Part shown: positions 1 to 61,446 of the stretch, piece by piece
How positions within the stretch are numbered: position 1 is the first letter of the stretch
Layout of the letters: the number at the start of each line of letters is the position of its first letter
Source: Chloroflexota bacterium
GTDB lineage: Bacteria > Chloroflexota > Dehalococcoidia > UBA2979
Reading direction: 5' to 3'
Length of the DNA: 61,446 bases
Assembly: GCA_947470025.1 (NCBI GenBank)
Contig: CANIRU010000003.1
Span: 1-61,446, forward strand
The notes under the pieces: model-generated
Told to the model about the DNA's origin: nothing
Database searches by the model: none
What the model saw: only the letters and a program-made list of their open reading frames with translations
Position numbers and translations under genes: made by a program

Positions 1-61
1 AGAACGGCCCGCCGCCCCCGTCGGGGACGGCGGGCCGTCGATGTACCGGCCTCGAAGTGGC

Positions 62-1795
62 CTAGCGGGTGAGCGTCGCGACCGTGTTCGCGCTCAAGCC
101 GGCCGGGAAGTTCGCCTTGAACTGATCCTTCAGGAACGCCGGGCCGCCGACGACGAGCAGCCGGTACGCGCCGCTGCCGTCCTGCACCCATGCCCCGGTC
201 GCCTTCGCCGCGGACGAAGCGCCCTCGAGCTGGTCGACCGTGCCGCCGCTGAAGATCACCAGCGCCTGCCCCGACGGGCTGAACACCGGCGCAGCGACAA
301 AGGCACCTGAGCCGCCCGTTGGCGGCGTCGTGACCGGCGGGGCGGTCACCGGCGGCGTGGTCACCGGCGGCGTCGGGGTGCCGGTAAACGTGAACCCGCC
401 CGCCAGCCGAGCGGTGAACCCTCCCACCTGCGTCACGGCGACCGTCGAGGCCCCGGAGAGCCCTGCGGGCGTCGTGGCCACGATCTGGTTCGAACCAACG
501 ACGGTCGTGCTGGTCGCCGGGACGCCGTCGAACGTAACCCATGAGCCGGCGTTGAACCCGGAGCCGCCGATCGTGACGATCGTGCCGCCGGACGCAGGGC
601 CGGTGGTCGGCGAGACGGTGTAAACGCCCATCCCGCCGCCACCCTCGTAGGTGAAGGCGTTCGGCAGCGTCGAGGTGCCCCCGTCGTTGTTGACGATGGT
701 CACAGACACCGATCCCAGCACGTTCGAGGGCGTCCGCACGAAGATCGAGGACGACCCGTTCCAGTTCACCACGGTGCCCGGCACTCCGCCGAGGTACACG
801 GCGGCTCCTCCGGAGAACCCGGTGCCGATGAGGTTGATCTGCGTCCCGCCCTGGCTCGGCCCACTCGCTGGCGAAACGCTGGAGATGACCGGCAACGTGG
901 AGCCCGCGGACGGACCGTAGTTGAACGCCGGGTCGCGCATGCCCGATTCGCCCGATGGATTGGTGACGGTGACCCGCACCGCGCCGAGGCTGCCCGGCGG
1001 CGTGACGGCCACGATCTGCGTCGAGTTCACATAGATCACCGACGACGCCGAGACGTCACCGAGCTTGACGGTTGCGCCCCTGATGAACCCGTTGCCACTG
1101 ATGCTGACCGTGGTGCCGCCCGCGATCGCGCCACCACCTGGAGTGACGTTCGAGACGCTGATCCCGCCCTGGTACGTGAAGCCGGCGGCCTTCGAGAGCT
1201 TCGTGCCATCGGGGTTCACGACGGTCACCGCGACCGGCCCGCTCACGTTCGCGGGCGTCTTCGCGAAGAGCGAGGAGGAGCCCAGCGGGTTCACGGTCGC
1301 CGCCGGCACATCGCCGAAATAGACACGGACCGCTGGCGAGAAGCCGGTGCCGATGATCGTGACGTTGGAGCCACCGGAGTTCGGCCCGGATGGCGGATCG
1401 ACGATGGTGATAGCAAGCGGGTTCTCAAATGCGGTGTAGAAGAAGCCGCTGTTCAGCGAGGTGGCGCCGCCGTCCGGGTTCTTCACGAGCACGTTCGCCC
1501 CGCCACCCGACGTGGTCGTCGCGGCGGGCGTCGTCAAGGTGATCTGAGTGTCGCTCACGCGGACGACGGCGGTCGCCGGCAGGCTGCCGATGAATACCTC
1601 CACGCCCTGCATGAAGTCCGTCCCAGTGATGGTGACGAAGGTGCCTCCGAGCGCCGATCCCTGCGCGGGCGTGATCGCCGCGATGTTGGGGTTGGTGGCT
1701 GCGCGCGCCCGCGTGGGGACTCCAAGGGACAGCGCAACTGCCAGCGCCATGAGGGCCACGACGAATCCGACCTGATACCGCCGTAGTGCGCCCAT
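62..1795 (-). CDS. Secreted surface protein with five tandem IPT/TIG domains, a P/T-rich linker and a C-terminal ~83-aa unnamed domain
   Basis: ATG at 1795 follows GGAGGT. Signal peptide ends ARA-ATN. Five repeats of type I/V-x-x-V-x-P-x-x-G-x-x-x-GG-x-x-V-T-I-x-G-x-x-F ending F-x-Y/F. Confidence 0.85.
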   Translation of the reverse strand: MGALRRYQVGFVVALMALAVALSLGVPTRARAATNPNIAAITPAQGSALGGTFVTITGTDFMQGVEVFIGSLPATAVVRVSDTQITLTTPAATTTSGGGANVLVKNPDGGATSLNSGFFYTAFENPLAITIVDPPSGPNSGGSNVTIIGTGFSPAVRVYFGDVPAATVNPLGSSSLFAKTPANVSGPVAVTVVNPDGTKLSKAAGFTYQGGISVSNVTPGGGAIAGGTTVSISGNGFIRGATVKLGDVSASSVIYVNSTQIVAVTPPGSLGAVRVTVTNPSGESGMRDPAFNYGPSAGSTLPVISSVSPASGPSQGGTQINLIGTGFSGGAAVYLGGVPGTVVNWNGSSSIFVRTPSNVLGSVSVTIVNNDGGTSTLPNAFTYEGGGGMGVYTVSPTTGPASGGTIVTIGGSGFNAGSWVTFDGVPATSTTVVGSNQIVATTPAGLSGASTVAVTQVGGFTARLAGGFTFTGTPTPPVTTPPVTAPPVTTPPTGGSGAFVAAPVFSPSGQALVIFSGGTVDQLEGASSAAKATGAWVQDGSGAYRLLVVGGPAFLKDQFKANFPAGLSANTVATLTR

Positions 1796-1895
1796 GGGAC
1801 CTCCATGCATCTGGAACAGGGGTGTGCGTCGCCGCGAATAGTAACGCGAGACGCCTCGCACGGTCACCGAGGCAAGCGAGCCCATAGGACGCAGC

Positions 1896-1921
1896 GCGGG
1901 GGCCGATTGCTCGGCCCCCGC
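1896..1921 (-). terminator. GC-rich hairpin, 11-bp stem, GCAA loop on the minus strand
   Basis: gcgggggccga-ttgc-tcggcccccgc between the CoA-transferase pair and the IPT gene; no clear U-tract. Confidence 0.45.
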
Positions 1922-1993
1922 TGACATGACTCGAAGCCCGCAGGTCCGCACGCGCGAGCCGGGATGCCCGGCTCGCGTGCGAACAGACACGTC

Positions 1994-3301
1994 CTAGATG
2001 ACGCCGCCCTCGCGCAGGCGATTCATCTCCTGTGAGTCGATGCCGAGGATCTCGCCGAACACGTACTCCTCGTGCTCCTTGAGGATCGGAGCGCGGCCGT
2101 GGTTGTCGGCGGGGGTGCGGGAGAGGCGCGGTGGGTACCGCTCCATCTCGAACTCACCGACCTCCGGGTGCGCGATCACCGGGTACATCTCGCGTGCGCG
2201 GAGCTGGGCGTCGTACTCCACGCGGTCCTCGGCGTTCTGGATCGGCACCGAGATCACCCCGGCGTCCTGGAGCAGCGTCATGATCTCGTAGCGACGTCGA
2301 GGCGCCGTCCACGTGGAGATGATGTCGTCGAGCACGTCCTGGTTCGCGCGCCGGTCGGCCATGGTGACGAAGCGCGGGTCCGTGAGGAGCTCCGGCTTGC
2401 CCATGACCTGGCACAGCGATTCCCACTGTTGCTGCGTCTCGCAGGCGATGAAGACGAACCAGTCCTGCCCCTGCCGGTCGATGCCCGCGCAGCGATAGGT
2501 GTTGTGCGGCGCGACCTCCGGCCAGATCGAGCGGTTGCCCGGGGGGAAGTCCGGGCGGCGCGTCGCACGGCCGTTGACCTGGTAGTCGAGGAAGAACGGG
2601 CCGAGCATCGCCATGGCGGCCTCGGTGACCGCGTAGTCGACGTAGACGCCCTCGCCAGTCCGCTTCATGCGGAGCAGGCCCATCATCATGCCGAGACCAC
2701 CACACCAGCCGCCGGTGACGTCCATGTAGGAGTAGCCCCAGCCGGCGGGGTTCTTGCCCGGCAGGCCCGAGGAGAACGTCAGGCCAGAGGACGCCTGCGC
2801 GGACGGCCCGTACGAGCGGTACGAACCCCACTCGCCCTTGTGCCCGTAGCCGGAGAGGCTCAGGTACACGAGCTTCGGGTTGATCTCCTTGAGACGATCC
2901 CAGCCGAGGCCCCACGAGTCGAGCACGCCGCCGCTGAAGTTCTCGCTCAGCCCGTCGCTGGTCGCGATGAGCTTCTCGAGGAGCTGCATGCCCTCGGGGT
3001 GCCGCGTGTTGAGATTGATCGCCAGCTTGCCGGCGTGCAGGTGGCTGAAGTTCGGCGTCGTGTAGTACGCCGGGGAGTCCGGCGCATCTCGGAAGGCGAT
3101 CTGGTTCTTCGCGGCATCGCCGTGCACCGGGCGGAACTCGAACCGGTGATCGTCCGGGCGGTGCGGCGGCTCGATGTGGATCACCTCGGCGCCGTAGGGG
3201 GTCAACATGCGCGTGGCCCAAGGCCCGACCGTCTTCCACGAGAAGTCGACGATGCGGACGCCGGTCAGGAAGCCCTGCGGCAGTTGCGGCTTGGAAGTCA
3301 T
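1994..3301 (-). CDS. Class III CoA-transferase (CaiB/BaiF family), catalytic-Asp-bearing subunit
   Basis: Motifs LTGVRIVDFS, GAEVIHIE, NPKLVYLSLSGYG and YMDVTGG. Its ATG overlaps the upstream TGA (ATGA). Confidence 0.9.
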   Translation of the reverse strand: MTSKPQLPQGFLTGVRIVDFSWKTVGPWATRMLTPYGAEVIHIEPPHRPDDHRFEFRPVHGDAAKNQIAFRDAPDSPAYYTTPNFSHLHAGKLAINLNTRHPEGMQLLEKLIATSDGLSENFSGGVLDSWGLGWDRLKEINPKLVYLSLSGYGHKGEWGSYRSYGPSAQASSGLTFSSGLPGKNPAGWGYSYMDVTGGWCGGLGMMMGLLRMKRTGEGVYVDYAVTEAAMAMLGPFFLDYQVNGRATRRPDFPPGNRSIWPEVAPHNTYRCAGIDRQGQDWFVFIACETQQQWESLCQVMGKPELLTDPRFVTMADRRANQDVLDDIISTWTAPRRRYEIMTLLQDAGVISVPIQNAEDRVEYDAQLRAREMYPVIAHPEVGEFEMERYPPRLSRTPADNHGRAPILKEHEEYVFGEILGIDSQEMNRLREGGVI

Positions 3302-4536
3302 CGGATCACTCCCGTCTTTGTCATGGCCTCGATCGTGCGATCGTCGATGTCGAGGTCGTTCTTGAGGATCGACGAGGTGTGCTCGCCGAGGTGCGGCGCG
3401 CGGCTCTTCGGTCGCGTGCCCAACAGGTCGTTGGTGTGCAGCGCGCGCGGGTAGAGGATCGTCTTGCCGATCTCCTCGTGCTCGATCGGCTGCCAGTAGT
3501 CGCGCTGCTTGTAGTGATCGAGGTCCATGTTCTCCTCGGCGGCCCGGATCACGGCCCATGCCATGCCCAGTGCCTGCCCGCGGTGGAACGCTTCCTCCGA
3601 GGTGACCTTCGACAGCAGCCGGATGATGCCCTCGTGGATCTCGTCGCCGTTGCGCAGACGGTCGGCGCGGTAGAAGTCATCGCGCCACTTCGGGTCGGAG
3701 AGCTCCTCGGCGACGCCGACCTCTTCCATCCACTTCACCATCTGCACCCAAGCGTTCAGTGGCATCTGCGGCATCGTGACCTGCACGAGCTTGCCGTCCG
3801 AGCACATGATCTGCGTCGTCGGTCGGTACTTCACCGCGGCGTGCTGACCGGTCTGGCGCAGCGCGGCCTGGTTGTACCAGAGCCAGTACGGCACGGCCGC
3901 CTCGGTGCTGATGCCGACGACATCGTGAATCGCGATGTCGATGTACTGGCCGCGGTCGCTCGACAGCCGCTCGAAGAGCGCGCCGGTGATCGTGTGCGTC
4001 GCCATGACGGAGGACATGTTGTAGGCGTGGTTGCGCTGCCCGCCGATCGGCGTCTCGTGCGGGTCGGAGTAGCCGCTGCTGCCCATCGGCCCGCCGAGCG
4101 CGAGGTGCGCGTGGTCGTTCATCTCGAAGTCGACCCACGGGCCGTCCTGGCCCATGTCCGTAAACGAGAGGTAGATCAGCTCAGGGTGCTCGACCGACAC
4201 GGTGTCGTAGTCGAGCCCGTAATCCTTCAGCGTGCCGGGACGCGTGCTCTCGATGAACACGTCCGCCTTCGCGATCAGCGAGCGCACGAGGTCCTGCCCC
4301 GGCCCGCGCGTGATGTCGACCGCGATGCTCTCCTTGCCGGTGTTGTACCACCAGTAGTCGAGGCACTTGTTCGGGTCTTGCTTGTCATCGACGAACGGCC
4401 CGATCCAGCGGCCGGGGCTGCCCTCGACCGGCTCGATCTGGATCACGCGCGCGCCCGACTCCGCCATGATCTTGCCGATGAACTGGTTTCGCCGATCGGC
4501 GAGCTCAACGACGGTGAACCCATCGAACACCTGCAC
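3298..4536 (-). CDS. Class III CoA-transferase (CaiB/BaiF family), subunit apparently lacking the catalytic Asp
   Basis: GARVIQIEP, YNTGKESIAVD, ADVFIES and APHLGEHT motifs. RNHAYNMSS occupies the Asp position. Confidence 0.88.
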   Translation of the reverse strand: MQVFDGFTVVELADRRNQFIGKIMAESGARVIQIEPVEGSPGRWIGPFVDDKQDPNKCLDYWWYNTGKESIAVDITRGPGQDLVRSLIAKADVFIESTRPGTLKDYGLDYDTVSVEHPELIYLSFTDMGQDGPWVDFEMNDHAHLALGGPMGSSGYSDPHETPIGGQRNHAYNMSSVMATHTITGALFERLSSDRGQYIDIAIHDVVGISTEAAVPYWLWYNQAALRQTGQHAAVKYRPTTQIMCSDGKLVQVTMPQMPLNAWVQMVKWMEEVGVAEELSDPKWRDDFYRADRLRNGDEIHEGIIRLLSKVTSEEAFHRGQALGMAWAVIRAAEENMDLDHYKQRDYWQPIEHEEIGKTILYPRALHTNDLLGTRPKSRAPHLGEHTSSILKNDLDIDDRTIEAMTKTGVIR

Positions 4537-4635
4537 GGATGTCCCCTCCCGAACGCCGGATGACGGCGTCCCCGCTGCCTGGCGGCGCTCCTCGACGACG
4601 TCGAGGAGCGCGCGGTGAGTATCCTACGCGAGCCG

Positions 4636-5418
4636 CTACCCGAGCATCTTCGCGCCGCCGTCAATGTGCAGCGCTGATCCCGTGATCGCCCCCGAGCGGT
4701 CCGAGCAGAGGAACGCGACGGCGAACGCCAACTCGTCCGGCCTCGGCTGGCGCTTGATCGGGTGCATCTCGCGTGCCCGGGCGGCGCTGAACTCCGGCGT
4801 CACACCGGGGTGCGTCTCGTAGTCGCGGATCGTGTCCATGAAGCCAGGGTTGATGTCATTCACGGTGATGCCGTACTCGCCCAGGCCGGAGGCCAGCGAC
4901 TTGGTCAGCGTCCGGAGCGCGCCCTTCGCTGTGGAGTGGGGCACGCGCGTCCAGCCACCGCTGTACCCATCCGGGCCGTTCATGTGAATGATGCGGCCCC
5001 AGCCGGCCTCCATCATCCCCGGCACGAACGCCTTCGCGAGGTACCACGAGGCGGTGAGTTGCTGGTTCAGGAAGAAGTGCCAGTCGTCGTTCGTCGTCTC
5101 GAAGAACGTCTTGGAGAGGCGGCGGGCGGCATTGCTGACGTAGATGTCGACGCGCCCGAAGGTCTCCTCGGAGCGCTTCCTCATCTCCTCAACGGTCTCG
5201 AGCTCGCCGGCGGTGCCCATGACGACGAGCGTCTTGGCGCCGAGTGCCTGCGCTTCCTGCTCGACGGAGCGCGCCTCTTCCTCGTTCGATCGGCTGTTGA
5301 TGACGACGTTTGCACCGCGAGCCGCGAACTCAAGGATGATCGCGCGGCCGATGTTCCGGCCTGACCCGGTCACCAGGATCGTCTTCCCGGTGAAGTCCAG
5401 GTCCTTGTCGATGGCCAT
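4636..5418 (-). CDS. Short-chain dehydrogenase/reductase (SDR)
   Basis: TGSGRNIG, NA motif, HSTAK in place of YxxxK, GITVNDINPG, TGSALHIDGG. Start refined to ATG 5418 after GAGGGGG. Confidence 0.88.
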   Translation of the reverse strand: MAIDKDLDFTGKTILVTGSGRNIGRAIILEFAARGANVVINSRSNEEEARSVEQEAQALGAKTLVVMGTAGELETVEEMRKRSEETFGRVDIYVSNAARRLSKTFFETTNDDWHFFLNQQLTASWYLAKAFVPGMMEAGWGRIIHMNGPDGYSGGWTRVPHSTAKGALRTLTKSLASGLGEYGITVNDINPGFMDTIRDYETHPGVTPEFSAARAREMHPIKRQPRPDELAFAVAFLCSDRSGAITGSALHIDGGAKMLG

Positions 5419-5796
5419 CGTTCCCCCTCTGGTACTTGCTGACGCGCAGCGGCCTCGACGGGTCAACGTGACGCAGGACGGCTCCTGCTTGAGAAGCCAT
5501 CACGTGCGAGGCGATCACGCCGATCGCGAAGCCGCATCGGCGTTGTATTCGCCCGCGCGCGGGCACGTCTACTGACAACGAAGTCATGCAACACTGTGCT
5601 GGGTCGGCCCCGCGTCGGGCCGCCTCAAATCTGCGATCCGGTCGACCACATCAGTTTCGTGATTGAACGCCACATCCGTGATTGCCATCTTGGTCATGCT
5701 TGTAGTGTCGTGAACGGGAAAACCCCATCGCGCCGCCGGGCAATCGCCCGGACGGGGCGAGGGCGCGATGCAGCAGTTGGAAGGCAGGATCCGACG

Positions 5797-6249
5797 ATGA
5801 CTCACGAGGGGCGCTTCACGGTCGTGGGCGATCGAGACGGCCGAGTCACTCCTATCCATGGGGCGACGACCGAAGCGACTCAGGCAACCGTTGTGTCCGA
5901 GGACGACGCCGCGGCCGATCTCCGCGACCACGCCTCCGCGAAGCACATGGTGATGCTCACCAACCATGGGGCCGCGCTGCTCTACCTCCACGCCCATCCC
6001 GACGCCCGCGTCCGCGACGTGGCGGATGCCCTGCGCATCACGGAGCGCGCCACCGCACGCATCCTGGCCGACCTCAAGACCTCCGGGCACCTGCGGGTGA
6101 CCCACGCGAACCGCCGCAACCGCTACGAGGTCACCGGGCTGCTCCCGCTGCACGCCAGCGACGGCGCCGCGCGCACCATGACCGATCTGGCGCTCCGGCT
6201 CTCCAGCCTCACCATGTCCGCCTCCGCCGGGGGCATCTCCGTCTTCTAG
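5797..6249 (+). CDS. Winged helix-turn-helix (MarR-like) transcriptional regulator
   Basis: LTNHGAALLYLHAHPDARVRDVADALRITERATARILADL...RRNRY resembles small wHTH regulators; ATG follows AAGGCAGGA. Confidence 0.7.
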   Translation: MTHEGRFTVVGDRDGRVTPIHGATTEATQATVVSEDDAAADLRDHASAKHMVMLTNHGAALLYLHAHPDARVRDVADALRITERATARILADLKTSGHLRVTHANRRNRYEVTGLLPLHASDGAARTMTDLALRLSSLTMSASAGGISVF

Positions 6250-6352
6250 CCCCCGCGAACCCTCGCCCGCGCTGCACGACGTCGTCGGCTGCTCGCTACT
6301 ATCGAGCGGCCCGAGCGCGTGTGCGCTCGCCCCCGTGCAGGAAGGCTGAACG

Positions 6353-7429
6353 ATGCTCGACCGCTTCAAGGTGCCGGAGGAAGACCGCGTCTACGTCCGC
6401 GAGTCCGAGGTGCGCGCCGCGACCGAGGCGATCTTCCTCGCGATCGGCCTCGTCGAGGCGGACGCGAAGCGCGCCGCGGACGTGCTGATCCAGAACGACC
6501 TCCGCGGCGTGGAGACGCACGGCGTCTCCAACATGCTTCGCTCGTACGTCGCGAGTTACCAATCGGGCGATCTGGAGCCGAAGCCGAAGATCGTCACAGA
6601 GCGCGAGACTTCCACGACCGCCGTCCTCGACGGTGGCAAGGGCCTCGGCCTGCACGTCGCGCCGACCGCGATGGAAATGGCGATCGAGAAGGCGCGCGTG
6701 CATGGCATGGGCGCGGTCAACGTGCACAACGTCGGGCACATGGGGGGCGCCGGCTACCACGCGATGATGGCGATCGAGCACGACATGATCGGCGTCGCGA
6801 TGTCCACGAGCGGGCGCGCGATCGTGCTGCCGACGTGGGGCGCAGAGCCTCGATTGGGCACGAACCCGATCGCGTGGGCGGTACCCGCGGGGGAGATGCC
6901 GTCGTTCGTCTTCGACATCGGCACGTCGCAGATCGCGGCGAACAAGATGCGCCTCGCCAAGCGCGTGGGTGCGAGGATCGCGCCGGGCTGGATCGCGCGC
7001 CCGGACGGCACGCCCGTGATGGAGGAGATCGACTTCCCGGACGAGTACTATCTGCTGCCGTTCGGCGGCACGCGCGAGCTGGGCTCGCACAAGGGCTACG
7101 GCCTCGGCGCGACGGTGAACATCCTGAGCAGCATCCTCACCGGCATCGGGCCGAGTCTCGCGCCCTCCAGCCCCGGGTTCCATCTGATGGCCTACCGCAT
7201 CGACGCGTTCATCGATGTCGCGAAGTTCAAGGCCGACATGGACGAGTTCCTCCGCGGCCTCGTCGCCACGCGCCCCGCGCCCGGCGAGGCGCGCGTCGTC
7301 TACGCCGGCCTGCTCGAGGAAGAAGAGCACGCGCGGCGCCTCGAGACTGGCATCCCGTACCACACCGAGGTGATCGAGTGGTTCGGCACGATCGGCAAGG
7401 AGCTCGGACTGACGTTCTCGTTCGTCTAG
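6353..7429 (+). CDS. Ldh_2-family (malate/L-lactate dehydrogenase-like) NAD(P)-dependent oxidoreductase
   Basis: DLRGVETHG, NVHNVGHMG, GTNPIAWAVP and LPFGG...HKGYGL motifs. Confidence 0.9.
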   Translation: MLDRFKVPEEDRVYVRESEVRAATEAIFLAIGLVEADAKRAADVLIQNDLRGVETHGVSNMLRSYVASYQSGDLEPKPKIVTERETSTTAVLDGGKGLGLHVAPTAMEMAIEKARVHGMGAVNVHNVGHMGGAGYHAMMAIEHDMIGVAMSTSGRAIVLPTWGAEPRLGTNPIAWAVPAGEMPSFVFDIGTSQIAANKMRLAKRVGARIAPGWIARPDGTPVMEEIDFPDEYYLLPFGGTRELGSHKGYGLGATVNILSSILTGIGPSLAPSSPGFHLMAYRIDAFIDVAKFKADMDEFLRGLVATRPAPGEARVVYAGLLEEEEHARRLETGIPYHTEVIEWFGTIGKELGLTFSFV

Positions 7430-7452
7430 CGGCGCGAACCGTCCTGACACGC

Positions 7453-7484
7453 AAACGGCCGGGGGCTCACGCCCCCGGCCGTTG
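7453..7484. terminator. Bidirectional intrinsic terminator
   Basis: aacggccggggg-ctcacg-cccccggccgtt between convergent genes. Confidence 0.75.
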
Positions 7485-7506
7485 TGTTGCGCGTGGGCGC
7501 GGTGCG

Positions 7507-8184
7507 CTAGGAGCGCGTCGCGCGGCGACCGAGGACGGTGACCGCACCGGCCGCGGCCACGAGGCCAACCACCACCATGATCGACGTCGAGGCGGTCGAG
7601 GACAGGCCGGCGCTGCCGGTCTTGCTCGGCGCCGGGGCCGCGGCGGTCGCTGCGGGGGTCGCCGCCGCCGGGGTGGCGGTCGTCGTGGCGCTCAACACCT
7701 GGCCGCGGATCTCGCCGCCGGGGTTCGCCGTCGTGTGCACGTTGGCGTAGATGTTGCCGCTCTTGAACGCCGCGATGAAGCCGGGGACATTGCCGGCCAG
7801 CGGGCCCTTGAGCACATCGGACAGCTTCGCCGTGCCCGAGGCGCCGACCGTGCCCTGCGGAGACGCCGGGATGAACAGGTCTACGACCACGCCGCCGTTC
7901 GCGCCCGGAGCGCCCTGGTGGAGGTGAGACATGGTCATGCCGGTGATCGTCGGGACGGTGAGCGTCCACGTGAGCGTGCCGGCGGCCTCGTCCAACGTGC
8001 CGACGAACGTGCCCGTGGCGGTCGAGGCGTTCGCCGGGACCTCGGTGCTGCCGGCGAGCGTGGCGCCCCAGATCGTCGGGGCGGCCTGAGCGGCGGCGAG
8101 CGACGGGACCAGCGCGATCGTGATCGCGGCGGCGATGCCGAGCGCGATGACCTTCGGTGTGATGCGTGACCTGAAGATGAGCAC
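7507..8184 (-). CDS. Secreted CHRD-domain protein with a C-terminal sortase-like sorting signal
   Basis: Signal peptide; CHRD motifs LAGSTEVP, SHLHQGAPGANG and YANVHTTANPGGEIRGQV; then PAPSKTG, a hydrophobic helix and the RRATRS tail. GTG 8184 follows AGGGAA. Confidence 0.85.
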   Translation of the reverse strand: MLIFRSRITPKVIALGIAAAITIALVPSLAAAQAAPTIWGATLAGSTEVPANASTATGTFVGTLDEAAGTLTWTLTVPTITGMTMSHLHQGAPGANGGVVVDLFIPASPQGTVGASGTAKLSDVLKGPLAGNVPGFIAAFKSGNIYANVHTTANPGGEIRGQVLSATTTATPAAATPAATAAAPAPSKTGSAGLSSTASTSIMVVVGLVAAAGAVTVLGRRATRS

Positions 8185-8369
8185 TTCCCTGTTCCAGTTG
8201 CCCCTCGTAGGTAGGGGCGCATCGTACCACTCGCTCGTTCGTCCCAGACAAGCGACCACGGCTGCCATCCACAACCGGAACGAGTACGCTGCGCCTGCTC
8301 CGGGCAGCCTCGATGGTGGCGGGCGACCGCTCTCAGACAGCCCGGCCAATCGAAGCATCGAGCGAGGGG

Positions 8370-9383
8370 ATGTCTGTGAAGATTCTGATCATGGGTGGCA
8401 CGCGGTTCGTGGGACTGGCGTGCGTCGAGGAGCTGGCCAAGTTCGGCCACGACGTCACCATCTTCAACCGCGGTGTGACCGAGGCGCCCGTCGCGCTGCC
8501 TCGCAACATCCGGCGGCTGTACGGCGACCGCAACGACCACGCCGCGCTCCGCGCGACGCTCAAGGACGAGAAGTTCGACGCGGTCGTGGACTGCTCTGCT
8601 TACCTGATGGCGGACGTCGAGCTGATGGTGGAGATCTTCAAGGGCCGCATCGGCCACTACATCTTCATGTCGTCGCCGGCCGCGTTCGCGCCCTCGACCT
8701 CCTTCCCGATCCCCGAGGACCACCCCGGCACCACGATCGAGACGCCGCGCAACAAGAACTACGGCATCCTGAAGGCGGCCTGCGAGCAGTACCTCGTCGA
8801 CCAGTTCTACGAGCACGGCTTCCCGGCCAGCGTCGGCAAGCTGCCGATGGTGTTCGGTCCGAGGAACACGGGCCGCCACCGCGAGGCGCTGATGATGCAC
8901 CGCCTGCTCCTCGGGCGACCCGCGCTGATCCCTGGCGACGGATCCACGTTCAGCCACCCGAATTACATCCCAGACATGGCGATCGGCGTCCGCAAGATGC
9001 TGCTGAACCCGGCGACCTTCGGGCAGAAGTACACCTGGGCGATGGAGGAGTACTACTCCGACGACTCCTTCGCGGACGTCATCGGCGCGGTGGTCGGCGT
9101 GAAGCCGGACAAGATCTACATGCCCGCGGACGTCACGACCGAGGTTTACCAGACGTTCCCGTACCCGATCATGCACCGCTCGCAGGTGGCCGCCTCACCC
9201 TGGTACAAGAGCAACGTCTTCAGCACGACGAAGTTCTTCGACCACACGGGCTTCCGCCAGGAGCACACCTTCGAGGCGGCGTGCGCGGACACCTACGAGT
9301 GGTTCCGCCGCGCGAACATCCACGAGAACTACAACTGGGACTTCAGCCACGAGGACGCGATCATCAAGCGCCTCCGCGGCTAA
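8370..9383 (+). CDS. NAD-dependent epimerase/dehydratase family protein
   Basis: ILIMGGTRFVG Rossmann motif and YGILK (YxxxK); ATG follows GAGGGG. Confidence 0.88.
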   Translation: MSVKILIMGGTRFVGLACVEELAKFGHDVTIFNRGVTEAPVALPRNIRRLYGDRNDHAALRATLKDEKFDAVVDCSAYLMADVELMVEIFKGRIGHYIFMSSPAAFAPSTSFPIPEDHPGTTIETPRNKNYGILKAACEQYLVDQFYEHGFPASVGKLPMVFGPRNTGRHREALMMHRLLLGRPALIPGDGSTFSHPNYIPDMAIGVRKMLLNPATFGQKYTWAMEEYYSDDSFADVIGAVVGVKPDKIYMPADVTTEVYQTFPYPIMHRSQVAASPWYKSNVFSTTKFFDHTGFRQEHTFEAACADTYEWFRRANIHENYNWDFSHEDAIIKRLRG

Positions 9384-9538
9384 CCCGCAGCATTCGAGGA
9401 CCACGGGGCCGGTGCTCGCGCACCGGCCCTCGGCATTCCCCGCACGCTCTTTCGACCAGATTGCCGCCGACCTCGACGGCCCGTAACCTCCGCCGATACT
9501 CCCCGATCCACCGCACCGTTCGCCCGACAGGAACCCGC

Positions 9539-10852
9539 ATGGTCACCGCCGCCCCGCCGCAGCCTCGGTTCTTCTATGGCTGGGTGATCGTCGCCGTCAC
9601 CTGGCTGGCGAACTTCACCACTGCGGGCACGAACCCGCTCGTCTTCTCGGTGTTCATCGCGCCGATGACGGCTGACCTCGGCCTGTCGAAGGCGGAGCTG
9701 GTGCTCGGGATCACCTTCCGCATGATCGCCGGCGGGCTGTTCGCACCGGTGCTCGGTCGGATCGTGGACCGCTACGGCGCACGCTGGCCGGGCGCGATCG
9801 CGGGCACGATCGTCGGCATCACGCTGATCGGGTTCTCGGTCACCACGAACGTCTATGCGCTGTACGCGCTCTTCATCCTGTCGGGCTTCAGCGGCTTCAG
9901 CATCGTCGGCGGCAACACGCTGACGATCGTGCCTCCCGCGAACTGGTTCGTGCTGAAGCGCGGCCGCGCGATCGCGATCTCCTCGGCGGGACAGCTGCTC
10001 GGCTCGGCCGTGTTCGCGCTGGTCGCGCTGCGGATGATCAACGGCATCGGTTGGCGCGAGACGTGGGTCGTGTTCGGCGTGATCGCGTTCCTCGGCGTCG
10101 TGCCGACGTACGCGCTCTTCATGCGACGGCGCCCCGAGGACATGGGACTGCGCCCGGACGGGGTGACCGCGGCTCCCGCCCCCGCGGTCGCATCGACCTC
10201 GACGGCGCCGGTGACGCACGAGGATCGCGACTACACGATGCGCGAGGCCGTGCGCACGCCCGTGTTCTGGGCGAACTTCGCATCGACGACGTTGCTGATG
10301 TTCGCCATCTCGCCGTTCCTGCTGTTCCGCCCGCAGTACTGGACGGGGATCGGCTTCTCCGGCGACCTGATCTCGCTCGGTCTGTTCATCGACCCGTTCA
10401 TGTTCGCGGCCGCGAACATGCTGATGGGTGTCTACGCAGAGCGAGTGCCGATCCGCTACCTCGGCGTCCTCGGCGGCGTGTTCCGCACGGTCGGCATCCT
10501 GCCGTTGACCCTCGGCATGACGTGGCCGGGGTCGGTCATCCTGCACAACCTGGTCTGGGGCATCGGAAGCGGAACCACGTCCGTCTTCCAGACGATGATG
10601 ATCCCGGAGTATTTCGGCCGCACGCACCAGGGCAGCATCCGCGGGATGATGACACTCGCGATGGTCGTGATCAGCTCGCTCGGCGGGCCCATCGGCGGCT
10701 ACATGCTCGACCACGGCATGTCGTTCGAGGTGTTCTGGTGGCTGATCCTCGCCGCGGTCGTGATCGCGAGCGCGTCGTTCTTCTTCCAGAAGCCGCCGCG
10801 CGCCCTGCGCGCCCACCCGACGACGCCGGGCCCGGTCGAGGTCGCACGATAG
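9539..10852 (+). CDS. MFS transporter
   Basis: About 12 hydrophobic segments, FFYGW N-terminus, GRIVDRYGAR (motif A) and WFVLKRGRA. Confidence 0.9.
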   Translation: MVTAAPPQPRFFYGWVIVAVTWLANFTTAGTNPLVFSVFIAPMTADLGLSKAELVLGITFRMIAGGLFAPVLGRIVDRYGARWPGAIAGTIVGITLIGFSVTTNVYALYALFILSGFSGFSIVGGNTLTIVPPANWFVLKRGRAIAISSAGQLLGSAVFALVALRMINGIGWRETWVVFGVIAFLGVVPTYALFMRRRPEDMGLRPDGVTAAPAPAVASTSTAPVTHEDRDYTMREAVRTPVFWANFASTTLLMFAISPFLLFRPQYWTGIGFSGDLISLGLFIDPFMFAAANMLMGVYAERVPIRYLGVLGGVFRTVGILPLTLGMTWPGSVILHNLVWGIGSGTTSVFQTMMIPEYFGRTHQGSIRGMMTLAMVVISSLGGPIGGYMLDHGMSFEVFWWLILAAVVIASASFFFQKPPRALRAHPTTPGPVEVAR

Positions 10853-10959
10853 GTCGGGGCCCGCGATGGGTCAGCAACGCCTGCCTCAACGCCGGTAACG
10901 CCGACGCCTCGACATTCGTTGCATGATCGGACGGCACACACCCCGTCGAGGAGGTCACG

Positions 10960-11400
10960 GTGATCCGTCGCGCAGCCCTCCTTGCCACGCTCGTCGCGGG
11001 CGCCCTGCTCGGCGTCGTCGGTGTGAGCGCCGCACAGGCGCAGACACCGAGCGGCACGTTCGCCGCAACGCCGGCGTTCAGCGCAAACGGGCAGGCAGCG
11101 GTCGTGTTCCTTGGCGGCTCCGTCGATCAGCTCGAGGTCGCGGCACGGACGAGCACCGCGAGCGGTGTCTGGGCACAGGACGGCGGTGGCGCGTTCCGCC
11201 TGCTGGTCGTCGGTGGCCCCGCGTTCATCCGCAGCGAGTTCACCGCGAAGTTCCCGAACGGATTCTCCGGCGCGACGGCGGTCACGTTGACACGGCCGAT
11301 CGGCTCGACAGCCACGCCGCCCCCGATCGTGACGAGCACCCCCACACCGCTACCGCCCTCGAGCTTCCCGACGGGCATCCCCGGCCCGTCGAGCAACTAG
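10960..11400 (+). CDS. Small secreted protein: signal peptide, the ~83-aa module shared with 62..1795, and a P/T-rich tail
   Basis: GTG follows GAGGAGG; cleavage site AQA-Q; ungapped 49/83 identity to the C-terminal domain of the IPT protein. Confidence 0.8.
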   Translation: MIRRAALLATLVAGALLGVVGVSAAQAQTPSGTFAATPAFSANGQAAVVFLGGSVDQLEVAARTSTASGVWAQDGGGAFRLLVVGGPAFIRSEFTAKFPNGFSGATAVTLTRPIGSTATPPPIVTSTPTPLPPSSFPTGIPGPSSN

Positions 11401-11414
11401 CAGAGCGACCGGCG

Positions 11415-13022
11415 CTACCAGCCGGCGGCGGCCCCGTCCGCGCGAGGATCGGTGGCGGCAGTGAAGAAGCCGCCGGCCCCGTCCAGGGCGATCGCGTTCG
11501 TGTGACCGACGGCGTGGTCCCACGCATCGCCTACCTCGACGCGATGTCCCATGCGCGCGAGCGCATCGATCGTCTCGCTGCCGAAGCGCGACTCCACGCG
11601 CAGCGTGTGCGCGTCGCGGCCGTCGACGGAGCCGGAGATCCAGCGCGGAGCGGCGAGGGCCTCGGCGAGGCCCATGCGCTGGTCGACGATGCGGTTCAGC
11701 AGCTGAACGTGCGTCTGCGGCTGGCCGTGCGCGCCCCTCGTGCCGAACGCCAGCGCGAACTTGCCGTCGCGCAGCGCCATCGCCGGAGCAAGCGTGTGGA
11801 ACGGGCGCTTGCCGGCGGCGAGCGCGTTTGGGTGCGACTCGTCGAGGTTGAAGCCTGCGCCGCGGTTGTGCAGCAGGATGCCAGTGTCCCCGGCGACGAG
11901 GCCGGACCCGAAGATCCAATACAGGCTCTGCGTGATCGCGACCGCGTTGCCGTCGCGGTCCATCACCGTGAGGAACACGGTGTCGCCGTGGCCGCCGGGG
12001 CTGACCGCCACGCCCGCCCGTGTCTCGTCGATGCATGCGCGTGCCTCGGCGGCCCACTCGGCCGACAACAGCCGCGCGAGGGGGGCGGGCTCGCGCATGA
12101 ACGCCGGATCGGCGACCCAGCGGTCGCGCTCGGCGAACGCCTGGTGCTTCGCCTCGACCATCAGGTGCAGCTCGCGCGCGGCCTGCGAGCCGTCCGGGGC
12201 GAAGTCGTAGCCCTCCAGGATCTGCGTCATCAGCAGCGCGGCCATGCCGTGGCTGTTGGGCGGCGCCTCGAGCACCTCAAGGCCACGGTAATGACCGCGC
12301 AGCGGCGTCACCCAGTCCGCTGGGACGTGGGCCTCGAAGTCCTCGGCGGTGAGCAGGCCGCCCGCCGCCTGCACGGAGGACGCGATGCGCCCGGCGAGCT
12401 CGCCGCGATAGAACGCGTCGCGGCCGCCCTCGGCGATCAGGCGCATCGACGCCGCGAGGTCGGGCAGGCGCAGCCGGTCGCCAACCGCCGGCGCGCGGCC
12501 ACCATCGAGGTACCGCGCCTTCGCGTCCGACGACATGTCGGGGATCGACCGCGCGATGTTCGAGGACAGGAAGCGGCCGACCGGGAAACCCTCGGACGCG
12601 TATCGGATCGCCGGCGCCAGCGCCCGCGCGAGGTCCCATGTACCGTGGCGCTTCAGCGCGACGTCCCACGCATCGACGGTGCCCGGCACGGTGACCGGCA
12701 GTGGCCCGCGGGTCGGCATCTCCTCAAGGCCGCGCGCCCGGTACGCGGCGGTGGTCATGGCGGCCCCGGCGCGCCCGCTGCCGTTGAGCGCCGTGATCTC
12801 GCCGGTCTTGCCGTCGCGATAGAGCATCAGCAGGTCGCCGCCGAGCCCGCACGCCGCCAGCTCCACGACGCCGAGGACGGCGTTCGCGGTCACCGCCGCG
12901 TCGATGGCGTTGCCGCCCTCCATCAGGGCCCCCATCGCCGCCTGCGTCGCGAGGTAGTGGGGCGTGGCGGCGGCACCTCGCTCGGCGCGGATCAGCGGGA
13001 GCGGCGTGGGCGACATCGTCAT
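11415..13022 (-). CDS. ggt: Gamma-glutamyltransferase family protein
   Basis: GGNAIDAAV, GLGGDLLM, TVPGTVDAW, DTVFLTVMD (nucleophile Thr), KRPFHTLAP and DPRADG motifs. Confidence 0.92.
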   Translation of the reverse strand: MTMSPTPLPLIRAERGAAATPHYLATQAAMGALMEGGNAIDAAVTANAVLGVVELAACGLGGDLLMLYRDGKTGEITALNGSGRAGAAMTTAAYRARGLEEMPTRGPLPVTVPGTVDAWDVALKRHGTWDLARALAPAIRYASEGFPVGRFLSSNIARSIPDMSSDAKARYLDGGRAPAVGDRLRLPDLAASMRLIAEGGRDAFYRGELAGRIASSVQAAGGLLTAEDFEAHVPADWVTPLRGHYRGLEVLEAPPNSHGMAALLMTQILEGYDFAPDGSQAARELHLMVEAKHQAFAERDRWVADPAFMREPAPLARLLSAEWAAEARACIDETRAGVAVSPGGHGDTVFLTVMDRDGNAVAITQSLYWIFGSGLVAGDTGILLHNRGAGFNLDESHPNALAAGKRPFHTLAPAMALRDGKFALAFGTRGAHGQPQTHVQLLNRIVDQRMGLAEALAAPRWISGSVDGRDAHTLRVESRFGSETIDALARMGHRVEVGDAWDHAVGHTNAIALDGAGGFFTAATDPRADGAAAGW

Positions 13023-13231
13023 AGCGGTTCCGTTCGAGAGTGCCAGCGTCGAGTACCGGCGCATTATCAGCGCAACTGGTTTCGAGCGGTCGCAGGGCTT
13101 CCGGCTGCTCGCTCGGACGGTTTGACATGATGTCGCCACGAATCCGGCGGCAGCGGAACGGACGACGAGCGAGCAGCGTCACACAATGAGGCCTCGGCCT
13201 CCTTGAGAGACCACAGAAGAATCGAGCCTCC

Positions 13232-13723
13232 ATGAACCGACCGTTCGCCCTTGCGGCCACGCTGCTGCTCGCGACTTTGCTCGCCGCTTGCACCCCGACA
13301 CCCGGGACGCCGAGCGCGACCGTCACGGCCGTCGTGACCAAGACGGCGACGGCAACCGCCACGCCCAGCGCGACCCGCACCTCCTCCGTGACGCCCAGCG
13401 CCACCGCCACCTCGACGGCAGCGCCCGGATCGCCGAGCGCGCCGACGAACCTCAAGCTCACCGGACGCATCCCCGACCTCAGCACGCCCATCCCGCCCGG
13501 CGAGGCCGAATCGGGCCGCCTGACGCTGGCGTGGGAGGGCGGCACCGGCGCGACCGGCTTCCGCATCTACCTCAAGGAATGCGACGGCACCGTGAAGCCC
13601 GCGCTCGACGTCCCGGGGGCCGACCACCAGTACGGCCCGATCCATGTGTGCCGCCCCACGGGCAGCATCGGCGTGTCGGCGTTCAACACGGCCGGCGAGT
13701 CCAACATCACCTGGGTGCGCTAG
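13232..13723 (+). CDS. Lipoprotein with an S/T/P-rich stalk and a C-terminal fibronectin-III-like domain
   Basis: Lipobox LAAC; PSAPTNLKL...LTLAW...FRIY...VSAFNTAGES pattern typical of FN3. Confidence 0.7.
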   Translation: MNRPFALAATLLLATLLAACTPTPGTPSATVTAVVTKTATATATPSATRTSSVTPSATATSTAAPGSPSAPTNLKLTGRIPDLSTPIPPGEAESGRLTLAWEGGTGATGFRIYLKECDGTVKPALDVPGADHQYGPIHVCRPTGSIGVSAFNTAGESNITWVR

Positions 13724-13767
13724 CCTCGAGGCGTCGCGCGATCGCGTGCGACTGAAGGAGCCCTGCA

Positions 13768-13956
13768 ATGTGGTGGCAAGACCTGCTCTGGGGCATCTGG
13801 AACGGACTGACCGCGTGGGTGATCCTGCTCGCACACCTCGTCGGCTACCTGGAGCAGTACCCGTTCTTCAACGTCGCCCGCGAGGGCGGCTGGTACGACT
13901 TCGGCTTCCTGATCGGCACCGGATCGCCGCTCCTCGGCGCGTTGCGCCGGCGGTAG
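13768..13956 (+). CDS. Small (62 aa) conserved-type membrane protein
   Basis: Strong RBS GAAGGAG; hydrophobic, Trp-rich sequence with a GGWYDFGFLIG motif. Confidence 0.65.
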   Translation: MWWQDLLWGIWNGLTAWVILLAHLVGYLEQYPFFNVAREGGWYDFGFLIGTGSPLLGALRRR

Positions 13957-14015
13957 CCGCGCCGTCCGACCGAGCGCTCTTCCCCGTCGAACAGGCGTCT
14001 CCTAGAGTTGGCCGC

Positions 14016-14822
14016 ATGAGGACGAGCGACGCTACCAACACCACACCCCAGACGTTCTTCCTGCCCGACGGCGATCACTACATCCCCACGGCATGGACGC
14101 AGAGCGGCTGGGACGCGAACTCGCTGCGAGGCGGCGCGATCTCCGGCCTGCTGATGCACGAGGTCGAGCGTCGCCACCTCGACCCCGAGTTCCAGGTAGC
14201 GCGCGTCACCGTCGACATGTTCCGCCTCGCGCCGATGGTGCCGCTGCGCGTCGCGACCACCGTGGCCCGCGACGGCGGGCGCATTCGTGTCGTCGACGCC
14301 GTGCTGATCGCCGACGAGCAGGAGATCGTGCGCGCGAGCGTCGTCATGCTGCGCCGCACCGAGCCGCCCGAGGGCGACGTCTGGACCCCACCGACGTGGG
14401 ACGTGCCGCACCCTGACACCCTGCCGATCTCGTCGTGGGGCGACGGCCGTCTGCCGATCTGGGAGCGCCGTTACATCAGCGGCAACCCGGCCGAGGGCGG
14501 CGAACTCGCGCCGAAGCGCGCCTGGCTGCACGACGTCGCCGCATTCCTCGGCGACGACCCACCGAGCCCCCTCGTCCGCGCGGCGATGATCTCCGACTCG
14601 GCCAGCCCGTTCTCGAACTCCGGTGCGCACGGCCTGAACTACGTGAACGCGGACACGACGCTGTACATGCACCGCGCCCCGGTCGGCGAATGGATCGGCA
14701 TCGAGGTGGTCGCGCACCACTCGACAGCCGGAATCGCAATCGGCGAGTGCGCTCTCTACGACCTCGACGGCTCGTTCGGCCGCACCAGCGTCTGCGCGAT
14801 CGCGAACCGCCGCCGCACGTAG
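14016..14822 (+). CDS. Acyl-CoA thioesterase-like double hot-dog protein
   Basis: TAWTQSGW..NSLRGGAISGLL, RVTVDMFR, NADTTLYMHR and LYDLDGSFG motifs; possible leaderless start. Confidence 0.8.
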   Translation: MRTSDATNTTPQTFFLPDGDHYIPTAWTQSGWDANSLRGGAISGLLMHEVERRHLDPEFQVARVTVDMFRLAPMVPLRVATTVARDGGRIRVVDAVLIADEQEIVRASVVMLRRTEPPEGDVWTPPTWDVPHPDTLPISSWGDGRLPIWERRYISGNPAEGGELAPKRAWLHDVAAFLGDDPPSPLVRAAMISDSASPFSNSGAHGLNYVNADTTLYMHRAPVGEWIGIEVVAHHSTAGIAIGECALYDLDGSFGRTSVCAIANRRRT

Positions 14823-14968
14823 CTTCCAATCCGTCTCGGGATGGGGCACCCCTCGGTTGAACGGTCGAGCTTCCTCATCGACGGCGCCACGCCTCGCTCC
14901 GGCGCGCCACACACACAGCAGGGGACCGGCTCGCGCCGCTCCCCTGTTCGTTCAACTGCCCATGCTCG

Positions 14969-15886
14969 CTAGCGGCCTCGGAGACGCGGATCGAGGTGGT
15001 CGCGGAGCGCGTCGCCGAACAGGTTCACCGCGAGCACGGTGATGACGAGCGCCACGGTCGGCACCAGCAGCAGGCCCGGCGACGAGATCATGTACGTCCA
15101 GCTGTCCCGCCCGACCATCGCGCCCCAGGTCGTCGTCGGGTCCTTCACGCCATAGCCAAGGAAGCTCAGGCTCGCCTCGGTGATGATGTTCTGCGACACC
15201 GACACGCTCATCAGCACGAAGAGCACGGGAGCGACGTTTGGCAGCAGGTGCCTGATGATCGTGCGGATGTTGTTCGCGCCGACGGACTTCGCGGCCTCGA
15301 TGTACGGCTCCTGCGCGAGGCTCAACGCCGCGCCTCGGACGACCCGTGCGGAGACGAAGCTCGCGCGGAACGAGAGCACGAGGACGATGTTCGTCAGGCT
15401 CGAGCCGATCGTGGAGAGGATCGCGACGAGCAGGATGATCGCCGGGATCGCCTGGATGACGTCGATGATCTGGACGAGCAGCGTGTCGACCCAGCCGCGC
15501 ACCAGCGCGGCCGTCAGGCCGATCGTCGCGGCGAAGATCGTCGAGATCAGCGTCGCGCCGACGCCCACATACATGGACACGCGCGCACCGTAGACCAGAC
15601 GTGTGTACACGTCACGACCGTACTGGTCGGTGCCGAACCAGTGCGCCTGTGACGCGCCCGCGAGCACGTCCGGCTTGTCCGGGATGTAGTTCATGGGGTA
15701 GGGCGTGATGTACGGCGCGAGCAGCGCCATCAGGATCACGCCGAAGATGACCACCGCCGCACCGAAGCCGACCGGCTGCTTCACCGCGTAGTTGTACAGC
15801 GCCTGGAAGATCGCCGGGCCACCGATCGCGCGCCGCCGCGGGGCACTCGCTAGGATCGCGTCGATGGTGGATTGTGACTGGCTCAT
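14969..15886 (-). CDS. Peptide/nickel ABC transporter permease (DppC/OppC-like)
   Basis: HWFGTDQYGRD, EAA loop YIEAAKSVGA and EASLSFLGYG. Confidence 0.93.
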   Translation of the reverse strand: MSQSQSTIDAILASAPRRRAIGGPAIFQALYNYAVKQPVGFGAAVVIFGVILMALLAPYITPYPMNYIPDKPDVLAGASQAHWFGTDQYGRDVYTRLVYGARVSMYVGVGATLISTIFAATIGLTAALVRGWVDTLLVQIIDVIQAIPAIILLVAILSTIGSSLTNIVLVLSFRASFVSARVVRGAALSLAQEPYIEAAKSVGANNIRTIIRHLLPNVAPVLFVLMSVSVSQNIITEASLSFLGYGVKDPTTTWGAMVGRDSWTYMISSPGLLLVPTVALVITVLAVNLFGDALRDHLDPRLRGR

Positions 15887-16830
15887 TTGAAGCTCACCCT
15901 CGGGTCTAGCGTGCTGTAGATCACGTCGATCGTCAGATTGAGAAGCACGACAGCAGTGCCGACCAGCAGCACCATCCCCTGGATCACCGGGTAGTCACGT
16001 CGTGCCAGCGCGTCGAAGAGGATGCCGCCGAGGCCGGGGAGCGTGAACACCTGCTCCACCACCACGGCGCCGGAGACCAGTCCGGCAGCCTGCAGGCCAA
16101 TGAGCGTCACAGTCGGCAGCAGTGCGTTCTTCAGGCCGTGCTTGAACCAGACACGCGTTGCCGTGAGCCCCTTGGAGCGCGCCGTCCGGATGTAGTCCTG
16201 CTGCATCACGTCGATGAACGACGATCGCATCATGCGGACGTTCGTCGCCATGAAGACCAGCGAAACCGCGACCACGGGGAGCAGCATGGAGAACAGATGG
16301 GGCAATAGTCCCTTGTCGAGCGGCACGAAGAGCGGTGGTCGCCACCGGAACCAGAGCGCCGGGAGCAGGACCATCATGGTCGCGACGAGGAAGCTCGGGA
16401 TGCCGAGGAACAGCACCGCAAAGAACCGGATCGCGTAGTCCGTGACCTTGCCGCGTGCCACTGCGGCCGCCATCCCCAATGGGATGCCGATCACAATGCT
16501 CACTACCACCGCATAAAGGGTCAGCTCGGTGGTCACCAGGACGCGCTCCTGGATCATGTCCGACACCGGGCGACCTCGAGTGATCGAGACACCCAGGTCG
16601 CCGCGGACGACGCCGCCGAGGTAGGTGACGTATCGGACGGGCAACGACTTGTCGAGGCCGAGCGAGTGCTCGAGCTTCGCGCGTGCCTCAGGCGTGATCT
16701 GGCCGGAATCGCCCAGCATGGAGTCGATCACGTTGCCCGGCGTCAGCTCCACCATCACGACGACGAGCGCCAGGATGATCAGCAGCTGCGGGATGAGCGC
16801 CAACACGCGTCGTGCGATGTACCTGCCCAT
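15883..16830 (-). CDS. Peptide/nickel ABC transporter permease (DppB/OppB-like)
   Basis: GDLGVS, DYIRTARSKGL, KHGLKNAL and RDYPVIQG motifs. Confidence 0.93.
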   Translation of the reverse strand: MGRYIARRVLALIPQLLIILALVVVMVELTPGNVIDSMLGDSGQITPEARAKLEHSLGLDKSLPVRYVTYLGGVVRGDLGVSITRGRPVSDMIQERVLVTTELTLYAVVVSIVIGIPLGMAAAVARGKVTDYAIRFFAVLFLGIPSFLVATMMVLLPALWFRWRPPLFVPLDKGLLPHLFSMLLPVVAVSLVFMATNVRMMRSSFIDVMQQDYIRTARSKGLTATRVWFKHGLKNALLPTVTLIGLQAAGLVSGAVVVEQVFTLPGLGGILFDALARRDYPVIQGMVLLVGTAVVLLNLTIDVIYSTLDPRVSFK

Positions 16831-16867
16831 AGCCCCGCAACCCCGTCCCTAGCAACCAGTTGGTTCA

Positions 16868-16902
16868 GCATGCCGAGCCGGGGCGACCCCGGCTCGGCAT
16901 GC
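16868..16902. promoter_or_regulatory. Intercistronic 16-bp perfect stem-loop between the SBP and permease genes
   Basis: gcatgccgagccgggg-cga-ccccggctcggcatgc, starting 6 nt after the SBP stop codon. Confidence 0.6.
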
Positions 16903-16907
16903 ATACG

Positions 16908-18620
16908 TTACTTCAGGCTGACAAACTTGCACGCCTCGACCAGGTCGGAGCCACTCTGGCCGCCCGGCCCCGGGTAGCCCTCGTAGCCCGCCCACTTCGG
17001 CGTCACGAAGGCGACCTGCTTCGCGTAGTAGTACGCGATGATCGGCGACTTGTTGATGACGATCTCTTCGGCCTGCTTGATCAGGGCACCGCGCTTCGCG
17101 ATGTCGAACTCCTGGATCGCCGCCGCGCAGAGCTTGTCGACCTCGGGGTCGGCGAAGCTGCCGTAGTTGCGGCTGCCGTCCGAGGCGTAGAAGTTCTGGA
17201 ACTCCACGGCGCCGTCGGTCGTGGGAAGGTTCGAGTACGCCATCATGTCGAAGTTGCCCGACGCGAGCCGCTGGTTGAACGGACCGGAGTCGACCGGGCC
17301 GTCCAGCGTGATCTTGATCTTCGGCCAGACCTTCAGCCACTGGGCGCGGACGCGCTCAGAGTTCGCCGGGTGCACCGGCGTGTTGAAGACCATGATCGCG
17401 GCGCTGATCTCGCCCTCTTTGAAGCCCGCGGCCTCCATCAGCTTCTTCGCCTCGGCGATGTCGGCTTCCTTGGTGGACGGGTTCCAACCGGGGCGCTTCG
17501 CGATCTCGGACGCCGGGATCGCCTCGTTCACCCACGTGGAGACGAGCGGGCCGGTCGGCTGAGCGAGCTCACCGTAGAACGCATCGCCGATCGCCTTGCC
17601 GTCGATCACGAGAGTGAGGGCGCGACGGACGCGCTCGTCCTGGAAGAGCTGCTTCTTGTTGTTGAAGCGCAGGTAGTGGATGTAGCCGTAGTCCCACTTC
17701 AGGACCTGCGCGTCCGGGCGCGCCTTCTGCACCGCCTGCACCTCGGACCACGGCTGGTTCGTCATGGTGAGGTAGTCGATGGTGTCGCCGATAAACGAGG
17801 CCGTGTTGGCCTGGTATGTGTCGAAGGACTGCTTCGTGACCTCGGCGGCCTTCGGCATACCCTTCTCCCAGTACTTGGGGTTCACGACCAGGGTGCCGTT
17901 ACCAGCGTTGTCCAACTGCTTGATCATGTACGGGCCTGTGCCGACGACCTTCGAGGGGTCCGTGAACCCCGTGTCCTTCGACTCGACCGGCATGATCGGC
18001 GTGCGCATGTCGGCCATGCCGTTGAGGATCGCGCTGTTCGGCGCCGACATCTTCAGCGTCACGGTGCCCGCGTCCGTCGCGACGGCCTCCGTCATGAAGC
18101 GGAAGTTCGTGCGGCGCGGGTAAAGCGCGACCTTCTCCTTGTCGAGGAGCGCGGCGTGACGGTTCAGGCTGTATGCGACATCAGACGCGTTCATCTCGCG
18201 GCCGTTGGTCGGGGCCTTGTCGTGGAAGAACACGCCCTTGCGAACCTTCAGCGCGATCTCGGTTGGGGACTTCACTTCCCACGACTCGACGAGCGAGGGC
18301 TCGAGCTTGTAGTTCTGCTTGTTCGCGGTCAGCGCCAGGTTGCCCCAGTTGCCCCAGTAGGTGGGACCGGCGGACAGCATGGTCGCGGGGTCGTACGACT
18401 CGCTGAGCTTGCCGGTGCCCTGGCGGATCGTGCCCTTCGGGGCGGTGGACGCGACCGCGCCACCCGCGGAACTGCCGGTGGCGGCCGGGACCGTCTCCTT
18501 CGAGTTGCTCGAGCAACCGATCAGCGCCGCGGCGGACAGGCCAACGCCCATCACGCCAGCGCCACGGATCAGACCGCGGCGCGAGACCGTCGATCGGGAC
18601 CAGTAACCAGTTTCAGTCAA
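16908..18620 (-). CDS. ABC transporter substrate-binding protein, family 5 (Tat lipoprotein)
   Basis: TTG start after GGAGGG; SRRGLIRG twin-Arg signal followed by IGC lipobox; SLVESWE...LKVRKGVFFHD and GTGPY motifs. Confidence 0.92.
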   Translation of the reverse strand: MTETGYWSRSTVSRRGLIRGAGVMGVGLSAAALIGCSSNSKETVPAATGSSAGGAVASTAPKGTIRQGTGKLSESYDPATMLSAGPTYWGNWGNLALTANKQNYKLEPSLVESWEVKSPTEIALKVRKGVFFHDKAPTNGREMNASDVAYSLNRHAALLDKEKVALYPRRTNFRFMTEAVATDAGTVTLKMSAPNSAILNGMADMRTPIMPVESKDTGFTDPSKVVGTGPYMIKQLDNAGNGTLVVNPKYWEKGMPKAAEVTKQSFDTYQANTASFIGDTIDYLTMTNQPWSEVQAVQKARPDAQVLKWDYGYIHYLRFNNKKQLFQDERVRRALTLVIDGKAIGDAFYGELAQPTGPLVSTWVNEAIPASEIAKRPGWNPSTKEADIAEAKKLMEAAGFKEGEISAAIMVFNTPVHPANSERVRAQWLKVWPKIKITLDGPVDSGPFNQRLASGNFDMMAYSNLPTTDGAVEFQNFYASDGSRNYGSFADPEVDKLCAAAIQEFDIAKRGALIKQAEEIVINKSPIIAYYYAKQVAFVTPKWAGYEGYPGPGGQSGSDLVEACKFVSLK

Positions 18621-18691
18621 AGTCTATTCCCTCCGAAACGTCAGACTTACCACAATCGCTGAGCGCGGCAGAGGCCGCGCCCACTGGTGGG

Positions 18692-19519
18692 CTAGAGAAG
18701 CTCCCCGCTGTTGAACGACTCGATCGTTCCACGGAGACCATTCGCGCGGATCGACGCGCGCACCGTGTCCAGCTCGGCCGTGTAGTGCAGGAGCGCGTCC
18801 ATCTCGGCGCCGGTGCGGATGCCCGCGCTGAAGCCCTGGATATCCATCTGCCGGTTGATGCTGGACTTCTTGAGCTGGAGGAACTTGGACGGCAGGTTCG
18901 CCATCCGCGTCGCCATCTCCTTCACCGTGGACTCCAGCTGGTCGGCGGGCACCGCGCGATTCGCCCAGCCCCAGTCGGAGGCGGTCTTGCCGTCGATCTG
19001 CGCACCGACCGTGTAGGACATCTCCTTGGCACGCTTCGGGCCGATCAGCCACGACCACATCGGGCTGATGTAGCCGCCCCCCAACGGGACGGACGGCAGG
19101 CCGATGCGCGCGTCCTCGGCGACCACGGTGATGTCGCACATGACCGCGGTCTGGCTGGCGACGCCGAGGCAGTAGCCGTGGACCTGGGCGATGATGGGCT
19201 TCGGGTTGTTGAAGAAGCGCAGGTAGCGGTCGATGCTCCGGTGGAGGTTGATCGCGTCGTCGACCACGTCACCGCGGGCGTGCTGCTCTTCCTCCGGGGT
19301 CGTGGACTCGCTGCGGGCGCGCACGTCGGCGCCGGCGCTGAAGGCGCGGCCGTTGCCGCGCAGGATGATCACGCGTACCTCGGGATCCTCGTTCGCCTTC
19401 GCGAAGCTGGCCTCCAGGCCCGCCCACACGGCGGCGCTGAACGCGTTCAGGCGCTCCGGGCGATTCAGCGTCACGTAGGCGAGCCGGCCGTCGCGCTCGT
19501 ACAAAACCTCGTCAGCCAT
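18692..19519 (-). CDS. Enoyl-CoA hydratase/isomerase family protein
   Basis: VTLNRPERLNA, GRAFSAGAD and KPIIAQVHGYCLG motifs. Confidence 0.9.
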   Translation of the reverse strand: MADEVLYERDGRLAYVTLNRPERLNAFSAAVWAGLEASFAKANEDPEVRVIILRGNGRAFSAGADVRARSESTTPEEEQHARGDVVDDAINLHRSIDRYLRFFNNPKPIIAQVHGYCLGVASQTAVMCDITVVAEDARIGLPSVPLGGGYISPMWSWLIGPKRAKEMSYTVGAQIDGKTASDWGWANRAVPADQLESTVKEMATRMANLPSKFLQLKKSSINRQMDIQGFSAGIRTGAEMDALLHYTAELDTVRASIRANGLRGTIESFNSGELL

Positions 19520-19634
19520 CTCGGATCCCCTCAATACGACGTTATTGGTACGTCGGTGATGCAACGCCGGACTCCAGCACAGGCCAGAGTCCGGCGATTG
19601 GTGACAGATTGGGCGAGAACGCCTCGGTCAGCTG

Positions 19635-20852
19635 CTAGCCGCGCGGCAGGCCGAGGCCGCGCGTGGCGATGATGCCGCGCTGGATCTCGGAGGTGCCGCT
19701 GGCGATTGTCGCCGACACGGAACGCACGTACGACCTCGTCGGCCCGGCGCCCATCGCGGCGCGGTCGCTCTCGTTGTCCCACACGTTGGCGTAGAGGCCG
19801 AACGCCTTCACGCCGGTGTTGGCGACGCGCTGGGCGAGCTCGGAGCCGAACGTCTTGCTGACGGAGGCCTCGTAGTTCGGCACCATGCCACGCGCCTGGA
19901 TCGAGATGATGCGCAGCGAGAAGTTGTACATCACCTCGCTCTCGATGTAGCGGTCGGTGAGCGCGTCGCGGACGGACGGGAACTCGTGGATGCGGGACTG
20001 CTCAGCGCCCGCACCCTTCGCGTAGTCGATCAGCCGCGTGATCTCGCGGCGGGCGGCGACGGCACCGGTGATGTTCGACCGCTCGAAGTCGAGCAGCGTC
20101 ATGCCGACGTACCAGCCGCGGTTCTCCTCGCCGACCCGGTTGGAGACCGGGACGCGGACGTTGTCGAAGAACGTCTCGTTGAAGTGGTGCTCGTCCGCCA
20201 TGTTCACCAGCGGGCGGATCGTGATGCCGGGGGTCGCCTTGTTCATCAACACGAACGACACGCCACGGTGCTTCGGCGCCTCCGGGTCGGTACGCACGAG
20301 GACGAAGAGCCAGTCGGCGAAGTGACCGCCGGAGGTCCAGATCTTCTGGCCGTTGACCACGTAGTCGTCGCCGTCTCGGACGGCGCGGGTCTTCAGGTTC
20401 GCGAGGTCGGAGCCGGCCTCCGGTTCCGAGTAGCCCTGGGCCCACACCACCTCGCCGCTGAGCAGCTTCGGCAGGTGTTCCTTCTTCTGCTCCTCGGTGC
20501 CGTGAATGATCAACGTCGGGCCCAGCATGGAGGCGCCAGCCGGAAGACCCTGCGGCACTTCGGCGATCGTCATCTCCTGCTTGTAGATGAACTGCTCCAT
20601 TGGGGAGAGGCCGGCCCCGCCGTATTCCTTCGGCCAGTGCGGGGCAACCCACCGCTTCTCGCCCAGCGCGTCCACCCACTGCTGCGAGATACGCTGCACC
20701 GCCGGGTCGGAGTCCTTGCGGTCCTCCATCCAGTCGTACTGCGAACCGAAGCCCTGCTGGTCGCGCTGGTAGCGCGGCGGCACCTTCGTATCGATGAAGG
20801 TACGTACCTCCTGGCGGAAGGCCGACTGCTCAGGAGTGTCGTTCCAGTCCAT
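19635..20852 (-). CDS. Acyl-CoA dehydrogenase (FadE26/FadE29-like, catalytic subunit type)
   Basis: WAQGYSEPEAGSDLA, NGQKIWTS, FNETFFDNVRVP, LDFERS and ATIASGTSEIQR motifs. Confidence 0.93.
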   Translation of the reverse strand: MDWNDTPEQSAFRQEVRTFIDTKVPPRYQRDQQGFGSQYDWMEDRKDSDPAVQRISQQWVDALGEKRWVAPHWPKEYGGAGLSPMEQFIYKQEMTIAEVPQGLPAGASMLGPTLIIHGTEEQKKEHLPKLLSGEVVWAQGYSEPEAGSDLANLKTRAVRDGDDYVVNGQKIWTSGGHFADWLFVLVRTDPEAPKHRGVSFVLMNKATPGITIRPLVNMADEHHFNETFFDNVRVPVSNRVGEENRGWYVGMTLLDFERSNITGAVAARREITRLIDYAKGAGAEQSRIHEFPSVRDALTDRYIESEVMYNFSLRIISIQARGMVPNYEASVSKTFGSELAQRVANTGVKAFGLYANVWDNESDRAAMGAGPTRSYVRSVSATIASGTSEIQRGIIATRGLGLPRG

Positions 20853-21129
20853 GGGAATGCCTTTCTGGCGCGGGGAACTCGCGACGAGAGTCCAGTCGGC
20901 CCGGACACGCGAGCGGTCGGAATAATACATCACACTGGTCCTATCGAACCTGCCCTCTCGACCTTTACCAATTCTTCACCAGAAACGGGCCTGACGGGGC
21001 TAGCACGTTCGTACTACACATCCCGTAGTCATCACACCCGTAGCATTCGGCGCAGGCTCGCCACAGTGCTACAGTGCGAGCCGCATTCCCTATATCCGCC
21101 TATAAAAAGATTGTTGGAAGGACACTCCC

Positions 21130-22017
21130 TTGGCTGAGCTGCCGACGTTCGAGCATGTGCTGTACGAGGTCGCCGACAACGGTGTCGCGACGGTGACGAT
21201 CAACCATCCCGAGAGCCACAACACGCTCTCCCTGGACGTCATCGCCGACATCGACAGCGCGATGAAGCACGCGGACCTGAACCAGGCCGTGAAGGTCATC
21301 ATCCTGACCGGCGCGGGCCGCTCGTTCTCCGCTGGCCACGACGTCTCCGGACGCACGCGAGAGCCGAAGCCGTTCTGGCTCGACTCGCGCCCCGGCAGCG
21401 TCGAGGAGCGGTACGACCGCGAGGAGAAGTACTACTACGAGGCGAACCTCACCATCCGCAACCTGCGGAAGCCGACGATCGCCGGCATCAAGGGCCACGT
21501 GGTCATCGGCGGCATGATGACCGCCTTCTCCTGCGACCTGATTGTCGCCGAGGAGTCCACCAACCTCTGGTGCCCGTCGCTCCGGCCGCCGCAGGCCGGC
21601 ACCGGTGGCGAACTGATGCACCTGCCATGGGACATTGGCGTGCGCAAGGCGAAGGAGATGCTCTGGACCGGCGACCCGCTGGACATCCACGAGGCCCACG
21701 CCCTGGGGATGATCAACCGCGTCGTGCCGGACGGCCGCCTCGACGCCGAGTGCCGCCGCCTCGCTGACCGCATCGCCCTGATGCCCGTCCGCCAGACGTG
21801 GTTCACGAAGAAGTCGATCAACAAGATGCTCGAGGCACAGGGGCAGCTCATCGCCTACGAGCTGCACTTCCTCTACCACCAGCTCGGCCACGCCTCCGAC
21901 ACCATGCAGGACGCCGGCAAGTCCGGTCAGGTGGTGCGCCAGGCGGAGGGCATGCGCGGCTGGCTCGAGATGCGAGACGGCCCGTTCCGCGACCAGGCGG
22001 CACGCGAGTACAAGTAG
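21130..22017 (+). CDS. Enoyl-CoA hydratase/isomerase family protein
   Basis: TTG start after GGAAGGA; GRSFSAGHD, KPTIAGIKG and GVRKAKEMLWTG motifs. Confidence 0.88.
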   Translation: MAELPTFEHVLYEVADNGVATVTINHPESHNTLSLDVIADIDSAMKHADLNQAVKVIILTGAGRSFSAGHDVSGRTREPKPFWLDSRPGSVEERYDREEKYYYEANLTIRNLRKPTIAGIKGHVVIGGMMTAFSCDLIVAEESTNLWCPSLRPPQAGTGGELMHLPWDIGVRKAKEMLWTGDPLDIHEAHALGMINRVVPDGRLDAECRRLADRIALMPVRQTWFTKKSINKMLEAQGQLIAYELHFLYHQLGHASDTMQDAGKSGQVVRQAEGMRGWLEMRDGPFRDQAAREYK

Positions 22018-22045
22018 CCCTCGGCTACTCGCCCGCACGAATCGC

Positions 22046-22086
22046 GCCCGGCGCGCCGTCGAGGTCACTCGGCGGCGCGTCCGGGC
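22046..22086. terminator. Hairpin between convergent genes
   Basis: gcccgg-cgcgccgtcgag-gtca-ctcggcggcgcg-t-ccgggc followed by ttctt. Confidence 0.55.
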
Positions 22087-22122
22087 TTCTTCATGCCCCT
22101 CGTCGAGGAAGGTTCTGCTCCG

Positions 22123-23448
22123 CTAGCCCTCGGAGAGGGCGCGGCGCGCCTCGGGCTTCTTCGCGAAGAGCAGCAGCACCGTGGCGACGACGGCGAGCGC
22201 GGCGACAGTGAGGAATGCGCCGTCGTACGAATGCGTGCGGTCGTAGTAGTACGAGATCAGGAACGGCCCACTGGCGCCGATGAGCAAGGCAAACGGCAAG
22301 CCCGCGCTCCGCACCGCGCCGAGGTAGCGCCGCCCGAAGAACGACGCCCATACGGTTTCCTGGAGTGGGATCAGCCCTCCCCACCCGAAGCCGAGCAGGA
22401 AGAACCCGCCGATCACCCACCAATCGGCGTGCGCACGGACAGCGAACACGATGAGGACCAGGGCGACTGCGTTGGTCATGAAGCCGAGAATCGCGCTCCG
22501 CGTCGGGTCGGTGCGATCGCCCATCCAGCCCCAGAACGGCTTGGTGAGCATCGAGGGGATCGACGTGACGGTGATCATCGAGGCGCCGAACACCGCGCCG
22601 TATCCGGTGGAGGTCAGGTAGGGGATCGTCTGGAGGATCATGATGCTGATCGAGAGCGTGCCGAGGCCAAAACCCGCGACGATCAGGTAGAACGAGGATG
22701 TCCGGATCGCCTGACTACGGGTGAGCGAAGTGTCGAAGTCATGCGTCGCCGTGCGGCCCGCACCCGCCGCGACCTGCGCATTCGACCTGCCGTCCGGATG
22801 CAGCCCGTAGTCTTCTGGCGTGCGTCGAATCAGCAGCGTCAGCGGCAGCCCGATCGCGAGGGTGCCGAGCGCCAGCAGCCGCCACGCCATGCGCCAACCC
22901 TCGGCCTCGATCAGTGCGGTGGCCACCGGCGGCATCAGCGCCCCGGAGAAGGCGACGCCCATCGAGGCAATCCCGGCGACGCGCGCGCGGCGCTCCACGA
23001 ACCACTTGGAGAGGGTGACGTTCACCACGAGCGTGCCCGACATCGCGGCGCCGGCAGTCAGGATGAGGCCGTTGAGCAACCACCATTGCCACAGCTCGGT
23101 CACGAACGAGCCGAGGAACATCGCCGAAGTCATGATGATGGTGCCGACCGTCATGAGGAGACGCCCACCGTGGCGGTCGACGTACGTGCCGATGAAGAGC
23201 CCGGTGAACGCCATGACGAATTGGCCCAGCGTGCGGGCGAGGATGAACTCCGACTGCGCCCAGTGCAGATCCTGCGTCATCGGACGGCTGAATGCACCGA
23301 ACACGGAGTTCTGCGCGGACGTCGTGATCCACGACGAGAGGAACGCCGCGCCGACGAGCCAGTAGCCCCAGTACACCCGACCGACCCGGGCGCGCAGCCC
23401 GGTGTCGAGGACCTCGTCGGGCGCGCTGTCGGCGTGCGGAGCGACCAC
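22123..23448 (-). CDS. MFS transporter
   Basis: VYWGYWLV N-terminus, GTYVDRHGGR, KWFVERRAR and FFGRRYLG; GTG directly follows the upstream TAA. Confidence 0.9.
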   Translation of the reverse strand: MVAPHADSAPDEVLDTGLRARVGRVYWGYWLVGAAFLSSWITTSAQNSVFGAFSRPMTQDLHWAQSEFILARTLGQFVMAFTGLFIGTYVDRHGGRLLMTVGTIIMTSAMFLGSFVTELWQWWLLNGLILTAGAAMSGTLVVNVTLSKWFVERRARVAGIASMGVAFSGALMPPVATALIEAEGWRMAWRLLALGTLAIGLPLTLLIRRTPEDYGLHPDGRSNAQVAAGAGRTATHDFDTSLTRSQAIRTSSFYLIVAGFGLGTLSISIMILQTIPYLTSTGYGAVFGASMITVTSIPSMLTKPFWGWMGDRTDPTRSAILGFMTNAVALVLIVFAVRAHADWWVIGGFFLLGFGWGGLIPLQETVWASFFGRRYLGAVRSAGLPFALLIGASGPFLISYYYDRTHSYDGAFLTVAALAVVATVLLLFAKKPEARRALSEG

Positions 23449-24447
23449 TTACTTCATCAGCGATTCGAACCAGCGGCCCACCTCGCGGGGGTCGTCGGTG
23501 TGCGGCATGTACAGCATCTGGATGTCGACCAGCGCGGCGCGCTCTTTGAGTTGCTCGCGCACCTCGTCCAGGCTGCCGATGCACTGCGCGGCGCGCACCA
23601 TGTCGTCCGAGATCGCGGCGATCGAGGCTTCGGCATCGCGCGCGGCCCACGCTGCCTGCGAGGCGTGAACCTCGTCCTCGTAGCCGTTGCGCTCCAGCAT
23701 GTGCGCGTACACGGTGCCCATGCGGTTGATGTAGTGCTGGATCTGCCGCCGCGCCTCGCGCCACTTCGCAGCGTCGTCCTCGGAGCCGTCGAGAATGTCG
23801 ACGTGCATGTGCGGGTTGATCTGGAAGACGTGACCGGAGCGGCCTGCGTCCCGGGCGCCAGCCTCGAGGTCGTCGCGCAACTGCTTGAACAGGTGCACCG
23901 GCCAGTGGATCGGGATCACGCCGTCGGCGACCTCGCCGGCCTGGTGGATCGACTTCGGCGAGATCGCGGCGATCAGCACCGGCACTTTCGTGCGTGGGCG
24001 GTTGTAACGGATCTTGAAGCCGCCACCGAGCTGGAAGACCTCGCCGTCGTAGTCGCAGGGCTCGCCGGCGATCAACTGATCGAAGATCTCGACGTACTCG
24101 CGCAGGCGCTGAAGGGGACGATCGAACGGGACGCCGTGGTACTTCTCGACCATGTACTGGCCGGACGACCCGAGGCCGAGGAGCATGCGTCCGCCGGACA
24201 GCTCCTCGAGCATCGCGAAGTCCTGCGCGATCGCGGCCGGCGTACGCGAGAACACGTTGAGGATCGACGTGCCGACGGTGATCTTCGAGGTGTGCGTCGC
24301 GAGGGTGGCGAGCCACGGGACGGCGGATCGCCCCCACGACTCCCCGACCGACACGATCTCGATGCCAAGATCGTCCAGGACCTTGATCTTCTCGCGCGTG
24401 CGACGCCAGTCGTCGCCCGCTCCGCCGGACAGCACTCCGAGACGCAT
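23449..24447 (-). CDS. LLM-class flavin/F420-dependent oxidoreductase
   Basis: ESWG, VGTSILNVFSRTPAAIAQ, LSGGRMLLGLGSSG and AAISPKS motifs. Confidence 0.9.
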   Translation of the reverse strand: MRLGVLSGGAGDDWRRTREKIKVLDDLGIEIVSVGESWGRSAVPWLATLATHTSKITVGTSILNVFSRTPAAIAQDFAMLEELSGGRMLLGLGSSGQYMVEKYHGVPFDRPLQRLREYVEIFDQLIAGEPCDYDGEVFQLGGGFKIRYNRPRTKVPVLIAAISPKSIHQAGEVADGVIPIHWPVHLFKQLRDDLEAGARDAGRSGHVFQINPHMHVDILDGSEDDAAKWREARRQIQHYINRMGTVYAHMLERNGYEDEVHASQAAWAARDAEASIAAISDDMVRAAQCIGSLDEVREQLKERAALVDIQMLYMPHTDDPREVGRWFESLMK

Positions 24448-24544
24448 ACGTATCGCTCCCTATCAGGCTCGTGCGCGGGATACCCGCGCCAGCCCGACCC
24501 CGACCTGCGGGCCCCCTGCACGACCGATCACGTGACGACCGCGG

Positions 24545-25126
24545 CTACCAGGGGCGCTTCCAGTGGTGCATGTCGTGCGGCTTGATGCCGTCTTCCGTCA
24601 GCATCCAGATGCTCGCCTCGACGTTGCCGTCGTCGTCGATGTCGAGGAAGCCGATCGTGCCGTGCTGTGTGTTCAGGTTGCGCGGGTAGTTCGGCGAACC
24701 GGGATTCACGCACAGGATGCCGTGCAACTCGTCGATCGCCTCGACGTGCGTGTCGCCGTAGACGAGGATGTCGAGCTCGTTCGTGCCGAAGATGCGGTTG
24801 AGCGCGTCCGGTAGGCGGTTGCCCTCCCAGTCGGGAATCGGCACGTCGTGGTGGATGCCGATGCGCTTGCCGCCCAGCTCCACGATCCACGCGTTGCGCA
24901 GTCGCGGATCATCGGGCTGGATCGGGCGTCCACCTGACCCGTCGTCGCCGTTGCCGCGCGCGACGTAGATCGGCGCGATCTCGGCGAGCTGGTCGATGAC
25001 GCTCAGGTCGTGGCAGTCACCGGCGTGCAGGATGTAGTCAACGCCCCTGAAGGCCTCGAACACCTGTGGGTACAGGACGGGCTGCGCCTCCGGGATGTGC
25101 GTGTCCGAGATCAGGCCAATGCGCAT
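24545..25126 (-). CDS. Metallophosphoesterase (YfcE/MJ0936-like)
   Basis: ISDTH, HAGD, RGNGD, HH, GDTH and NPGS motifs. Confidence 0.88.
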   Translation of the reverse strand: MRIGLISDTHIPEAQPVLYPQVFEAFRGVDYILHAGDCHDLSVIDQLAEIAPIYVARGNGDDGSGGRPIQPDDPRLRNAWIVELGGKRIGIHHDVPIPDWEGNRLPDALNRIFGTNELDILVYGDTHVEAIDELHGILCVNPGSPNYPRNLNTQHGTIGFLDIDDDGNVEASIWMLTEDGIKPHDMHHWKRPW

Positions 25127-25168
25127 GTCGTGCCTTCTGTCCAAGTTTGCTGAGCCGGGCGGACGAGG

Positions 25169-25615
25169 CTAGACCGGAAGACCGGCAGCCTTCCACGCGG
25201 CCTGCTGCTCGCGGTACTTCTCCGACACTCGGCGGTTGCTGTCGCCCTTCACCTCGCGAGTCTTGAAGACCCAGCGGCCGTCGAGCTTCACCAGCGTATC
25301 GGCGTAGATGCCGATGAGCGGCTCCTGCTTCACGTCGCGCGTGAGGTAGAGGTAGCAGGCGCCGGTGGCCTGGTCGCCATCACCGTCGATCATGATGTTG
25401 GTGATGAAATGGCGGTGACGTCCGACCTCGCTCGGCTCGCGGCTGCCCATGACGCGCAGCTCCTCGTGCCCTCGGCGCGTGCGGCCCTCCTGCGTGAAGG
25501 TGCCGTCCGGCGCCCACACCGAGAGGAACAGCTCCGTCATTCCGCCGTCGAGGGCGTGCGAGTACTTCGCGTAGATGTGGTTGATCTCCACCAGGTCGTC
25601 GGTCGTGAGTGCCAT
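25169..25615 (-). CDS. SnoaL-like / NTF2-fold protein
   Basis: YAKYSHALD, RHFITNIMID and YADTLVKLDGRWVFKTR motifs. Confidence 0.85.
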   Translation of the reverse strand: MALTTDDLVEINHIYAKYSHALDGGMTELFLSVWAPDGTFTQEGRTRRGHEELRVMGSREPSEVGRHRHFITNIMIDGDGDQATGACYLYLTRDVKQEPLIGIYADTLVKLDGRWVFKTREVKGDSNRRVSEKYREQQAAWKAAGLPV

Positions 25616-25844
25616 CGTCCTACCCCGTTCTACTGTGCCGCCGGAAGGTACGCCTCCGCGCCCGCCTGCGTCGAGATGGTGCGCACATCGCCCTCGATCC
25701 ATCACGCACGCAAATCACTCGGAGCCCGCAGGTCTGACGCGGCCGGGGCGGGTCTCCCGCCCATCCAGGCCGCAACCACAGGCCCGGACACAGAACCGCC
25801 GGCGACGGGCGCCGGCGGTTCGTTCAGTCAGACGGGCTCCGGCG

Positions 25845-26960
25845 CTAGATGCCGAGCTGCTGCGCGACCAGCTCGCGGTGGTGGTCGGCGTCGCCGAAGG
25901 CCAGCTCCGCGCGCTTCTGGCGGCGGTAGAAGAGCTGGATCTTGTAGTCCTTCGTGAAGCCGATGCCGCCGTGGATCTGCTGGCCGTGGGCCACGACGCG
26001 GCGGGTGGACTCGGACGTCCACGCCTTCGCCATGTTCACCGCCATCTGCGTGTCCGCGGCGGGCTGACCCGACGCGATGCACCACGCGGCCTTGTAGGTG
26101 ATGAAGCGCGAGCCGTCGACGTCCGTGACCATGTCGGCGCACTTGTGCTGGATCGCCTGGAACGAGCCGATCGGGCGGCCGAACTGCACACGCTCCTTGG
26201 CGTAGTCCACCGAGATCTCGAAGTCCATCTGCGCGAGGCCCACGAGGTACGCGGCCTCTGCGACGGTGTACTTCTGGATGACCGGCTCGAGGATCGCCCA
26301 GCCCGCGCCCTCGGCGCCCAGGAGCTGGCCCTTGGCGTCCTTCAGGACGACCTCGCACTGCTTGTCGCGTGCGATGGTCTGCAGCTGCGTGACGGTGACG
26401 CCCGGCTGGTCCTTCGCGACGATCGCGAGCGTGACGCCCTTGCCGGTGCGCGCGGCGACGACCATGTAGTCGGCGACGTTGGCGTCCGATACGAAGAGCT
26501 TCGTGCCGTTCAGAGTGACGTCGTTGCCGCTGACGGTGGCGGCGCACTGCACGCCCTGCTCGTCGAAGCGCGCGGACGGCTCGGTCAGTGCGAGCGTGAA
26601 GATCAGCTCACCAGAGGCGATCTTCGGGAGGAACTCGTTCTTCTGGTCCTCGCTGCCACCCTCGATGATCGGGACGGCCCCGCCGAGGACGGTCGACATG
26701 TATGGGCCGGGGACCAGCGCGCGCCCGATCTCCTCGAGGAGCACCGTGAGGTCGAGGAAGTCGAAGCCGACGCCGCCGTACTGCTCCGGGATGAGCAGCC
26801 CCTGCCAGCCCTGCTCGGCCATCTGGCCCCACAGCACCGGCGAGTAGCCGCGCTCGTCCTCTTCCATCTCGCGGACGTGCGACTCCGGGCATTCGTTCTC
26901 AAGGAACTCACGCGCGGCGTTCTTCAGCAATTCCTGCTGTTCGTTCAGGCCCAGGTCCAT
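25845..26960 (-). CDS. Acyl-CoA dehydrogenase (FadE27/FadE28-like partner subunit)
   Basis: ALTEP, YAKERVQFGRPIGSFQAIQH and QIHGGIGFT; no catalytic Glu motif seen. Confidence 0.9.
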   Translation of the reverse strand: MDLGLNEQQELLKNAAREFLENECPESHVREMEEDERGYSPVLWGQMAEQGWQGLLIPEQYGGVGFDFLDLTVLLEEIGRALVPGPYMSTVLGGAVPIIEGGSEDQKNEFLPKIASGELIFTLALTEPSARFDEQGVQCAATVSGNDVTLNGTKLFVSDANVADYMVVAARTGKGVTLAIVAKDQPGVTVTQLQTIARDKQCEVVLKDAKGQLLGAEGAGWAILEPVIQKYTVAEAAYLVGLAQMDFEISVDYAKERVQFGRPIGSFQAIQHKCADMVTDVDGSRFITYKAAWCIASGQPAADTQMAVNMAKAWTSESTRRVVAHGQQIHGGIGFTKDYKIQLFYRRQKRAELAFGDADHHRELVAQQLGI

Positions 26961-27057
26961 CGTTCGTTCCTCTCAACGCTGCCGAAGTATCAGGTCGGCC
27001 CACCGACCGGTCAATTACATGCTCGATCGTGATCAATACACCCGTGCGCCCGGTGGC

Positions 27058-28233
27058 TCAGTCCCGAGGTAGCCCCAGTCCTCGCTGTGCAATGAGGTTG
27101 CGCTGGATCTCGGACGTGCCCCCCGCCACCGTCGCCGCCGTGGCACGCAAGTACTCCTGCGAGAACGCCCCGGCCAGCTTCGCGTACCGGCTGCCGGGTG
27201 CGGCCTGCGCGGCGAGGCCGAGGAGGTGCATCCCGGTGTTCGCGACGCGCTGGGTCAACTCGGAGCCGTACAGTTTCGCCTCGTGGGCCTCCTGGTCGGG
27301 CTGCTGGCCCTGCGCCTGGAGGTGCGGCACACGGTACGAGACGTTGAACCCGACCTGGATTTCGATCCACCGGTCCGCCAGCTCGTAACGCGCCGAGGGG
27401 TTCCGTCCGATCAGCGAGTCGTCGTCACGCGCCGCCTCGACGAGCCGCTCGATGTTGGCCTTCGCCGTCGAGATTGCGCCGACGCCTGAGCGCTCAAGGT
27501 CGCTGGCGGTCTGCATCTGGTACCAGCCGGCATTCTCGCGACCGACCATGTGCTGCACGGGGACACGCACGTCCTCGAAGATCACTTCGCTGAGGTCGCG
27601 CTCACCCGCGAGCGTGTCCAGGGGGCGCACGGTCACACCGGGCGCGTCCATCGGCACGATGATCGTGGAGATGCCGTCCTGCGGCGCGCCCTTCGCGTCC
27701 GTGCGCGCGGCAAGCAGACCGTAGGTGGCGCGCTCCGCGCCGGACACCCACGTCTTCGCGCCGCTGATCACGTACTCGTCGCCGTCGCGCACCGCGCGCG
27801 TCTGCATCGCGGCCACGTCGGAGCCCGCGTCGTCCTCGACGGTCAGGGTGCACCAGCGGTCGAGGCCCGCGGCAATGCGCGGGAGGTACTGCTCCTGCTG
27901 CGCGCGCGAGCCGAAGCGCTGGATCGACGGCCCGACCGAGGCAACGCCGGCGCCACCGCCGCCAGGCATCCGCATGTACGCCGTCTCTTCGGTGTAGATC
28001 GCCTGCTGCACGTGCCCCGCGCCCAGGCCGCCGTACTGCTTCGCCCACGGCAGCGCGAGCCACCCCTTGCCGGCGAGCGCTCGCGTCACGGCGTCATCGA
28101 CGCCCCGCTGCTCATCCCTCGACACGTCGCCGAGGAAGTCGCGCTCCGACCAGTCCGCGGGCAGCTGGGCAGCGAGGAACGCCCGCAGCTCGTGGCGAAA
28201 GCGCTCCTCCTCCGGGGTGAACGTGAACTCCAT
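27058..28233 (-). CDS. Acyl-CoA dehydrogenase, divergent catalytic-type subunit
   Basis: AGSDVAAMQTRA, EVIFEDVRVP, DLERS and TVAGGTSEIQRN; the canonical QGYSEP is replaced by TLTVED. Confidence 0.88.
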   Translation of the reverse strand: MEFTFTPEEERFRHELRAFLAAQLPADWSERDFLGDVSRDEQRGVDDAVTRALAGKGWLALPWAKQYGGLGAGHVQQAIYTEETAYMRMPGGGGAGVASVGPSIQRFGSRAQQEQYLPRIAAGLDRWCTLTVEDDAGSDVAAMQTRAVRDGDEYVISGAKTWVSGAERATYGLLAARTDAKGAPQDGISTIIVPMDAPGVTVRPLDTLAGERDLSEVIFEDVRVPVQHMVGRENAGWYQMQTASDLERSGVGAISTAKANIERLVEAARDDDSLIGRNPSARYELADRWIEIQVGFNVSYRVPHLQAQGQQPDQEAHEAKLYGSELTQRVANTGMHLLGLAAQAAPGSRYAKLAGAFSQEYLRATAATVAGGTSEIQRNLIAQRGLGLPRD

Positions 28234-28291
28234 CGAACCCTCGTGAGGCCGCGCCCCCGCGATGTGCGGTACGCGAGCCTCGATCAGTGCG

Positions 28292-29512
28292 TTAGCCGCG
28301 AGGAAGACCCAACCCCCGCGTGGCGATGATGCCACGCTGAATCTCGGACGTACCGGCAGCAATCGTCGACGAGACGCTGAGGCAGTACGCCTTGGGGAAC
28401 GAGCCGCGCACCGGCGCCTTTTCTTCGTCCCAGACACCGCCCCACAGGCCGAGCGCCTTCACGCCGGTGTTGGCCATCTTCTGCGACAACTCGGAGCCGA
28501 ACAGCTTGTTCACGGACGCCTCGTAGTTCGGGATCAGTCCACGCTCCTGCATCGAGATGATGCGGAACGAGAAGTTGAACTGGACCTCGGACTCAATGTA
28601 GCGGTCGGCGATCGCGGAGCGGATGGATGGGTAGTCCTTCACGCGCGCGTTCTCTTTGCCTGCGCCGTTCACATAGTCCATGAGGCGGCGGATCTGACGA
28701 CGCGCGGAGACGGCGCCCGTGATGTTGGAGCGCTCGTAGTCCAGCAACGTCATGGAGACGTACCAGCCGCGGTTCTCTTCACCTACCCGGTTCGCGACGG
28801 GGACGCGCACGTCCTCGAAGAACGTCTCGTTGAAGTGGTGGACCCACGCCATGTTGACCAGCGGGCGGACCGTGATGCCCGGCGTGCTCTTGTCCATCAT
28901 GATCAGCGAGATGCCGCGGTGCTTCGGCGCCTCGGGGTCGGTGCGGCAGAGGACGTAGAGCCAGTCCGCGAGGTGCCCGCCGGACGTCCAGATCTTCTGG
29001 CCGTTCACCACGTAGAAGTCACCGTCACGCGTGGCACGGGTCTGGAGCGACGCGAGGTCGGAGCCCGCGCCCGGCTCAGAGAAGCCCTGCGCCCAGATGC
29101 GCTCGCCCGCGAGGATCAGCGGGATGTGCTCGGCCTTCTGCTCGGGCGTGCCGTGCACGACCAACGCCGGGCCGAACTGGCTGACGCCCTGGCCGCCCAC
29201 ACGTCGAGGAGCGGCGGCCATCGCCATCTCCTGGTTGTAGATCATCTGCTCGATCGGGCTGAGGCCGGCCCCGCCGTACTCGACGGGCCAGTGCGGGGCG
29301 ATCCAGCCGCGCTCGGAAATCGCCTTCGCCCACTCGGCGGCGGCGGCCTGCGCCTCGGGGTTCGCGGAGCGACGCTCGACCATCCACTCGACGCCATCGC
29401 CCTCGCCCTCGCCGCCGTCGTCGCCGCGATAGCGGGCGGGGAGCTTCTCGGCGATGAGCTGGCGGACGCCTGCGCGGAATTCTGCCTGCGCGGGGCTGTC
29501 GTTCCAATCCAT
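28292..29512 (-). CDS. Acyl-CoA dehydrogenase (catalytic-type), close paralog of 19635..20852
   Basis: WAQGFSEPGAGSDLA, NGQKIWTS, LDYERS and STIAAGTSEIQR motifs. Confidence 0.93.
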   Translation of the reverse strand: MDWNDSPAQAEFRAGVRQLIAEKLPARYRGDDGGEGEGDGVEWMVERRSANPEAQAAAAEWAKAISERGWIAPHWPVEYGGAGLSPIEQMIYNQEMAMAAAPRRVGGQGVSQFGPALVVHGTPEQKAEHIPLILAGERIWAQGFSEPGAGSDLASLQTRATRDGDFYVVNGQKIWTSGGHLADWLYVLCRTDPEAPKHRGISLIMMDKSTPGITVRPLVNMAWVHHFNETFFEDVRVPVANRVGEENRGWYVSMTLLDYERSNITGAVSARRQIRRLMDYVNGAGKENARVKDYPSIRSAIADRYIESEVQFNFSFRIISMQERGLIPNYEASVNKLFGSELSQKMANTGVKALGLWGGVWDEEKAPVRGSFPKAYCLSVSSTIAAGTSEIQRGIIATRGLGLPRG

Positions 29513-29750
29513 GAGGCACCTCAATCGCGAAACGCATGACCGGCGAGACACGGATTTCGCGACGCGGGGACGTCGGGGTGATCGCCGGAAAGGGCTGCTG
29601 CTGACCCGGTAGCCACGGTTCGGCTCCGGTCGAGCGCACGATACCGCATTGGCCCACGGCGAGCATCAAGTATATTTATCGCCCCGCCCGGACATCGGGC
29701 GGTCCCCCGCGGCGCTGCCGCGACCAGCCACGCACCGGGAAGGTCCCTTC

Positions 29751-30551
29751 ATGCAACGCGCCACCGTGGGCAACGTCGAACTGCTCGCCCTCTCCGACAT
29801 GGTCGGCAAGTACGTCGTCGCCGAGAAATACCCCGACGTCGCCGACCAGATGGCCGACTTCCAGGGTCTCTTCGACGACCGTGGCCGGATGGCCATGAAC
29901 TTCGGCTGCTTCCTGGTCCGCGGCGACGGCAAGACCGTCCTCGTCGACACCGGATTCGGCCCCGAGATGAACGGCAAGCTGATCGACCAGCTGGGCGAAG
30001 TCGGCGTGAAGCCCGAGGACGTCGACACCGTTGTCTTCACGCACCTGCACGGCGACCACACCGGCTGGGCGCTCGACCGCGACACCGGGGCACCGCGCTT
30101 CTCGAAGGCGCAGTACCTTGTGCCGAAGAAGGACTGGGACTTCTACAAGGCGGAGGATCCGCAGCGTGCGGGCTTCACCCGCAACATCCTCCCGATCGAG
30201 GGCAACGCGGCATTCGACCTGGTCGACGGCGAGCGCACGGTCACGCCGTCGCTCACCATCCTGCCGACACCCGGCCACACGCCCGGTCACCAGTCGCTGC
30301 TACTGAGCTCCGGCGGCCAGCAGGCGTTCATCATCGGCGACGCATTCATGTCGCCGATGGACCTCGTCCACCCCGAGTGGGTGTCCACGTGGGACTGGGA
30401 CGCCGACATCGTCCGAGGCACGCGCGCGGCCCTCGGCGACCGCATCGCGCAGAGCCAGGCACTTGTCGCGTCGGCGCACCTGCCGAACCCGGGCCTCGGC
30501 CACATCCTCGTCACCGATGGCAAGCGCAGCTGGCAGGCGCTGCCCGAGTAA
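29751..30551 (+). CDS. MBL-fold metallo-hydrolase
   Basis: LVDTG, THLHGDHTG (HxHxDH), PTPGHTPGH and GD motifs. Confidence 0.9.
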   Translation: MQRATVGNVELLALSDMVGKYVVAEKYPDVADQMADFQGLFDDRGRMAMNFGCFLVRGDGKTVLVDTGFGPEMNGKLIDQLGEVGVKPEDVDTVVFTHLHGDHTGWALDRDTGAPRFSKAQYLVPKKDWDFYKAEDPQRAGFTRNILPIEGNAAFDLVDGERTVTPSLTILPTPGHTPGHQSLLLSSGGQQAFIIGDAFMSPMDLVHPEWVSTWDWDADIVRGTRAALGDRIAQSQALVASAHLPNPGLGHILVTDGKRSWQALPE

Positions 30552-30598
30552 CCAGGCCGACTCCAACAGAACCTTCATGTGTATCTAAGGAACGAATC

Positions 30599-31822
30599 AT
30601 GGAACTACGCGACGCCGTCATCTGCAGCCCGCTTCGCACCCCGGTCGGTCGCTTCGGCGGCGTCTTCAAGGACGTCACCGCGCTCGACCTCGCGGCCACC
30701 GTCCTGAAGGCGCTGGTCGAGCGCACCGGCATCGACCCCGCGGTGATCGAGGACTGCATCTTCGGGCAGGGCTACGCGAGCGGTGAGGCACCGGCGATCG
30801 GTCGCGTCGCCATGCTGCAGGCGGGCTTCCCGATCGACGTCCCCGGTCTCCAGCTCGACCGCCGCTGCGGCTCCGGCCTCCAGGCGATCTGCTACGCGAC
30901 GATGATGGTGCAGACCGGGGCGGCCGACGTGGTCGTCGCGGGCGGCGCCGAGAGCATGAGCAACGTCGAGTTCTACAGCACCCAGATGCGCTGGGGGCCG
31001 AACGACGGCAAGATCGAGCTCTTCGACCGCCTGGCGCGCGCGCGCGTCACGGCCGGCAGCGACTGCCACCCCGTGCCGGGCGGCATGATCGAGACCGCCG
31101 AGAACCTCCGACGCCAGTACAGCATCCCTCGTGCCGAGCAGGACGCGTACTCGCTCCGGTCGCACCAGCGCGCCGTCGCCGCGTGGGACGCGGGCAAGTT
31201 CGCCAACGAAACCGTCCCGGTGCGTGTGCCGCAGCGCCGTGGCGAGGACAAGATCGTCGACCGCGACGAGCACCCCCGCGCGGACACGACTCTCGAGGCG
31301 CTCGCGGGCCTGCGCGCGATCTACGGGCGCGACGACCCCGAGTCCACCGTGACGGCTGGTAACTCGAGCGGCCAGAATGACGCCGCCGCCGCATGCATCG
31401 TCACGACGATGGAGAAGGCGAAAGAGCTCGGCCTCACACCGGTCGGCCGCATCCTCGGCTGGTCGGTCGCCGGCGTCGCGCCGGAGACGATGGGCATCGG
31501 CCCGGTCGCGTCGACGAAGAAGGTGTTCGACCGGCTCGGCATGGGCATGAAGGACATGGAAGTCATCGAGCTGAACGAGGCATTCGCCTCGCAGGTGCTC
31601 GCGGTGACGAAGGAGTGGGGCTTCACGGACGCCGACTGGGACCGCACGAACCCGAACGGTTCAGGCATCGCGATCGGTCACCCCATCGCCGCGACCGGCG
31701 CGCGCATCATGGCGACGCTGCTCAACGAGATGGAGCGCCGCGACGCCCAGATCGGCCTCGAGACCATGTGCATCGGCGGCGGTCAGGGCATCTCCGCCGT
31801 CGTGGAGCGCATCAAGGCGTAG
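30599..31822 (+). CDS. Acetyl-CoA C-acyltransferase (thiolase)
   Basis: RTPVG, DRRCGSG (acyl Cys), NEAF, GHP and CIGGGQG motifs. Confidence 0.95.
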   Translation: MELRDAVICSPLRTPVGRFGGVFKDVTALDLAATVLKALVERTGIDPAVIEDCIFGQGYASGEAPAIGRVAMLQAGFPIDVPGLQLDRRCGSGLQAICYATMMVQTGAADVVVAGGAESMSNVEFYSTQMRWGPNDGKIELFDRLARARVTAGSDCHPVPGGMIETAENLRRQYSIPRAEQDAYSLRSHQRAVAAWDAGKFANETVPVRVPQRRGEDKIVDRDEHPRADTTLEALAGLRAIYGRDDPESTVTAGNSSGQNDAAAACIVTTMEKAKELGLTPVGRILGWSVAGVAPETMGIGPVASTKKVFDRLGMGMKDMEVIELNEAFASQVLAVTKEWGFTDADWDRTNPNGSGIAIGHPIAATGARIMATLLNEMERRDAQIGLETMCIGGGQGISAVVERIKA

Positions 31823-31845
31823 CTCGTTTCGCGCTGACGATGAAC

Positions 31846-31873
31846 GACGGGGCGCTCGCGAGGGCGCCCCGTC
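31846..31873 (+). terminator. Hairpin after the thiolase gene
   Basis: gacggggcgc-tcgcgagg-gcgccccgtc. Confidence 0.55.
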
Positions 31874-31907
31874 TCGGTGTTCATCGCAGCGTTCGAGGCG
31901 CGAAGCA

Positions 31908-32151
31908 GGGCGGCCCATCCCCCTGCCCCCTTCCCGGCGCGGAAAGGGGGATGACTGGCGAGGGCGTAGCCCTCGCCCTCCCCCGAGATCGAGGGTGCTT
32001 CGCACCTCGACGCCGGCGAAGGCTCGAATCCCTCGCGCCAACATGGCGCTGCCTGTGAAGTTCCGCCGGGAGTGTGAGGGGCGCAGCTCCTCACACTTGG
32101 TTCTCTTCTTCTGACCCCTCCCGCGCCGGGAGGGGAAGGGGTGGGCCGCCC
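31908..32151 (+). repeat. Composite inverted-REP element, copy A
   Basis: Left unit gggcggcccatccccctgcccccttccc..ggaaaggggg. The right 93 nt (32059-32151) match 56993-57085 at all but one base. Confidence 0.9.
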
Positions 32152-32231
32152 TCGCTGCCATCTCAACGTCACGAGGATCGTGGAGAGGGCCTCGCGGCCC
32201 CCTCACGTCGAGCAACCTCGATCGGTCGTGG

Positions 32232-34832
32232 CTAGATGATGTAGTCGCGGCCGATGTGCTCCTCGCGCTCGAGGCGCGCGTAGTCCTCGTCGGAGTAGCC
32301 GAGCAGTTCCTTGTACACGTACTCGTTGTGCTCACCGAGCAGCGGTGACGGCAAGTCGGCGCGAAGCGGCGTGCCGAGCATCTTCCACTGGTGGCCCGGC
32401 ATCAGGTGCGTGCCGGCCTCCGGGTGCACGGTCTTGATGAAGAAGCCGCGCGCCTGCAGGTGCGGGTCGTCGAAGGCGTCCCGCTCGTTCAAAATGCGGC
32501 CCGCGGGAATACCGACCGCCTGCAGCTTGTGCATCGCGTCGTACGGCGACTGCGTCGAGGTCCACTCGCTGATCAGCTTGTCGATCTCATTGTGGTGCTG
32601 GTAGCGCAGCGCTGCCGATGAGAAGCGCTCGTCGGAGATCCACGACGGATGCCCGAGCGCCTCGCCGAGGGCGACCCATTCGTCGTCAGTGCGCACGGTG
32701 AGGACGACCCAGTTGTCGGTGCCGGTGCACGGATAGCAGCCCTGGATGCCCCCGAAGCGATCGCGGTTGCCGAGCGCCGGGCGGTCCTTGCCATTCCACT
32801 GCACGTCGAGGAAGTACTCGCCCGCCGCCTGCAGCATGTTCTCGGACTGCGAGAAGTCGATGAACTGGCCGAGGCCGGACTGCTCACGCTCGCGGACCGC
32901 GCACAGCACGGCGAACGCCGTGTTGGGGCCAGTCGCCGAGTCCATGTGCGTCGACGCCTGCCCCGCGCCGAGGTCGAAGTCGCGGTACCCGCGCATCGCG
33001 AGGAAGCCCGACCACACGTCGACGACCGACCCCATGCCGGGGATCAACCGGTTCGGGCCGGAGTTGCCGAACAACGGCATGCTGATGTTGATCAGGCGCG
33101 GGTTCACCGCGCGCAACGGCTCGTCCCCGAGCCCCATCCGCTCCATGACACCGAACGCGTAGTTATCGAGCACCACGTCACTGATCGCGGCGAGCTTCTT
33201 GAAGATCTCGACGCCCTCCGGGGTGCGGAGGTTTGCGGTCATCGACTTCTTGTTCCGGCCCATCACGTTGAAGCCGCCGAAGCGGTTCCAGGGGCGCTCC
33301 CCCGGGTCGAACTCGGGGTACGAGTTGTAGAAGGGGTTGGTGAACGCCTCCATCTGCTCGTTGCTCTCCGGCCGGATCACGCCGCCGCGCGTGATCGCCG
33401 GGAAGAACTGGATGGACTCGACGCGGATCACCTCGGCGCCAAGGTCGCTCATGATCATCGCCGCGGACGGACCGGCCCAGACGGCCGTCATGTCGAGGAC
33501 GCGAATCCCCTCCAGCGGCAGGCGCGGCTTGCTCGGCGTGACGCGGGGCAGGCGCGCAGCGGGTGCGTCGACCGGTTTCGCCGAGGGGCCGAGGGTCTTC
33601 GCCTCCTCGCTGCTCGTGACGACGCCCGCGGCAACGAGCTCGCCGAGCTCTTGCGCGCTCATGCCGTAGCGGTCGCAGTACACCTCGCGGTTGTGCTGGC
33701 CAAGGAGCGGCGCGGGCATGCGCTGCTCGTAGCCGCCTCGTTGCAGGCGGAACGGGGGACCCGTGTACTTGTTCGTGCCGGCGACCGGGTGCGTCTCCTC
33801 GACCCAGAACTCGCGCGCCTCGAGGTGCGCGTCGTGGAGGGTGTCGCTGAAGTGGTTGACCGCGTAGATCGGGAACCCGTTGGCCCGCGCGATCTCAGAG
33901 ATCTCGGCACGCGTCTTGGTGAGCGACCAGTTGAGAAAGGCGGCACTCAGCTCGTGCTGGATGTCCGGGTCGTTCCACTTCTCCGCGATCGGCTGGAACT
34001 CCGGAGCGTCGAGCCACTCCGGATGGCCGAGGACTTCGACGAGCTTCGGAAGGTGCGCGGGCGCGAGCGTGGCGTTCACCCAGCCGTCCGCGCAGGGGTG
34101 GAAGCCGCCGCGGATGTTGCCGGTACCGATGCCCGTGAGCTGGCGCGAGAAGATGCGGTGGTTGTACGCGTAGCGCACCAGCTGGACGGCGCGGCGGTCG
34201 GCGCTACCGACCTGCACCTCGATCATCGAGACATCGACGGTCTGGCCGGTGCCGGAGTGACGGGCGCTCTCCACGGCGGCAAGCGCGGCGAGGCCCGCGA
34301 AGCGGCCGGCGTAGTGACCGCGCAGGCCGCCGCCGAACGACAGCGGCTCGCGGTCGCGCACGCCGAACGCCGCCATGCTGTGACCGAACGCGTCGAGGAC
34401 GATCTCCGAGGCGCGGTAGTCCCGGTACGGCCCCGTGAGCCCCCACGGCGTGACGGCCACGACGACGATCGCCGGGTTGATCGCCTTGAGCGCGTCGTAG
34501 TCGAGGCCGAGCTGCTCGAACAGAGCCGGCGAGTAGCTCGAGATCAGCACGTCGGCGTCCGCGATCAGCCGGTCAAGGACAGCCCGCCCGGCAGTCGTGA
34601 ACACGTCCAGTGTGACGCCGAGCTTGTTGCGGTTGAAGTTGAGGAAGAGCGCGCTCTCCTCCGGGTTCGGCACGTCGTTGCGGAACGGGCCGGCGTTTCG
34701 CGCGGAGTCACCGGATGGCGGCTCGACCTTGATGACCTCCGCGCCGAAGTCCCCGAGCATCTTCGCGGCCACAGGCCCGGCGATGCCCTCGCTCAGATCA
34801 AGGACGCGCATACCGCTCAAGACCTGTGCCAT
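32232..34832 (-). CDS. Fused double class III CoA-transferase (two CaiB/BaiF domains)
   Basis: Two copies of the L.G.RVLD...GAEVI.VE / N..K....L / P.LG.HN pattern in one 866-aa ORF. Confidence 0.92.
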   Translation of the reverse strand: MAQVLSGMRVLDLSEGIAGPVAAKMLGDFGAEVIKVEPPSGDSARNAGPFRNDVPNPEESALFLNFNRNKLGVTLDVFTTAGRAVLDRLIADADVLISSYSPALFEQLGLDYDALKAINPAIVVVAVTPWGLTGPYRDYRASEIVLDAFGHSMAAFGVRDREPLSFGGGLRGHYAGRFAGLAALAAVESARHSGTGQTVDVSMIEVQVGSADRRAVQLVRYAYNHRIFSRQLTGIGTGNIRGGFHPCADGWVNATLAPAHLPKLVEVLGHPEWLDAPEFQPIAEKWNDPDIQHELSAAFLNWSLTKTRAEISEIARANGFPIYAVNHFSDTLHDAHLEAREFWVEETHPVAGTNKYTGPPFRLQRGGYEQRMPAPLLGQHNREVYCDRYGMSAQELGELVAAGVVTSSEEAKTLGPSAKPVDAPAARLPRVTPSKPRLPLEGIRVLDMTAVWAGPSAAMIMSDLGAEVIRVESIQFFPAITRGGVIRPESNEQMEAFTNPFYNSYPEFDPGERPWNRFGGFNVMGRNKKSMTANLRTPEGVEIFKKLAAISDVVLDNYAFGVMERMGLGDEPLRAVNPRLINISMPLFGNSGPNRLIPGMGSVVDVWSGFLAMRGYRDFDLGAGQASTHMDSATGPNTAFAVLCAVREREQSGLGQFIDFSQSENMLQAAGEYFLDVQWNGKDRPALGNRDRFGGIQGCYPCTGTDNWVVLTVRTDDEWVALGEALGHPSWISDERFSSAALRYQHHNEIDKLISEWTSTQSPYDAMHKLQAVGIPAGRILNERDAFDDPHLQARGFFIKTVHPEAGTHLMPGHQWKMLGTPLRADLPSPLLGEHNEYVYKELLGYSDEDYARLEREEHIGRDYII

Positions 34833-34865
34833 CAGAACTCCCGCCCAACACGCGCGATCCGTGAG

Positions 34866-35915
34866 CTACTTGTTGAAGCCCTTGAACGCGCGGATGAACT
34901 TCAGGACGTTCTCGTACTCGAACGTCTGCCCCTCCTCCGCGGAGTGCGAACTGTCGTGCATCGGGTAGAAGTCGAGGTAGTCAGAGATGCCGGCGTAGCG
35001 CTTCGTCGCCTTCGCCTTCACCTCGTCGGCGGTGCCCAGCAGACAGACCTCGTCGACCATGTCGTCCGTGATCGCGTTCTCGAGGGCGACCCAGTCGAAC
35101 TTCGCGGGGTTGCGCCCGGCAGCCTCGGACACGGCCCACACGTTCTCGCGCTGCTTCGACCAGCCGTTCATGTCCATGAACGTGCCGTACGCGTGCGTGG
35201 TGAAGTAGTTGCCCAGGTTGCGCTTGGCGGCGCTCATCAGGATCGGGCGCTCCGCCTCGTCCTCGACGATCAGGGTCATCGGCATCGCGACCATGACGAA
35301 GTCGGCGCGCGTCTTGCCCGCCTGCTCGAGGCCCTTGTCGATCTCCGGCCAGACCACGTCTTCGTAGTACTTCTTCGTGAAGATGGGGTGCGCGAGGAAC
35401 CCATCCGTGTAGCGGCCGGCGACGCGCAGGTTCAACGGGCCGACGCCGCTGTAGTAGACCGGGGGCGGCGTGACCGCCACGCCGCGCATGCGGCGGCCGG
35501 GGCCGTGGCGGTGCTGGAATTCGCCGTCGTACTCGAAGGGCTGACCGGAGAGGATGCCCTTCGTGACCTCGACCACCTCGCGCGACATCTTGGAGATCTT
35601 CGGCGGGTCGATGCCGAGCTCCAAGCGGATCTGGCCCTTCGTCTGCGACCCGAAGCCGAGGACGAAGCGCCCGCCGGAGGTCTCCTGCAGGTACTTCGAC
35701 ATCGACGCGTGGAACGACGGCGACGCGAGGAGCGCCGGGGTGATCGAGGTGCCAACGGTGATCGTCGACGTCGCGTTGAGCAGCGTGCAGGCCTTGAGGT
35801 AGTTGTCGCCGCCGCCGGCGAGCCAGAGACCGTCGAAGCCTGCGGCCTCCGCCTTGAGCGCGAGGTCGACGGCGCGCTGGTCACGCGACTGGATGACCTG
35901 GATACCGATCTTCAT
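34866..35915 (-). CDS. LLM-class flavin/F420-dependent oxidoreductase
   Basis: AEAAGFDGLWL, SGGRFVLGFGSQ, GVGPLNLRVAGRYTDGFLAHP motifs. Confidence 0.88.
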   Translation of the reverse strand: MKIGIQVIQSRDQRAVDLALKAEAAGFDGLWLAGGGDNYLKACTLLNATSTITVGTSITPALLASPSFHASMSKYLQETSGGRFVLGFGSQTKGQIRLELGIDPPKISKMSREVVEVTKGILSGQPFEYDGEFQHRHGPGRRMRGVAVTPPPVYYSGVGPLNLRVAGRYTDGFLAHPIFTKKYYEDVVWPEIDKGLEQAGKTRADFVMVAMPMTLIVEDEAERPILMSAAKRNLGNYFTTHAYGTFMDMNGWSKQRENVWAVSEAAGRNPAKFDWVALENAITDDMVDEVCLLGTADEVKAKATKRYAGISDYLDFYPMHDSSHSAEEGQTFEYENVLKFIRAFKGFNK

Positions 35916-36233
35916 CTGAATTCCTGTCCGACTGAGGGCGTAGGACGCCTTACTCGAGGATGCGAGTCGCGCTGACGCGTTCCGCTCGACTTCATAAGAT
36001 TAGTGATTCGCGGACCGTCGAACACCCGCATTCCGCCGATAGGCGGCAGCGGCTCGGTTCTTGCGCTCGATTCGATCGGTCGCCACACTCGCCTGAAGCG
36101 GGGCTAATGTAGCCTCGGCTGCTGGCCCCCGCAAGCCGATCCGCGGCCTCCGCGACGACTCCCGGCTGCCACTCACTACGTATGCGGCGTCCCGGCTCGT
36201 CCTTGGACGGCGCCAACCTGACTGGAGCACGAC

Positions 36234-37193
36234 ATGCCAGGGCCTGATGGACTGCCCCTGTTCGAAGAGCTGCCCGAGTTCCCCGAGGGCGGCGAACGCT
36301 ACGCCTGGGACGTGTTCGGGGCTGACAACGACCTCGGAACGGTCAACTTCCTCACCCCCGAGCGGGTGAAGCACGCCGCCTCGCTGGTGAAGCGCGGCGT
36401 CAGCATCAACCTCGACCTGCCCCTCGACCTGCCGCGGCGGGCGAAGGTCGCCGAGGGGGAGCGCGGGCGCGGCCCGTACGAGCACGTGGTGTTCGTGAAC
36501 CGCGGCGGCGGCGATGACCGCGTCGACAACTTCTACCTGCAGGGCTCCAGCCAGTGGGACAGCCTGCGCCACGTGCGCTACCGCGCCCACGGCTACTTCC
36601 ATGGCCTCCAGGACGAGGACCTCGCGAACAGCGACCGCCTCGGCATCCACCACCTGTCGCAGCGCGGCGGCATCTCCGGGCGCGGCGTGCTCATCGACAT
36701 CCCGCGCTTCGTCGGCCCCTCGTTCAAGCACACGGATCGCGTCGCCGTCGACGGCCCGATGCTCGAGGAGATCGCGAAGAAGCAGGGCGTCGAGATCCGC
36801 GAGGGCGACATCCTCGTCTTCCGCACGGGCTGGATGACGAACTACCTGTCGCTCAGCGTCGAGGATCAGGAAAAGCCGGAGGCGATGGACGGCTTCGTGC
36901 CGTCGTCCGGCCTCAGCGGCACGCAGGAGACGATGGCGTGGCTCTGGGACCACCGCATCGCGGCCGTCGCCGGCGACAACATCCCCTGCGAGGCCACGCC
37001 GGTCGTCGATGGCTCCTACCAGCACCGCCGCCTGCTCGCGATGTTCGGCATGCCGATCGGCGAGCTGTGGTCGCTGGACGCGCTGGCGGATGACTGCGCG
37101 CGTGACGGCGTCTACGAGTTCTTCCTCGTCACGAAGCCGCTCAACCTCCCGAACGGGGTCGGTTCGCCCTCGAACGCGACTGCGTTCAAGTAG
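36234..37193 (+). CDS. Cyclase-family metal-dependent hydrolase (kynurenine formamidase-like)
   Basis: GTVNFLTP, QGSSQWDSLRH, GRGVLID, GDILVFRTG and AGDN motifs. Confidence 0.88.
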   Translation: MPGPDGLPLFEELPEFPEGGERYAWDVFGADNDLGTVNFLTPERVKHAASLVKRGVSINLDLPLDLPRRAKVAEGERGRGPYEHVVFVNRGGGDDRVDNFYLQGSSQWDSLRHVRYRAHGYFHGLQDEDLANSDRLGIHHLSQRGGISGRGVLIDIPRFVGPSFKHTDRVAVDGPMLEEIAKKQGVEIREGDILVFRTGWMTNYLSLSVEDQEKPEAMDGFVPSSGLSGTQETMAWLWDHRIAAVAGDNIPCEATPVVDGSYQHRRLLAMFGMPIGELWSLDALADDCARDGVYEFFLVTKPLNLPNGVGSPSNATAFK

Positions 37194-37213
37194 CGACGAG
37201 CGCGCGCAGATCG

Positions 37214-37245
37214 AAGAACCCCGGACAGCGCTGTCCGGGGTTCTT
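37214..37245. terminator. Perfect 32-nt palindrome acting as a likely terminator
   Basis: aagaaccccggacagc|gctgtccggggttctt followed by gcttgtt, between convergent genes. Confidence 0.75.
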
Positions 37246-37370
37246 GCTTGTTCGGCCATCGGAGAGAGTGCCGACGGGGACCGATTGCAAAGGACTCTAG
37301 AAAGCCCCCGGCCCCCGGCGACCGATCAACCATAGCCCAGTCGAAGCGCTAGGCGCAGCAACGGAGGCGG

Positions 37371-38036
37371 CTAGTACCTCGAAACGTCCATCTCGGGGAG
37401 CATCCCGGTCACGGTGAACACGACCCGCTCCGCGATGTTCGTCGCGCGGTCGGCGATGCGCTCGAGGTTGTGCGCGATCCAGAGCAGGTGCGTGCAGGGC
37501 TCGATCGTCGCACCGTCGGTGGTCATGATCGCGATCAGGTCGCGGTACACGCGCTCGTACAGCGCATCCACGCTGTCGTCGGCGCGCCCCACGAGGTACG
37601 CAGACTCGACATCGCGATCGACGAACGCGTCGAGCGCGTCACGCAGCATCTGCCGCGCCTGAATTGCCATCTCGGGGAGGTCGACCAGCGGCTTCACCAG
37701 CGGCTCGTCCCGCGTCAGCAACACGATCTGCGCGATGCCCTCCGCATGATCGCCCATGCGCTCGAGGTCGGACACCATCGCGAGGACCGCGACGATCAGG
37801 CGCAGGTCGCTCGCCATCGGCGCCTGCTGCGCGAGCAGCGACACGCACATGTTGTCCAGGTGAAAGCGGGTGCGGTTCACCTCGCCGTCATCGCGGATCA
37901 CCGCGTCGGCGAGCGGCAGGTCGCGGTCGATCAGCGCCTGCATCGCCCGATCCAGCTGGCGGTCGACCATCGACCCCATCTCGAGAACGCCGTCTTCGAC
38001 GTCGCGGAGGCCGCGCTGGAACTGCTCACGTGGCAT
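37371..38036 (-). CDS. phoU: Phosphate signalling complex protein PhoU
   Basis: QAPMASDLR, DLERMGDHA and LERIADRATNIAE; directly downstream of pstB. Confidence 0.95.
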   Translation of the reverse strand: MPREQFQRGLRDVEDGVLEMGSMVDRQLDRAMQALIDRDLPLADAVIRDDGEVNRTRFHLDNMCVSLLAQQAPMASDLRLIVAVLAMVSDLERMGDHAEGIAQIVLLTRDEPLVKPLVDLPEMAIQARQMLRDALDAFVDRDVESAYLVGRADDSVDALYERVYRDLIAIMTTDGATIEPCTHLLWIAHNLERIADRATNIAERVVFTVTGMLPEMDVSRY

Positions 38037-38077
38037 GTCGCCTCGATTGGTGGGTGCGCCTCGCTTCGGCTCGTCGC

Positions 38078-38944
38078 CTAGCCGAAGCGTCCGGTGATGT
38101 AGGCCTCGGTACGCTCGTCCTTCGGGTTGGTGAAGATCTCCTCGGTCGGCGCGTACTCGACCAGCCGTCCGACGCCGTCGTCGCCGGCGAGCATGAACGC
38201 CGTGTGGTCACTGACACGGGCGGCCTGCTGCATGTTGTGCGTGACGATGACGAGGGTGAAGTCCTTCGCCAGCGTGCGCATCAGATCCTCGACCTTCAGC
38301 GTCGCGACGGGGTCGAGGGCCGAACACGGCTCGTCCATGAGGACGACCTCGGGCTCCACCGCGATCGTGCGCGCGATGCAGAGACGCTGCTGCTGGCCGC
38401 CTGAGAGGGCCATGCCGGGCTTCTTCAGGTCGTCCTTCACCTCGTCCCAGAGCGCGGCCGCCTTCAGCGCGTGCTCGACGCGGCCATCGATCTCCGACCT
38501 GGAGCGGATGCCCATGAAGCGCAGACCGGCGGCGACGTTCTCCGCGATCGACATCGTCGGGAACGGGTTCGGCTTCTGGAACACCATGCCGATGCGCTGT
38601 CGCACCAGCGTCGGGTCCGCCCCGGGGGCGTAGATGTCCTCGCCCTCGAGGTACACGTGACCCTCCGCGCGGGCGCCGGTCGCCACCTCGTGCATGCGGT
38701 TGAACGTGCGGATCAGCGTGGACTTGCCGCACCCCGATGGGCCGATGAGCGCCGTAACGGAGTTCGCCTCGATGTCGAGCGAGACGTCGCCGACGGCGTG
38801 CTTCTTGCCGTACCACGCCGAGATGTGGTCGACGCGCAGCGCGAGGCGCTTGTCTGTCACCGACCGGGCATCGCCGCCGTTCGTGCGCGGACGCAGATCC
38901 AGGCCCTCGCCGTGCGGCTGCATCGTGGGCACACGGTCGGACAT
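38078..38944 (-). CDS. pstB: Phosphate ABC transporter ATP-binding protein
   Basis: [33 protein letters not shown] and [10 protein letters not shown]; ATG follows AGGAGG. Confidence 0.96.
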
Positions 38945-38976
38945 GCTGGCCTCCTTGGAGGGGTCGACTTGAAGAC

Positions 38977-39846
38977 TCACTGGCGCACCGTCACCTTCGA
39001 GCCGGCGATCGCACGCACGGCGAGACTCACGAGGAGAATGAACAGCACGAGCAGCAGGCTCATCGCCCACGCCTGCTCATGCCAGTAGTCGAACGGGCCC
39101 GAGGCATACGAGTAGATGCGGCTCGGCAGCGCATCGATCGGCCGCAGCAGGTCCGTGCTCGTGAACTGATTGCCCAGCGATGTGAACAGCAGCGGGGCCG
39201 CCTCGCCGGCTATACGCGACAGCGCCAGCATCAGCCCGGTGACGATGCCCGGCAGTGCCGTCGGCAACACGATCGTCAGCACCGTTTTCCACCGCGGCGC
39301 GCCGAGGGCGTACGCGGCCTCGCGCAGCGAGCGCGGGACCAGCAGCAGCATCTCCTCGGTGATCCGCGCGACGATCGGGAGCAGGATGATCGCGAGCGCG
39401 AGCGCGCCGGCGATGGCCATGAACTGCTTGTTCGGCAGCACGATCAGCGCGTACATGAACAGCCCGATCGTGATCGAGGGCATCCCGGCGAGCACATCGA
39501 CGAGGAAGCGCAGCACCGTGCCGAGGCGGTTCTGTCCGTACTCGGCGAGGAACACCCCGCACCCGATCGCGACCGGCGCACCGATGGCGAGAGCCAGGCC
39601 CACCATCACCACGCTGCCCGTGATCGCGTTGCGGACGCCGCCGCCCGCGCGGCCCGGCGAGTTGGGATCCTCGATCAGCAGAGCCGGCGTGAGCGACCCG
39701 AGGCCGTTCACCAGCAGGTGAAACACGATCAGCACCAGGGGGATCACCGCGAGGAGCGCGGCGAGCGCCATGACGGCGGTCATGCCACGATCGACGAACT
39801 TCCGGCGCTGGAAGCGCGCCTGCGAAGCAGCATTAGTCAGCATCAT
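38977..39846 (-). CDS. pstA: Phosphate ABC transporter permease PstA
   Basis: [19 protein letters not shown] and IAGEAAPLL; ATGA overlap with the pstC stop. Confidence 0.95.
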
Positions 39847-40823
39847 TCGACGACCACCGCTCGTTGTCCGTTCGTGACGCGCCACACCAGCAGGCGGGCG
39901 ACGACGTTGATGAGGAAGGTCATGACGAGGAGCACCAGCGCGACCTCAAGGAGCGCGGCACGGTGCGTCGGCCCGTCGGCCTCCTGGAACTGGTTCGCGA
40001 TCACACTCGCCATCGTGTACGTCGGCGCGAAGATCGAGTCCGCGATCGCGGCGCGGTTGCCGATGACCAGCGTCACCGCCAACGTTTCGCCCACCGCTCG
40101 CGCGAGGCCGAGGATGGCACCGCCGATGACACCGGAGCGCGCGTACGGGATGACCGCGATCTGGATCATCTCCCAGCGGGTCGCGCCCAGCGCCAGGATG
40201 CCCTCGCGCTGACTGCCCGGGACCGCGCCGATGACGTCACGCGAGATCGCCATGATCGTTGGCACGATCATGATCGTGAGCACGACGATCGCCGGCAGCA
40301 GACCAGTGACCCGAGGCGTCCCCGAGAAGAACGGAATCACAAGTCCAAGGGTGTTCGTGATCACCGGGCCGACCACGTTCACCAGGAACGGCCCGAGCAC
40401 GTAGATGCCCCACAGGCCGTACACGACGCTGGGAATCGCGGCGAGCAACTCGACCATGTACCCGATCGGCCGCGCCAGCCAGCTCGGCGCGATCTCCACG
40501 AGATACAGCGCCACGAGCACCGCAACGATCGTCGCGAGGATCAGCGCGGACACCGATGTGATCGCCGTACCGACGATGAAGACGCCGGCCCCGTACATCC
40601 CCTGCGAGGGGTTCCACACCGTCCCGAAGATGAAGCCCAGCCCGTTGTCGACGATGCTCGACCATGACCGGTAGATGAGTTGGTAGAAGAGCCCAATGAT
40701 GATCAGCAGCACCACGGCAGCGGCCCCGCCGGTGATGCCCCCAAACAGCGTGTCCGCGATGTGTCGACCGCCCGTGATCACGGTGCGTGCCGCGCGCGGT
40801 CCGTCCGCCTTCGTCACAGCCAT
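39843..40823 (-). CDS. pstC: Phosphate ABC transporter permease PstC
   Basis: VELLAAIPSVVYGLWG, ALGATRWE and RAVGETLAV motifs. Confidence 0.95.
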   Translation of the reverse strand: MAVTKADGPRAARTVITGGRHIADTLFGGITGGAAAVVLLIIIGLFYQLIYRSWSSIVDNGLGFIFGTVWNPSQGMYGAGVFIVGTAITSVSALILATIVAVLVALYLVEIAPSWLARPIGYMVELLAAIPSVVYGLWGIYVLGPFLVNVVGPVITNTLGLVIPFFSGTPRVTGLLPAIVVLTIMIVPTIMAISRDVIGAVPGSQREGILALGATRWEMIQIAVIPYARSGVIGGAILGLARAVGETLAVTLVIGNRAAIADSIFAPTYTMASVIANQFQEADGPTHRAALLEVALVLLVMTFLINVVARLLVWRVTNGQRAVVVE

Positions 40824-40914
40824 GCGGTGTCCTCAGGTGCCGGGAGACCCGGATCAGTGGCGTTGGTTCGAGGTAGGGGTTCCCGCCGCCTACTCGCGGA
40901 TCGTCGCAGGGCCG

Positions 40915-40933
40915 CGTTAATGGTCGATTAACG
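40915..40933. promoter_or_regulatory. Candidate Pho-box-like operator upstream of pstC
   Basis: cgttaat-ggtcg-attaacg: an AT-rich inverted repeat that is also a TTAA direct repeat with 11-nt period. Confidence 0.35.
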
Positions 40934-41016
40934 TCGCCGGTTCCCTCGCATGAGCGCACGAGAGGAGGCCCGGCGCGCTGGCCGGGCCTCCTCGGTGCGT
41001 TCGGGCGCCTGGAACC

Positions 41017-41979
41017 CTACGGGACGAGGATCAGCTTGCCGATGGTCTCGCGCTGCTCGAGGGCGGCGTGGGCCTTCGAGGCCTCGGCGAGGGGATACTC
41101 GGCGAAGACGCGCACCTTCAGCGCCCCGCTCTCGACCCAGCCGAAGACGTCCCCGGAACGCTGGAGCAGCGTCTCCCGCGTCGAGGTGTAGACGCCCAGG
41201 TTCGCCCGTGTCAGATACAGGCACCCCTTGGCATTCAGCACGGTGGTGTCGATGGGGTCCGGCTCGCCGCTCGCGGAACCGTACAGCGCCATCGTCCCGA
41301 GCGGACGGATCGCGTCGAGCCCTTTGAGCATCGTGGTCTTGCCGACGCTGTCGTAGATCACGTCCACGCCGCGCCCGTTGGTCAGGGATTTCACGACCTC
41401 GACGAAGTCAGTGGTCTCGTAATTGATGACCTCGTCCGCGCCGGCCTCACGGGCCGCGGCTTCCTTGTCGGCGCTGGAGACGGTGCCGATCACGCGCGCG
41501 CCTCGGCTCTTCGCGATCTGCGTCAGCAGCAGGCCGACGCCCCCCGCCGCCGCGTGGACGAGGCACGTGTCGTTCGGCCCGAGGGCGTACGTGGTCGTGG
41601 CGAGGTAGTGCGCCGTCATGCCCTGCAGCAGCACGGCCGCGGCCAGCTTCGTCGACAGGCCCGCCGGGACGGGCAACAGCCGCGCGACCGGCACGACCTG
41701 CTTCTCCGCATACGCGCCCGGCGCGCCGTTATAGGCGACCCGGTCGCCCACTTTGAACGCGGTGACGTCCGGCCCGAGCGCCTCGACGACACCCGCGCCC
41801 TCCTGCCCGACGATCGAGGGGAACGTGCCCCGCCCGCGCCGCGCGTACACGTCCGCGAAGTTGATGCCGGCCGCCTCGACCTTCACGAGCACCTGCCCGG
41901 CGGCGGGCGTCGGGTCCTCCACGTCCACGTACTCGAGGACCTCGGGGCCACCGGGCACTGACATGCGAATCGCCTTCAT
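41017..41979 (-). CDS. qor: NADPH:quinone oxidoreductase (zeta-crystallin/MDR family)
   Basis: GINFAD, GQEGAG, LLQGMTAHYL, HAAAGGVG and DSVGK motifs. Confidence 0.9.
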   Translation of the reverse strand: MKAIRMSVPGGPEVLEYVDVEDPTPAAGQVLVKVEAAGINFADVYARRGRGTFPSIVGQEGAGVVEALGPDVTAFKVGDRVAYNGAPGAYAEKQVVPVARLLPVPAGLSTKLAAAVLLQGMTAHYLATTTYALGPNDTCLVHAAAGGVGLLLTQIAKSRGARVIGTVSSADKEAAAREAGADEVINYETTDFVEVVKSLTNGRGVDVIYDSVGKTTMLKGLDAIRPLGTMALYGSASGEPDPIDTTVLNAKGCLYLTRANLGVYTSTRETLLQRSGDVFGWVESGALKVRVFAEYPLAEASKAHAALEQRETIGKLILVP

Positions 41980-42054
41980 CGTCTGTCCTTACCCTCCGGA
42001 CTGATCTGTATCGATGGATGCGTGTCGTGCCGCCTCGACGGCGGCTCGTGCGCG

Positions 42055-42846
42055 CTACTGCGTGATCGACCGTCCGCCATCGACGACGATCGTCTGGCCG
42101 GTGATGTAGTTCGAAGCGTCCGAGGCGAGGTAGACCGCCAGCAGACCGAGGTCGCGGAAGCTGCCGAGTCGCTTCAACGGCACCGGAGCAGAGCCAACGC
42201 GCACACGCTCGGCGTATTCCTCGGGCGTCATCTGCTCGGGATCGGGGAACTGGCCCGGCGCGATCGCGTTCACCCGCACGTGGTGCGGCGCCCACTCCTG
42301 CGCCAGCACCTCGGTGTACCTCGTAAGCCCGGCCTTCGAGGCGGCGTACGCGGCGGTGTTCGCCGACGCGCGGATCGCGGCAATGCCCGAGATGTTGATC
42401 GCGCACCCCGAGCCCTGCGCCAGGAGCGTGGGCCCGAAGACGTGGCACCCGACGTACGCCTGCGTCAGGTTCACGTCCACGATGCGGTGCCAGTCCGCCT
42501 CGGTCATCGCCGGATGCGTGGCCCCCGGCGCAGCGGCCACGGCCCCGCGGATCGAGTCGCCGACGCAGTTCACGAGGATGTCGAGGCCGCCGAGCTGCGC
42601 CAGCACGTTGTCCGCGATGCCCTGCATCGCCTCGACGCTGGTGCCGTCAGCGGCCCAGCCAAAGCCTCGACGTCCCAGCGCGCGGATCTCGGACGCGACC
42701 TGGTCGGCGTTCGCCTGCCCGAAGCTGGTCACGCCGACGTCCGCGCCGGCCTCGGCCATGACCAGCGCAATGCCCTTGCCGATGCCTCGACCGGCGCCCG
42801 TGACCAGCACGCGTCGCCCGGTGAGATCGAAGTCTGCGAGTGCCAA
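42055..42846 (-). CDS. Short-chain dehydrogenase/reductase (SDR)
   Basis: TGAGRGIG, YAASK and VRVNAIAPG; TTG start after GGGGGGA. Confidence 0.9.
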   Translation of the reverse strand: MALADFDLTGRRVLVTGAGRGIGKGIALVMAEAGADVGVTSFGQANADQVASEIRALGRRGFGWAADGTSVEAMQGIADNVLAQLGGLDILVNCVGDSIRGAVAAAPGATHPAMTEADWHRIVDVNLTQAYVGCHVFGPTLLAQGSGCAINISGIAAIRASANTAAYAASKAGLTRYTEVLAQEWAPHHVRVNAIAPGQFPDPEQMTPEEYAERVRVGSAPVPLKRLGSFRDLGLLAVYLASDASNYITGQTIVVDGGRSITQ

Positions 42847-43023
42847 GTTCCCCCCTGTCCCCGCGCCGCGCTCGCCGCGCGGCGGCTGCGATGGTACCCC
42901 GGTTGGGTATCTCCGCGTTGCTGGAGAGGGTTCTGAACGGAACAGTCTTGATTCCGCGCGCACGCGCAGCGGGAGAGAGGGCGGATGAGGTTCTTGAACT
43001 CCTGGATGCGACGCAGGGTGTCG

Positions 43024-43118
43024 AACTCCGCCGGAAGTGTGAGGGGCGCAGTTCCTCGCACCTGGTTCTCTGCTTCTGAACCCCTCCCGCGCCGGGAGAA
43101 GCAGGAGTGGGCCGCCCC
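43024..43118 (+). repeat. Composite REP element, degenerate right half (copy D)
   Basis: aactccgccggaagtgtgaggggcgcagttcctcgcacctggttctc...cccctcccgcgccgggag...gtgggccgcccc aligns with the 93-nt core of copies A and B. Confidence 0.85.
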
Positions 43119-43271
43119 TCGCGGGCACCCCGGCGCCACTCGTGACGTCGAGGGTTCGCTCGATCGGCCGACCGGACTTTGCCCTCGGCGCGAAACGGGC
43201 CAAGATGGGAGGACACTCCCCGCCCGCCGCGCACGCTCCCCACACCGCGGGCAGCCCCGAAGGAACCTCCC

Positions 43272-44948
<1,677 letters not shown>

Positions 44949-44961
44949 CGCCCGTCCCCTT

Positions 44962-45007
44962 CCCCCACCCCAACCCTCCCCGTGAAGGGGGAGGGTTGGG
45001 GTGGGGG
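44962..45007. repeat. Solo BoxC-like palindrome with a 20-bp perfect stem
   Basis: cccccaccccaaccctcccc-gtgaag-ggggagggttggggtggggg between convergent genes. Confidence 0.75.
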
Positions 45008-45032
45008 TTCTGCCTCTCCCGTCCGCTCTCGA

Positions 45033-46805
45033 CTACTCCAGCCCCGCGAGGCGGCGGAAGTTCGGCTCGCCGTGCGCGATCGGGGGCAGCTCCCACGTGC
45101 CGGTGCCGACCGGACGGATCTCGCGGTCCACGCGCACATCGAGGAGATACGGCTTGTTTGCCGCGATCGCCGTCTCCAGCGCACCCTCGAGGTCGGCGGC
45201 GCGATCGACGCGGACGCCCTCGGCGCCCATCGAGCGCGCCATCATCGCGAAGTCCGGTGAGAGCAGCGCGCCCGTCTTCTGGTTCTGGAAGCTCGTCGAG
45301 TGCTCCTCGCCGAACATGCCGATCTGCATGTCGCGGATGGACGAGTACCCGTAGTTGTTCCACACCACCCACACCGCGGGGATGTCGTACTCAACCGCCG
45401 TCGCGATGATGTGCGGCGTCATCATGAACGAGCCGTCGCCGACGACGGCGACCGCCGGGAACTCCGGTGCCGCCAACTTCGCGCCGAGGATCCCGCACGT
45501 CGCGAAGCCCATGGAGGCGAAGCCCCACGACTGGAGCAGGTGCCTCGGCTGCTGCGCCTTCCACAGCTGCACCATCCAGTTGTGGTGGACACCGACATCG
45601 GTCGCGACGAGCGCGTTACCGGGGATGACGTTCGCCATGCCGGTGACGAAGCGCTCCGGGCGCAGCGGCTCCTGCTCGGACGCCATGAACGGCGACTGGT
45701 AGCGATCCCAGACCGCGCGCGCCTCGTTCAGCTGGCCGACCCACTCCGTGTACGTCTTCGGCGTCTCCAGCCGCTCCGCCGCGCGCCGCACGAGGATGTC
45801 GAGGCTCCCGCTGATGTCCCCGAGGATGCCGAGCGTGACCGGGTAGTTGCGGCCGATCTCCTGCGGGTCGTTGTCGATCTGGATCAGCTTCGTCTTGCTG
45901 GAAAACGTGTAGCCATCGATCCACGCGCTCGTCGTGCGGTCGTCGAACGAGCAGCCGAGCGCGAGGAGCACATCGGCCTGGCGGCTCGCCTCGTTGGCGG
46001 CGTACGGGCCGTTGCGGCCCACCGCGCCGAACGCGAGCTCGTGCGTCTCGTTGATCGTGCCCTTGCCGTTGGGGCTGGTGACCACGGGGATGCGCAGGTA
46101 TTCGAGCAGCGCCATCAGCGACTCGGTCGCCTCGCCGATCAGCCCGCCCTGCCCCACGAGGATCACCGGGCGCTGCGCCGACAGCAGCAGGTCGAGCGCC
46201 TGCTCGAGGGCGGCGGGGTCACCGGGGAAGCGCTGGAACACCAGCGGGTCAGGCGTCGGCAGTTCCAGCTCTGCACTCTCCTGGAAGACGTTGAGCGGGA
46301 CGTCGATGTTCACGGGACCGGGACGGCCGGTGCGCAGCAGGCCGAACGCCTGCTTCATCGTCAGCGGGAGCATCTCGACGCGGGTCGGCTGGAACGACTT
46401 CTTCACCAGCGGCCGGATCACGGACGGGAAGTCGCCCTGGAAGTAGCGGCCCGTCTCCTGGAACGGCATGCGGTTGAACTGCGTCGTCGGCACGTTCCCT
46501 GTGATCGCCAGGAACGAGGACGAGTCCATCATCGCGCCCGCCAGCGCCACGGGCAGGTTGCACGACCCCGGCCCGCTCGAGGTGAACGTGACGACCGGCT
46601 GGTGCTTCACCTTGTAGTAGGCGTCCGCCATGTAGCCGGCGGCCTGTTCGTGGTGGACGGAGATCGTCTTGATCGCGTCGCCCGCGTCGCGCACCGCGTC
46701 GAGGAAGCCGATGTTCCCGTGCCCGCCGACCCCGAAGAGGTACGGCACCTCTTCCTTGATGATGTAGTCGACCATGATCTCGGCGCCCTTGTAGGAGCGT
46801 GCCAT
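45033..46805 (-). CDS. Thiamine pyrophosphate-binding enzyme (acetolactate synthase/IolD-like superfamily)
   Basis: HHEQAAGYMADAY, GPGSCN, GRPGPVNIDVP and GDGSFMM...NN TPP motif. Confidence 0.9.
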   Translation of the reverse strand: MARSYKGAEIMVDYIIKEEVPYLFGVGGHGNIGFLDAVRDAGDAIKTISVHHEQAAGYMADAYYKVKHQPVVTFTSSGPGSCNLPVALAGAMMDSSSFLAITGNVPTTQFNRMPFQETGRYFQGDFPSVIRPLVKKSFQPTRVEMLPLTMKQAFGLLRTGRPGPVNIDVPLNVFQESAELELPTPDPLVFQRFPGDPAALEQALDLLLSAQRPVILVGQGGLIGEATESLMALLEYLRIPVVTSPNGKGTINETHELAFGAVGRNGPYAANEASRQADVLLALGCSFDDRTTSAWIDGYTFSSKTKLIQIDNDPQEIGRNYPVTLGILGDISGSLDILVRRAAERLETPKTYTEWVGQLNEARAVWDRYQSPFMASEQEPLRPERFVTGMANVIPGNALVATDVGVHHNWMVQLWKAQQPRHLLQSWGFASMGFATCGILGAKLAAPEFPAVAVVGDGSFMMTPHIIATAVEYDIPAVWVVWNNYGYSSIRDMQIGMFGEEHSTSFQNQKTGALLSPDFAMMARSMGAEGVRVDRAADLEGALETAIAANKPYLLDVRVDREIRPVGTGTWELPPIAHGEPNFRRLAGLE

Positions 46806-46915
46806 GTCTGTGTCCTTCCCGCGGCGAGCGCGTCGATCAGCCCTCGAAGCGTAGGTGCGCCCGCGAACCGCACACAAGCCGCACACGAGACGCCCGGGCG
46901 CGCGATACTGCCGCC

Positions 46916-47416
46916 ATGCCTGACCCCGCCACCTCGCCGCTGACCGTCCGCCGCGCGACCCGCGCCGATGTCCCCGCGATCGTCGCGATGCTCGCCGACG
47001 ACCACCTCGGTGTCACGCGCGAGGCAGCGCCCGGTGCGTCCGAGGCAGACGTTCCCGCGTCCTACCTCGAAGCGTTCGAGGCGATCGACGCCGACCCGCA
47101 CCAGAAGCTGGTGGTGGCGGAGCTCGACGGCGCGGCCGTCGGCACGATGCAGCTGACGTTCATCCCGTACCTCACGTACCAGGGCGGCTGGCGCGCACAG
47201 ATCGAGGCGGTGCGCATCGCCTCGACGCGTCGGGGCGACGGCCTCGGGCACGAATTCTTCGCGTGGGCGATCGAGCGGGCGCGGCAGCGCGGCTGCCACC
47301 TCGTGCAGCTCACGACGGACAAGCGACGCGGCGACGCGCATCGGTTCTACGAAGCGCTCGGCTTCGTCGCCTCGCACGAGGGCATGAAGCTGGACTTGCG
47401 GCAGGAGCACCCATGA
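46916..47416 (+). CDS. GNAT N-acetyltransferase
   Basis: IEAVRIASTRRGDGLG, CHLVQLTTDKRR..AHRFYEALGF motifs. Confidence 0.9.
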   Translation: MPDPATSPLTVRRATRADVPAIVAMLADDHLGVTREAAPGASEADVPASYLEAFEAIDADPHQKLVVAELDGAAVGTMQLTFIPYLTYQGGWRAQIEAVRIASTRRGDGLGHEFFAWAIERARQRGCHLVQLTTDKRRGDAHRFYEALGFVASHEGMKLDLRQEHP

Positions 47417-48279
47417 TCACCGACGCCCAGGTACACATCTACGCCCCGAACACGCCCGCCCACCCGTGGCCGAACCAGCCGGGCCGCGGCTCCGCGCCGT
47501 GGACGCACCCCAACGGCTTCTCCGCCGAGGAGATGCTCGGCGCGATGGAGGCGGTCGGCGTCGACCGCGCGGTGATCGTGCCGCCCGTGTGGGCCGGCGA
47601 GGACAACTCGCCCGCCCTCCGTGCCGCCGTCCGCTATCCCGGCCGCTTCGCCGTGATGGGCCGCTTCGACCCGTATGCGCCCGACGCGCCGGAGCGCCTC
47701 GAACGCTGGCTCGACACGCCGTCGATGATCGGCATCCGCATGAGCGGGCGCTGGGACACCGTCCCCACCTCGGCACGCGAAGCCCTCGAGGATCCGGCGA
47801 TCGAGTGGTACTGGGAGACGTGCGAGCGCCTCGGTATCCCGCTCGCGATCCTCGTCGGCGCGTCGATGCCCGCGCTGCTGCCGATCGTGCAGCGACACCC
47901 GCGGCTGCGCGTGATCATCGACCACTCCGGGATGCGCGGCGCGAACAGCCTCGCCGAGGCGTTCGACACGATTCCCACGATGACCGAGCTCGCGCGACAC
48001 GCCAACGTCTCGATCAAGATGGGCAGCATCCCAAACGCCTCCGCGCGCGACTACCCGTTCGCGGACGTGCATCCATACCTTGCGCGCATCCACGCCGCGT
48101 TCGGCGCGCAGCGCATGCTCTGGGAGTCTGACTTCACGCAGCTCGGCAGCCGTCTCTATGCCGACTGCCTGCGCATGTGGCAGGAAGGCGTGTCGTTCAT
48201 CGCCGACGACGAGCGCGACTGGATCCTCGGACGCGCCGCTGCCGAGGTGCTGCGTTGGCCGGAGCCGCGCGACCGCTAG
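47413..48279 (+). CDS. Amidohydrolase 2 family protein
   Basis: ITDAQVH, GVDRAVIV, VIIDHSG, FGAQRMLWESD; ATGA-coupled to the GNAT gene. Confidence 0.88.
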   Translation: MITDAQVHIYAPNTPAHPWPNQPGRGSAPWTHPNGFSAEEMLGAMEAVGVDRAVIVPPVWAGEDNSPALRAAVRYPGRFAVMGRFDPYAPDAPERLERWLDTPSMIGIRMSGRWDTVPTSAREALEDPAIEWYWETCERLGIPLAILVGASMPALLPIVQRHPRLRVIIDHSGMRGANSLAEAFDTIPTMTELARHANVSIKMGSIPNASARDYPFADVHPYLARIHAAFGAQRMLWESDFTQLGSRLYADCLRMWQEGVSFIADDERDWILGRAAAEVLRWPEPRDR

Positions 48280-49865
48280 AGGATCTCGGGCGGCGCGGGA
48301 TCCTCGAACCGGCGGCTCAGCGGGATCGGGCGCTGCATCACCGTGACGCCGACGACGGCCACCGCGGCGACCGCCGAGACCGCGAAGATCAGCTGGATCG
48401 CGGAAGCCACCGAGCTGCGCTGTGCCGCGAGCGCGCGGTCGAGGAGCACCGCACCGCCCGGCTGCGTGTGCACCTCGCTCGCCGCGGCATCGAACTTCGC
48501 CGCGTCGAGTTGAAGCGTCGGGTCCTGGAACGACTCGTACGTGGCGGGCGAGACCGCGCGCGCGAGGTCGGGGACCTCGTGCTGGAACGAGGACATGTAC
48601 CCGGCGACAAACATGAGCCCGAAGATACCCGTACCGAACGCCTGCGCGACCTGCATGAAGAACTGCCGGGAGCTCGCCGCGACGCCCTGCTGATCCCTGG
48701 ACACCGCCGCCTGCGCGACGACCTGCGAGATCGGGAAGACCATCCCCTCCCCGAATCCCATCAGCCCCATGAACACTGCGAGATACCAGATTGGCTGACC
48801 GGCATCGAGGCGCCACAGGAGCGCCGTCGCGATCAACATGCAGCACGCACCGAACGTCATGACGCCCTTGTACTTGCCTCGACGCGCGACGAGCTGGCCG
48901 CCGAGCGTGCTCGTCAGCAGCAGCGCGAGCGCGCGCGGGATGATCACGACGCCCGACGCCGTGGCCGACCCGCCGAGCGAGGTCTGCACGAACGTCGGGA
49001 GGTACGGCAGAGCGCCGAAGATGCAGGAGGCCGCAATCACCGTGATCCCGATGGAGTTCATGAACGGGGCGTTCCGGAACAGCGACAGCGGGATCACCGC
49101 ATGCGGGTGGCGGCGCTCCTGGAACACGAACGCCACGGCCGTGACGAGCGACACGCCGAGGAGCCCCAGCGTCGGCACGGACAGCCAGCCGAACGCCTCG
49201 CTCGCCCAGATCAGCGCGAACATCGAGCTCACGGTCGCGACCGCGAGCAACGCCGACCCGGCGAAGTCGACGTCCGAGGCGCGCCCGCCACTCCCGCCGC
49301 CCGCGGGCAACCGCAGGGCGATGAGGGTCGCCGACAGCACCCCCAGCGGGATGTTGAGGTAGAAGCTCCACCGCCAGCCGGGGCCGTCCGTGAGGAAGCC
49401 GCCGATCGCGGGGCCGGCCATCAACGAGAACGTGAACATCCCGGTCATGAGCGGCAGGTACTTGGCGCGCTCGATCGGCGTGAACAGGTCGCCGAGGGTG
49501 GCGAAGACGCACGCGACGATCGCCCCGCCGCCGATGCCCTGCAGGCAGCGCATCGCGATCAGGAACTCCATCGACGGCGCGGCGCCGCATCCGGCCGACG
49601 CGCCGACGAACAACAGGACACCGCCGAGAAGATAGTTCCGCCGGCCGAACATGTCCGACAGCTTCCCGACGAACGGGATCGTCACCGTGGAGGCCACGGC
49701 GTAGATCGAGAACACCCATCCGAGCAGGTGCAGCCCGCCCAGGTCGGCGACGATGCGCGGCACCGCCGCCGCGACGATCGACTGGTCGAGGGCGAACAGG
49801 AACATCGCCGTCATGAGCGCGGACATGATCACGAGCTTCTCGCTCGTGGTCATCGTTGCGCCCAT
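48276..49865 (-). CDS. MDR-type MFS transporter (DHA2, EmrB/QacA-like)
   Basis: FLFALDQSIV, GKLSDMFGRR, QGIGGG, GPAIGGFLTD..GWRWSFYLNIP motifs; start could also be 49853. Confidence 0.92.
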   Translation of the reverse strand: MGATMTTSEKLVIMSALMTAMFLFALDQSIVAAAVPRIVADLGGLHLLGWVFSIYAVASTVTIPFVGKLSDMFGRRNYLLGGVLLFVGASAGCGAAPSMEFLIAMRCLQGIGGGAIVACVFATLGDLFTPIERAKYLPLMTGMFTFSLMAGPAIGGFLTDGPGWRWSFYLNIPLGVLSATLIALRLPAGGGSGGRASDVDFAGSALLAVATVSSMFALIWASEAFGWLSVPTLGLLGVSLVTAVAFVFQERRHPHAVIPLSLFRNAPFMNSIGITVIAASCIFGALPYLPTFVQTSLGGSATASGVVIIPRALALLLTSTLGGQLVARRGKYKGVMTFGACCMLIATALLWRLDAGQPIWYLAVFMGLMGFGEGMVFPISQVVAQAAVSRDQQGVAASSRQFFMQVAQAFGTGIFGLMFVAGYMSSFQHEVPDLARAVSPATYESFQDPTLQLDAAKFDAAASEVHTQPGGAVLLDRALAAQRSSVASAIQLIFAVSAVAAVAVVGVTVMQRPIPLSRRFEDPAPPEIL

Positions 49866-50031
49866 GGGCGCTCGGGCGGATGGGGTCACGTGGGCCAAGG
49901 GAGGCTCAGTTCTTGTACGCACCGTCCGCGCTCGGCGATCACGAAGAAGTCGCGGCGTGCGCCGACAGCGTAGGCCCGCATACCGCCTCGGTCACGCGCG
50001 CCCGCGCGCCGCGTCGTTCTCCCTCGACGGC

Positions 50032-50436
50032 TCAGGCCTGCTGTTCGCGGCGGAGGCGCGGGACGCCATCGACGTCGCGGCGCTTGATGCGCCAGTGGCC
50101 GTCCTGCCGCACCAGCGTCAGATCGTAGCGCCCGATCATCGGCTCGCGACCCAGCTCCCGCACCATCTGGAGGTACGCCTTTGCCGTCGCTTGGTCACCG
50201 TCCCCGTCGATCACGACGTTGGCGATGAAGTGCCACATGCGGCCGACCACGGTGCCCTGCGCCATCGCGCGGATGCCCTCGACGCCGACGCGCTCGGTCC
50301 CGGCGGGGCCGGTCCAGCAGACCGCGTCCTCCGTGAAGATCTCGAGAAGGGTCGCCTCGTCGCCGCTGTCCAGCGCGAAGGCGTAGCGCGCGATGAGCTG
50401 CTGGATCGCAACGATGTCATCGGTGGGCAGGGGCAT
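50032..50436 (-). CDS. SnoaL-like / NTF2-fold protein, paralog of 25169..25615
   Basis: IQQLIARYAFALD, HFIANVVIDGDGDQATA and GRYD.TLVR..GHWRI motifs; ATG follows GGAGG. Confidence 0.85.
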   Translation of the reverse strand: MPLPTDDIVAIQQLIARYAFALDSGDEATLLEIFTEDAVCWTGPAGTERVGVEGIRAMAQGTVVGRMWHFIANVVIDGDGDQATAKAYLQMVRELGREPMIGRYDLTLVRQDGHWRIKRRDVDGVPRLRREQQA

Positions 50437-50516
50437 GTCAGCGTCCTCCGTGTTGTCGGCACGCTCGGGCGCGCGTCGATCGGTTCGTCGGCGGGTGTGC
50501 GTGGATGGCCCATGAA

Positions 50517-50551
50517 CAGTACTGGCCTCCAGTAGTTGGAGGCCAGTACTG
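50517..50551. promoter_or_regulatory. Perfect 15-bp inverted repeat (operator or terminator)
   Basis: cagtactggcctcca-gtagt-tggaggccagtactg. Confidence 0.45.
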
Positions 50552-50703
50552 ATACGACCAGGTCTGTTCGGATCATCCACGTTAGGCTGCGTACACGGCG
50601 CCACTTCACGATGAACGTCTTGGTCCGGGCTGCCGCCGCCCGCTCCTCGAGCCCATGGGCCAGGTGAGCGTCGGCGGCAATCGCCCTCAATGCAGTCTGG
50701 CGA

Positions 50704-52314
50704 CTACTTGATCTTCGGGTCGACGTAGATGGCGAGCAGTTGCCCATCCTCGACGAGCTCCGGCTCGGTCGCGGAGATCAAGCGGTGCGACTGGACGACC
50801 GCGAGGAACCAGCCGTCGCCGAGCACTGAGGAAGCGTCAATGATGCCAGACGACTCTTCGTCCTGCGTCTGGAACAGGGCCGTCCGGAACAGCGGCTCGA
50901 AGAAGACGGGGTTGTGGTAGGCCACCTCGACGAAGTTCTTGGAGTCGATGCCGTACATCCACACGCGCGAGATGCGCGGGTCGTTACCGGGATCCTCCTG
51001 CAACATGATGCGGCCGAGCGCGTCTATCGCCATGTTGTCGAGCATGCGGTGCCCTTCGGCGCCCTTCAGGAGCACCGTGAGCGTGCCGCCCTTCTCCGGG
51101 GCGTCGAGGTCATCGAACTTCAGGTTCCAGAGCCGGCTGTTCGTGGTGACGTTGGCCGTCGTCACGAAGTAGAAGTTGCCCTTGTTCGCAACGCGCGGGT
51201 CCCACGCGCCGTCCTCGATTCGGCGGAGGCGCGCGACATTCTTCGCGATCGCATCCTTCGCGAGGGCCAGCTGGTCCATCCCGGTGACGTCGCCGCCGGT
51301 GCCGAGCTCGACCAGCTCGAAGCGAGCGCTGCCCACGTAGCCGCTGGCCGCGTCGCCGAGCGCGAAATCGTTGCTCTCCTCGGCGATGAAGCCGCCGGCC
51401 TTCGGTAGCCGCACACCGTAGAGCTTGCCGTTCGTCAGTCCGGCGCGCTCGATCTCGCTCCCGGTCTCCTGCTTCGTGCCGATGTAGAGGTACAACTCGC
51501 ACGGGTTGTTCTCGGGCACGGGAGCCGTGTTGAGATTCCCATCCTCGAGGGCGAAGAGGATCGTCTTGTCCTTGGCGTGCGGCGTCGCGACCAGGTTCTC
51601 CCACGGGCCGCGACCCATGCGCGGCAGCTCCCACGACTCGCCCTGGTTCGAGCCGCTGGCGATGTGCGCCCACGCCCGACCGCCGTCAGTCTCCTCGCCG
51701 TTCAGGAACATGCGGGCACTGGTGCCCTTCGTGCCGTTCAGGAAGGCAGCCGGATCCGGCATGTCCGCCGCGCAGAAGCGGGTGTACACGGTCGTGCCGG
51801 CGACGTACTTCTTCGCGGCCACGTCCCAGGAGTAGACCTTGTTCGGTGAGTTGTCCTGATCCGCGCCGGAGAGGACCTTCAGCGTTGTGCGCCCGATGGT
51901 CCAGCGGGAGACAAACGCACCCTTCGACCCGTGCTTGCGGGCCGTGCCGGCGCTCGCGCCCGCGAGTTCGTGGTTCATCAGCAGGGTGAACGTGTCAGTG
52001 CCGGGGATGATCCCAAGACCGTCCGGGATGCCCACCATGCGGTAGCCGTCGTCGGCGGGCTTGTCGCCGACGGTGAGGAGCGCGGTGATGTCCACGCCAT
52101 TACGGGAGGGAAGCAGGTACGGCATGACCGTGGTGCCGGGGCCGATATTCGTCGCCGCCGACGCGGTTCGCACGCCGCCGGGGAGCATGCCGTTCAGCAA
52201 TGCAAGACCCGCTGCTCCCACCGCGCCCCGGAGGAGAGTGCGGCGCGACAGTCGCGACGAGGACGAGGAGGTCTGGCCCGTGGGGTCCGCAGGCGATGAG
52301 TAGTGAGATGACAC
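50704..52314 (-). CDS. Tat-exported PhoX/DUF839-like alkaline phosphatase family protein
   Basis: SRRTLLRG Tat signal; MVGIPDGLG, LMNHE, GPWEN, RIEDGAWDP, LDNMA and QEDPG motifs; GTG start inferred. Confidence 0.72.
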   Translation of the reverse strand: MSSHYSSPADPTGQTSSSSSRLSRRTLLRGAVGAAGLALLNGMLPGGVRTASAATNIGPGTTVMPYLLPSRNGVDITALLTVGDKPADDGYRMVGIPDGLGIIPGTDTFTLLMNHELAGASAGTARKHGSKGAFVSRWTIGRTTLKVLSGADQDNSPNKVYSWDVAAKKYVAGTTVYTRFCAADMPDPAAFLNGTKGTSARMFLNGEETDGGRAWAHIASGSNQGESWELPRMGRGPWENLVATPHAKDKTILFALEDGNLNTAPVPENNPCELYLYIGTKQETGSEIERAGLTNGKLYGVRLPKAGGFIAEESNDFALGDAASGYVGSARFELVELGTGGDVTGMDQLALAKDAIAKNVARLRRIEDGAWDPRVANKGNFYFVTTANVTTNSRLWNLKFDDLDAPEKGGTLTVLLKGAEGHRMLDNMAIDALGRIMLQEDPGNDPRISRVWMYGIDSKNFVEVAYHNPVFFEPLFRTALFQTQDEESSGIIDASSVLGDGWFLAVVQSHRLISATEPELVEDGQLLAIYVDPKIK

Positions 52315-52559
52315 CTTCGCTCCGATTAGTAAGAAGACACAAGACAATTCTTGTGACGCATCATTTCGGAGCTCGATAAAGGTTCGGTTATGAAGAGGTC
52401 GACCTGACGTTAAGACCAACGTCATCGGCCCGGTGACCCTGCACACGGCAATGCTCGCCATCCAGAGGCGCGCAGCGGGGATCAGCGACCCACCCGCTGC
52501 TGGAGTGCGGCCAACCGGACCGTCGATCCAGAGGTCCCCGAGCGGTCGCGAGGGCTGCG

Positions 52560-53453
52560 CTAGCGGAAGTGCGAGGCGACCTCGGCCATGAAGCGGTCGC
52601 AGGTGTCCTTCTTCTCCGCGAGATCGGCGAGGTTGAAATCTGCGATGCAGATCTCGTCGGCACCGGCCTCGCGGTAGCGCTCCACGGTGTCGCGCAGCTC
52701 CTGAGCGTTGCCGATCATCGCCGCCGGTCGGCCCTTGGAGCGCTCGACCTGCCCCGGGCTGTCCGAGAAGGCGACGAGCGTCTGCACGGACACGTGGATC
52801 TCGGACGGGTCTCGCCCGGCGTCGGCGCAGTGCTTCTTGAGCACCTCGACCTTGTGCGCGAAGACGTCCGGCGGTACCTGCGCGTTCCACTCCTGCGCGT
52901 AGCGCGCGACGGTGCGCAGGGTCCGCTGCTCACCGGTGCCGCCGATCAGCAACGGCAGCGGCTTCTGCACCGGGGGCGGGGAGAAGGGCGCGTTGTCCAA
53001 CTGGTAGTACTTCCCGTTGAACGTCGTGCGCTCGTTCCGGAAGAGGCTGGTGATCACCGCCGCCGCTTCCTCGAGGCGACCCGACCGCTCGCCGAGCGTG
53101 TAGTAGGGAATGCCGTAGGCCTTGTGCTCGTTCTCCTGCCACCCCGCGCCGAGTCCGAGGATGAAGCGCCCGCCCGAGATCACATCGATCTGGGCGGCCA
53201 TCTTCGCGTGGATCGCCGGATGTCGCAGCGTGTTCCCGACCACGATCGTGCCCAGCCGGACGCGCGGTACGAGGGCAGCGAGCGCCGCCGTGACCGTCCA
53301 GCACTCGCCGATGAGACCCTCGCCAGACGGCGTGTTGTTCATCAGATGGTCGGCGATCCAGAGGCCGTCCCAGCCCGTCTGCTCCGCGTGCTGACTGAGT
53401 TCCACGACCTCCTGGAACGACCAGTGCAAGCGCGGCTTCAAGCTGAACAACAT
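52560..53453 (-). CDS. LLM-class F420-dependent oxidoreductase
   Basis: GWDGLWIADH, ECWTVTAALA, DVISGGRFILGLGAGWQENEH and IGGTGEQRTL motifs. Confidence 0.9.
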   Translation of the reverse strand: MLFSLKPRLHWSFQEVVELSQHAEQTGWDGLWIADHLMNNTPSGEGLIGECWTVTAALAALVPRVRLGTIVVGNTLRHPAIHAKMAAQIDVISGGRFILGLGAGWQENEHKAYGIPYYTLGERSGRLEEAAAVITSLFRNERTTFNGKYYQLDNAPFSPPPVQKPLPLLIGGTGEQRTLRTVARYAQEWNAQVPPDVFAHKVEVLKKHCADAGRDPSEIHVSVQTLVAFSDSPGQVERSKGRPAAMIGNAQELRDTVERYREAGADEICIADFNLADLAEKKDTCDRFMAEVASHFR

Positions 53454-53554
53454 GGGGGCGACTCCTACCTCATCCGTCGTGTCGAGTACGGTCGTGATGG
53501 TAGCGCCCGGATCAATCTCGCGGGATGTGCGGGTCTGCGACTAGCCTACGGCGA

Positions 53555-54472
53555 TCAGCGCACCCGCTGCTGCGCCAGGTCCACGACCTGCTCTGCGATC
53601 AGCCCCAGCATCGCGAACGCGCGGTCGTGCACACGCGTCGCCTCGAGATCCGGCGCGTTGTACCAGTCGAGCACCACATAGCTCGCACCGAGCTCCTGCA
53701 GACCGCGCAGGTCTTCGTGGATCTGCTCCAGTGTGCCGGTCCCCGGTGCCCGGTCGGGTGTCGTGATCGGCTCCGCCGTCACCTGCATCCGGATGCGCGG
53801 CACCAGCGCCGGGACCGGCATGCCGAGACGGCTCGCCTCGGCCTGTAGTGCTGGCAACCGCTCGCGCAGCGCCGCGACCGACTGGTTGATCGGATGCCAG
53901 CCGGCCCCGAAGCGCACCGCGCGCTTGATCGCGCCGTCGCTCGTGCCGCCCACCCAGATCGGCGGATGCGGCGACTGACTGGTCCTCATCACCGACACCT
54001 GCTCGAAGTTGATGTGCGCACCCTGGTAGGTCACCGCATCGTCGCCCGTCCACAGCGCGCGGATCGCGTCGAGCGCCTCGTTCGACCATGCGCCTCGACG
54101 GTGGTGCGGGACGCCGAGCGCGGCGAACTCGTCAGCAGCGTGCCCGATCCCCACACCGAAGATCACCCGCCCGCCACTGAGCCGATCGAGGTTCGCGACC
54201 TCGCGTGCCAGCAGAATCGGGTGCCGGTACGGCAGCACGATGACCGTGGTGCCGAGATCGACGCGCGTCGTCTGGCCGGCAAGCCACGCCAGCGTCATCA
54301 GCGGATCGAAGTAGGGCTCCGGGTATCGCAGCGAGACGGTCGGCGTGATCGCCACGTGATCTGCGATGAAGATGCCGTGATAGCCGAGGCCCTCGACGAC
54401 CTGGCCCCATCGACCGATCGACTCCGGGGACACGCCCGGACCGAAGTTCAGCAGGTTGATACCGACCTTCAT
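53555..54472 (-). CDS. LLM-class F420-dependent oxidoreductase (Rv2161c-like)
   Basis: IADHVA, DPLMTLAWLAG, LDRLSGGRVIFGVG and PPIWVGG motifs. Confidence 0.9.
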   Translation of the reverse strand: MKVGINLLNFGPGVSPESIGRWGQVVEGLGYHGIFIADHVAITPTVSLRYPEPYFDPLMTLAWLAGQTTRVDLGTTVIVLPYRHPILLAREVANLDRLSGGRVIFGVGIGHAADEFAALGVPHHRRGAWSNEALDAIRALWTGDDAVTYQGAHINFEQVSVMRTSQSPHPPIWVGGTSDGAIKRAVRFGAGWHPINQSVAALRERLPALQAEASRLGMPVPALVPRIRMQVTAEPITTPDRAPGTGTLEQIHEDLRGLQELGASYVVLDWYNAPDLEATRVHDRAFAMLGLIAEQVVDLAQQRVR

Positions 54473-54639
54473 CGGTGATCTCCAAATCGGCGCGGCGTGT
54501 GCTTGTGGCGGGAGTGCGTGGGTGTCGAACCCACCCGGGACCGCGACGCGGCCCCGCAACGGTTTTGAAGACCGCGGACATCACCGGACACCATCCACTC
54601 CCGCCCGGATGATAGCGGGAGGCGGGACCCTGGGGTGCG

Positions 54640-55914
54640 CTACGGCTGGGCGACGAAGCTCATCATGCCGCCCGCGTAGGTCAGCGTGAGCGCGCTCCCG
54701 TTCTGCGTGTACTGCTGCACTTTGGCGAGCTGCGCGAGGTACGTCGTTTCCATGCTCTCGAACGGCGGGCAGGCGCGGAGCGTGCCGCCCTGCATCGTGA
54801 CGGTGAGCGCGCTGCCCGCCGTTGTGTACTTGCCGAAGTACGAATTGCAGTCCGTCGAGGTGCCGGCCGAGCCGTCCGCGTTCAACGACAGCACCGTGTC
54901 GCCGGCGGTCCTCGGCATCACGGTCGTGGCGCCCTCGACCGTCGAGGTCCAGCGCCACTTACCCACGATCGAGGTCGGCGCCGGGGACGGGGGCACGGCG
55001 ACCAGCACCAGCGCGACGTTGCGCGTCGCGGCCGCGTCGGTCAGCACGCGGACGGCGGTGTCCGTGGTGAAGCGGAGCACACCGTCGATGCGGATCTCCG
55101 CACGCACGGTGTACGTGCGGTTCGCGACGATGTCCGCGGGGCGGTAGAACAGCCGGAACGACAGCGGGATCTGCTCGCCGTTCGTGCGGATCGTCTGTGA
55201 CGCCAGCGGGCTCGCGGCGACGTCCGCCTTCGACGTGTCGAGGAGGTCGACGCGCACCATCGCGCCCACGGGCAGCGCGATCTTCTCGAGGTAGCCCACC
55301 GTGCCGATCACGGTATTGATCGAGGTCCCGGTGCAGCCCTCGTGCGTGGTGACGCCGTTCTGCTGGATCGTGGCGTCGGCGCCCTTGCTCAGGTAGAGGA
55401 TCGATCCGTCCGCGCTGACGTGACGTGTGCCGGATCCGGAGATCGTCTGCTTCAGCTCCACCGCGTGGCCCTCGAGTTCCAGGATCACGCGGTCGCCCGG
55501 CACCTGCTGCACGTGCGCGATGAACGAGCGCCCCGCGGCGCATGCGTACTGCACGATGTTCACGGCGTACGGGCTGCGGTCACCGCAGAGCACGAAGAAC
55601 GAGCTGTTCGCGCGCAGCACCGGGAAGCTCGCATTCGCGAACGCGGGCGCGCCCGCCGCGTACAGCCGCGCCGTCCCGTTGTCGTTCGCCACCAGCGACA
55701 CCGCCTCGCACCCGGCGAGGGCGAGCGAGGCATCGACCTCCGCCGCGGGGGCGTCGCGTGTCACGTTCAGTAGCGCGATCGTCGGTGTGGTGGGCACGGT
55801 GCCCGTGATCAGCGGCGCTGGCGCGCTCGGCGGCACGGTCTGCGCCCGCGCCACCCTCCCGGAGAGCGCAAACATCGTCGCCACCAGTGCCACGATCACG
55901 ATGTATGCGCGCAT
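54640..55914 (-). CDS. Secreted multidomain protein: unnamed N-domain, MliC-like, YbaY-like and META/HslJ domains
   Basis: Signal peptide (ARA-Q). YAC...LKQTISGSGTRH...LSKGADA...C (MliC-like); GTVGYLEKIALP...LLDTSKAD...YTVRAEI (YbaY-like); STDCNSYFG.Y...GTLRAC (META). Confidence 0.75.
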   Translation of the reverse strand: MRAYIVIVALVATMFALSGRVARAQTVPPSAPAPLITGTVPTTPTIALLNVTRDAPAAEVDASLALAGCEAVSLVANDNGTARLYAAGAPAFANASFPVLRANSSFFVLCGDRSPYAVNIVQYACAAGRSFIAHVQQVPGDRVILELEGHAVELKQTISGSGTRHVSADGSILYLSKGADATIQQNGVTTHEGCTGTSINTVIGTVGYLEKIALPVGAMVRVDLLDTSKADVAASPLASQTIRTNGEQIPLSFRLFYRPADIVANRTYTVRAEIRIDGVLRFTTDTAVRVLTDAAATRNVALVLVAVPPSPAPTSIVGKWRWTSTVEGATTVMPRTAGDTVLSLNADGSAGTSTDCNSYFGKYTTAGSALTVTMQGGTLRACPPFESMETTYLAQLAKVQQYTQNGSALTLTYAGGMMSFVAQP

Positions 55915-56144
55915 CTCGGTACTCCCTCGCTCAGGCTCGATTCTGCACGCGCTCTCCCGTGCCGTCTCGCCACTCACCGGCGACCTGCAGCGATTGACAC
56001 CACACTGCAACCCAGCCTTCACGGCCAAAACTGGTCCCTGCTGACCCAACGATCGAGTCACCCTCGTGGTTCCCGCGCGGTTCCGCCGGGCTTGCCTCGG
56101 CGCGGCGGGACGCACAGACTGGTCGAGGAAGCAGGAGCATCGCC

Positions 56145-56660
56145 GTGAGCATGGGTGGCCCCACCGACGAGGATCGCGCGAGCGTCTCGCCAGAGAACCT
56201 GGCGAAGATGGAGAAGTTCGTCGCCAACTTCGCGGAGAAGTCCGGCTCCTTCCTGCACCCCCAGCGCGAAATCACCGACTTCCTGGTCATCGGCCTCGCG
56301 AAGAACATCGAGGAAGTCGGCCGTCCGCTCTGCCCGTGCATGTTCTTCGAGGACAAGCAGGCAGAGGTCGAGAAGAAGTTCTGGATCTGTCCGTGCGAGG
56401 AGATGCAGCGGTGGAAGTACTGCCACTGACTGCTTTTCACCGATGCGGAAGGTCTTCCCATCACCGAATACCTGCCAGAGGACCACGAAGGCCGCGAGGC
56501 CTACGGAGATCGTCCTGACCCCGACCCCTCGAAGGGCCGTGCCCTGACGCGCCTCGAGGAGAAGCAGGGCCGCTCCGTAAACAAGGGCATCCGCGCCGAT
56601 GGCGCCGCGGGCTCCGGTAACGACGACCCTCCGCAGATCATCCCCCTCGGCGGCGGCTAG
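56145..56660 (+). CDS. ftrC: Ferredoxin-thioredoxin reductase catalytic subunit-like protein, predicted selenoprotein (Sec95 encoded by TGA 56427-56429), 171 aa
   Basis: Motifs LCPC, ICPC and YCH-TGA match the FTR CPC/CPC/CHC signature. The frame continues LLFTDAEGLPITEYLPEDHEGRE... to TAG at 56658-56660. GTG start follows AGGAG. Confidence 0.85.
56430..56462 (+). promoter_or_regulatory. Bacterial SECIS-like element
   Basis: Hairpin GAUG-(C)-GGAAG-GU-CUUCC-CAUC at 56442-56462, starting 12 nt after the UGA, with a 5' bulge and a GGUC apex. Confidence 0.75.
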
Positions 56661-56734
56661 CCCTCGGACGGTTCGAGGTGCGACGGCGCGCGGGAGCATC
56701 CTCACCGCGACGAGTCTCGTCGCGGTGGCAACGC

Positions 56735-57086
56735 GGGGCGGCCCATCCCCCTGCCCCCTTCCCTGTGCGGGAAGGGGGATGAATGGCGAGGACTCCGCCC
56801 TCGCGCTCCCACCGAAACGAGCATGCTTCGCGCCTCGGTTCCCCCGATCGCACAGCCTCACCCTGCCCTCTCCCCCTCGAAGGGGCGCGGTTTTGATGAG
56901 AGCGCCCAGCTCGCGATCGGAACTACCCCTCGGCAGCGACATCTCCATGCGGCGGTGCGAATCCCTCGCACCGACCCAACGCAGCCACATCGAGTTCCGC
57001 CGGGAGTGTGAGGGGCGCAGCTCCTCACACTTGGTTCTCTTCTTCTGACCCCTCCCGCGCCGGGAGGGGTAGGGGTGGGCCGCCCC
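56735..57086 (+). repeat. Composite inverted-REP element, copy B
   Basis: Left unit ggggcggcccatccccctgcccccttccc-tgtgc-gggaagggggatga, an internal cctcaccctgccctctcccc unit, and the 93-nt core at 56993-57085. Confidence 0.9.
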
Positions 57087-57172
57087 ACACGCCACCTCGA
57101 CAGGGCTCGCGGCGCGGACGGCGCTCCCGCTCCTGCGAGGCAATCCTCGACCTCCGGCCGCGTGGACAAGCA

Positions 57173-57200
57173 GAAGGGGCGGCCTTGCGGCCGCCCCTTC
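57173..57200 (-). terminator. trxA terminator
   Basis: gaaggggcggcc-ttgc-ggccgccccttc, 12-bp stem with GCAA loop on the minus strand. Confidence 0.75.
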
Positions 57201-57223
57201 GTGTGCTGCAGTCTCGGACGAGA

Positions 57224-57556
57224 CTAGGCGGTCGCGAGCGCCGACTCGAGGTGCTTCGCCAGGTCGCTCTTCGGGCGGAAGCCCACGACCTGACCGACCT
57301 GCTGCCCACCCTTGAAGATGAGGAGCGTCGGGATCGAGCGGATGCCGTACTTGCCGGAGACCGCCGGGTTCTCGTCCGTGTTCAGCTTCACGAACTTCAC
57401 GCGGCCGTCGTAGTCGTTCGAGAGCTCCTCGACGACCGGGGCGACCATGCGGCACGGGCCGCACCACGGCGCCCAGAAGTCCACGAGGACCGGGGTGTCG
57501 CTGTTCAGGACGTCCGCTTCAAACGTCGCGTCCGAGGTGTCCGTAGGGTGAGCCAT
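57224..57556 (-). CDS. trxA: Thioredoxin
   Basis: [19 protein letters not shown] and IRSIPTL motifs; 110 aa. Confidence 0.97.
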
Positions 57557-57704
57557 GGTGGGTGGTCCTTCCTCTCCTGCGACATCGCCCGCCGCGACGC
57601 GCTTGCTGTGTAGTCGGGTCGCCGCCGGCCCCAGCCCATCCGAGGATGGCGGTTCGTCGACGGGATGCGGGTCGTCCAGCGCCGTGGAGCGTATCATCCG
57701 CTCG

Positions 57705-57761
57705 TTGACATCGGTTCTGTCCGACGAGTAACATCCTATATACCCCTACCGGGTATGTCAA
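57705..57761. promoter_or_regulatory. Overlapping divergent sigma70-type promoters with a CsoR-type operator
   Basis: Plus strand: TTGACA(57705-10)-18-TAACAT(57729-34). Minus strand: TTGACA(57761-56)-17-TAGGAT(57738-33). Palindrome ATACCC-CTACC-GGGTAT at 57740-57756. Confidence 0.75.
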
Positions 57762-57813
57762 GCCGGTCCGCCGCCCTCTCGATGGAGTGCTTGAGCCGGA
57801 GACGAGGTGCCAC

Positions 57814-58149
57814 ATGGCAGACGCCAACGACCAGCTCATCGCCCGCCTCCGCCGCATCGAGGGCCAGGTGCGTGGCATCGCCAAGATGCTCGACGACGAG
57901 CGTTCCTGTGAGGACGTGGTGACGCAGCTGATGGCAGTGCGCTCCAGCATCGACACCGTCGGCGCGGTCGTCCTCGACAGCCACCTCGCCGGGTGCGTGT
58001 CCGAACGCAGCGCGGAGCAGCAGATCGAGGCGCTCCGGGACGCGATGCGACTCTGGTGGCGCTTCGCCCCCGCGGCGGGCGGCGTCGGCGCGGATCCTGA
58101 CACCGTTGGCGCCCAGTCCCCGCTGCCGATGCCCGGCGCGACCCGCTAG
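57814..58149 (+). CDS. csoR: CsoR/RcnR-family metal-sensitive transcriptional repressor
   Basis: RLRRIEGQVRGI..M....C.DV..QL.AV, then H-L-x-x-C: the Cys/His/Cys ligand set of CsoR. Confidence 0.85.
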   Translation: MADANDQLIARLRRIEGQVRGIAKMLDDERSCEDVVTQLMAVRSSIDTVGAVVLDSHLAGCVSERSAEQQIEALRDAMRLWWRFAPAAGGVGADPDTVGAQSPLPMPGATR

Positions 58150-58155
58150 GGCGCG

Positions 58156-59181
58156 CTAACTTGAGGGCTGCTCTGCGCGGGGCGAGCCCGATGTGCCGTC
58201 CGGCCCGATCGCCGAGGTGAGCGCGGCCATCATTCCCTGATCGACCGCGTGCTGCGCGGAGCGCACCGCGCTCGCCACCGCCGCCTCGTCGCTGCGGCCG
58301 TGGCCCACGAACACCGCACCATTCACGCCCAGCAGCGGCACGGCGCCGTACCGGCGGTAGTCCAGGCGCGCGCGCACGACGCGGAGCGACGGCAGCAGCA
58401 GCGCCCCACCGATCTTCGAGCGCCACGAGGAACGCGCCGCCGTGCGCATCTGGTCGAACAAGAGCTGCACGAGGCCCTCGGCGAGCTTGAGGACGACGTT
58501 GCCGGTGAAGCCGTCGGTGACGATCACCTCGGCGTGGCCGGAGAGGATGTCGCGCGACTCGACGTTGCCGACGAAGCGCAGCGCCTTGTCCTCCGCGAGC
58601 GTCTGGTGCGCCTCGACGACGAGCATCGAGCCCTTCGTCGGCTCCTCGCCGATCGAGAGGATCGCCACGCGCGGCTCCGCGATGCCGTGCACCGCGCGCA
58701 TGTACGCCGCGCCGAGGTGCGCGAACTGCACGAGGTGTGACGGGCGCGCATCGGCGTTCGCGCCGACATCGAGCAGCATCACCGGGCCGTTCTCACCGGG
58801 GAGCACCGCACTGAGCGCGGGACGCTCGACGCCGTGCAGCCGTCCGAGGACGACCAGGCCGCTCGCCATCGCCGCGCCGGTGTTGCCGATCGTGACGAAG
58901 GCGTCCGCCTCGCCGCGCTTCACCATCTCCGTGCCGACGTACATCGATGTCTGTCGCGCGTGACGGATCGTCTGCGCCGCGTGGTCGCCCATCTCGACGA
59001 CATCGGGGGCGTGGCGGATGTGCAGGTTGGAGGGGTTCGCGCCGCGGCGCATCAGCTCCGCGCGCATCGTCGCCTCGTCGCCGACCAGCGTGACCTCGAT
59101 GCCCTCACCGGCAGCGATCAGCGCGCCGCCCACGGTCTCGCGGGGGCCGAGGTCACCACCCATCGCGTCGAGGGCGATCAT
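58156..59181 (-). CDS. plsX: Phosphate acyltransferase PlsX
   Basis: IALDAMGGD, GNTGA, RPAL, DVGAN, IGEEPTKG, DGFTGNVVLK and LLGVNG...HG motifs. Confidence 0.95.
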   Translation of the reverse strand: MIALDAMGGDLGPRETVGGALIAAGEGIEVTLVGDEATMRAELMRRGANPSNLHIRHAPDVVEMGDHAAQTIRHARQTSMYVGTEMVKRGEADAFVTIGNTGAAMASGLVVLGRLHGVERPALSAVLPGENGPVMLLDVGANADARPSHLVQFAHLGAAYMRAVHGIAEPRVAILSIGEEPTKGSMLVVEAHQTLAEDKALRFVGNVESRDILSGHAEVIVTDGFTGNVVLKLAEGLVQLLFDQMRTAARSSWRSKIGGALLLPSLRVVRARLDYRRYGAVPLLGVNGAVFVGHGRSDEAAVASAVRSAQHAVDQGMMAALTSAIGPDGTSGSPRAEQPSS

Positions 59182-60002
59182 GCTTCCTCGGCGTCCGATG
59201 AATCATCGGCGTCGGCGAGCGTCGAGTACGGCGGCAGCGGCTCGTCGTCGTGCTGGAGCAGCACGATCATCCGCTCGGAGCCGGTGTCGAACGGGGTGAA
59301 CTCGTAGTCACCAAACGCCGCGACGGTGCGCAGCCCCGCGAGGCGGCCGGCCAGCGTGACCTCCGGCAGCGTGATCGTGCGGAACGTGAACATGGTGGTG
59401 ATGCGGCGCAAAGCGCCGGTCCTCGACGCCACGTCGAAGTGCCACGTGATGTCCTTCATCGATTCCGCGGGGCGCGCCTCGACGGACACGAGCTTCGACA
59501 CCTGGCCGCCGTCGATCCAGGGCTTCGTCCAGTGCTCGACGATCGGCTGCGGCGTGGGGTCGAAGTCGTCGCGGTGCGGCGCCTCGATGTCCACGACGGC
59601 GACGCCGCCCGGCGCGAGGTGGCGCGCCATGACGGCGATCGCGTCCACGAACGCATCCACGCTCGCGAGGTGCTGCACGCCGCCGAGCGGCACCGTGACC
59701 AGCGCGTACGTCTGCTTCAGGTCGAGGTCGGTCATGTCGCCGCGCTTGAGCGTGAGCCCCTTGCGCGCGCCCATCCGCTGCTTCGCGACCGCGAGCATGG
59801 CATCGTTGATGTCGACGCCCGTCACCTTCAGCCCCGACTGCGCGAGCGGCACAGCCACCCGCCCCGTCCCGCACCCGAGCTCGAGGATCGTGTCCCCGTG
59901 GTACTCGGCGAGGCTCTGGTAGAAGGACACGTCGTCGTAGTAGTCCTCGAAATCGAGGTCATAGAACGGCGCGATCGCGGTGAACGGGTCGTTGGCTGCC
60001 AT
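59178..60002 (-). CDS. Class I SAM-dependent methyltransferase
   Basis: ILELGCGTGRV, GVDINDAML and GDM motifs; the TGA overlaps the plsX ATG; start may be 60002 or 60011. Confidence 0.88.
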   Translation of the reverse strand: MAANDPFTAIAPFYDLDFEDYYDDVSFYQSLAEYHGDTILELGCGTGRVAVPLAQSGLKVTGVDINDAMLAVAKQRMGARKGLTLKRGDMTDLDLKQTYALVTVPLGGVQHLASVDAFVDAIAVMARHLAPGGVAVVDIEAPHRDDFDPTPQPIVEHWTKPWIDGGQVSKLVSVEARPAESMKDITWHFDVASRTGALRRITTMFTFRTITLPEVTLAGRLAGLRTVAAFGDYEFTPFDTGSERMIVLLQHDDEPLPPYSTLADADDSSDAEEA

Positions 60003-60107
60003 GGCCGCCATGCTAGCCGACCCGCCGACGGGCGGCGAGGCGGACGAGCCGTCGGCGAGCGGATGGGGGCGTGGGTCTCATGTTTGAGAGTGGCGTCGAT
60101 CTGGCAG

Positions 60108-60308
60108 CGCGGGAGGGGTTCAGAAGGAAGAGAACCAACTGTGAGGAGCCGCGCCCCTCATGCTCTCGGCGGAATCGTGCGTTTCTAGAATGCGATATCC
60201 GAGCGTGGGCGAAGCCGCACGATCCGGACCGAGAGCCCGACGGGCACAGCCCCTCGGATCTCATCCCCCTTCCCGCGCAGGGAAGGGGGCAGGGGGATGG
60301 GCCGCCCC
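60108..60308 (-). repeat. Composite REP element, copy C (reverse orientation, one end truncated)
   Basis: The reverse complement of 60261-60308 matches the copy B left unit at all but one base; 60108-60175 is a diverged core. Confidence 0.88.
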
Positions 60309-60372
60309 ACGCTGGCACCTCGAGCGCCCTTGCCACGTCGACGCTTCGCCCGCTCCGCCTCGGCAGCGGCGC

Positions 60373-60900
60373 CTAGACGATGGAGTCGCCCTTGGTGCGG
60401 TTGCAGGGGCCGCAGAGGATCTGGATGTTCTCGACCGCGTTGCTGCCGCCTCGAGCAAACGGGATGACGTGGTCGAACTGGAGCTCGGCGTCTGAGCCGC
60501 AGCGCACGCAACGCCCGTAGTCGCGACGCCAGACGGCGATGCGCACCTCGTCCGGCAGCCGCTCGCGACGGCCGCGCTCCACGTCCTCCTCGGCAGCGCG
60601 GATCTTGCGCAGCCGGTCGAGGCGCGCGTCCTGTCGCCGCTCCCGGTCCCACGCGAGCAGCGACACCGCCTCCGCGTCGAGGTCCTCGTCGGCCCAGAAG
60701 TAGGCGCCCTCCACGGCCCAGAGGTGACGCGAACCGTCCTCACCCACCTCGACCGGCTCGGCCGCGCGCTGCACGTGCTCCCACCTCTCGCGATTGAGCA
60801 CGAGATGGTCGCTCCGGCCGAACCAGAGCCGCACCTCCTTGAGCGCGCCAAAGAACCCCCGGCGTTCCTCGATGCGGATGTTGGCGCGCTGCAGGCTCAT
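60373..60900 (-). CDS. HNH endonuclease
   Basis: C-terminal CVRC...FDHVIPFARGGSN..ENIQILCGPCNRTKG; start at 60900 inferred from a -10 box 7 nt upstream. Confidence 0.85.
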   Translation of the reverse strand: MSLQRANIRIEERRGFFGALKEVRLWFGRSDHLVLNRERWEHVQRAAEPVEVGEDGSRHLWAVEGAYFWADEDLDAEAVSLLAWDRERRQDARLDRLRKIRAAEEDVERGRRERLPDEVRIAVWRRDYGRCVRCGSDAELQFDHVIPFARGGSNAVENIQILCGPCNRTKGDSIV

Positions 60901-60957
60901 GCGCGTCAGGATAGGACATACGTTCGCCATCGTCAGCCGGGCGGCTCGCTCGGACGC

Positions 60958-60983
60958 AGAAGGGGCGCCAAAGCGCCCCTTCT
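60958..60983 (-). terminator. Terminator after the cupin gene
   Basis: agaaggggcgc-caaa-gcgccccttct. Confidence 0.6.
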
Positions 60984-61008
60984 CGTTCAACCTCGGACCG
61001 TGCGTGGG

Positions 61009-61404
61009 CTACTTCTTCTTGCCGTAGTCGGCGTCGGCGACCTCCTCGAGCCACTCGGTGTCTCCGATGGAGATCGCCTCGTGCATCAGGAAGGAGTCGC
61101 TCAGAGCGCCGTGGTAATGGTCCACGCCGGGAGCCGTGTGGATCACGTCGCCCGCCTGGATCTCGATCACCGTGCCGTCACGAAGTCCGATGACCCCGCG
61201 GCCGGCGACCACGACGAGGATCTGGCCGCCCTCGTGGCGGTGCCAGTAGGTGCGGGAGTTCGGGCCGAACTGGACGGTGTTTACGCCGACGTTCTCGGCC
61301 TCGGTGATGCGTGGCTCACCCCACGCGTCGCCCGTGAACGTGCCGGACCGCTTCACCCACACCCGCTTCGGGTCGTGGATGCCGGAAACCTGAAGATCTG
61401 CCAT
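61009..61404 (-). CDS. Cupin domain protein
   Basis: FGPNSRTYWHRHEGGQIL, GDVIHTAPGVDHYHGA and WLEEV motifs; RBS AAGGAG. Confidence 0.9.
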   Translation of the reverse strand: MADLQVSGIHDPKRVWVKRSGTFTGDAWGEPRITEAENVGVNTVQFGPNSRTYWHRHEGGQILVVVAGRGVIGLRDGTVIEIQAGDVIHTAPGVDHYHGALSDSFLMHEAISIGDTEWLEEVADADYGKKK

Positions 61405-61446
61405 GTCTGTTCTCCTTGTGACTGCCTGTGTCGTATACCCGCGGCC

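Follow-up and report, generated by a model that had tools for sequence, protein, structure and literature searches.

A composite repeat with BoxC-like triplex-motif ends that behaves like a non-autonomous mobile element in freshwater Dehalococcoidia

Hundreds of bacterial genomes contain repeats of the BoxC/PIT/TM class, a class already known in the 1990s. The BoxC, PIT and TMECO repeats were reportedly described by Bachellier and co-workers in the 1990s and by Hoyne et al. in 2000. To our knowledge, it has not been established what these repeats do, which enzyme acts on them or how they spread, and neither target duplication nor whole-block insertion has been reported for BoxC. Of the enzymes that move DNA segments, HUH enzymes make no target duplication and DDE enzymes need defined tips. 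The design of the class was set out by Holder et al. (2015, PMC4666352): a pyrimidine arm is followed by a loop, a purine arm, a loop of 2-3 nt and lastly a mirror image of the purine arm. The same study published the TMECO consensus, CCCTCNCCC-N3-6-GGGNGAGGG-N3-GGGNGAGGG, noted that TM loci are unstable with no transposase nearby, and detected neither promoter nor terminator activity in E. coli PIT/TM units (PMC4666352). The same sequence as E. coli TMECO has been described as a G-quadruplex-hairpin-duplex switch (PMC5100583). REP units are hairpins of only 20-40 nt with a conserved 5' GTAG (or CGTC) tag (PMC3733652), and in two cases, GTAG-15 of A. variabilis and CGTC-1 of H. neapolitanus, REP dimers lie within longer palindromes and never alone (Di Nocera et al. 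2013, PMC3733652).

The window analyzed here is a stretch of 61,446 nt (GenBank assembly GCA_947470025.1, contig CANIRU010000003.1) from a metagenome-assembled genome (MAG; G000) of the Dehalococcoidia that comprises 2.17 Mb in 152 contigs, has 69% G+C and is 80% complete. An original prediction, made from the sequence alone, had recognized four copies of a dispersed mosaic family with BIME-like organization, whose ends are inverted BoxC-like units around internal hairpins, and our analysis supports this description. Copy A lies exactly where it was drawn (31908-32151), copy B, drawn at 56735-57086, was located at 56736-57085, and the reversed copy C, drawn at 60108-60308, was located at 60108-60307, with a deletion of about 30 nt at its R end. 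Copy D, drawn at 43024-43118, consists of an R half only (43024-43117). The pattern given for the end unit, GGGCGGCCCAY-CCCCT-N-CCCCT(T)CCC-N5-GGGA(A)GGGG, and the core hairpin, AGTGTGAGGGGC-GCA-GCTCCTCACACT, are both correct, and the 92/93 identity noted between A and B was borne out as an identity between their R halves. The element limits as first drawn proved too narrow, with arms extending beyond both units and an empty site in a relative giving a block of about 330 nt. All located parts are collected in Table 1, including a sister-type unit that the original prediction had not listed.

Table 1. Located parts of the repeat copies and related units in the window
Feature	Position	Strand	Remarks
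Copy A, whole inserted block	31892..32222	+	~330 nt; right edge +/-4 nt; empty ortholog in G007 (contig C82)
Copy A, short left outer arm TTCGAGGCGCGAAGCA	31892..31907	+	within the block missing from G007; fits the inner arm consensus
Copy A, L-type triplex-motif (BoxC-like) end unit	31908..31952	+	tag GGGCGGCCCA; third strand (A)TCCCCC; arms CCCCCTTCCC / GGAAAGGGGG
Copy A, variable hairpin H2 GGCGAGGGC-GTA-GCCCTCGCC	31957..31977	+	stems vary across copies and are always complementary
Copy A, third internal hairpin CGAGGGTGC-TT-CGCACCTCG	31990..32009	+	consensus structure with compensatory pairs
Copy A, conserved core hairpin	32071..32097	+	followed by a T-rich tract, 32098-32114
Copy A, R-type triplex-motif end unit CCCCTCCC-GCGCC-GGGAGGGG-AA-GGGGTGGG-CCGCCC	32115..32151	+	
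Copy A, right outer arm	32152..32222	+	three TCGA modules; end ...AACCTCGA; within the block missing from G007
Copy D, solo R half with arm	43024..43154	+	core hairpin 43036-43063; R-type unit 43081-43117; right arm 43118-43154
Sister-type T4 unit	44962..45007	.	convergent spacer; mirrored third strand on both sides
Copy B with arms	56672..57157	+	left arm 56672-56735; L unit 56736-56780; H2 56785-56804; core hairpin 57005-57031; R unit 57049-57085; right arm 57086-57157
Degenerate T3-like (E. coli TMECO-like) unit nested in the spacer of B	56856..56890	+	absent from G007; purine arm pairing incomplete
Copy C with arms	60086..60344	-	arm 60086-60109; truncated R end; core hairpin 60139-60162; L unit 60263-60307; arm 60308-60344

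A full element is about 330-450 nt long and has an asymmetric interior. The L-type end is followed by two hairpins, the first of which (H2) is variable, and then by a spacer whose length varies; the core hairpin with its T-rich tail and the R-type end close the series. Each side forms an imperfect inverted repeat of about 90-100 nt, in which modules containing TCGAGG make up the outer arm and the remainder is a BoxC/TM-type unit of 45 nt. The outer arm has the same consensus on both sides, C(A/G)CGCTGnCACCTCGACgccaCTCGCnacgnCGAcgccnCGCC (121 arms aligned), and its conservation extends over about 45-50 nt before it fades into a C-rich zone (G-rich on the left). A c(a/g)cctcga motif had been noticed about 8 nt outside the ends; the motif is real, but rather than being external to the element it is part of these inverted arms. 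When an HMM of the arms was used as a query, essentially all good matches abutted L-type, R-type or variant ends and almost no stand-alone arms were found. The arms therefore belong to the element, and the same near absence of stand-alone arms led us to reject the idea that they are an independent palindromic target repeat. We also dropped the idea of a strict co-variation of left and right arms within a copy, for which the signal is weakly elevated (0.58 vs 0.51) and driven by few copies. Paired units that always come with extra inverted arms, and arms that are not found without units, recall the REP dimers GTAG-15 and CGTC-1; unlike these, the units here belong to the triplex-motif class rather than to the GTAG/CGTC REPs and enclose a much larger interior. 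The stems of H2 exist in at least 12 sequence variants across copies, all of them perfectly complementary, and the single-stranded DNA fold of copy A has a z-score of -6.8. Hairpin structure is kept through compensatory changes while the outermost tips are not conserved: arm lengths range from 16 to 78 nt, and the tips of copies delimited by a target-site duplication (TSD) share no common sequence. We know of no characterized transposon that combines unconserved tips with arms of such variable length.

The 45-nt end units match the intrastrand-triplex design of the BoxC/PIT/TM class, with a pyrimidine arm, a complementary purine arm and a mirrored third strand of the class II purine motif. The genome holds 160 units of this triplex-motif design, which fall into four main types. 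Type L has the purine arm GGGAAGGGGG and the mirrored third block GGGGGATGGG (form GGGAAGGGGG-CA-GGGGGATGGG), and type R has the purine arm GGGAGGGG and the third block GGGGTGGG (form GGGAGGGG-NA-GGGGTGGG). Type T3, with the purine arm GGGGAGAGGG and the third block GGGTGAGGG, takes the form CCCTCTCCCC-GTTT-GGGGAGAGGG-TTG-GGGTGAGGG, and type T4 pairs the purine arm GGGGGAGGG with the third block GGGTGGGGG. In each of the four types the third block tracks its own arm in length and in A/T position, and the substitution rule, T opposite A, is the same in all four as in E. coli. Low-complexity controls for the triplex-motif design are high (23-33% vs 45% per strand), and for this reason the type-specific pairing of arm and third block is the stronger evidence. 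About 24 T3 units in G000 fit the TMECO consensus exactly. The L and R units, with their different arm sequences, do not, which makes the family a variant within the class and not TMECO itself. The T3 and T4 units lack the core; they are found singly or in tight inverted pairs. Judged from its sequence, the third strand of the end units could form an intrastrand triplex or a G-quadruplex.

The likeness to the E. coli BoxC/PIT/TMECO repeats goes beyond the three-block design and the mirrored purine block. In both cases the repeats are G/C-rich, intergenic and multi-copy, lie in both orientations (here with no bias relative to genes), frequently form inverted pairs and occupy locally unstable loci in transposase-free surroundings. 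Unlike their E. coli counterparts, the L and R units here have the arms GGGAAGGGGG and GGGAGGGG and a conserved outer tag, GGGCGGCCCA, and they serve as the ends of a composite that also has outer arms and whose interior is structured and asymmetric. Copies are about 10 times as dense as in E. coli K-12 (23 copies in 4.6 Mb). The target duplication and the whole-block insertions documented below set the family further apart from BoxC. It is best classed as a previously undescribed composite variant of the known BoxC/PIT/TM repeats, with the behavior of a non-autonomous mobile element.

A genome-wide BLAST, which the original prediction had proposed as a check on copy number, bore out a multi-copy family. 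By blastn, G000 contains about 75 copies in its 2.17 Mb (78 L units and 73 cores), an abundance far above chance. In 42 cases L and core are paired, while 36 L halves and 31 R/core halves stand alone, copy D being one of the 31 solo R halves. The L+core pairs measure 197-356 nt between the ends as first drawn, with a mode of 220-250. The same repeat family was found in every one of the eight genomes of the genus, and beyond it in two to three genera that share its taxonomic family. When an exact 24-mer of the L unit was compared with 185,579 GTDB species representative genomes, it was found at 90 loci, exclusively in freshwater MAGs of the Chloroflexota/Dehalococcoidia and nearly all from lakes or reservoirs (Baikal-deep-G123/G124, RH-, MoH-, K_Offshore and others). 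Collections of viral contigs and plasmids gave no match to the family. Every genome compared is a MAG, a kind of assembly that tends to lose repeats and IS elements. The elements are strictly intergenic, including positions between cistrons, and have no ORF inside. The original prediction had placed copies in convergent, tandem and divergent spacers and concluded that they are not simple terminators. Across the genome all three kinds of spacer are occupied in roughly background proportions, and the absence of an orientation bias (29 elements co-directional with neighboring genes vs 25) supports that conclusion. These observations establish a real, abundant, lineage-specific composite repeat.

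Comparison of filled and empty sites in relatives, another check that had been proposed, turned up many polymorphic sites: when G000 was compared with about 100 loci of relatives, 97 polymorphisms in gap size emerged, many of them with an element on one side only. With copies and polymorphic sites both numerous, the outcomes named in advance as refuting the original prediction did not come about. Within about 123 kb of alignment between G000 and its closest relative (G007), seven gap sites are G007-only, two are G000-only and six are shared, and nine shared cores are collinear; the sample behind these counts is biased to G007-filled loci, as the loci were fetched by the L-unit pattern. The element is thus present or absent at orthologous sites between species, and it inserts as a block into intergenic DNA, once between two overlapping cistrons. 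The ortholog of the copy A site in G007 (contig C82; flanks 92-94% identical) has 14 nt in place of window positions 31881-32227. At this empty site the shared upstream terminator hairpin is intact, and neither arms nor units are present. The empty ortholog therefore delimits the copy A block at about 31892-32222, which begins with TTCGAGG and finishes with CCTCGA. Lake metagenome contigs (Logan unitigs) from three runs span both junctions of copy A with no differences, and copy A is fixed in these three runs; no empty-site contig for it was found among the Logan unitigs of public runs, which break at the repeat.

The clearest view of the insertion product comes from a site on contig C16 of G000 (C16:27412). 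There, two minus-strand cistrons overlap with an intact stop/start, GTGATG, and the target sequence is present once. Five other species (L003, L005, L034, L037 and L040) carry an insert of 350-440 nt at this site, bordered on both sides by GAGGTGCG(C)G, with each copy of the border sequence continuous with its own flank. In the filled state the upstream cistron ends at a TAG just inside the element. This 9-10 bp target duplication is genuine. The closest relative is filled at this site while G000 is empty, which may reflect insertion in the filled species or precise excision in G000; the duplication stands either way. A second probable duplication, CGCGC(C)G(G)ATC, was found by comparing locus L056 with contig C40. 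Across full copies, a 10-mer common to both flanks occurs in 6/31, compared with 2.2 +/- 1.3 in shuffled pairings, a weak enrichment. Some filled/empty pairs (L035/C23 and L083/C129) revealed no duplication, and most such pairs are too diverged to be read for one, leaving a single clean site. An automatic junction and TSD caller, run on 18 filled/empty pairs, over-extended in the GC-rich low-complexity flanks and was excluded from the evidence. The original prediction had seen no target-site duplication because its boundaries had been set wrong, and the duplication at the clean site overturns that claim.

After insertion, copies undergo interior inversion, internal deletion, nesting of sister units, and copying or conversion of halves. 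Both at the C16 site and at copy C of the window, the arms are orthologous and in the same orientation and the interior is flipped between species; for copy C, G007 has between the same arms a complete element that points the other way. Recombination between the inverted repeats, each about 100 nt, would be expected to invert the interior in this way. The copy B site is also filled in G007 (contig C11), with a spacer that is 117 nt shorter, and the 117-nt block in question contains the nested degenerate T3-like unit of copy B. At another site (C9:8428) the arms were kept and the interior was replaced by 55 nt. At window positions 60942-60954, G000 has only GGGCGGCTCGCTCGG, and G007 has a mosaic of an arm, an R unit, an H2-type hairpin and a T4 unit. 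Footprint-like remnants exist as well. The near identity of A and B had been taken to imply recent spread or homogenization; recent spread does not hold for the family in general. The R halves in G000 have a median pairwise identity of 0.80 and a nearest-neighbor median of 0.90, and the A-B pair (0.989) is the sole one at or above 0.97 among 2278 pairs. Copy A is absent from G007 and is therefore young. Its L half is 85% like that of B and finds its closest matches on contig C66; with an R half that matches B and an L half closer to the C66 copies, copy A is therefore a chimera. The relationship between A and B looks like a single copying or conversion event of halves and not like a simple burst. 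The family appears to be old, with most copies decaying, and current activity is unproven given the nearest-neighbor median of 0.90.

Which process put these blocks in place can be weighed against the enzymes that the genomes encode. The original prediction had linked the family to REPINs, in which two inverted REP units are mobilized by a RAYT (HUH Y1) transposase. Much of the organization invites the comparison: short structured units are found singly, in inverted pairs and in BIME-like mosaics, compensatory change keeps their structure, and a small nuclease gene (here DUF559, with T3/T4 units) is bracketed by units with many orphan units elsewhere. However, Y1_Tnp/RAYT (PF01797) is absent from G000 and the seven other genomes of the genus (0/8), and from G017 and G019, which represent other element-bearing genera. 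In a search that took in G000, the genus and 40 relatives, RAYT was absent wherever the element was present, and the six control genomes, including E. coli, were positive. The units, at 45 nt and with the tag GGGCGGCCCA, are much longer than the short REP form and have no GTAG tag, and the clean site shows a target duplication, a product that HUH enzymes do not leave. The candidate nuclease here also has a Vsr-like DUF559 fold rather than an HUH fold, and its link to the L and R units is putative. Contradicted by the absence of RAYT, by the form of the units and by the target duplication, a REPIN origin is extremely unlikely. A classical MITE, that is, an internally deleted IS derivative whose DDE transposase belongs to a family with 9-10 bp duplications (IS4, IS256, ISAs1 or IS1) and is missing or lost, would account for the long terminal inverted repeats, the length of 330-450 nt, the intergenic location, the presence/absence polymorphism and the 9-10 bp duplication. 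Bacterial MITEs such as Correia/NEMIS, RUP and Nezha are likewise non-coding and a few hundred nt long, have terminal inverted repeats, lie in intergenic regions or between cistrons, and vary in presence between relatives; they also make target duplications, of which one clean case was seen here. Moreover, MAGs often fail to assemble IS copies, and several of the elements lie at contig ends of MAGs. Against this origin, no parent IS was found. DDE_Tnp_1 (PF01609, IS4/IS5 type) is absent from 6/8 genus genomes, including G000 and G007, in a search that covered this one DDE family. Neither in G000 nor at about 100 loci from relatives does an L/R pair enclose a transposase-sized ORF, as an autonomous copy would. 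Where an L...R pair is separated by more than 420 nt, the genes between are ordinary ones, such as a cupredoxin gene at L015, and apart from ordinary genes no gene bracketed by L/R-type ends was found. The only outward-facing pair of ends less than 1.3 kb apart contains a 136-aa ORF with no evident nuclease features. The terminal repeats, about 90-100 nt of stacked hairpin and triplex modules, are unlike those of MITEs, as are an interior that inverts in place and tips and arm lengths (16 to 78 nt) at odds with the defined tips needed by DDE enzymes. We regard a MITE origin as unlikely, though it deserves serious consideration.

The mosaic nature of the copies also suggests an explanation without transposition, in which host recombination or replication errors at palindromes (template switching, gene conversion between copies, or slippage at short direct repeats prompted by the long hairpin) spread and reshuffled the modules and the apparent TSDs are deletion or switch microhomologies. 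The chimeric copy A, with its R half 99% identical to that of B, its L half at 85% and its closest L half on another contig, fits such a process, as do the variable arm lengths, the unconserved tips, the footprint-like remnants and the sites at which arms were kept while the interior was replaced. Published work also ties TM loci to local instability (PMC4666352). Yet recombination alone gives no account of arrival at an empty, unrelated site, and the closest relative has neither arms nor units at copy A. The element at the C16 site lies between overlapping cistrons with duplication copies that are each continuous with their own flank, and about 75 copies of a specific 330-nt architecture over a genome of 2-3 Mb need a dispersal step. 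We find this explanation improbable. Selection for a host function, whether as a transcript-end, RNA-stability or small-RNA module or, as has been proposed for BIMEs, as a platform that binds nucleoid or topology proteins, draws on the resemblance of the core hairpin and T-rich tract to an intrinsic terminator, on the maintenance of hairpins by compensatory changes, on the strictly intergenic location and on faint metatranscriptome contigs that cover an R half. The elements nevertheless show no gene-orientation bias and also occupy divergent spacers, and close species differ freely in whether an orthologous site is empty, filled, inverted or half-deleted. No Rfam family matched the element; together with the lack of orientation bias, this led us to reject a terminator or functional-RNA reading, and E. 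coli PIT/TM units were also without promoter or terminator activity (PMC4666352). The RNA evidence amounts to a few low-depth contigs in four public metatranscriptomes, over R halves of other copies and with DNA carry-over possible, and is not informative. A selected host role is unlikely, and as the explanation of the family very much so. Local effects on the host, such as the new stop codon at the C16 site, are certain.

Taken as a whole, the evidence is best explained, with somewhat better than even confidence on our part, by a selfish, non-coding, non-autonomous element of a freshwater Dehalococcoidia lineage that is mobile or was recently so. This selfish element is probably mobilized in trans. 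Because the outermost tips are not conserved and the hairpins are kept by compensatory changes, we infer that an enzyme acting in trans would recognize folded ends (a single-strand hairpin or a triplex) and not a defined terminal sequence. The leading candidate enzyme, and only a candidate, its role being unproven, is the DUF559 nuclease (Vsr-like, PD-(D/E)XK-type). DUF559 genes are present in 7/8 genomes of the genus, and the 146-aa protein of G000 (contig C120:3102-3542) matches PF04480 (E 3e-33) and PDB 3HRL, an 'endonuclease-like protein'. At all 11 DUF559 loci in the genus, T3 or T4 units lie within about 100 nt of the gene, and at 8/11 they lie on both sides, where chance would give a few percent at each locus. 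None of these 11 loci has an L- or R-type (GGGCGGCCCA-tagged) unit. The original suggestion of looking for a nuclease gene flanked by units, DUF559 among them, was therefore borne out for the sister T3/T4 units and not for the L and R units. DUF559 is also absent from three genomes that carry the family, G002 (91% complete), G017 and G019, and present in many genomes without it. The bracketing of its genes by sister triplex-motif units is what leads us to propose the DUF559 nuclease as the putative mover. The more specific proposal, that BoxC/TM-type units are the working ends of a structure-recognizing mobile system that would move whole composites with a 9-10 bp duplication and be served in trans by DUF559, is one that we offer tentatively and consider doubtful.

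New here are the outer arms, the empty site at base level, the 9-10 bp duplication and the inversion in place, together with the genus-wide RAYT and IS4 negatives and the statistics on the bracketing of DUF559 genes within the genus. For work on abundant freshwater MAGs there are practical consequences. The elements break assemblies, with several contigs terminating in them, and they insert between cistrons and supply new stop codons, which is relevant to annotation. With about 160 units of four types in 2.2 Mb, this lineage is a rich natural experiment. The arrival of a composite at empty sites can be read base by base, and this bears on how BoxC-type repeats spread. If the link to a nuclease is true, it would put forward a mechanism that can be tested for these widespread bacterial repeats. 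If the reading of DUF559 is true, it would represent a second partnership between a nuclease and a repeat, independent of RAYT and analogous to REP/RAYT, and it would explain the 30-year-old puzzle of the origin and spread of BoxC/PIT repeats in E. coli, cyanobacteria and Chloroflexota.

Inverted triplex-motif units of types T3 and T4, sisters of the units that form the L and R ends of the non-coding intergenic element, bracket small genes for the Vsr-like endonuclease DUF559 at 11/11 loci in the genus, and they do so on both sides in 8/11. The third strands of these bracketing units point toward the DUF559 gene. One such gene lies in the genome of the window itself (see the table), and loci in the genus are designated L103-L113. 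A T4-type unit also occurs within the window, where it sits in a convergent spacer between genes that end at 44948 and 45033. This unit was absent from the original prediction.

In the closest relative (G007, same genus), a mosaic of ~180 nt at ~12895-13078 of contig C11 is composed of an arm, an R-type unit, an H2-type hairpin, and a T4 unit. The orthologous position in the window, 60942-60954, holds GGGCGGCTCGCTCGG alone, the start of which resembles the end tag, and this short sequence may be a footprint left by excision or deletion. At C16:27390-27547, two minus-strand cistrons of the window's genome overlap at their stop and start codons (GTGATG). In five related species the element splits this pair of cistrons, and the upstream one terminates early there, at a TAG from just within the element.

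Several contigs of this genome start or end within an element. The family is therefore among the causes of fragmentation in these MAGs, and its copy number is probably underestimated.

Coordinates of the features discussed
Feature	Location	Strand	Remarks
DUF559 gene	C120:3102-3542	-	bracketed by inverted T3/T4 units
T4-type triplex-motif hairpin	window 44962-45007		CCCTCCCC-GTGAAG-GGGGAGGG; mirrored third strand on both sides
Contigs starting or ending within the element	C32:13; C94:1-46; C108:1; C138:6-34
Paralogous coding segments	window 19637-20680; 27060-28074; 28294-29334
Example stop codons	window 31820-31822; 56658-60; 32232-34
tRNA-Sec gene	window 54510-54602	-	Rfam RF01852, 71.9 bits

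The window also contains 3-4 paralogous coding segments with 70-77% DNA identity (repeat families D1 and D3-D6), which probably represent a tandem or dispersed gene family and are unrelated to the element.

At the 69% G+C of this genome, TGA is the expected dominant stop codon. Across the whole genome, ~1,600 crude gene calls from a GC3-based ORF filter, provisional relative to proper gene calling, end in 66% TAG, 20% TGA, and 14% TAA. If it holds, this dominance of TAG points to a release-factor or stop-codon economy that is out of the ordinary, one that may be connected with TGA serving as a selenocysteine codon.

Follow-up and report, generated by a model that had tools for sequence, protein, structure and literature searches.

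A predicted single-selenocysteine ferredoxin-thioredoxin reductase in Dehalococcoidia

The locus and its reading frame

The stretch of DNA analysed here (the window, 61,446 nucleotides in full) belongs to contig CANIRU010000003.1 of a metagenome-assembled Chloroflexota genome (GCA_947470025.1, in the following G000), which consists of 152 contigs and is 80% complete. Among its genes we find one for a homologue of the catalytic subunit of ferredoxin-thioredoxin reductase (FTR), which is interrupted by an in-frame TGA and accompanied by genes for tRNA-Sec, an envelope protein, a thioredoxin and a metal-sensitive repressor (Table 1). The start codon of the FTR gene lies at an aligned position common to the starts of its homologues. 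Up to the TGA the product reads VSMGGPTDEDR...PLCPCMFFEDKQAEVEKKFWICPCEEMQRWKYCH and contains, in this order, a CPC motif (residues 63 and 65), a second CPC motif (residues 82 and 84) and the residues KYCH, which directly precede the TGA. The frame then runs on for 76 sense codons to a TAG at 56658-56660, and with the TGA taken as selenocysteine (Sec, U) the product comprises 171 residues. The first redox site of this protein, C65, is a Cys and not a Sec.

The product scores 78.9 bits against the Pfam model PF02943 (FeThRed_B; cut-off 22), and it is the only PF02943 protein encoded in G000, with 73.3 bits in the search of the whole genome. Its phmmer alignment with the catalytic chain of the Synechocystis enzyme (1dj7_A) is ungapped, query residue n corresponding to chain residue n-8, so that C63, C65, C82, C84, C93 and U95 are the equivalents of Cys55, Cys57, Cys74, Cys76, Cys85 and Cys87. 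The spacing CPC-x16-CPC-x8-CHC is identical, with a UGA in place of Cys at the sixth position. A first-pass annotation, made from the letters of the window, had already placed the TGA at the last Cys of the FTR signature CHC, in a frame running on for 76 codons to a TAG, and had used the Synechocystis numbering for the residues involved; the coordinates agree with ours, and the ungapped alignment to 1dj7_A proves the numbering correct.

Table 1. Features of the FTR locus in the window
Feature	Coordinates	Strand	Remarks
tRNA-Sec gene (selC)	54506..54602	-	anticodon TCA; Rfam RF01852 71.9 bits, gathering score 47; ARAGORN call
Predicted envelope protein, 424 aa	54640-55914	-	MliC-like, YscW-like and META domains (PF09864, PF09619, PF03724)
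Shine-Dalgarno-like AGGAG	56133..56137	+	7 nt 5' of GTG 56145; sequence read
FTR catalytic-subunit homologue, predicted to contain Sec, complete CDS	56145..56660	+	GTG start, U95, TAG stop; 171 aa
First CPC motif, TGC CCG TGC	56331..56339	+	C63, Cys55-equivalent cluster ligand; C65, Cys57-equivalent surface redox Cys
In-frame UGA, predicted to be read as selenocysteine U95	56427..56429	+	Cys87 equivalent of the CHC motif
bSECIS-type hairpin GAUG-(C bulge 56446)-GGAA [GGUC loop 56451-56454] UUCC-CAUC	56442..56462	+	starts 12 nt past the UGA
Thioredoxin (WCGPC), convergent with FTR	57224..57556	-	PF00085 116.6 bits; start uncertain, ORF open to 57697
CsoR/RcnR-family metal-sensitive repressor, divergent from trx	57787..58149	+	PF02583 91.4 bits

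The tRNA-Sec gene lies 1.5 kb upstream of the FTR gene, with the envelope-protein gene between the two. Proximity of tRNA-Sec to the FTR gene is a trait of the window's own subclade: at a distance of up to about 2.4 kb it is also found in L034 (741-837), L040 (441-537), L041 (4792-4888), L043 (522-618) and L071 (6156-6253), and in three of these (L034, L040, L043) a gap of just about 100 nt (roughly 90-130) separates the divergent tRNA gene from the FTR start. On the other side, the thioredoxin and the CsoR/RcnR-type repressor genes form a small module beside the FTR gene; among the 94 listed loci with the UGA-containing FTR gene, a convergent thioredoxin gene occurs within 2.5 kb in 14 and a CsoR-family repressor gene in 11. 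Translations of open reading frames at about 56700-57050 and 60110-60340 share GGPSPCPLPCAGRGM, which points to a repeated intergenic element with one copy directly behind the FTR gene and another near 60.2 kb. The variable subunit of classical FTR, said in the first-pass annotation to be missing from the vicinity, is likewise without a match across the 80%-complete genome when searched with PF02941, the Synechococcus control being positive.

Reading through the UGA

Searching 5.8 billion proteins returned 2229 relatives of the FTR protein. The full-length ones (about 150 aa) have a Cys at position 95, continue past it as LLFxxxEGLPITEYLPEDHEGREIYGxxxDPxPxKGRALGRLEEKQGR and keep a strong similarity over some 55 residues beyond the position of the UGA. 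Cys95 is nearly invariant in an alignment of 80 homologues, and past the UGA position L97, F98, P105, T107, L110, P111, H114, E115, G116, G121, D125, P128 and G131 are invariant, so that the predicted alignment of a Cys to the TGA, with similarity continuing downstream, held. Two clusters of 94-aa proteins (P0050 with 67 members, and P0072) end exactly at H94; on the contigs of both cluster representatives (L023 and L022) a TGA follows and then the same conserved frame. L023 is 98% identical to the window over the 94 residues before this TGA, and the same TGA is present in the near-identical L097, in the genome G290 of the same genus and in about 90 further species genomes, all independent assemblies.

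A SECIS element behind the UGA had been named beforehand as a check on the Sec reading, and a conserved, covarying hairpin of SECIS type is indeed found there. Its eight proposed pairs were evaluated in 89 TGA-form genes, which represent 72 distinct rows: 84.7% of the cells are paired compared to 76.5% after shuffling, and the covariation score is 0.191 compared to 0.084, neither value being reached in any of 500 shuffles. These shuffles ignore relatedness, an issue that is addressed by sliding the 3' partner by one to three columns, which leaves at most 59.5% paired, as well as by the contrast to the Cys forms described below. Base exchanges on both sides are seen, for example, at pair 19-33 (GC in 40, UG in 20 and CG in 7 rows) and at pair 23-30 (AU in 49 and CG in 6 rows). 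Within the class, TGA and Cys forms both encode E/D-G-L-P-I at this site; the TGA forms, however, do so with GAA (43/46), GGT (41/46) and CTT (41/46), whereas the Cys forms mostly use GAG, GGC or GGG, and CTG (GGT in 4/43, CTT in 3/43). The Cys forms reach 3.30 of the eight pairs on average and the TGA forms 7.37 (Mann-Whitney p = 1.7e-16). The window has a GC content of 68.1%, and in eight neighbouring genes GAA accounts for 9% of the Glu, GGT for 14% of the Gly and CTT for 1% of the Leu codons; the codons that make up the hairpin are ones seldom used in this genome. The codon contrast between TGA and Cys forms means that the RNA structure is selected for only in genes with the UGA, as is characteristic of a SECIS element. 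Folding of the 106-nt region past the UGA is no better than that of shuffled sequence (z = -0.34), so that it is the comparative data, and not thermodynamics, that speak for the hairpin. An Rfam search over 54300-57300 matched no SECIS family, its sole match being the tRNA-Sec.

Besides tRNA-Sec, the genome encodes SelB (314 bits) and SelD (346 bits), both above the curated cut-offs. Of selA only a C-terminal fragment (52 bits) is seen, at the start of contig C148, where the contig truncates the gene; it is complete in G290 (541 bits) and in five other genomes with the UGA-containing FTR gene, with scores of 515-545 bits across these six. The set of selA, selB, selC and selD, which the first-pass annotation had proposed to look for, is thus present in the genus. 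The Cys homologues, the hairpin and the Sec machinery all support the earlier reading of the motif as C-H-U with Sec95, and we consider it very likely that the gene is a functional selenoprotein gene for a stand-alone [4Fe-4S] ferredoxin-dependent thioredoxin (disulfide) reductase, in which the UGA is translated as Sec. Judged from these sequence comparisons, Sec would be incorporated at U95.

Three other explanations of the UGA have to be weighed. The source is a fragmented metagenome-assembled genome (152 contigs, 80% complete), in which a true TGC or TGT codon could have been altered by an assembly or sequencing error; the same TGA stands, however, in the independent L023, L097 and G290 as well as in dozens of other species, and it comes with the hairpin codons specific for TGA forms, which makes the probability of such an error negligible. 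The UGA could also be a true stop, leaving a 94-aa truncated FTR fragment and a decaying frame downstream, that is, a pseudogene or a truncated gene. Public gene calls do give products of 92-94 aa; Sec insertion is usually inefficient, and some truncated product is likely to be made as well. A decaying frame is nevertheless hard to reconcile with the approximately 55 downstream codons, which in at least 94 genomes stay in frame and are strongly constrained by purifying selection, or with a hairpin that is conserved only when the TGA is present, and the 94-aa product would be left without one half of the redox pair. We regard a true stop as very improbable.

Recoding of UGA to Cys has been described in a few bacteria, and here SelB might deliver a tRNA that resembles tRNA-Sec but carries Cys. 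Such a system would look alike with respect to the SECIS hairpin and SelB, and Cys is the ancestral residue at the UGA site. It would, however, have no use for selD, nor for selA, of which the fragment is found here and the complete gene in the genus: both are needed only for Sec, and their retention renders UGA-to-Cys recoding unlikely. The tRNA, moreover, matches the Rfam model of tRNA-Sec over its full length, and recoding to Cys would bring no obvious benefit, since a simple change from TGA to TGC, as made by L241 (see below), gives Cys. We assign this explanation, too, a very small probability.

The truncation of the FTR gene by standard gene callers was correctly anticipated in the first-pass annotation. 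Records at NCBI, JGI and ENA list the CH-U products as proteins of 92-102 aa, with MGE3858074.1, MFA7249125.1 and MEI7925268.1 as examples of fragments of 92-94 aa. As it is the fragment that is listed, a whole selenoprotein subfamily is missing from the proteomes and from the NCBI selenoprotein models. The single-Sec FTR gene is real, widespread and systematically mis-annotated.

Distribution, evolution and proposed function of the CH-U form

One genome per prokaryotic species was scanned for the pattern KYCH-TGA-[LMI]-L-F, which gave at least 119 loci. About 25 of them, from unrelated taxa (Flavobacteriales, Bacillota and others), match the pattern by chance and were set aside; among the matches listed, true FTR-like CH-U genes are found in at least 94 species genomes, nearly all of them Dehalococcoidia or Chloroflexota MAGs. 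Outside the Chloroflexota the form is seen in two Candidatus Entotheonella MAGs (L055 and L099), which have hairpin variants of their own. The CPC of the first motif is kept in all 92 readable TGA-form genes listed and also in all 61 of the class sample. This sample, an even selection of 401 genomes from the class of the window, contains an FTR-like gene in 104 genomes; the 105 copies divide into 61 CH-U and 44 CH-C forms, and CH-U carriers make up about 15% of the genomes sampled. A conserved insert of approximately 14 residues (...KDENGNWPEGLYLPREEE...) lies between the first and the second Cys motif in 29 of the 44 Cys forms; this subgroup corresponds to L181-L212 and L243-L247 and belongs mainly to family f16.

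A maximum-likelihood tree was calculated from the 105 proteins of the class sample with the Sec/Cys column masked; the short alignment (only 125 columns) keeps its support values modest. The tree needs four changes between Sec and Cys, compared to 33.8 for shuffled labels. A large Sec clade, in which the window is found, consists of 54 Sec rows with a single Cys row nested among them. This nested form, L241 (G058:C14:34241-34981), has a TGC codon and still keeps the full hairpin (TCG GAA GGT CTT CCG), so that it appears to be a very recent reversion from Sec to Cys. Six further Sec rows (L185, L186, L192, L196, L197 and L201) are placed among Cys forms; this second Sec clade, to which L024, L130 and L136 also belong, reads ULLFVNGDGLP and has the hairpin GGGGAC-GGG-CUCCCC. 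Its placement among Cys forms together with the different hairpin suggests that this clade gained Sec independently at the same site. Four residues past the Sec, most Sec forms have a Cys (U-L-L-F-C), the Cys forms and the second Sec clade have Val, and the window, L023 and L097 have Thr (T99, 56439-56441).

With respect to evolution, the two Sec clades with their different hairpins make a compact and clean example of Sec being gained more than once. With respect to mechanism, of the two positions of the FTR redox pair Sec occupies just the one on the cluster side. In FTR, the residue at this position has two tasks: it is a ligand of a cluster iron in the one-electron intermediate, and it also resolves the mixed disulfide. 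Owing to this dual role, the subfamily offers natural Cys/Sec pairs for the question of what selenium does beside an iron-sulfur cluster, and the revertant L241 represents a natural control pair for biochemistry.

The fold of the protein is that of FTR catalytic subunits. An AF2 model calculated from the 80-sequence alignment (pLDDT 87.6, pTM 0.82) is confident for about residues 10-150, including the C-terminal extension, and its best Foldseek matches are the FTR catalytic chains 7BZK, 2PUK and 1DJ7 with an rmsd of 1.0 Å over 86-89 residues (probability 1.00 for 7bzk_A and 1dj7_A). Structures underlying the established FTR mechanism are available (Dai et al. 2007, as cited in PMC2398784), and by analogy the following steps can be proposed for the Sec form. 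For the recoding of the UGA to selenocysteine, the hairpin would be bound by SelB in complex with Sec-tRNA(Sec). In the folded protein C63, C82, C84 and C93 would hold the [4Fe-4S] cluster, while C65 and U95 would form a selenenylsulfide beside it. A first electron, delivered by ferredoxin, would open the C65-U95 bond, and the U95 selenolate would bind a cluster iron; C65 would meanwhile attack the disulfide of a thioredoxin, which is probably the one encoded by the neighbouring trx gene. A second electron would release U95, which would then resolve the mixed disulfide between C65 and thioredoxin. Selenium would in this way serve both as a transient cluster ligand and as the resolving nucleophile. 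Ferredoxin as the presumed donor and thioredoxin as the presumed substrate are suggested by what is known of the family and by gene adjacency, the product of the convergent trx gene being the probable substrate. To our knowledge, cluster-selenolate chemistry with a direct Fe-Se(Sec) bond has not yet been characterised in any enzyme of the FTR family.

How thioredoxin is otherwise reduced in these organisms differs between genomes. In G000 no NADPH-thioredoxin reductase was found, the best match to TIGR01292 scoring 50.6 bits against a cut-off of 343, which 13 of 14 control genomes exceeded; similarly, the 93%-complete G290 of the same genus has no thioredoxin-reductase-like gene at E <= 1e-50. 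At this threshold such a gene is present in 368 of the 401 class genomes, and it is absent in G000, G290 and some other genomes with Sec-FTR. A class-wide replacement of NADPH-thioredoxin reductase by Sec-FTR was considered and is not supported by these counts, and as most genomes with Sec-FTR have a thioredoxin-reductase-like gene, any claim of replacement has to be limited to the genus. There, with no NADPH-thioredoxin reductase found, thioredoxin may be reduced mainly by Sec-FTR. Going further, we can only tentatively raise the possibility that in this genus Sec-FTR is the sole thioredoxin reductase, that it works via an Fe-Se(Sec) intermediate on the [4Fe-4S] cluster, and that Sec was gained at least twice within Dehalococcoidia with different hairpins. 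If this were true, thiol-redox homeostasis of the genus would depend on selenium, and the repeated gain of Sec would speak for selenium having a specific catalytic benefit, confined to the cluster-side position.

Comparison with known systems

Sec-containing homologues of FTR were first reported in 2008 from reads of the GOS data set (Zhang and Gladyshev, PMC2398784); the FtrB reads concerned are JCVI_READ_1093012271142 and JCVI_READ_841845, and the corresponding NCBIfam model is NF041072. Later reviews (PMC9312934, PMC13188914) list Sec-FTR with a CxU motif, the 2026 review giving two Sec residues and NF041072. Like the protein of the window, FtrB of NF041072 belongs to the FTR catalytic-subunit fold and family (PF02943/COG4802), carries Sec in place of redox-active Cys beside the [4Fe-4S] cluster, including the Cys87-equivalent position, and is a predicted bacterial selenoprotein known from sequence alone. 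It is, however, short (about 104 aa) and of the form CPU...CPC...CIU, both redox Cys being replaced by Sec and the His by Ile. The protein of the window, in contrast, has a Cys at the first redox site, a CH-U motif and some 55 additional conserved residues at the C-terminus; according to the tree, it acquired its Sec within Dehalococcoidia from ancestors with Cys. Membership in NF041072 was rejected, as the score is 45.1 bits against a cut-off of 160 and there is one Sec instead of two. The score, the Cys at the first site, the CH dipeptide and the long C-terminus together mark a separate single-Sec subfamily close to the classical FTR catalytic subunit.

Whether the Sec variant is already catalogued, which the first-pass annotation had left open, can thus be answered in part: Sec-FTR has been published since 2008 and has its own model, but this covers the short subfamily with two Sec residues. 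Our literature search found no paper describing the single-Sec subfamily, although BSepDB (PMC13326102) could include it; the BSepDB paper names Dehalococcoidia as selenoprotein-rich, FTR being absent from its text.

The classical FTR catalytic subunits (1DJ7, 2PVG, 2PUK, 7BZK) share with the protein of the window the same CPC-x16-CPC-x8-CHC arrangement with one-to-one residue numbering, a core identity of 38-41% and a superposition at an rmsd of 1.0 Å. The protein of the window differs from them by Sec at position 87, a longer conserved C-terminus and a genome in which no PF02941 was found; its host is a bacterium of the Dehalococcoidia type, whereas the classical enzymes are those of cyanobacteria and chloroplasts. 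FTR-like catalytic cores without a variable subunit are known from anaerobic non-phototrophs, namely in stand-alone ferredoxin:disulfide reductases (FDR) such as that of Methanosarcina acetivorans (4TPU) and in the glutaredoxin-FDR fusion of Desulfotalea (7PWE). Both match the AF2 model structurally, though far more weakly (22-25% identity, TM about 0.4), and unlike the protein of the window they are all-Cys and possess additional rubredoxin or glutaredoxin domains.

At the RNA level the hairpin of the window resembles the SECIS element of E. coli fdhF: both lie closely behind the UGA, have GGUC as the apical loop and show one bulged base on the 5' side of the stem. In the window, however, the distance between UGA and loop is one codon (3 nt) longer, the bulged base is C instead of U, and the stem is a different one. 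The FTR of the window is to be seen as a single-Sec variant of a kind of selenoprotein known since 2008, and not as a new selenoprotein family.

Follow-up and report, generated by a model that had tools for sequence, protein, structure and literature searches.

A candidate SECIS hairpin within the coding sequence of a predicted single-selenocysteine ferredoxin:thioredoxin reductase from uncultured Dehalococcoidia

Gene content around a single in-frame UGA

The window, by which we mean the whole 61,446-nt stretch of DNA analysed here, contains a gene for a homolog of the catalytic subunit of ferredoxin:thioredoxin reductase (FTR), with a tRNA-Sec gene and a thioredoxin gene nearby (Table 1). 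The source genome is a fragmented 2.17-Mb MAG that is 80% complete and has a GC content of 69%. ORF calling with translation table 11 ends the FTR gene at 94 aa; when TGA is read as U, the gene becomes a single frame of 171 codons with the motifs C63-P-C65, C82-P-C84 and C93-H94-U95. Only one in-frame TGA is present, the first redox Cys being an ordinary Cys in CPC, and the peptide around the predicted Sec is YCH-U-LLFTDAEGLPITEYLPEDHEGR. The 76 codons 3′ of the UGA form a frame that is open, conserved and FTR-homologous.

Table 1. Features at the FTR locus, in positions of the window.
Feature	Coordinates	Strand	Basis or remark
tRNA-Sec gene (selC), anticodon UCA	54506..54602	-	ARAGORN; Rfam RF01852, 71.9 bits against a gathering score of 47
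FTR catalytic subunit homolog, predicted selenoprotein, 171 codons + TAG	56145..56660	+	Translation with TGA=U; Pfam; 1DJ7
In-frame UGA, predicted to be read as selenocysteine (U95)	56427..56429	+	TGA in 87/97 distinct orthologs, TGC in 10
Spacer from UGA to hairpin base, 12 nt, CTGCTTTTCACC	56430..56441	+	Sequence read
Candidate SECIS hairpin	56442..56462	+	ViennaRNA folds, frozen synonymous sites, pair counts, covariation
5′ lower stem, GAUG	56442-56445	+	Pairs with 56459-56462
Bulged C	56446	+	
5′ upper stem, GGAA	56447-56450	+	Pairs with 56455-56458
GGUC tetraloop	56451-56454	+	GU at 56452-56453
3′ upper stem, UUCC	56455-56458	+	
3′ lower stem, CAUC	56459-56462	+	
Thioredoxin gene, WCGPC	57224..57697	-	Pfam PF00085, E 6.1e-34, ORF residues 54-151

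The translated protein matches Pfam PF02943 (FeThRed_B) with 78.9 bits (E 3.5e-22; gathering cut-off 22) and aligns to Synechocystis FTR (PDB 1DJ7 chain A) with an E value of 9.4e-22 and a constant offset of 8 residues. In this alignment C63, C65, C82, C84, C93 and H94 correspond to Cys55, Cys57, Cys74, Cys76, Cys85 and His86, and U95 falls on Cys87, the last Cys of the CHC motif; all six Cys positions of the family are thereby accounted for, the last of them as U. The CPC-x16-CPC-x8-CH(C/U) spacing is identical in the cyanobacterial and plant enzymes (PDB 1DJ7, 2PUK and 7BZK; E about 1e-21 over residues 17-100). However, these have Cys at position 87 and work with a variable subunit in oxygenic phototrophs, whereas the gene described here comes from a non-phototrophic Dehalococcoidia lineage. 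In the established biochemistry of FTR, reportedly described by Dai and colleagues in 2007 (cited in PMC2398784), the redox-active disulfide is made by Cys57 and Cys87, and it is Cys87 that contacts the [4Fe-4S] cluster in the reaction intermediate. The UGA is thus aligned to the redox-active Cys of its homologs, the position at which ten orthologs have TGC.

The thioredoxin gene is convergent with the FTR gene, and the thioredoxin that it encodes is a likely substrate of the FTR enzyme. Its ORF as listed is probably overextended at the 5′ end relative to the real gene. About 90 nt past the FTR stop codon, the raw sequence also contains a strong G/C hairpin (56747-56780, CCCCCUUCCC-UGUGCG-GGAAGGGGG).

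A hairpin downstream of the UGA codon

The original prediction placed a SECIS-like hairpin, GAUG(C)GGAAG-GU-CUUCC-CAUC, after the UGA. We find it at 56442-56462: on the + strand the TGA is followed by the spacer and then by GATG, C, GGAA, GGTC, TTCC and CATC, and ViennaRNA folds this 21-nt RNA, GAUGCGGAAGGUCUUCCCAUC, into the same structure, with a 4-bp lower stem, one bulged C, a 4-bp upper stem and a GGUC tetraloop. As expected of a bacterial SECIS element, the hairpin lies inside the coding region, beginning 12 nt past the in-frame UGA. The upper stem had been given as 4-5 bp; it has 4, because the fifth pair, G25-C28, would close a loop of 2 nt. The loop GU does lie at +23/+24 after the UGA as predicted, that is, 23/24 nt past the A of the UGA, or nt 26/27 counting from its U, the numbering used from here on.

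The hairpin was also said to mimic closely the SECIS element of E. coli fdhF. The likeness holds for the architecture and for the offset, the GU of fdhF being 3 nt closer to the UGA, but not for the bulged U. The fdhF element (formate dehydrogenase H, UGA140, MG1655) runs UGA CACGGCCCAUC GG(U)UGCA GGUC UGCA CC, with the bulge at U17 and the GU at 23/24; G23/U24 and the bulged U17 are its contacts with SelB. Both hairpins lie inside a CDS just 3′ of UGA-C. In each, a GGUC tetraloop caps an upper stem of 4 bp, the only bulged nucleotide is on the 5′ side exactly 5 nt ahead of the loop, and a lower stem follows beneath. In the FTR hairpin, by contrast, the GU is at 26/27 and every element is 3 nt (one codon) farther from the UGA, C takes the place of the bulged U (with A or no bulge in orthologs), and the two elements are unrelated in stem sequence, host gene and phylum. 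The hairpin consequently falls outside a strict fdhF-type definition with a bulged U17, G23/U24 and an 11-nt spacer to a 17-nt minimal element.

Thermodynamics alone is poor support for the hairpin. Folded by itself, the 21-nt RNA has an energy of -6.6 kcal/mol (z = -2.05), and 8 of 200 shuffled sequences fold as well; in a 61-nt context the fold energy is unremarkable against shuffles (z = -0.19). For this reason we dropped fold stability as an argument for the element and rely on conservation and covariation. The form of the hairpin is nevertheless rare in the genome: over 4.34 Mb, both strands counted, only 4 GGUC tetraloops occur with 4+4 Watson-Crick pairs and at most 1 bulged nt, and TGA precedes only the one described here. 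No SECIS family of Rfam 15 matched, whether 5.5 kb was searched at E <= 1 or 101 nt at E <= 10, and the only hit was a chance one to a snoRNA (E = 2.6). Bacterial SECIS hairpins are short and variable, and we therefore regard the missing Rfam match as uninformative.

Conservation of the hairpin among orthologs

Orthologs were sought in 60 relatives and in GTDB species genomes, and the loci recovered come from uncultured Dehalococcoidia (Chloroflexota) MAGs. With duplicates removed there are 97-98 distinct sequences, the number varying with the length of the stretch compared. The codon at the U of the CHU motif is TGA in 87-88 distinct orthologs and TGC in 10, in independent Dehalococcoidia MAGs, and in all orthologs the base after the UGA is C. 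An origin of the TGA by nonsense mutation, as a lesion in a pseudogene or through faulty assembly, with the hairpin as a coincidence, would fit the table-11 call that stops at 94 aa and the fragmented state of the MAG. Such an origin is extremely improbable given that the same TGA recurs in 87 distinct sequences from independent assemblies, that the downstream frame remains open, conserved and homologous to FTR, and that a protein ending at residue 94 would be without the redox partner Cys87. Recoding, which the original prediction had preferred to a nonsense mutation, is supported by the TGA in 87 of 97 distinct orthologs, by its alignment with the catalytic Cys87 and by the presence of decoding machinery.

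The hairpin sequence is nearly frozen wherever the codon is TGA. GGAAGGUCUUCC is unchanged in 86/87 TGA orthologs, with the rare codons GGT and CTT and zero synonymous variation; the 12 nt GGAAGGTCTTCC, within codons +6 to +10 (E/A-E-G-L-P), are identical in 86/87 as well. The GGUC loop with GU at nt 26/27, the apical feature expected of a SECIS element, is likewise invariant in 86 of these 87 sequences. Codons +6 to +9 of the Sec forms are GAG (73/73), GAA (86/86), GGT (86/87) and CTT (86/86). Their synonymous entropies, 0 for GAG, GAA and CTT and 0.09 bit for GGT, rank lowest among 26 conserved columns of 4-6-fold degeneracy and 36 of two-fold degeneracy. Elsewhere in these genes, Gly and Leu columns reach 1.1-1.9 bit, with GGC and CTC/CTG as the favoured codons.

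The ten Cys forms encode the same E/D-G-L-P with GGC, GGG, GGA or GGT and with CTC, CTG, TTG or CTT, corresponding to 1.85 and 1.69 bit, and the hairpin core is absent from all 10 by both sequence and folding. Dehalococcoidia Cys-FTRs, paralogs and orthologs (e.g. L038, L041 and L043), are 61-67% identical to the protein described here and share with it their motifs and the E/D-G-L-P-I peptide that follows CHC, but they carry TGC rather than TGA, lack the GGAAGGUCUUCC hairpin, have Val rather than Cys at the fourth residue after this position and form a separate clade. By the original prediction, equal conservation of the hairpin in Cys-encoding homologs would have told against a SECIS element. 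It is not observed, with 86/87 TGA orthologs keeping the apex and 0/10 Cys forms having the hairpin. Selection at the RNA level, the mark of a SECIS element, is therefore seen in the UGA forms but not in the Cys forms, the latter being one clade.

A single tree split with a support of 0.885 parts all Cys forms from all Sec forms (a quick FastTree tree on about 97 aligned residues, so that counts of events on it are approximate). The comparison of Sec with Cys forms therefore amounts to one phylogenetic contrast, and we rejected its treatment as many independent contrasts. Most weight is consequently carried by the freeze within the Sec forms and by covariation in the stem.

Covariation in TGA-containing orthologs had been proposed as a check, and the lower stem provides it: 62 sequences pair GAUG with CAUC, 12 pair GACG with CGUC, and 0 combinations are mismatched. 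The switch between U-A and C-G took place in about 4 events on the protein tree, each forcing an Ile/Val change. Under the bulged model 92.6% of cells are paired, compared with a shuffle mean of 87.2 +/- 0.7 (0/500 shuffles as high) and with at most 62% in slid controls. The single bulge stressed in the original prediction is, on the other hand, not a conserved feature. The bulged base is C here and A in most orthologs, and it is absent in 10/87 to about a fifth of them. Ten sequences form a C20-G33 pair and hence a continuous upper stem of 6-7 bp (CCGGAAG/CUUCCGG or UCGGAAG/CUUCCGA). As a general model this continuous register was rejected, since only 56% of cells pair in it and it fits these 10 sequences only.

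These patterns bear on the possibility that the hairpin is kept for reasons other than SelB, such as peptide or codon constraint, mRNA stability or pausing, the UGA being read by near-cognate insertion of Cys or Trp. The hairpin does code for a conserved peptide, (D)-E/A-E-G-L-P-I/V, and some codon differences could be phylogenetic with the Cys forms in a single clade; the missing Rfam match can be counted on the same side. But in the Cys forms the peptide is retained while its codons vary freely, other Gly and Leu positions of the same genes most often use codons different from GGT and CTT, and other synonymous sites of the same Sec forms vary widely. The pairing, moreover, covaries at the price of an amino-acid change. 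Further evidence against this alternative comes from the decoding machinery, considered below.

Two side observations concern individual residues and sequences. The sole TGA ortholog without GGAAGGUCUUCC (locus L039, genome G025) has a different hairpin, GAUGG-CGUGC-CCAUC, with GU still in the loop. In its flanking residues (A-C-E, V at +4, E-D) this ortholog is similar to the Cys forms, and it may represent either an intermediate state or a second way of building a SECIS element. The residue at +4 after Sec (56439-56441) is Cys in 82/87 Sec-FTR orthologs (U-L-L-F-C) and Val in 10/10 Cys forms, while the gene in the window and its 98%-identical relative have Thr. A Cys at +4 may supply an extra resolving thiol coupled to Sec use, or it may reflect an RNA-level constraint.

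Decoding machinery and predicted selenocysteine insertion

The genome encodes the components needed to read UGA as Sec. The tRNA-Sec gene lies 1.8 kb upstream of the UGA, SelB is a 628-aa protein encoded on contig C69 that scores 314 bits, over the cut-off, and has the winged helices SelB-wing_2 and SelB-wing_3 (C-terminal winged-helix part at about residues 450-628), and selD scores 346 bits. Of selA only the C-terminal ~76 codons are present, where the 3.3-kb contig C148 begins (62-289). The rest of selA is missing from the assembly, though not necessarily from the organism, and three relatives of the same genus (G001-G003) have a full selA.

The UGA form of FTR travels with this machinery. 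Among genomes with a TGA-FTR, 26/28 have a strong tRNA-Sec and 25/28 a full selA, whereas 5/7 genomes with only a Cys-FTR have neither, including G005 and G006 of the same genus and the single-contig G009. Selection on the RNA hairpin is thus seen only together with a UGA codon, in genomes equipped with Sec machinery. That TGA forms track tRNA-Sec and selA, and that the GGUC loop, its distance from the UGA and the winged helices of SelB fit SelB recruitment, also argues against near-cognate reading of the UGA with a hairpin kept for peptide, codon, stability or pausing reasons, and we consider that account improbable.

The Cys-form-only genomes without a convincing tRNA-Sec and selA are G005, G006, G009, G029 and G051. 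Loss of the Sec trait seems to have occurred inside the genus, although G005 and G006 are only 72% and 88% complete. Sec and Cys FTR paralogs are both present in G002 and G008.

Taken together, we put the probability that the hairpin at 56442-56462 is a bacterial SECIS element inside a selenoprotein CDS at roughly 93%, on the evidence of sequence comparison. A ribosome reaching the UGA at 56427-56429 would then meet SelB-GTP-Sec-tRNA(Sec) tethered to the GGUC loop with its exposed G26/U27, through the last winged helix of the C-terminal winged-helix domain of SelB. The complex would deliver Sec-tRNA(Sec) into the A site, where release factor 2 competes with it, and translation would run on for 76 more codons. 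The predicted product is a single-Sec FTR catalytic subunit with Sec in place of Cys87, the partner of Cys57, so that the redox centre of the full-length enzyme would be a Cys65-Sec95 selenenylsulfide; most likely this enzyme would reduce the thioredoxin encoded beside it.

How often the full-length protein is made is a separate matter. Bacteria that have been studied insert Sec incompletely, because release factor 2 competes for the codon. A UGA that acts mainly as a stop, giving a 94-aa protein with minor or conditional Sec insertion and with selenium supply setting the full-length amount, would be in keeping with this, and UGA-C, a weak termination context, can be counted on the same side. 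The 94-aa product would be without the Cys87 equivalent and the conserved C-terminal segment, and the 76 downstream codons are conserved, which makes a mainly terminating UGA very improbable. It is in any case compatible with the hairpin being a SECIS element and bears on efficiency only.

Selenoprotein forms of FTR are not new. A Sec-containing FTR was described from the GOS metagenome (Zhang & Gladyshev 2008; PMC2398784), reviews list Sec-FTR with a CxU motif (PMC9312934; PMC13188914), and Dehalococcoidia are already known as selenoprotein-rich (PMC13326102). The selenoprotein family has been known since 2008, and the hairpin is not a new kind of element. The GOS proteins, curated as NCBIfam NF041072 ("FtrB family double-selenoprotein"), and the gene described here both have Sec at the Cys87 equivalent (CxU) and a predicted bacterial SECIS after the UGA. 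They differ in that the former have two Sec (CPU...CPC...CIU) and the latter has one (CPC...CPC...CHU), together with a C-terminal extension of roughly 70 residues. Membership of NF041072 was rejected, as the protein scores 45.1 bits against a cut-off of 160, in the same range as its Cys relatives, and has one Sec only. The gene represents a different, predicted single-Sec CHU subfamily that stands apart from the curated double-Sec model.

The main value of these results is a correction of annotation, of modest specialist interest, and current understanding is not overturned. Standard gene callers stop the gene at 94 aa and so lose the active-site residue and the 76 codons downstream, and the same truncation error probably affects many related Dehalococcoidia MAG records. 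The locus adds a well-supported case in which an uncultured, non-phototrophic lineage would use selenium in its system for reducing thioredoxin, and the clean contrast between Sec and Cys forms gives a picture of SECIS selection within a coding sequence. Sec at the cluster-interacting position of FTR would be a natural probe of the Fe-S/disulfide mechanism.

We also looked for other TGA genes in the genome. A naive scan for TGA with any GGU-loop hairpin returned 206 hits, mostly noise in a 69% GC genome, and was replaced by a codon-position GC filter that left 19 candidates, 2 of which were kept as real on the basis of motifs. The FTR site itself failed this filter because its downstream GC3 is only 0.68. 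The first candidate selenoprotein combines AhpC/TSA and DsbD_N domains with a W-U-PFC motif (contig C125, - strand, ORF 1953-3119). Its TGA is conserved in 12/15 hits in relatives, the genome's own excluded, and the family has a conserved hairpin, GCAGCU-CGUGC-AGCUGC, with GU at nt 25/26, which the Cys homolog L145 lacks. The second has a glutaredoxin domain with G-U-SSC (contig C11, + strand, ORF 7058-7993; paralog on C36, 4607-5371), fused to a C-terminal domain of roughly 190 aa with no family assigned. Its TGA is found in all 6 hits in relatives (8/8 with the genome's own, all within the genus), and its conserved hairpin is (C)GAAAG-AGUUU-CUUUC(G) with GU at nt 27/28. We count these two thiol-oxidoreductase families, each with a hairpin of its own, in favour of the SECIS reading of the FTR element. 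With 26/27 in FTR and 25/26 and 27/28 in the other two, the loop GU of this lineage lies 25-28 nt from the U of the UGA.

A wider proposal, to which we give somewhat less than even odds, is that the single-Sec CHU FTRs are a subfamily that may lack an explicit earlier description, widespread in Dehalococcoidia and often located beside selC. In such enzymes selenium would be at the cluster-contacting Cys87 position and not at the nucleophilic Cys57, so that catalysis would involve a Cys57-Sec87 selenenylsulfide and contact between Se and Fe of the [4Fe-4S] cluster, and the lineage would use a loop GU 25-28 nt from the UGA, about one codon beyond that of E. coli.

The position of tRNA-Sec relative to FTR varies among the loci. 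The flanks of the closest relatives scanned (L055, L056 and L059) contain no tRNA-Sec, whereas 20/60 related loci scanned have it on the opposite strand, no more than 3 kb upstream of Sec-FTR. Often, in related loci L062-L096, only ~100-200 nt separate its end from the beginning of the FTR gene, as against 1.5 kb in the window, where a gene for a 424-aa envelope protein lies in between.

Follow-up and report, generated by a model that had tools for sequence, protein, structure and literature searches.

The closest described relatives of the enzyme reported here are the catalytic subunits (FTRc, or FtrB) of the ferredoxin:thioredoxin reductase (FTR) of cyanobacteria and chloroplasts (Synechocystis; PDB 1DJ7, 2PU9), in which a 4Fe-4S cluster beside a redox-active pair reduces thioredoxin. 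Classical FTR is a heterodimer with a variable subunit, FTRv, which is believed to act as a shield for the cluster. Single-polypeptide Fe-S disulfide reductases of the FTRc type also occur outside photosynthesis, as the ferredoxin:disulfide reductase (FDR) of M. acetivorans (4TPU) and the Grx-FDR fusion of Desulfotalea (7PWE); the FDRs carry rubredoxin or glutaredoxin fusions and no selenocysteine (Sec). A Sec-containing FTR is already known as a predicted selenoprotein family, from GOS marine metagenome reads (Zhang and Gladyshev 2008, PMC2398784), and was later entered as the selenoprotein family “CxU, COG4802” (PMC9312934). These GOS reports consist of read fragments that lack genomic context, and our literature search found no study that assigns Sec-FTR to an organism or describes its genomic context or biochemistry.

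We analyzed a 61,446-nucleotide stretch of DNA (the window) from a metagenome-assembled genome (MAG) of 2.17 Mb in 152 contigs, which is 80% complete. The host is a freshwater Dehalococcoidia bacterium. The original prediction for this locus had an FTR-like gene convergent on trxA (WCGPC motif), with a csoR gene divergent from trxA, and all three genes lie where it placed them (Table 1). Our overall reading is that the locus probably encodes a thioredoxin system built on a Sec-containing, single-subunit FTR, with trxA gated by a CsoR-type repressor and with the NADPH-thioredoxin reductase (NTR) gene, trxB, lost in the genus.

TABLE 1 Features of the Sec-FTR locus, numbered from the first nucleotide of the window
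Feature	Position	Strand	Detail
selC, tRNA-Sec	54506..54602	-	Anticodon TCA; ARAGORN; Rfam RF01852, 71.9 bits (gathering score 47)
Lipoprotein gene	54640-55917		Between selC and the Sec-FTR gene
Sec-FTR gene (single-subunit FTR catalytic homologue)	56145..56661	+	171 aa; GTG start; stop TAG 56659-61
Candidate SECIS hairpin	56436..56468	+	Core stem-loop 56442-56462, GAUG-c-GGAA / GGUC loop / UUCC-CAUC
Inserted dispersed repeat, MITE/BoxC-like	56700..57130		blastn of spacer: >200 partial or full copies in 2.17-Mb MAG
GC-rich hairpin	57173..57200		GAAGGGGCGGCC-ttgc-GGCCGCCCCTTC; sequence inspection; between convergent genes
trxA, thioredoxin	57224..57556	-	110 aa; WCGPC; TIGR01068, 133.3 bits (cut-off 96.8); Pfam 2e-34
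Predicted csoR promoter	57705..57734	+	-35 TTGACA, 18-nt spacer, -10 TAACAT
Predicted trxA promoter	57733..57761	-	-35 TTGACA (57761-57756), 17-nt spacer, -10 TAGGAT (57738-57733)
Predicted CsoR-type operator	57741..57755		TACCCCTACCGGGTA, extended form ATATACCCCTACCGGGTATGT; TACCCC-N5-GGGTA in 28/28 trxA-csoR spacers
csoR paralogue, CsoR-family repressor	57814..58149	+	111 aa; PF02583, 91.6 bits, 4e-26

Translation table 11 ends the FTR-like open reading frame (56145..56429, + strand) at TGA 56427-56429, after 94 aa; if this TGA is read as Sec95, the frame runs on to the TAG. The Pfam FeThRed_B family (PF02943) matched residues 19-101, across the TGA, with 78.9 bits (cut-off, 22; 3.5e-22). 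The alignment with 1DJ7_A (E 9e-22, about 40% identity over 84 residues) placed U95 against Cys87, the last Cys of the CHC motif. In the structures of Dai et al., Cys87 of Synechocystis is reported to be the cluster-contacting partner. The motif C63-P-C65...C82-P-C84...C93-H-U95 has spacing identical to the CPC-X16-CPC-X8-CHC of the FTR catalytic subunit, with five Cys residues and Sec, a functional analogue, at the sixth motif position. By this alignment, Cys63, Cys82, Cys84, and Cys93 would hold the [4Fe-4S] cluster and Cys65/Sec95 would form the redox-active pair, so that the chemistry expected is that of FTRc. An AF2 model of only moderate quality (pLDDT 64) served for a fold check, although not for the C-terminal extension, and its top Foldseek matches were FTR catalytic chains (probability 1.0).

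Several features set the protein apart from classical FTRc. Its last motif Cys is Sec, and it bears a conserved C-terminal extension of roughly 50 residues (about 96-147). A search of the 80%-complete MAG for FTRv (PF02941) gave no match, whereas a Synechococcus control was positive. Unlike classical FTR hosts, this one is a nonphotosynthetic aerobe (COX1 is present). The protein is also distinct from the double-selenoprotein FtrB of NCBIfam NF041072, for which it scored 45.1 bits against a cut-off of 160 bits; it has one Sec rather than two, and Cys65 is kept. Like the GOS Sec-FTR, it is an FTRc homologue with an in-frame UGA in the place of a redox-active Cys, within a CxU motif, and a putative bacterial SECIS follows. 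The present data add to those reports a lineage (Dehalococcoidia), a selC-trxB-FTR-trxA-csoR cluster, its regulation, and the loss of NTR.

We compared 81 related Sec-FTR loci totaling 862 kb. If the TGA were a real stop or the mark of a pseudogene, the product would be a 94-aa FTR-like protein truncated before its last active-site residue, as table 11 indeed gives. The downstream RNA folded singly is likewise unremarkable, its stability not exceeding that of shuffles (z = +1.16). Against this, TGA occupies the same codon in all 81 loci, never TAA or TAG, and FTR orthologues in other Dehalococcoidia families have a Cys codon. Downstream of U the alignment retains 27 invariant residues, and codon periodicity persists past the TGA (codon-position entropies, 0.56/0.42/1.36). 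The predicted SECIS hairpin begins 12 nt past the UGA, with its GGUC loop at 22 to 25 nt and a lower stem of UUC...GAA. Over 52 distinct sequences, 96.5% of cells were paired, compared with 37 to 60% in slid controls, and 13 compensatory cells were found at two pairs. Inside the hairpin, at codons +4 to +11, the entropy of third codon positions drops to about 0.1; further downstream it is about 1.4. The Rfam SECIS families gave no match to this hairpin, and the case for it as a SECIS is therefore a comparative one. Given the conservation, the periodicity, and the hairpin, together with the Sec machinery described below, we rejected the stop or pseudogene reading, which is barely credible.

selC, 1.5 kb upstream of the Sec-FTR gene, is the sole tRNA-Sec gene in the MAG. 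Profile searches of the MAG found selD (346 bits) and selB (314 bits), and selA was represented by a 76-residue C-terminal fragment at the end of a small contig (C148). The four genes required for a bacterial selenoprotein, selA, selB, selC, and selD, thus appear to be in place, selA by its fragment. SelB would recode UGA95 through the fdhF-like SECIS with the tRNA-Sec encoded nearby. Since a conserved recoding site, a candidate SECIS, and the Sec machinery coincide, the enzyme is predicted to be selenium dependent, in line with the original prediction; Sec insertion itself would follow from these signals. Why Sec should replace a cluster-contacting Cys in an Fe-S disulfide reductase becomes a testable question. 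Under the standard code, the gene appears as a truncated 94-aa frame, so that metabolic reconstructions of these abundant lake bacteria would miss their thioredoxin reductase.

Two further candidate selenoproteins were seen in the genome, a Grx-like protein with USSC and a DsbA-like protein with UPWC, and in both cases Pfam domains span the TGA. Our crude genome-wide selenoprotein scan did not recover its positive control, because it required contiguous stems and overlooked the bulged FTR SECIS; these two candidates, which rest on the Pfam domains, are therefore leads. An FdhA-like gene on contig C10 was discarded as a second selenoprotein gene, since it has Cys (VCHSP) rather than Sec.

We then looked across the related loci for the neighbors of the Sec-FTR gene. 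A convergent trxA was found in 39 of the 81, in many genera, and in 33 of these it lies within 700 bp; the spacers are mostly shorter than 150 bp. selC is upstream in 27 loci (within about 150 bp in 17), a csoR paralogue is present in 28, and trxB lies divergently beside the Sec-FTR gene in 14. The arrangement of Sec-FTR, trxA, and csoR exceeds chance. It forms part of a conserved cluster of one Dehalococcoidia family that comprises selC, trxB, FTR(Sec), trxA, csoR, and plsX, the full set being present only at some loci. The synteny that the original prediction proposed to check therefore holds over many genera of that family. No link to trxA is seen at about half of the loci, which belong to other families (L089, for example, adjoins rpsN), and one locus of the window's own genus (L041) also lacks a nearby trxA. 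Among 301 sampled Dehalococcoidia genomes, 76 bear FTR, and most of these carry the TGA. Sec-FTR can now be placed in a definable lineage, being widespread in Dehalococcoidia, and within one family its gene clusters with those for the Sec tRNA, TrxA as the presumed substrate, TrxB as the other reductase, and a dedicated repressor.

The original prediction had also pointed to the lack of an NTR in the window. None is present there, nor was one found in the whole MAG, where the best score for TIGR01292 was 50.6 bits (cut-off, 343) and tblastn with a relative's TrxB gave only a 28% match (E 1e-4). Because the MAG is 80% complete, the absence of trxB rests on the pattern in the genus: no TrxB was found in seven of eight genomes (G000, G001, G002, and G004 to G007), which are 72 to 93% complete and gave no match above about 55 bits. 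The gap might be an artifact of an incomplete MAG, with Sec-FTR an auxiliary second route as in sister genera. The 152 contigs of the assembly are in keeping with that idea, as are the presence of both enzymes in most other genera of the family and TrxB-like genes in the eighth genome, G003 (288 to 303 bits). The G003 matches, however, both fall below the family cut-off and lie on short contigs of a 4%-contaminated assembly, one of them right where contig C270 begins. From the completeness values, the chance of all seven genomes missing one gene is ~1e-6. In addition, the lipoprotein gene in the window occupies the position where relatives carry trxB, directly upstream of the Sec-FTR gene, and TrxB is likewise absent in a second genus, g4 (G010 and G030). 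An artifact is thus quite improbable.

We conclude that the ancestral neighbor, the NADPH-dependent trxB, was in all likelihood lost in the window's genus. Sec-FTR is then its only recognizable thioredoxin reductase and, judged from these genomes, most likely its sole one. Across family f1 (FTR and TrxB in 23 genomes, FTR only in 8 or 9, TrxB only in 4, and neither in 2), FTR and TrxB are largely complementary. In sister genera the cluster additionally includes selC and a trxB of the NADPH type. As a rule, then, the module does not substitute for NTR, and it would do so only in the window's genus and a few others. Genera with NTR plus Sec-FTR and genera with Sec-FTR only constitute a natural experiment, and whether an aerobe's thioredoxin system can run on ferredoxin and selenium alone can now be tested. 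We found no published description of the cluster wiring or of the NTR loss.

The product of trxA is the only canonical thioredoxin found in the MAG. Sec-FTR would take up two electrons, one at a time, from reduced ferredoxin and use them to reduce the neighboring TrxA at its disulfide; we infer both the donor and the substrate from homology and synteny. Genes that could supply the electrons encode a 7Fe FdxA-like ferredoxin (contig C105) and a 2-oxoacid:ferredoxin oxidoreductase (POR_N, 157 bits, contig C65). Alternatively, TrxA might not be the substrate, and Sec-FTR might act as a ferredoxin:disulfide reductase on, for instance, the disulfide of a small molecule or a different thiol-oxidoreductase, with trxA adjacent as part of a shared redox island. 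FTR-like enzymes with other partners exist (4TPU, 7PWE), and the loci unlinked to trxA, the thiol-redox character of the Grx-like and DsbA-like candidates, and the conserved C-terminal extension would all fit such a role. Yet Sec-FTR, which has no fusions, is far nearer to the catalytic chains of genuine FTRs (E about 1e-21) than to the FDRs (1.6e-6 for 4TPU and 1.8e-3 for 7PWE). The convergent trxA has been retained, mostly with a short spacer, across many genera, the other neighbor in relatives is trxB, and FTR and TrxB are near-complementary in family f1. Moreover, the MAG yielded no other candidate for the thioredoxin reductase that a cell must have. We therefore regard a non-TrxA substrate as unlikely and retain TrxA as the probable one.

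The trxA start at ATG 57556 is preceded by a conserved GGAAGGA Shine-Dalgarno sequence. An N-terminally extended TrxA of 157 aa, starting at ATG 57697, was rejected on the grounds of that sequence and of in-frame stops 1 to 20 codons upstream in relatives.

Between trxA and csoR, our promoter scan found two sites, with 0.0 expected. The trxA promoter is of the sigma-70 type, and a CsoR-type operator takes up its 17-nt spacer and also covers the +1 of the csoR promoter (the operator starts at about +1). The two divergent promoters thus overlap and share one operator, and this layout is common to the 28 spacers that we inspected. In each of them an operator lies directly against the trxA -35 element (TGTCAA on the + strand). 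Strict matches to the operator numbered 30 in the 862 kb of related loci, and every one was in a trxA-csoR spacer. The operator is carried by trxA and csoR but not by the Sec-FTR gene, upstream of which none was found at any of the 81 loci. At two loci (L064 and L066), the two promoters are separated, and each has kept its own operator. With the same operator in the trxA promoter and over the csoR start, a single tetramer-binding site would repress both genes, and trxA, rather than the Sec-FTR gene, would be the regulated partner. Repression would be lifted once Cu(I) or a thiol-reactive species occupies or modifies the Cys-His-Cys site of the repressor. This architecture supports the original prediction of a thioredoxin supply that responds to copper or thiol/persulfide stress.

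Our literature search found no paper tying a CsoR-family repressor to trxA. In Nostoc, thioredoxin is derepressed through RexT, which senses H2O2 and belongs to the ArsR family (PMC8960804). There, as here, a stress-sensing repressor governs thioredoxin supply, but RexT comes from another repressor family and another organism and has no known link to an FTR selenoprotein.

We considered a wider CsoR regulon and rejected it. The whole MAG has only four operator matches, of which two are inside open reading frames. A third operator-like site, C16:23296, lies upstream of an Rrf2-cysteine synthase-ThiS operon; it is conserved in five genomes of the genus but not in other genera, and we therefore treat it as a lead.

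S. aureus has paired CsoR and CstR paralogues and M. tuberculosis has CsoR and RicR, the repressors of each pair having separate regulons. As in these species, there are two CsoR-family paralogues in this genome, one of them beside copA; the operator, a G/C tract with TA...TA on its flanks, and the x-C-H-C fingerprint are further common features. The trxA-linked paralogue differs from those pairs in its target, trxA, in the location of its operator inside a promoter spacer, and in its tail motif, MRLWWRFAPxAGG, which is conserved in, and specific to, the trxA-linked orthologues. It is monocistronic, lies between trxA and plsX, and has the ligand set Cys32-His57-Cys61. Of 28 orthologues, 27 retain this C-H-C set, and the single exception has lost Cys and His together. 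The canonical CsoR (Tyr-Cys...His...Cys) is encoded on contig C5 directly upstream of copA, which specifies the only P1B ATPase in the genome. Given this CsoR-CopA pair, the effector of the trxA-linked paralogue would be either Cu(I) or a thiol/persulfide signal.

The x-C-H-C fingerprint marks Cu(I) sensors, and persulfide sensors have x-C-x-C (PMC8643695). By its PF02583 domain and fingerprint, the trxA-linked repressor groups with Cu(I)-sensing CsoR, but no copper export or chaperone genes are associated with it. The rival reading is that it works like CstR, through its thiols, and detects oxidants, persulfide, or reactive species of sulfur or selenium, so that thioredoxin is induced by thiol stress and copper is left to the second CsoR. 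That canonical copper pair, the control of a thiol-redox gene by the paralogue, and the CsoR-CstR precedent of S. aureus all lend weight to this reading. The monocistronic paralogue is only 30% identical to the copA-adjacent CsoR and has no Tyr before Cys32. Its best PDB match, 7MQ1, which we read as CstR-type although it was deposited as CsoR, has Asn at the position of the His ligand, and an operator-like site precedes the Rrf2-cysteine synthase-ThiS operon. On the other hand, the Cu(I)-sensor fingerprint with its conserved His57 persists, cst-like and other sulfide-detoxification genes are absent nearby, PDB scores are tied among CstR, InrS, and CsoR, and the best NCBIfam match is the copper sensor RicR. 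M. tuberculosis has two paralogues, CsoR and RicR, that both sense Cu(I), and the C16 site is confined to the genus. A thiol-based sensor is accordingly plausible but short of an even chance, and such a sensor might act through modification of its Cys pair. The signal sensed by a CsoR-family paralogue with trxA as its only evident target can now be tested.

Combining the two strands, namely, that an aerobic heterotroph has Sec-FTR as its sole thioredoxin reductase and that the CsoR paralogue senses a thiol-reactive signal (persulfide, oxidant, or selenium species) and not copper, gives a proposal that we offer tentatively and that is itself rather doubtful. If it is true, all thioredoxin-dependent metabolism of these bacteria would hang on the supply of selenium and reduced ferredoxin. 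Sec at a cluster-contacting position would, furthermore, imply a Se-Fe intermediate, which has not been described for any FTR.

Finally, the spacer between the Sec-FTR gene and trxA is 562 bp in the window, compared with about 3 to 180 bp in most trxA-adjacent relatives, having been enlarged by a copy of the dispersed repeat. We set aside a regulatory RNA or hidden gene there, as Rfam gave only subthreshold noise and the spacer is a copy of the repeat. The GC-rich hairpin segment between the convergent genes matches the corresponding spot in several relatives. It is likely to be a shared bidirectional terminator of the Sec-FTR gene and trxA.

The original prediction placed a compact redox module between positions 56145 and 58149, made up of a gene for a ferredoxin:thioredoxin reductase (FTR)-like protein, a convergent trxA and a divergent CsoR-family gene, and proposed that thioredoxin is reduced there by a ferredoxin-driven, selenocysteine-dependent route. 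All three genes were present as claimed, and the overall reading was supported as far as sequence analysis reaches. The metagenome-assembled genome (MAG) that holds the window, as its contig C3, is 2.17 Mb in size, 69% G+C and 80% complete, and the window's nearest public relatives are MAGs of uncultured freshwater Dehalococcoidia (Chloroflexota).

Features of the FTR-trxA-csoR region and its surroundings
Feature	Position	Strand or direction	Remarks
tRNA-Sec (selC)	54506-54602	-	ARAGORN; Rfam 71.9 bits
Secreted multi-domain lipoprotein gene	54640-55917	-	MliC-like, YscW/YbaY-like and META domains
FTR-like ORF	56145-56429	+	stops at TGA
Dispersed intergenic repeat	56700-57130; also about 31905-32151, 43021-43118, 60107-60356		blastn
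trxA	57224-57556	-	WCGPC; convergent with FTR gene
trxA leader, predicted promoter to ATG	57557-57726		
trxA promoter (predicted)		leftward	TTGACA-17-TAGGAT
CsoR-type operator (putative), palindrome TACCCCTACCGGGTA	57741-57755		fills trxA promoter spacer; begins at about +1 of csoR promoter
csoR promoter (predicted)		rightward	TTGACA-18-TAACAT
CsoR-family gene	57814-58149	+	divergent from trxA
plsX	next after CsoR-family gene	-	

With its TGA read as selenocysteine (Sec, U), the FTR-like ORF runs to 56661 and its product to 171 aa. The match to Pfam FeThRed_B, at 78.9 bits, crosses this codon. The motif-bearing stretch of the protein, CPCMFFEDKQAEVEKKFWICPCEEMQRWKYCHU, has as its counterpart CPCRHYEDKEAEVKNTFWNCPCVPMRERKECHC in the Synechocystis FTR 1DJ7_A (alignment E 9e-22). 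It follows from this alignment that Cys65 equals Cys57 and that U95 stands for the last Cys, Cys87 in the 1DJ7 numbering, reportedly the partner that contacts the cluster in the structures of Dai et al. Cys57 and Cys87 form the redox-active disulfide (GOS paper, PMC2398784).

We compared the window with 80 related loci and found TGA at the Sec codon in 81/81. The sequence past the TGA was still coding-like, with nucleotide entropies of 0.56, 0.42 and 1.36 at the three codon positions and 27 invariant positions among the next 50 residues. A hairpin (GAUG-c-GGAA / GGUC / UUCC-CAUC) begins 12 nt past the UGA; with its GGUC loop it is similar to the fdhF hairpin and may be recognized by the SelB of E. 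coli. Its pairing held in 96.5% of cells (52 distinct sequences), against 37 to 60% for slid controls, and two pairs showed compensatory changes, in 13 cells. Third-codon positions were nearly invariant within the hairpin (entropy ~0.1) and free to vary on both sides of it. A single-sequence fold did not show unusual stability in the hairpin region, and the Rfam models of SECIS, the hairpin that directs UGA recoding, gave no match there. The MAG also encodes selD, selB and, at a contig end, a selA fragment. Together, the invariant TGA, the conserved coding downstream, the hairpin and the Sec machinery bear out, at the level of sequence, the proposed selenium dependence of the FTR: the UGA is a selenocysteine codon, at which we infer that Sec is inserted.

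Sec-FTR is an already known predicted family. It was predicted from GOS reads by Zhang and Gladyshev (2008) (PMC2398784), and it appears in a 2022 review under "COG4802, CxU" (PMC9312934). The window protein differs from the double-Sec FtrB of NCBIfam, scoring 45 bits with that model, below the cut-off of 160. An FTR catalytic-chain homologue was found in 76 of 301 sampled Dehalococcoidia genomes; most of the 76, from several families, had an in-frame TGA, and others had Cys. The closest relative MAG (CAMDAY01) carries two Sec-FTR copies, on contigs C11 and C72. One is 98% identical and in the same context as in the window; the other is 88% identical and, at a contig end, immediately preceded by selC. 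The pair could reflect a paralogue or strain mixing.

In classical FTR, which is heterodimeric, the variable subunit is believed to shield the cluster, whereas the window enzyme is a single-subunit form. A search of the MAG, which is incomplete, did not find the variable subunit, and a conserved C-terminal extension stands in its place. The AF2 model was of moderate quality (pLDDT 64), and its top PDB matches were FTR catalytic chains. The host organism is an aerobe, and the MAG encodes heme-copper oxidase subunit I. Genes for an FdxA-like ferredoxin, on contig C105, and for a 2-oxoacid:ferredoxin oxidoreductase are present too, which makes a supply of reduced ferredoxin plausible. We infer that the Sec-FTR would depend on ferredoxin and would have TrxA as its substrate.

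Feature counts over the 81 loci define selC-trxB-FTR(Sec)-trxA-csoR-plsX as the conserved cluster of the window's family, with different loci carrying different subsets of the six genes. A convergent trxA lay downstream of FTR in 39 loci (within 700 bp in 33), and the CsoR paralogue was present in 28; this neighborhood is conserved across many genera of the family. plsX was present in 35 loci, and selC lay upstream of FTR in 27 (within ~150 bp in 17). An NADPH-type trxB, whose product combines the active site CATC with the motif HRRD, was divergent and immediately upstream of FTR in 14. The lipoprotein gene separates selC from FTR in the window; sister genera have trxB or nothing at that position. 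Outside the window's family the contexts of Sec-FTR were unrelated, for example, adjoining rpsN. A 2.1-kb contig labeled "Verrucomicrobia bacterium" (WBXI01000372.1) carries selC-FTR(Sec)-trxA-csoR with proteins 83 to 87% identical to those of the window, and it is probably mis-binned.

The prediction had also noted the lack of an NADPH-thioredoxin reductase (NTR, the trxB product) in the window, and this held for the rest of the MAG and most of its genus. We found no TrxB in the MAG with profile TIGR01292 (best score, 50.6 bits) or by tblastn with a relative's TrxB as the query, and in the genus TrxB was missing from seven of eight genomes (72 to 93% complete). It was also missing from one other genus and one further genome; most other genera carry trxB, often adjoining FTR. 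Within the family, 23 genomes had both enzymes, 8 or 9 had FTR only, 4 had TrxB only and 2 had neither. This distribution is near-complementary, as would be expected if both enzymes fed the same thioredoxin.

The trxA-csoR spacer contains two divergent, overlapping sigma-70-type promoters (2 sites in the scan versus 0.0 expected). With trxA starting at its ATG at 57556, the leader is ~170 nt long; in relatives, the operator lies ~90 to 300 nt from the trxA start. The putative operator was present in 28/28 spacers, and in each, TGTCAA, the trxA -35 element on the other strand, abuts one operator copy. The 862 kb of related loci gave 30 strict matches, all of them within trxA-csoR spacers, and none was found upstream of FTR in the related loci searched. 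At two loci (L064 and L066) the divergent promoters are separated, in spacers of ~350 to 400 bp, and each has its own operator copy, TACCCCGGTGGGGTA. These pairs represent a natural duplication, which fits the idea that both promoters need the site. In the literature searched, we found no description of the conserved selC-trxB-FTR-trxA-csoR cluster, of a CsoR-type operator within the trxA promoter or of NTR loss in the window's genus.

An operator-like palindrome, TACCCCCCTGGGGTA, occurs on contig C16 of the MAG (23296-23310; locus L120/L122), ~75 bp upstream of an operon for an Rrf2 regulator, a cysteine synthase (PALP) and a ThiS-like protein. It is kept in five genomes of the genus and missing from other genera.

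The predicted effector was copper or a thiol/persulfide signal. Cu(I) sensors have an x-C-H-C fingerprint and persulfide sensors x-C-x-C (PMC8643695), and among 28 orthologues of the trxA-linked CsoR paralogue, 27 retain Cys32-His57-Cys61, the x-C-H-C pattern. Comparisons with PDB and NCBIfam do not discriminate between the sensor types. Cu(I) would be a slightly more likely effector than a thiol/persulfide signal. A second CsoR-family gene (C5:25962-26210, minus strand; locus L121) encodes 88 aa with Tyr-Cys...His...Cys, and directly downstream of it lies copA, which encodes the MAG's only P1B copper ATPase (HMA GMTCASC, CPC). This pair forms the canonical copper module. The trxA-linked paralogue stands apart from it, is monocistronic and is 30% identical to the second CsoR. 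The sole orthologue lacking the triad, at locus L052, has lost two ligands together, with Ser in place of Cys32 and Tyr in place of His57; the FTR-trxA distance there is 3.5 kb.

In the window, the FTR-trxA spacer is 562 bp long, versus the usual ~3 to 180 bp, because of an inserted copy of a dispersed repeat. This repeat gave >200 blastn matches across the MAG; full copies are ~400 to 430 bp long and consist of two modules, one an inverted copy of the other.

Two other candidate selenoproteins were seen in the MAG. One, on contig C11 (TGA at 7286-7288, plus strand), has a glutaredoxin domain with U-S-S-C, a Pfam Glutaredoxin match that crosses the TGA and a fused C-terminal domain of ~190 aa. 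The other, on contig C30 (TGA at 8189-8191, plus strand), is DsbA/FrnE-like with U-P-W-C, and its Pfam DSBA match (93.5 bits) crosses the TGA. The latter and the FTR suggest a small selenoproteome centered on thiol redox.

Follow-up and report, generated by a model that had tools for sequence, protein, structure and literature searches.

Between a thioredoxin gene and a divergently oriented CsoR-family gene lies a perfect inverted repeat, and the locus raises the question of which protein occupies this repeat, which genes are switched from it, and which signal releases them. The window, i.e., the whole stretch of 61,446 nucleotides that was analysed, belongs to an assembly of 2.17 Mb with 69% G+C and 80% completeness, and the genomes considered here are MAGs. 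As the earlier note had claimed, the repeat is flanked by trxA (57224..57556, minus strand), encoding a 110-aa protein with WCGPC that matches PF00085 (E 2e-34) and scores above the cut-off of TIGR01068, and by a CsoR-family gene (57814..58149, plus strand), encoding a 111-aa protein that matches PF02583 (E 4e-26; 91.6 bits, where the family cut-off is 22.8, over residues 5-78). The latter is one of two CsoR-family genes in the assembly, and its neighbours in the window are trxA, plsX, and a methyltransferase gene. trxA encodes the only canonical thioredoxin found in this 80% complete assembly.

The trxA start at 57556 is supported by the Shine-Dalgarno sequence GGAAGGA (57566..57572, minus strand), which is conserved in the form G[GA]AAGGA ahead of the ATG in 30 out of 30 relatives. 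An alternative TrxA frame of 157 aa, starting at 57697, was rejected, since its extra N-terminal part is unconserved and it is the ATG at 57556 that has the conserved Shine-Dalgarno sequence ahead of it. The trxA leader measures approximately 170 nt here and 92 to 252 nt among relatives, and is unalignable except for the Shine-Dalgarno sequence. An Rfam search of the leader matched no family, and with both observations a structured RNA or an upstream ORF in the leader was discarded. Past trxA, a possible terminator hairpin, GGGGCGGCC-GCAA-GGCCGCCCC with a T-rich tail next to it (57176..57197, minus strand), was read by eye; confidence in this hairpin is low, because the terminator scan gave no call there. 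A repeated intergenic element, containing GTGTGAGGGGCGCAG..CTCACAC and CCCCTCCCGCGCCGGGAGGGGTAGGGG, is situated at 57004-57075, with further copies at 43040-43100 and 60013-60120 of the window and at approximately 23160-23470 of contig C5.

Convergent with trxA, a gene encoding the catalytic subunit of a ferredoxin:thioredoxin reductase is located at 56145-56429 of the window. Synteny with trxA is kept in at least 14 of 29 loci of relatives, a count that is limited by flank length. No NADPH-thioredoxin reductase of the 80% complete assembly reaches the family cut-off, the best match scoring 50.6 against 343 bits. Together, these observations suggest a ferredoxin-driven thioredoxin system.

The repeat, ATACCC-CTACC-GGGTAT (ATACCCCTACCGGGTAT; 57740..57756, without strand assignment), is a 17-bp dyad of the type-2 CsoR form TAC-N9-GTA and is located within a pair of back-to-back promoters. 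A promoter scan of 56800-58400 returned exactly these two promoters, compared to a mean of 0.0 in shuffled sequences. The leftward promoter, facing trxA, consists of a -35 box TTGACA (57756..57761, minus strand), which has 1 bp in common with the operator, and a -10 box TAGGAT (57733..57738, minus strand), of which TAnnAT is kept in orthologs; its spacer of 17 nt (57739-57755) is the span of the dyad moved by one base. The rightward promoter, facing the CsoR-family gene, consists of a -35 box TTGACA (57705..57710, plus strand) and a -10 box TAACAT (57729..57734, plus strand) with a spacer of 18 nt, and the -10 boxes of both promoters overlap by 2 bp. The first base of the dyad lies 6 nt past the rightward -10 box; thus, with the start placed from the usual distance between -10 and +1, the repressor gene transcript would begin on the left arm of the operator and the dyad would span roughly its positions +1 to +16. 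Both the dyad in the 17-nt spacer of a leftward TTGACA/TAGGAT promoter and a rightward TTGACA-18-TAACAT promoter upstream of it had been proposed in the earlier note. Its coordinates are exact, with the shift of one base between dyad and spacer, and the promoter scan concurs for both promoters.

The assignment as a CsoR-type operator, likewise made before, is supported as well, since the dyad is the core of the published type-2 CsoR consensus. In Streptomyces this consensus is ATATACCCCTNAGGGGTATAT, in which conservation is concentrated at positions 3-8 and 14-19, forming the core ATACCC-N5-GGGTAT, and binding depends on the TAC-N9-GTA repeat (PMC3902906). In line with CsoR/RcnR operators, the dyad is a pseudo-palindrome of G/C tracts with TAC/GTA flanks, located inside both promoters and conserved. 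An ATACCC-N5-GGGTAT motif was found in the vicinity of 50 of 80 diverse CsoR-family genes that were fetched. The perfect dyad occurs in a single copy in the whole 2.17-Mb assembly, where arithmetic from 69% G+C gives approximately 0.05 expected copies, and 6 out of 10 related genomes likewise have a single perfect dyad each, located in the trxA-csoR spacer (0 for the reversed-pattern control). When up to two mismatches were allowed, the window yielded 2 matches against 0.39 expected. A one-mismatch dyad, GTACCCCGGTTGGGTAT, is situated at 42894-42910 of the window, approximately 50 nt upstream of a minus-strand short-chain dehydrogenase gene, where no clear promoter was seen.

The divergent pair of CsoR-family gene and trxA with a perfect ATACCC-N5-GGGTAT in between was observed in 30 of 30 loci of the same family, comprising approximately 20 genera, and the same arrangement with a perfect dyad recurs in four further families of the Dehalococcoidia and in three named Chloroflexota MAGs. 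In a dyad-anchored alignment of 36 distinct orthologous regions of the Dehalococcoidia, each of the 12 arm positions carries 2.0 bits and the three central positions carry 0.1-0.2 bits. GTCAA, belonging to the trxA -35 box, directly follows the dyad in 35 of these regions (1.8-2.0 bits), the TAnnAT pattern of the -10 box is kept at positions -7, -6, -3, and -2 relative to the dyad, and TTGAC precedes the dyad by 32-35 nt in all regions except approximately two; the remaining positions around dyad and promoter are near zero bits. Invariant arms with a free centre are what is expected where a dimer or tetramer binds DNA within a promoter of fixed layout. The claim that a single operator gates both promoters agrees with this geometry and with the invariant arms in all 36 regions, and is considered very probable.

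Five genomes of the family (G014, G015, G033, G034, and G022; 1.2-1.9 Mb, low G+C) lack the paralog and retain trxA at 70-84% identity. Within 300 nt upstream of trxA in these five genomes, the best dyad-like site has at least five mismatches, and their genome-wide dyad matches are at the level of the control. CsoR-family genes are absent altogether in four of the five, and G022 has a weak match of the canonical type. Thus, trxA persists there in the absence of the dyad, which indicates that operator and paralog are gained and lost together. The trxA upstream regions of all five genomes are AT-rich. A Ktedonobacterales MAG and a second MAG have trxA and csoR joined in one operon behind the same dyad, an arrangement which is an independent sign of a probable functional coupling.

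Extra perfect dyads in four relatives led to a second target, a gene encoding a 75-aa protein with two CxxC motifs, which contains four invariant Cys and three conserved His and matches no Pfam family. In the genome under study it is located outside of the window at C65:5985-6209, beside a convergent bcp peroxiredoxin gene, and is preceded by two degenerate sites, ATACCCCCTAGTGGTAT and ATACCGTACCGGGGTAC, 22 nt apart (C65:5925-5963). CsoR-type sites occur at this gene in all 22 loci of the family that have it, mostly in tandem and with the first one overlapping the -10 box. A genome scan for further operators, as proposed in the earlier note, also returned one-mismatch sites in the genome under study. 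One of them (C8:14566-14582) lies 24 nt before a cysteine desulfurase gene (C8:14606) that is divergent from a gene for a SufR-like HTH regulator. The desulfurase was rejected as a regulon member, with the site present in only 4 of 30 orthologous loci, all of one genus, and this site is at best lineage-specific; a perfect site precedes a paralogous cysteine desulfurase gene in one other genus. A further one-mismatch dyad is situated at C16:23295-23311, upstream of an Rrf2-family regulator gene. Given the site in 22 of 22 loci of the 75-aa gene and the restriction of the desulfurase site to one genus, the conserved regulon consists of trxA, the regulator, and the small Cys4 protein. Neither metal exporters nor aldehyde dehydrogenases are among the conserved targets, and no sulfurtransferase or sulfide-detoxification genes were found among these targets or the neighbours of the paralog.

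What the comparative data show is the dyad itself, how well it is conserved, that it goes together with the repressor, and the second target; that the repressor binds, in which direction it regulates, where transcription starts, and what the inducer is, we infer. In the circuit that we propose, the 111-aa paralog (57814-58149) would bind the single dyad at 57740-57756, and since this dyad is located inside both back-to-back promoters, one bound repressor would shut both of them. A single binding event would thus combine repression of the sole thioredoxin with negative autoregulation, and the paralog would also repress the 75-aa gene via its mostly tandem promoter sites. Repression of both trxA and the repressor's own gene is very probable. 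An autoregulated CsoR-family repressor of trxA had been put forward in the earlier note and is favoured by the comparative data, in which dyad, trxA, and paralog stay together, dyad and paralog are lost together, and operons of trxA and csoR occur elsewhere. Tight repression of the only thioredoxin seems risky, and a basal promoter may exist inside the 170-nt trxA leader.

The absence of a copper exporter in the vicinity, as noticed before, extends to the whole window, which contains no HMA-domain or copper-ATPase genes; the only ones of the assembly are situated on contig C5. There, a copZ-like/csoR/copA operon is located at C5:23539-26950, with the second CsoR-family gene (C5:25953-26219), encoding an 88-aa protein, between the copZ-like gene and the gene for the P-type ATPase CopA. 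The copZ-like protein, with 207 aa, combines an HMA domain with a Cys/His-rich C-terminal half. This canonical paralog is located beside copA in 15 out of 15 relatives, of which 13 have a match to the copZ-like gene, and a conserved dyad of 21 bp with TAC-N13-GTA spacing, ATACCCCCCGGGT(A/G)GGGGTAT, is present upstream of copZ-csoR-copA. Beside the trxA-linked paralog, no HMA or copA gene was found in any of the 30 related loci. Copper efflux would accordingly be left to the second paralog and its 21-bp dyad. Arm spacing is 9 bp at the trxA dyad and 13 bp at the copZ dyad, a difference of 4 bp, and due to the separate paralog and the different spacing the copper and trxA circuits are presumably insulated from each other.

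As to the signal, for which the earlier note had considered both Cu(I) and persulfide, three residues of the trxA-linked proteins, C32, H57, and C61, are invariant (12 proteins aligned, 39 inspected), and the sensing site would be formed, between subunits of a tetramer, by C32 together with H57 and C61 of the adjoining subunit. Cu(I)-sensing CsoRs are described as x-C-H-C proteins (SSN clusters 1, 17, and 23) and CstRs as x-C-x-C proteins (clusters 3, 4, and 10), and genuine Cu(I) sensors almost always have a Tyr in front of the first Cys (Tyr35 in MtCsoR), a residue coupled energetically to allostery (PMC8643695). This Tyr occurs in none of the 39 trxA-linked proteins, which have S, T, A, P, V, N, E, or D instead (Ser in the protein of the window), compared to 71 of 71 other C-H-C proteins sampled, including copA-linked and mycobacterial RicR-like proteins; the canonical paralog has it too. 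In SpCstR, the counterparts of C32 and C61 are C30 and C59, and that of H57 is N55.

In a FastTree phylogeny of 138 proteins of approximately 90 aa, rooted at the midpoint and with a support of 0.25 at one key node, the 37 members from the Dehalococcoidia form a monophyletic group (support 0.86). A clade of 45 tips (support 0.90) takes in all trxA-linked proteins together with CstR-like x-C-N-C proteins, e.g., of Enterococcus, and other x-C-x-C proteins, and no Y-C-H-C protein is found in this clade. Against solved structures, the profile of the trxA-linked proteins scores 73.6 bits for InrS, 68 for CstR, and 66 for Geobacillus CsoR, whereas the canonical paralog scores 63 bits for Geobacillus CsoR, 62 for S. 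lividans CsoR, and 31 for pneumococcal CstR. Judged by its sequence, the trxA-linked paralog groups with putative CstR-like thiol sensors and away from the copper CsoRs.

The inducer that we prefer, with somewhat less than even confidence, is thiol-reactive stress. Disulfide, peroxide, or persulfide stress would crosslink or modify C32 and C61', the modified repressor would leave the DNA, and the induced thioredoxin would in turn reduce the repressor, closing a feedback loop; with no apparent NADPH-thioredoxin reductase, thioredoxin presumably takes its electrons from the adjoining ferredoxin:thioredoxin reductase. We lean towards this inducer because of the missing Tyr, the clade shared with CstR-like proteins to the exclusion of Y-C-H-C proteins, the closest solved relatives, which are InrS and pneumococcal CstR rather than the Geobacillus and S. 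lividans CsoRs that match the canonical paralog best, and the targets, which are thiol-redox or Cys-rich and include no exporters. Against it stands H57, which as a presumed Cu(I) ligand is invariant in all trxA-linked proteins and is lost in the known persulfide sensors. A D/E at position 76, in the motif LR[DE][AS]M, may also argue against it, as its counterpart in the copper sensors is the second-shell Glu (Glu81 of MtCsoR; in RELM of Geobacillus CsoR), with an alpha2-alpha3 loop of varying length. Furthermore, the correlation with the Tyr may go back to a single evolutionary event.

These same residues lend weight to copper as the signal, which we regard as possible, if a less probable inducer than thiol stress. 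With the architecture unchanged, the paralog would be a second Cu(I) sensor, as RicR is beside CsoR, and Cu(I) bound by C32, H57, and C61' would release it from the DNA; copper stress would induce thioredoxin and a Cys/His-rich buffer or repair protein, and efflux would be left to the canonical CsoR. In addition to the invariant x-C-H-C triad and the aligned D/E, for which the loop length varies, the operator has the type-2 copper-CsoR consensus and the 75-aa target contains four invariant Cys and three conserved His. A precedent is given by RicR, with non-exporter targets including a metallothionein and a site between divergent genes (PMC3944814). The RicR model NF052430 is indeed the best NCBIfam match of the paralog, but its score of 70.9 bits is far below the cut-off of 175. 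The Tyr linked to allostery, kept even by the RicR-like proteins of mycobacteria, is missing in all 39 trxA-linked proteins, their clade is located with CstR-like proteins and not with the copper CsoRs, and the cell already has a dedicated copper CsoR. Membership of the paralog in the RicR, CstR, or InrS group was rejected, as one defining feature fails for each of them.

Improbable, but with some features in its favour, is a different inducer acting on the same architecture. It could be another metal along the lines of InrS and RcnR (Ni, Co, or Zn), an aldehyde or electrophile of the kind sensed by FrmR, or a partner protein that acts via the C-terminal tail. The top score of the clade profile is that of the nickel sensor InrS (73.6 bits), and several orthologs share with InrS a Pro in front of the Cys. 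The tail of the paralog contains LWWRFAP, of which W81, W82, R83, and F84 are invariant in the Dehalococcoidia and have no counterpart in the characterised members aligned. On the other hand, the N-termini vary in length and sequence, with no invariant residue before A10 and neither a conserved His nor a conserved Pro at the W position, where Ni/Co sensors of the InrS/RcnR type (H-C-H-C, H-C-H-H) have a conserved N-terminal His, and a metal exporter or aldehyde dehydrogenase is missing from the conserved set. Although the arms ATACCCC and GGGGTAT are common to both dyads, it is very improbable that the binder of the trxA dyad is the canonical CsoR from the copZA locus, or that the dyad is a mere promoter spacer to which no protein binds, and that the neighbouring paralog is irrelevant to trxA, because the canonical CsoR's own dyad is spaced differently by 4 bp (TAC-N13-GTA against TAC-N9-GTA), the dyad is lost with the paralog in five genomes, of which G022 retains a weak canonical-type match, and a conserved palindrome whose centre is free to vary is not what a promoter spacer normally looks like.

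Returning to thiol stress as the preferred signal, it is tempting to speculate, more tentatively than for the inducer as such, that the trxA-linked proteins represent a distinct CsoR clade, marked by x-C-H-C in combination with the loss of the second-shell Tyr and, in the Dehalococcoidia, by the LWWRFAP tail, which would serve as a thiol-stress master switch of the Dehalococcoidia and other Chloroflexota, repress the sole thioredoxin and the small Cys4 protein, and be reset by thioredoxin. The fold, the type of operator, and the principle of repression from within a promoter spacer are already known; new are the set of targets, an operator spacing that differs between the paralogs, and the C-H-C signature in the absence of the Tyr. 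A full-text literature search returned no report on control of thioredoxin or trxA by the CsoR family. Known inducers of the family are Cu, Ni/Co, formaldehyde, and persulfide (PMC8643695); a 2024 review names the same inducers and no others, and the part of it that was consulted does not mention thioredoxin. If the proposed signal is true, general thiol-redox stress joins these inducers of the fold.

A whole bacterial class appears to keep its only thioredoxin under a CsoR-type repressor, with a classical copper CsoR in the same cell. Due to the arm spacings of 9 bp and 13 bp, both repressors form a natural paralog pair suited to the study of operator insulation. Moreover, C-H-C lacking the Tyr is a clean signature for probing inducer specificity beyond the first shell, which has been named as an open question by the field (PMC8643695), and the locus offers a first handle on the regulation of redox stress in the uncultured Dehalococcoidia.

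Among the known systems, CsoR of S. lividans, controlling csoR, copZA1, and copZA2 (PMC3902906), shares the ATACCC-N5-GGGTAT core, autoregulation, and the first-shell Cys-His-Cys. Its targets are copper chaperone/ATPase operons and not, as here, trxA and a small CxxC protein, and compared to it the trxA-linked protein has lost the Tyr before the Cys and gained the LWWRFAP tail; the S. lividans structure scores 43-52 bits with the trxA-linked paralog against 62 bits with the canonical one. RicR of M. tuberculosis is likewise a second, autoregulated CsoR paralog with a palindrome of the same type and a dispersed regulon with no adjoining exporter, and one site was proposed to serve the two divergent genes mmcO and lpqS (PMC3944814). 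In contrast to the trxA-linked proteins, the RicR-like proteins of mycobacteria retain Tyr-Cys, and the RicR targets comprise a metallothionein, a multicopper oxidase, and membrane proteins but no thioredoxin (PMC3944814).

The CstRs (S. aureus, E. faecalis, and S. pneumoniae 7MQ1) have the Cys pair at the positions of C32 and C61 and share the clade in the tree, SpCstR being the closest or second-closest solved relative of the trxA-linked paralog. They react with RSS and simple oxidants (PMC8643695). Unlike the trxA-linked proteins with their invariant His, CstRs lack this residue (x-C-x-C, with Asn as a wedge), and the genes for sulfurtransferases and for enzymes of sulfide detoxification that make up their operons are missing from the targets here. 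InrS, the cyanobacterial Ni sensor (5FMN), resembles the trxA-linked proteins in the C-H-C core, in the Pro before the Cys of some orthologs, and in its top profile score, but it is an H-C-H-C protein with an N-terminal His ligand that controls a nickel exporter, whereas no N-terminal ligand is conserved here. Thioredoxin-inducing circuits of thiol stress are represented by sigmaR-RsrA in Streptomyces, Spx in Bacillus, and OxyR in E. coli, i.e., by an anti-sigma factor, an RNAP-binding protein, and a LysR-type activator, whose folds and mechanisms are unrelated to CsoR. The logic proposed here would be the same, with a thiol switch acting on trxA and thioredoxin resetting the switch, and a repressor of the CsoR fold would take the place of these regulators.
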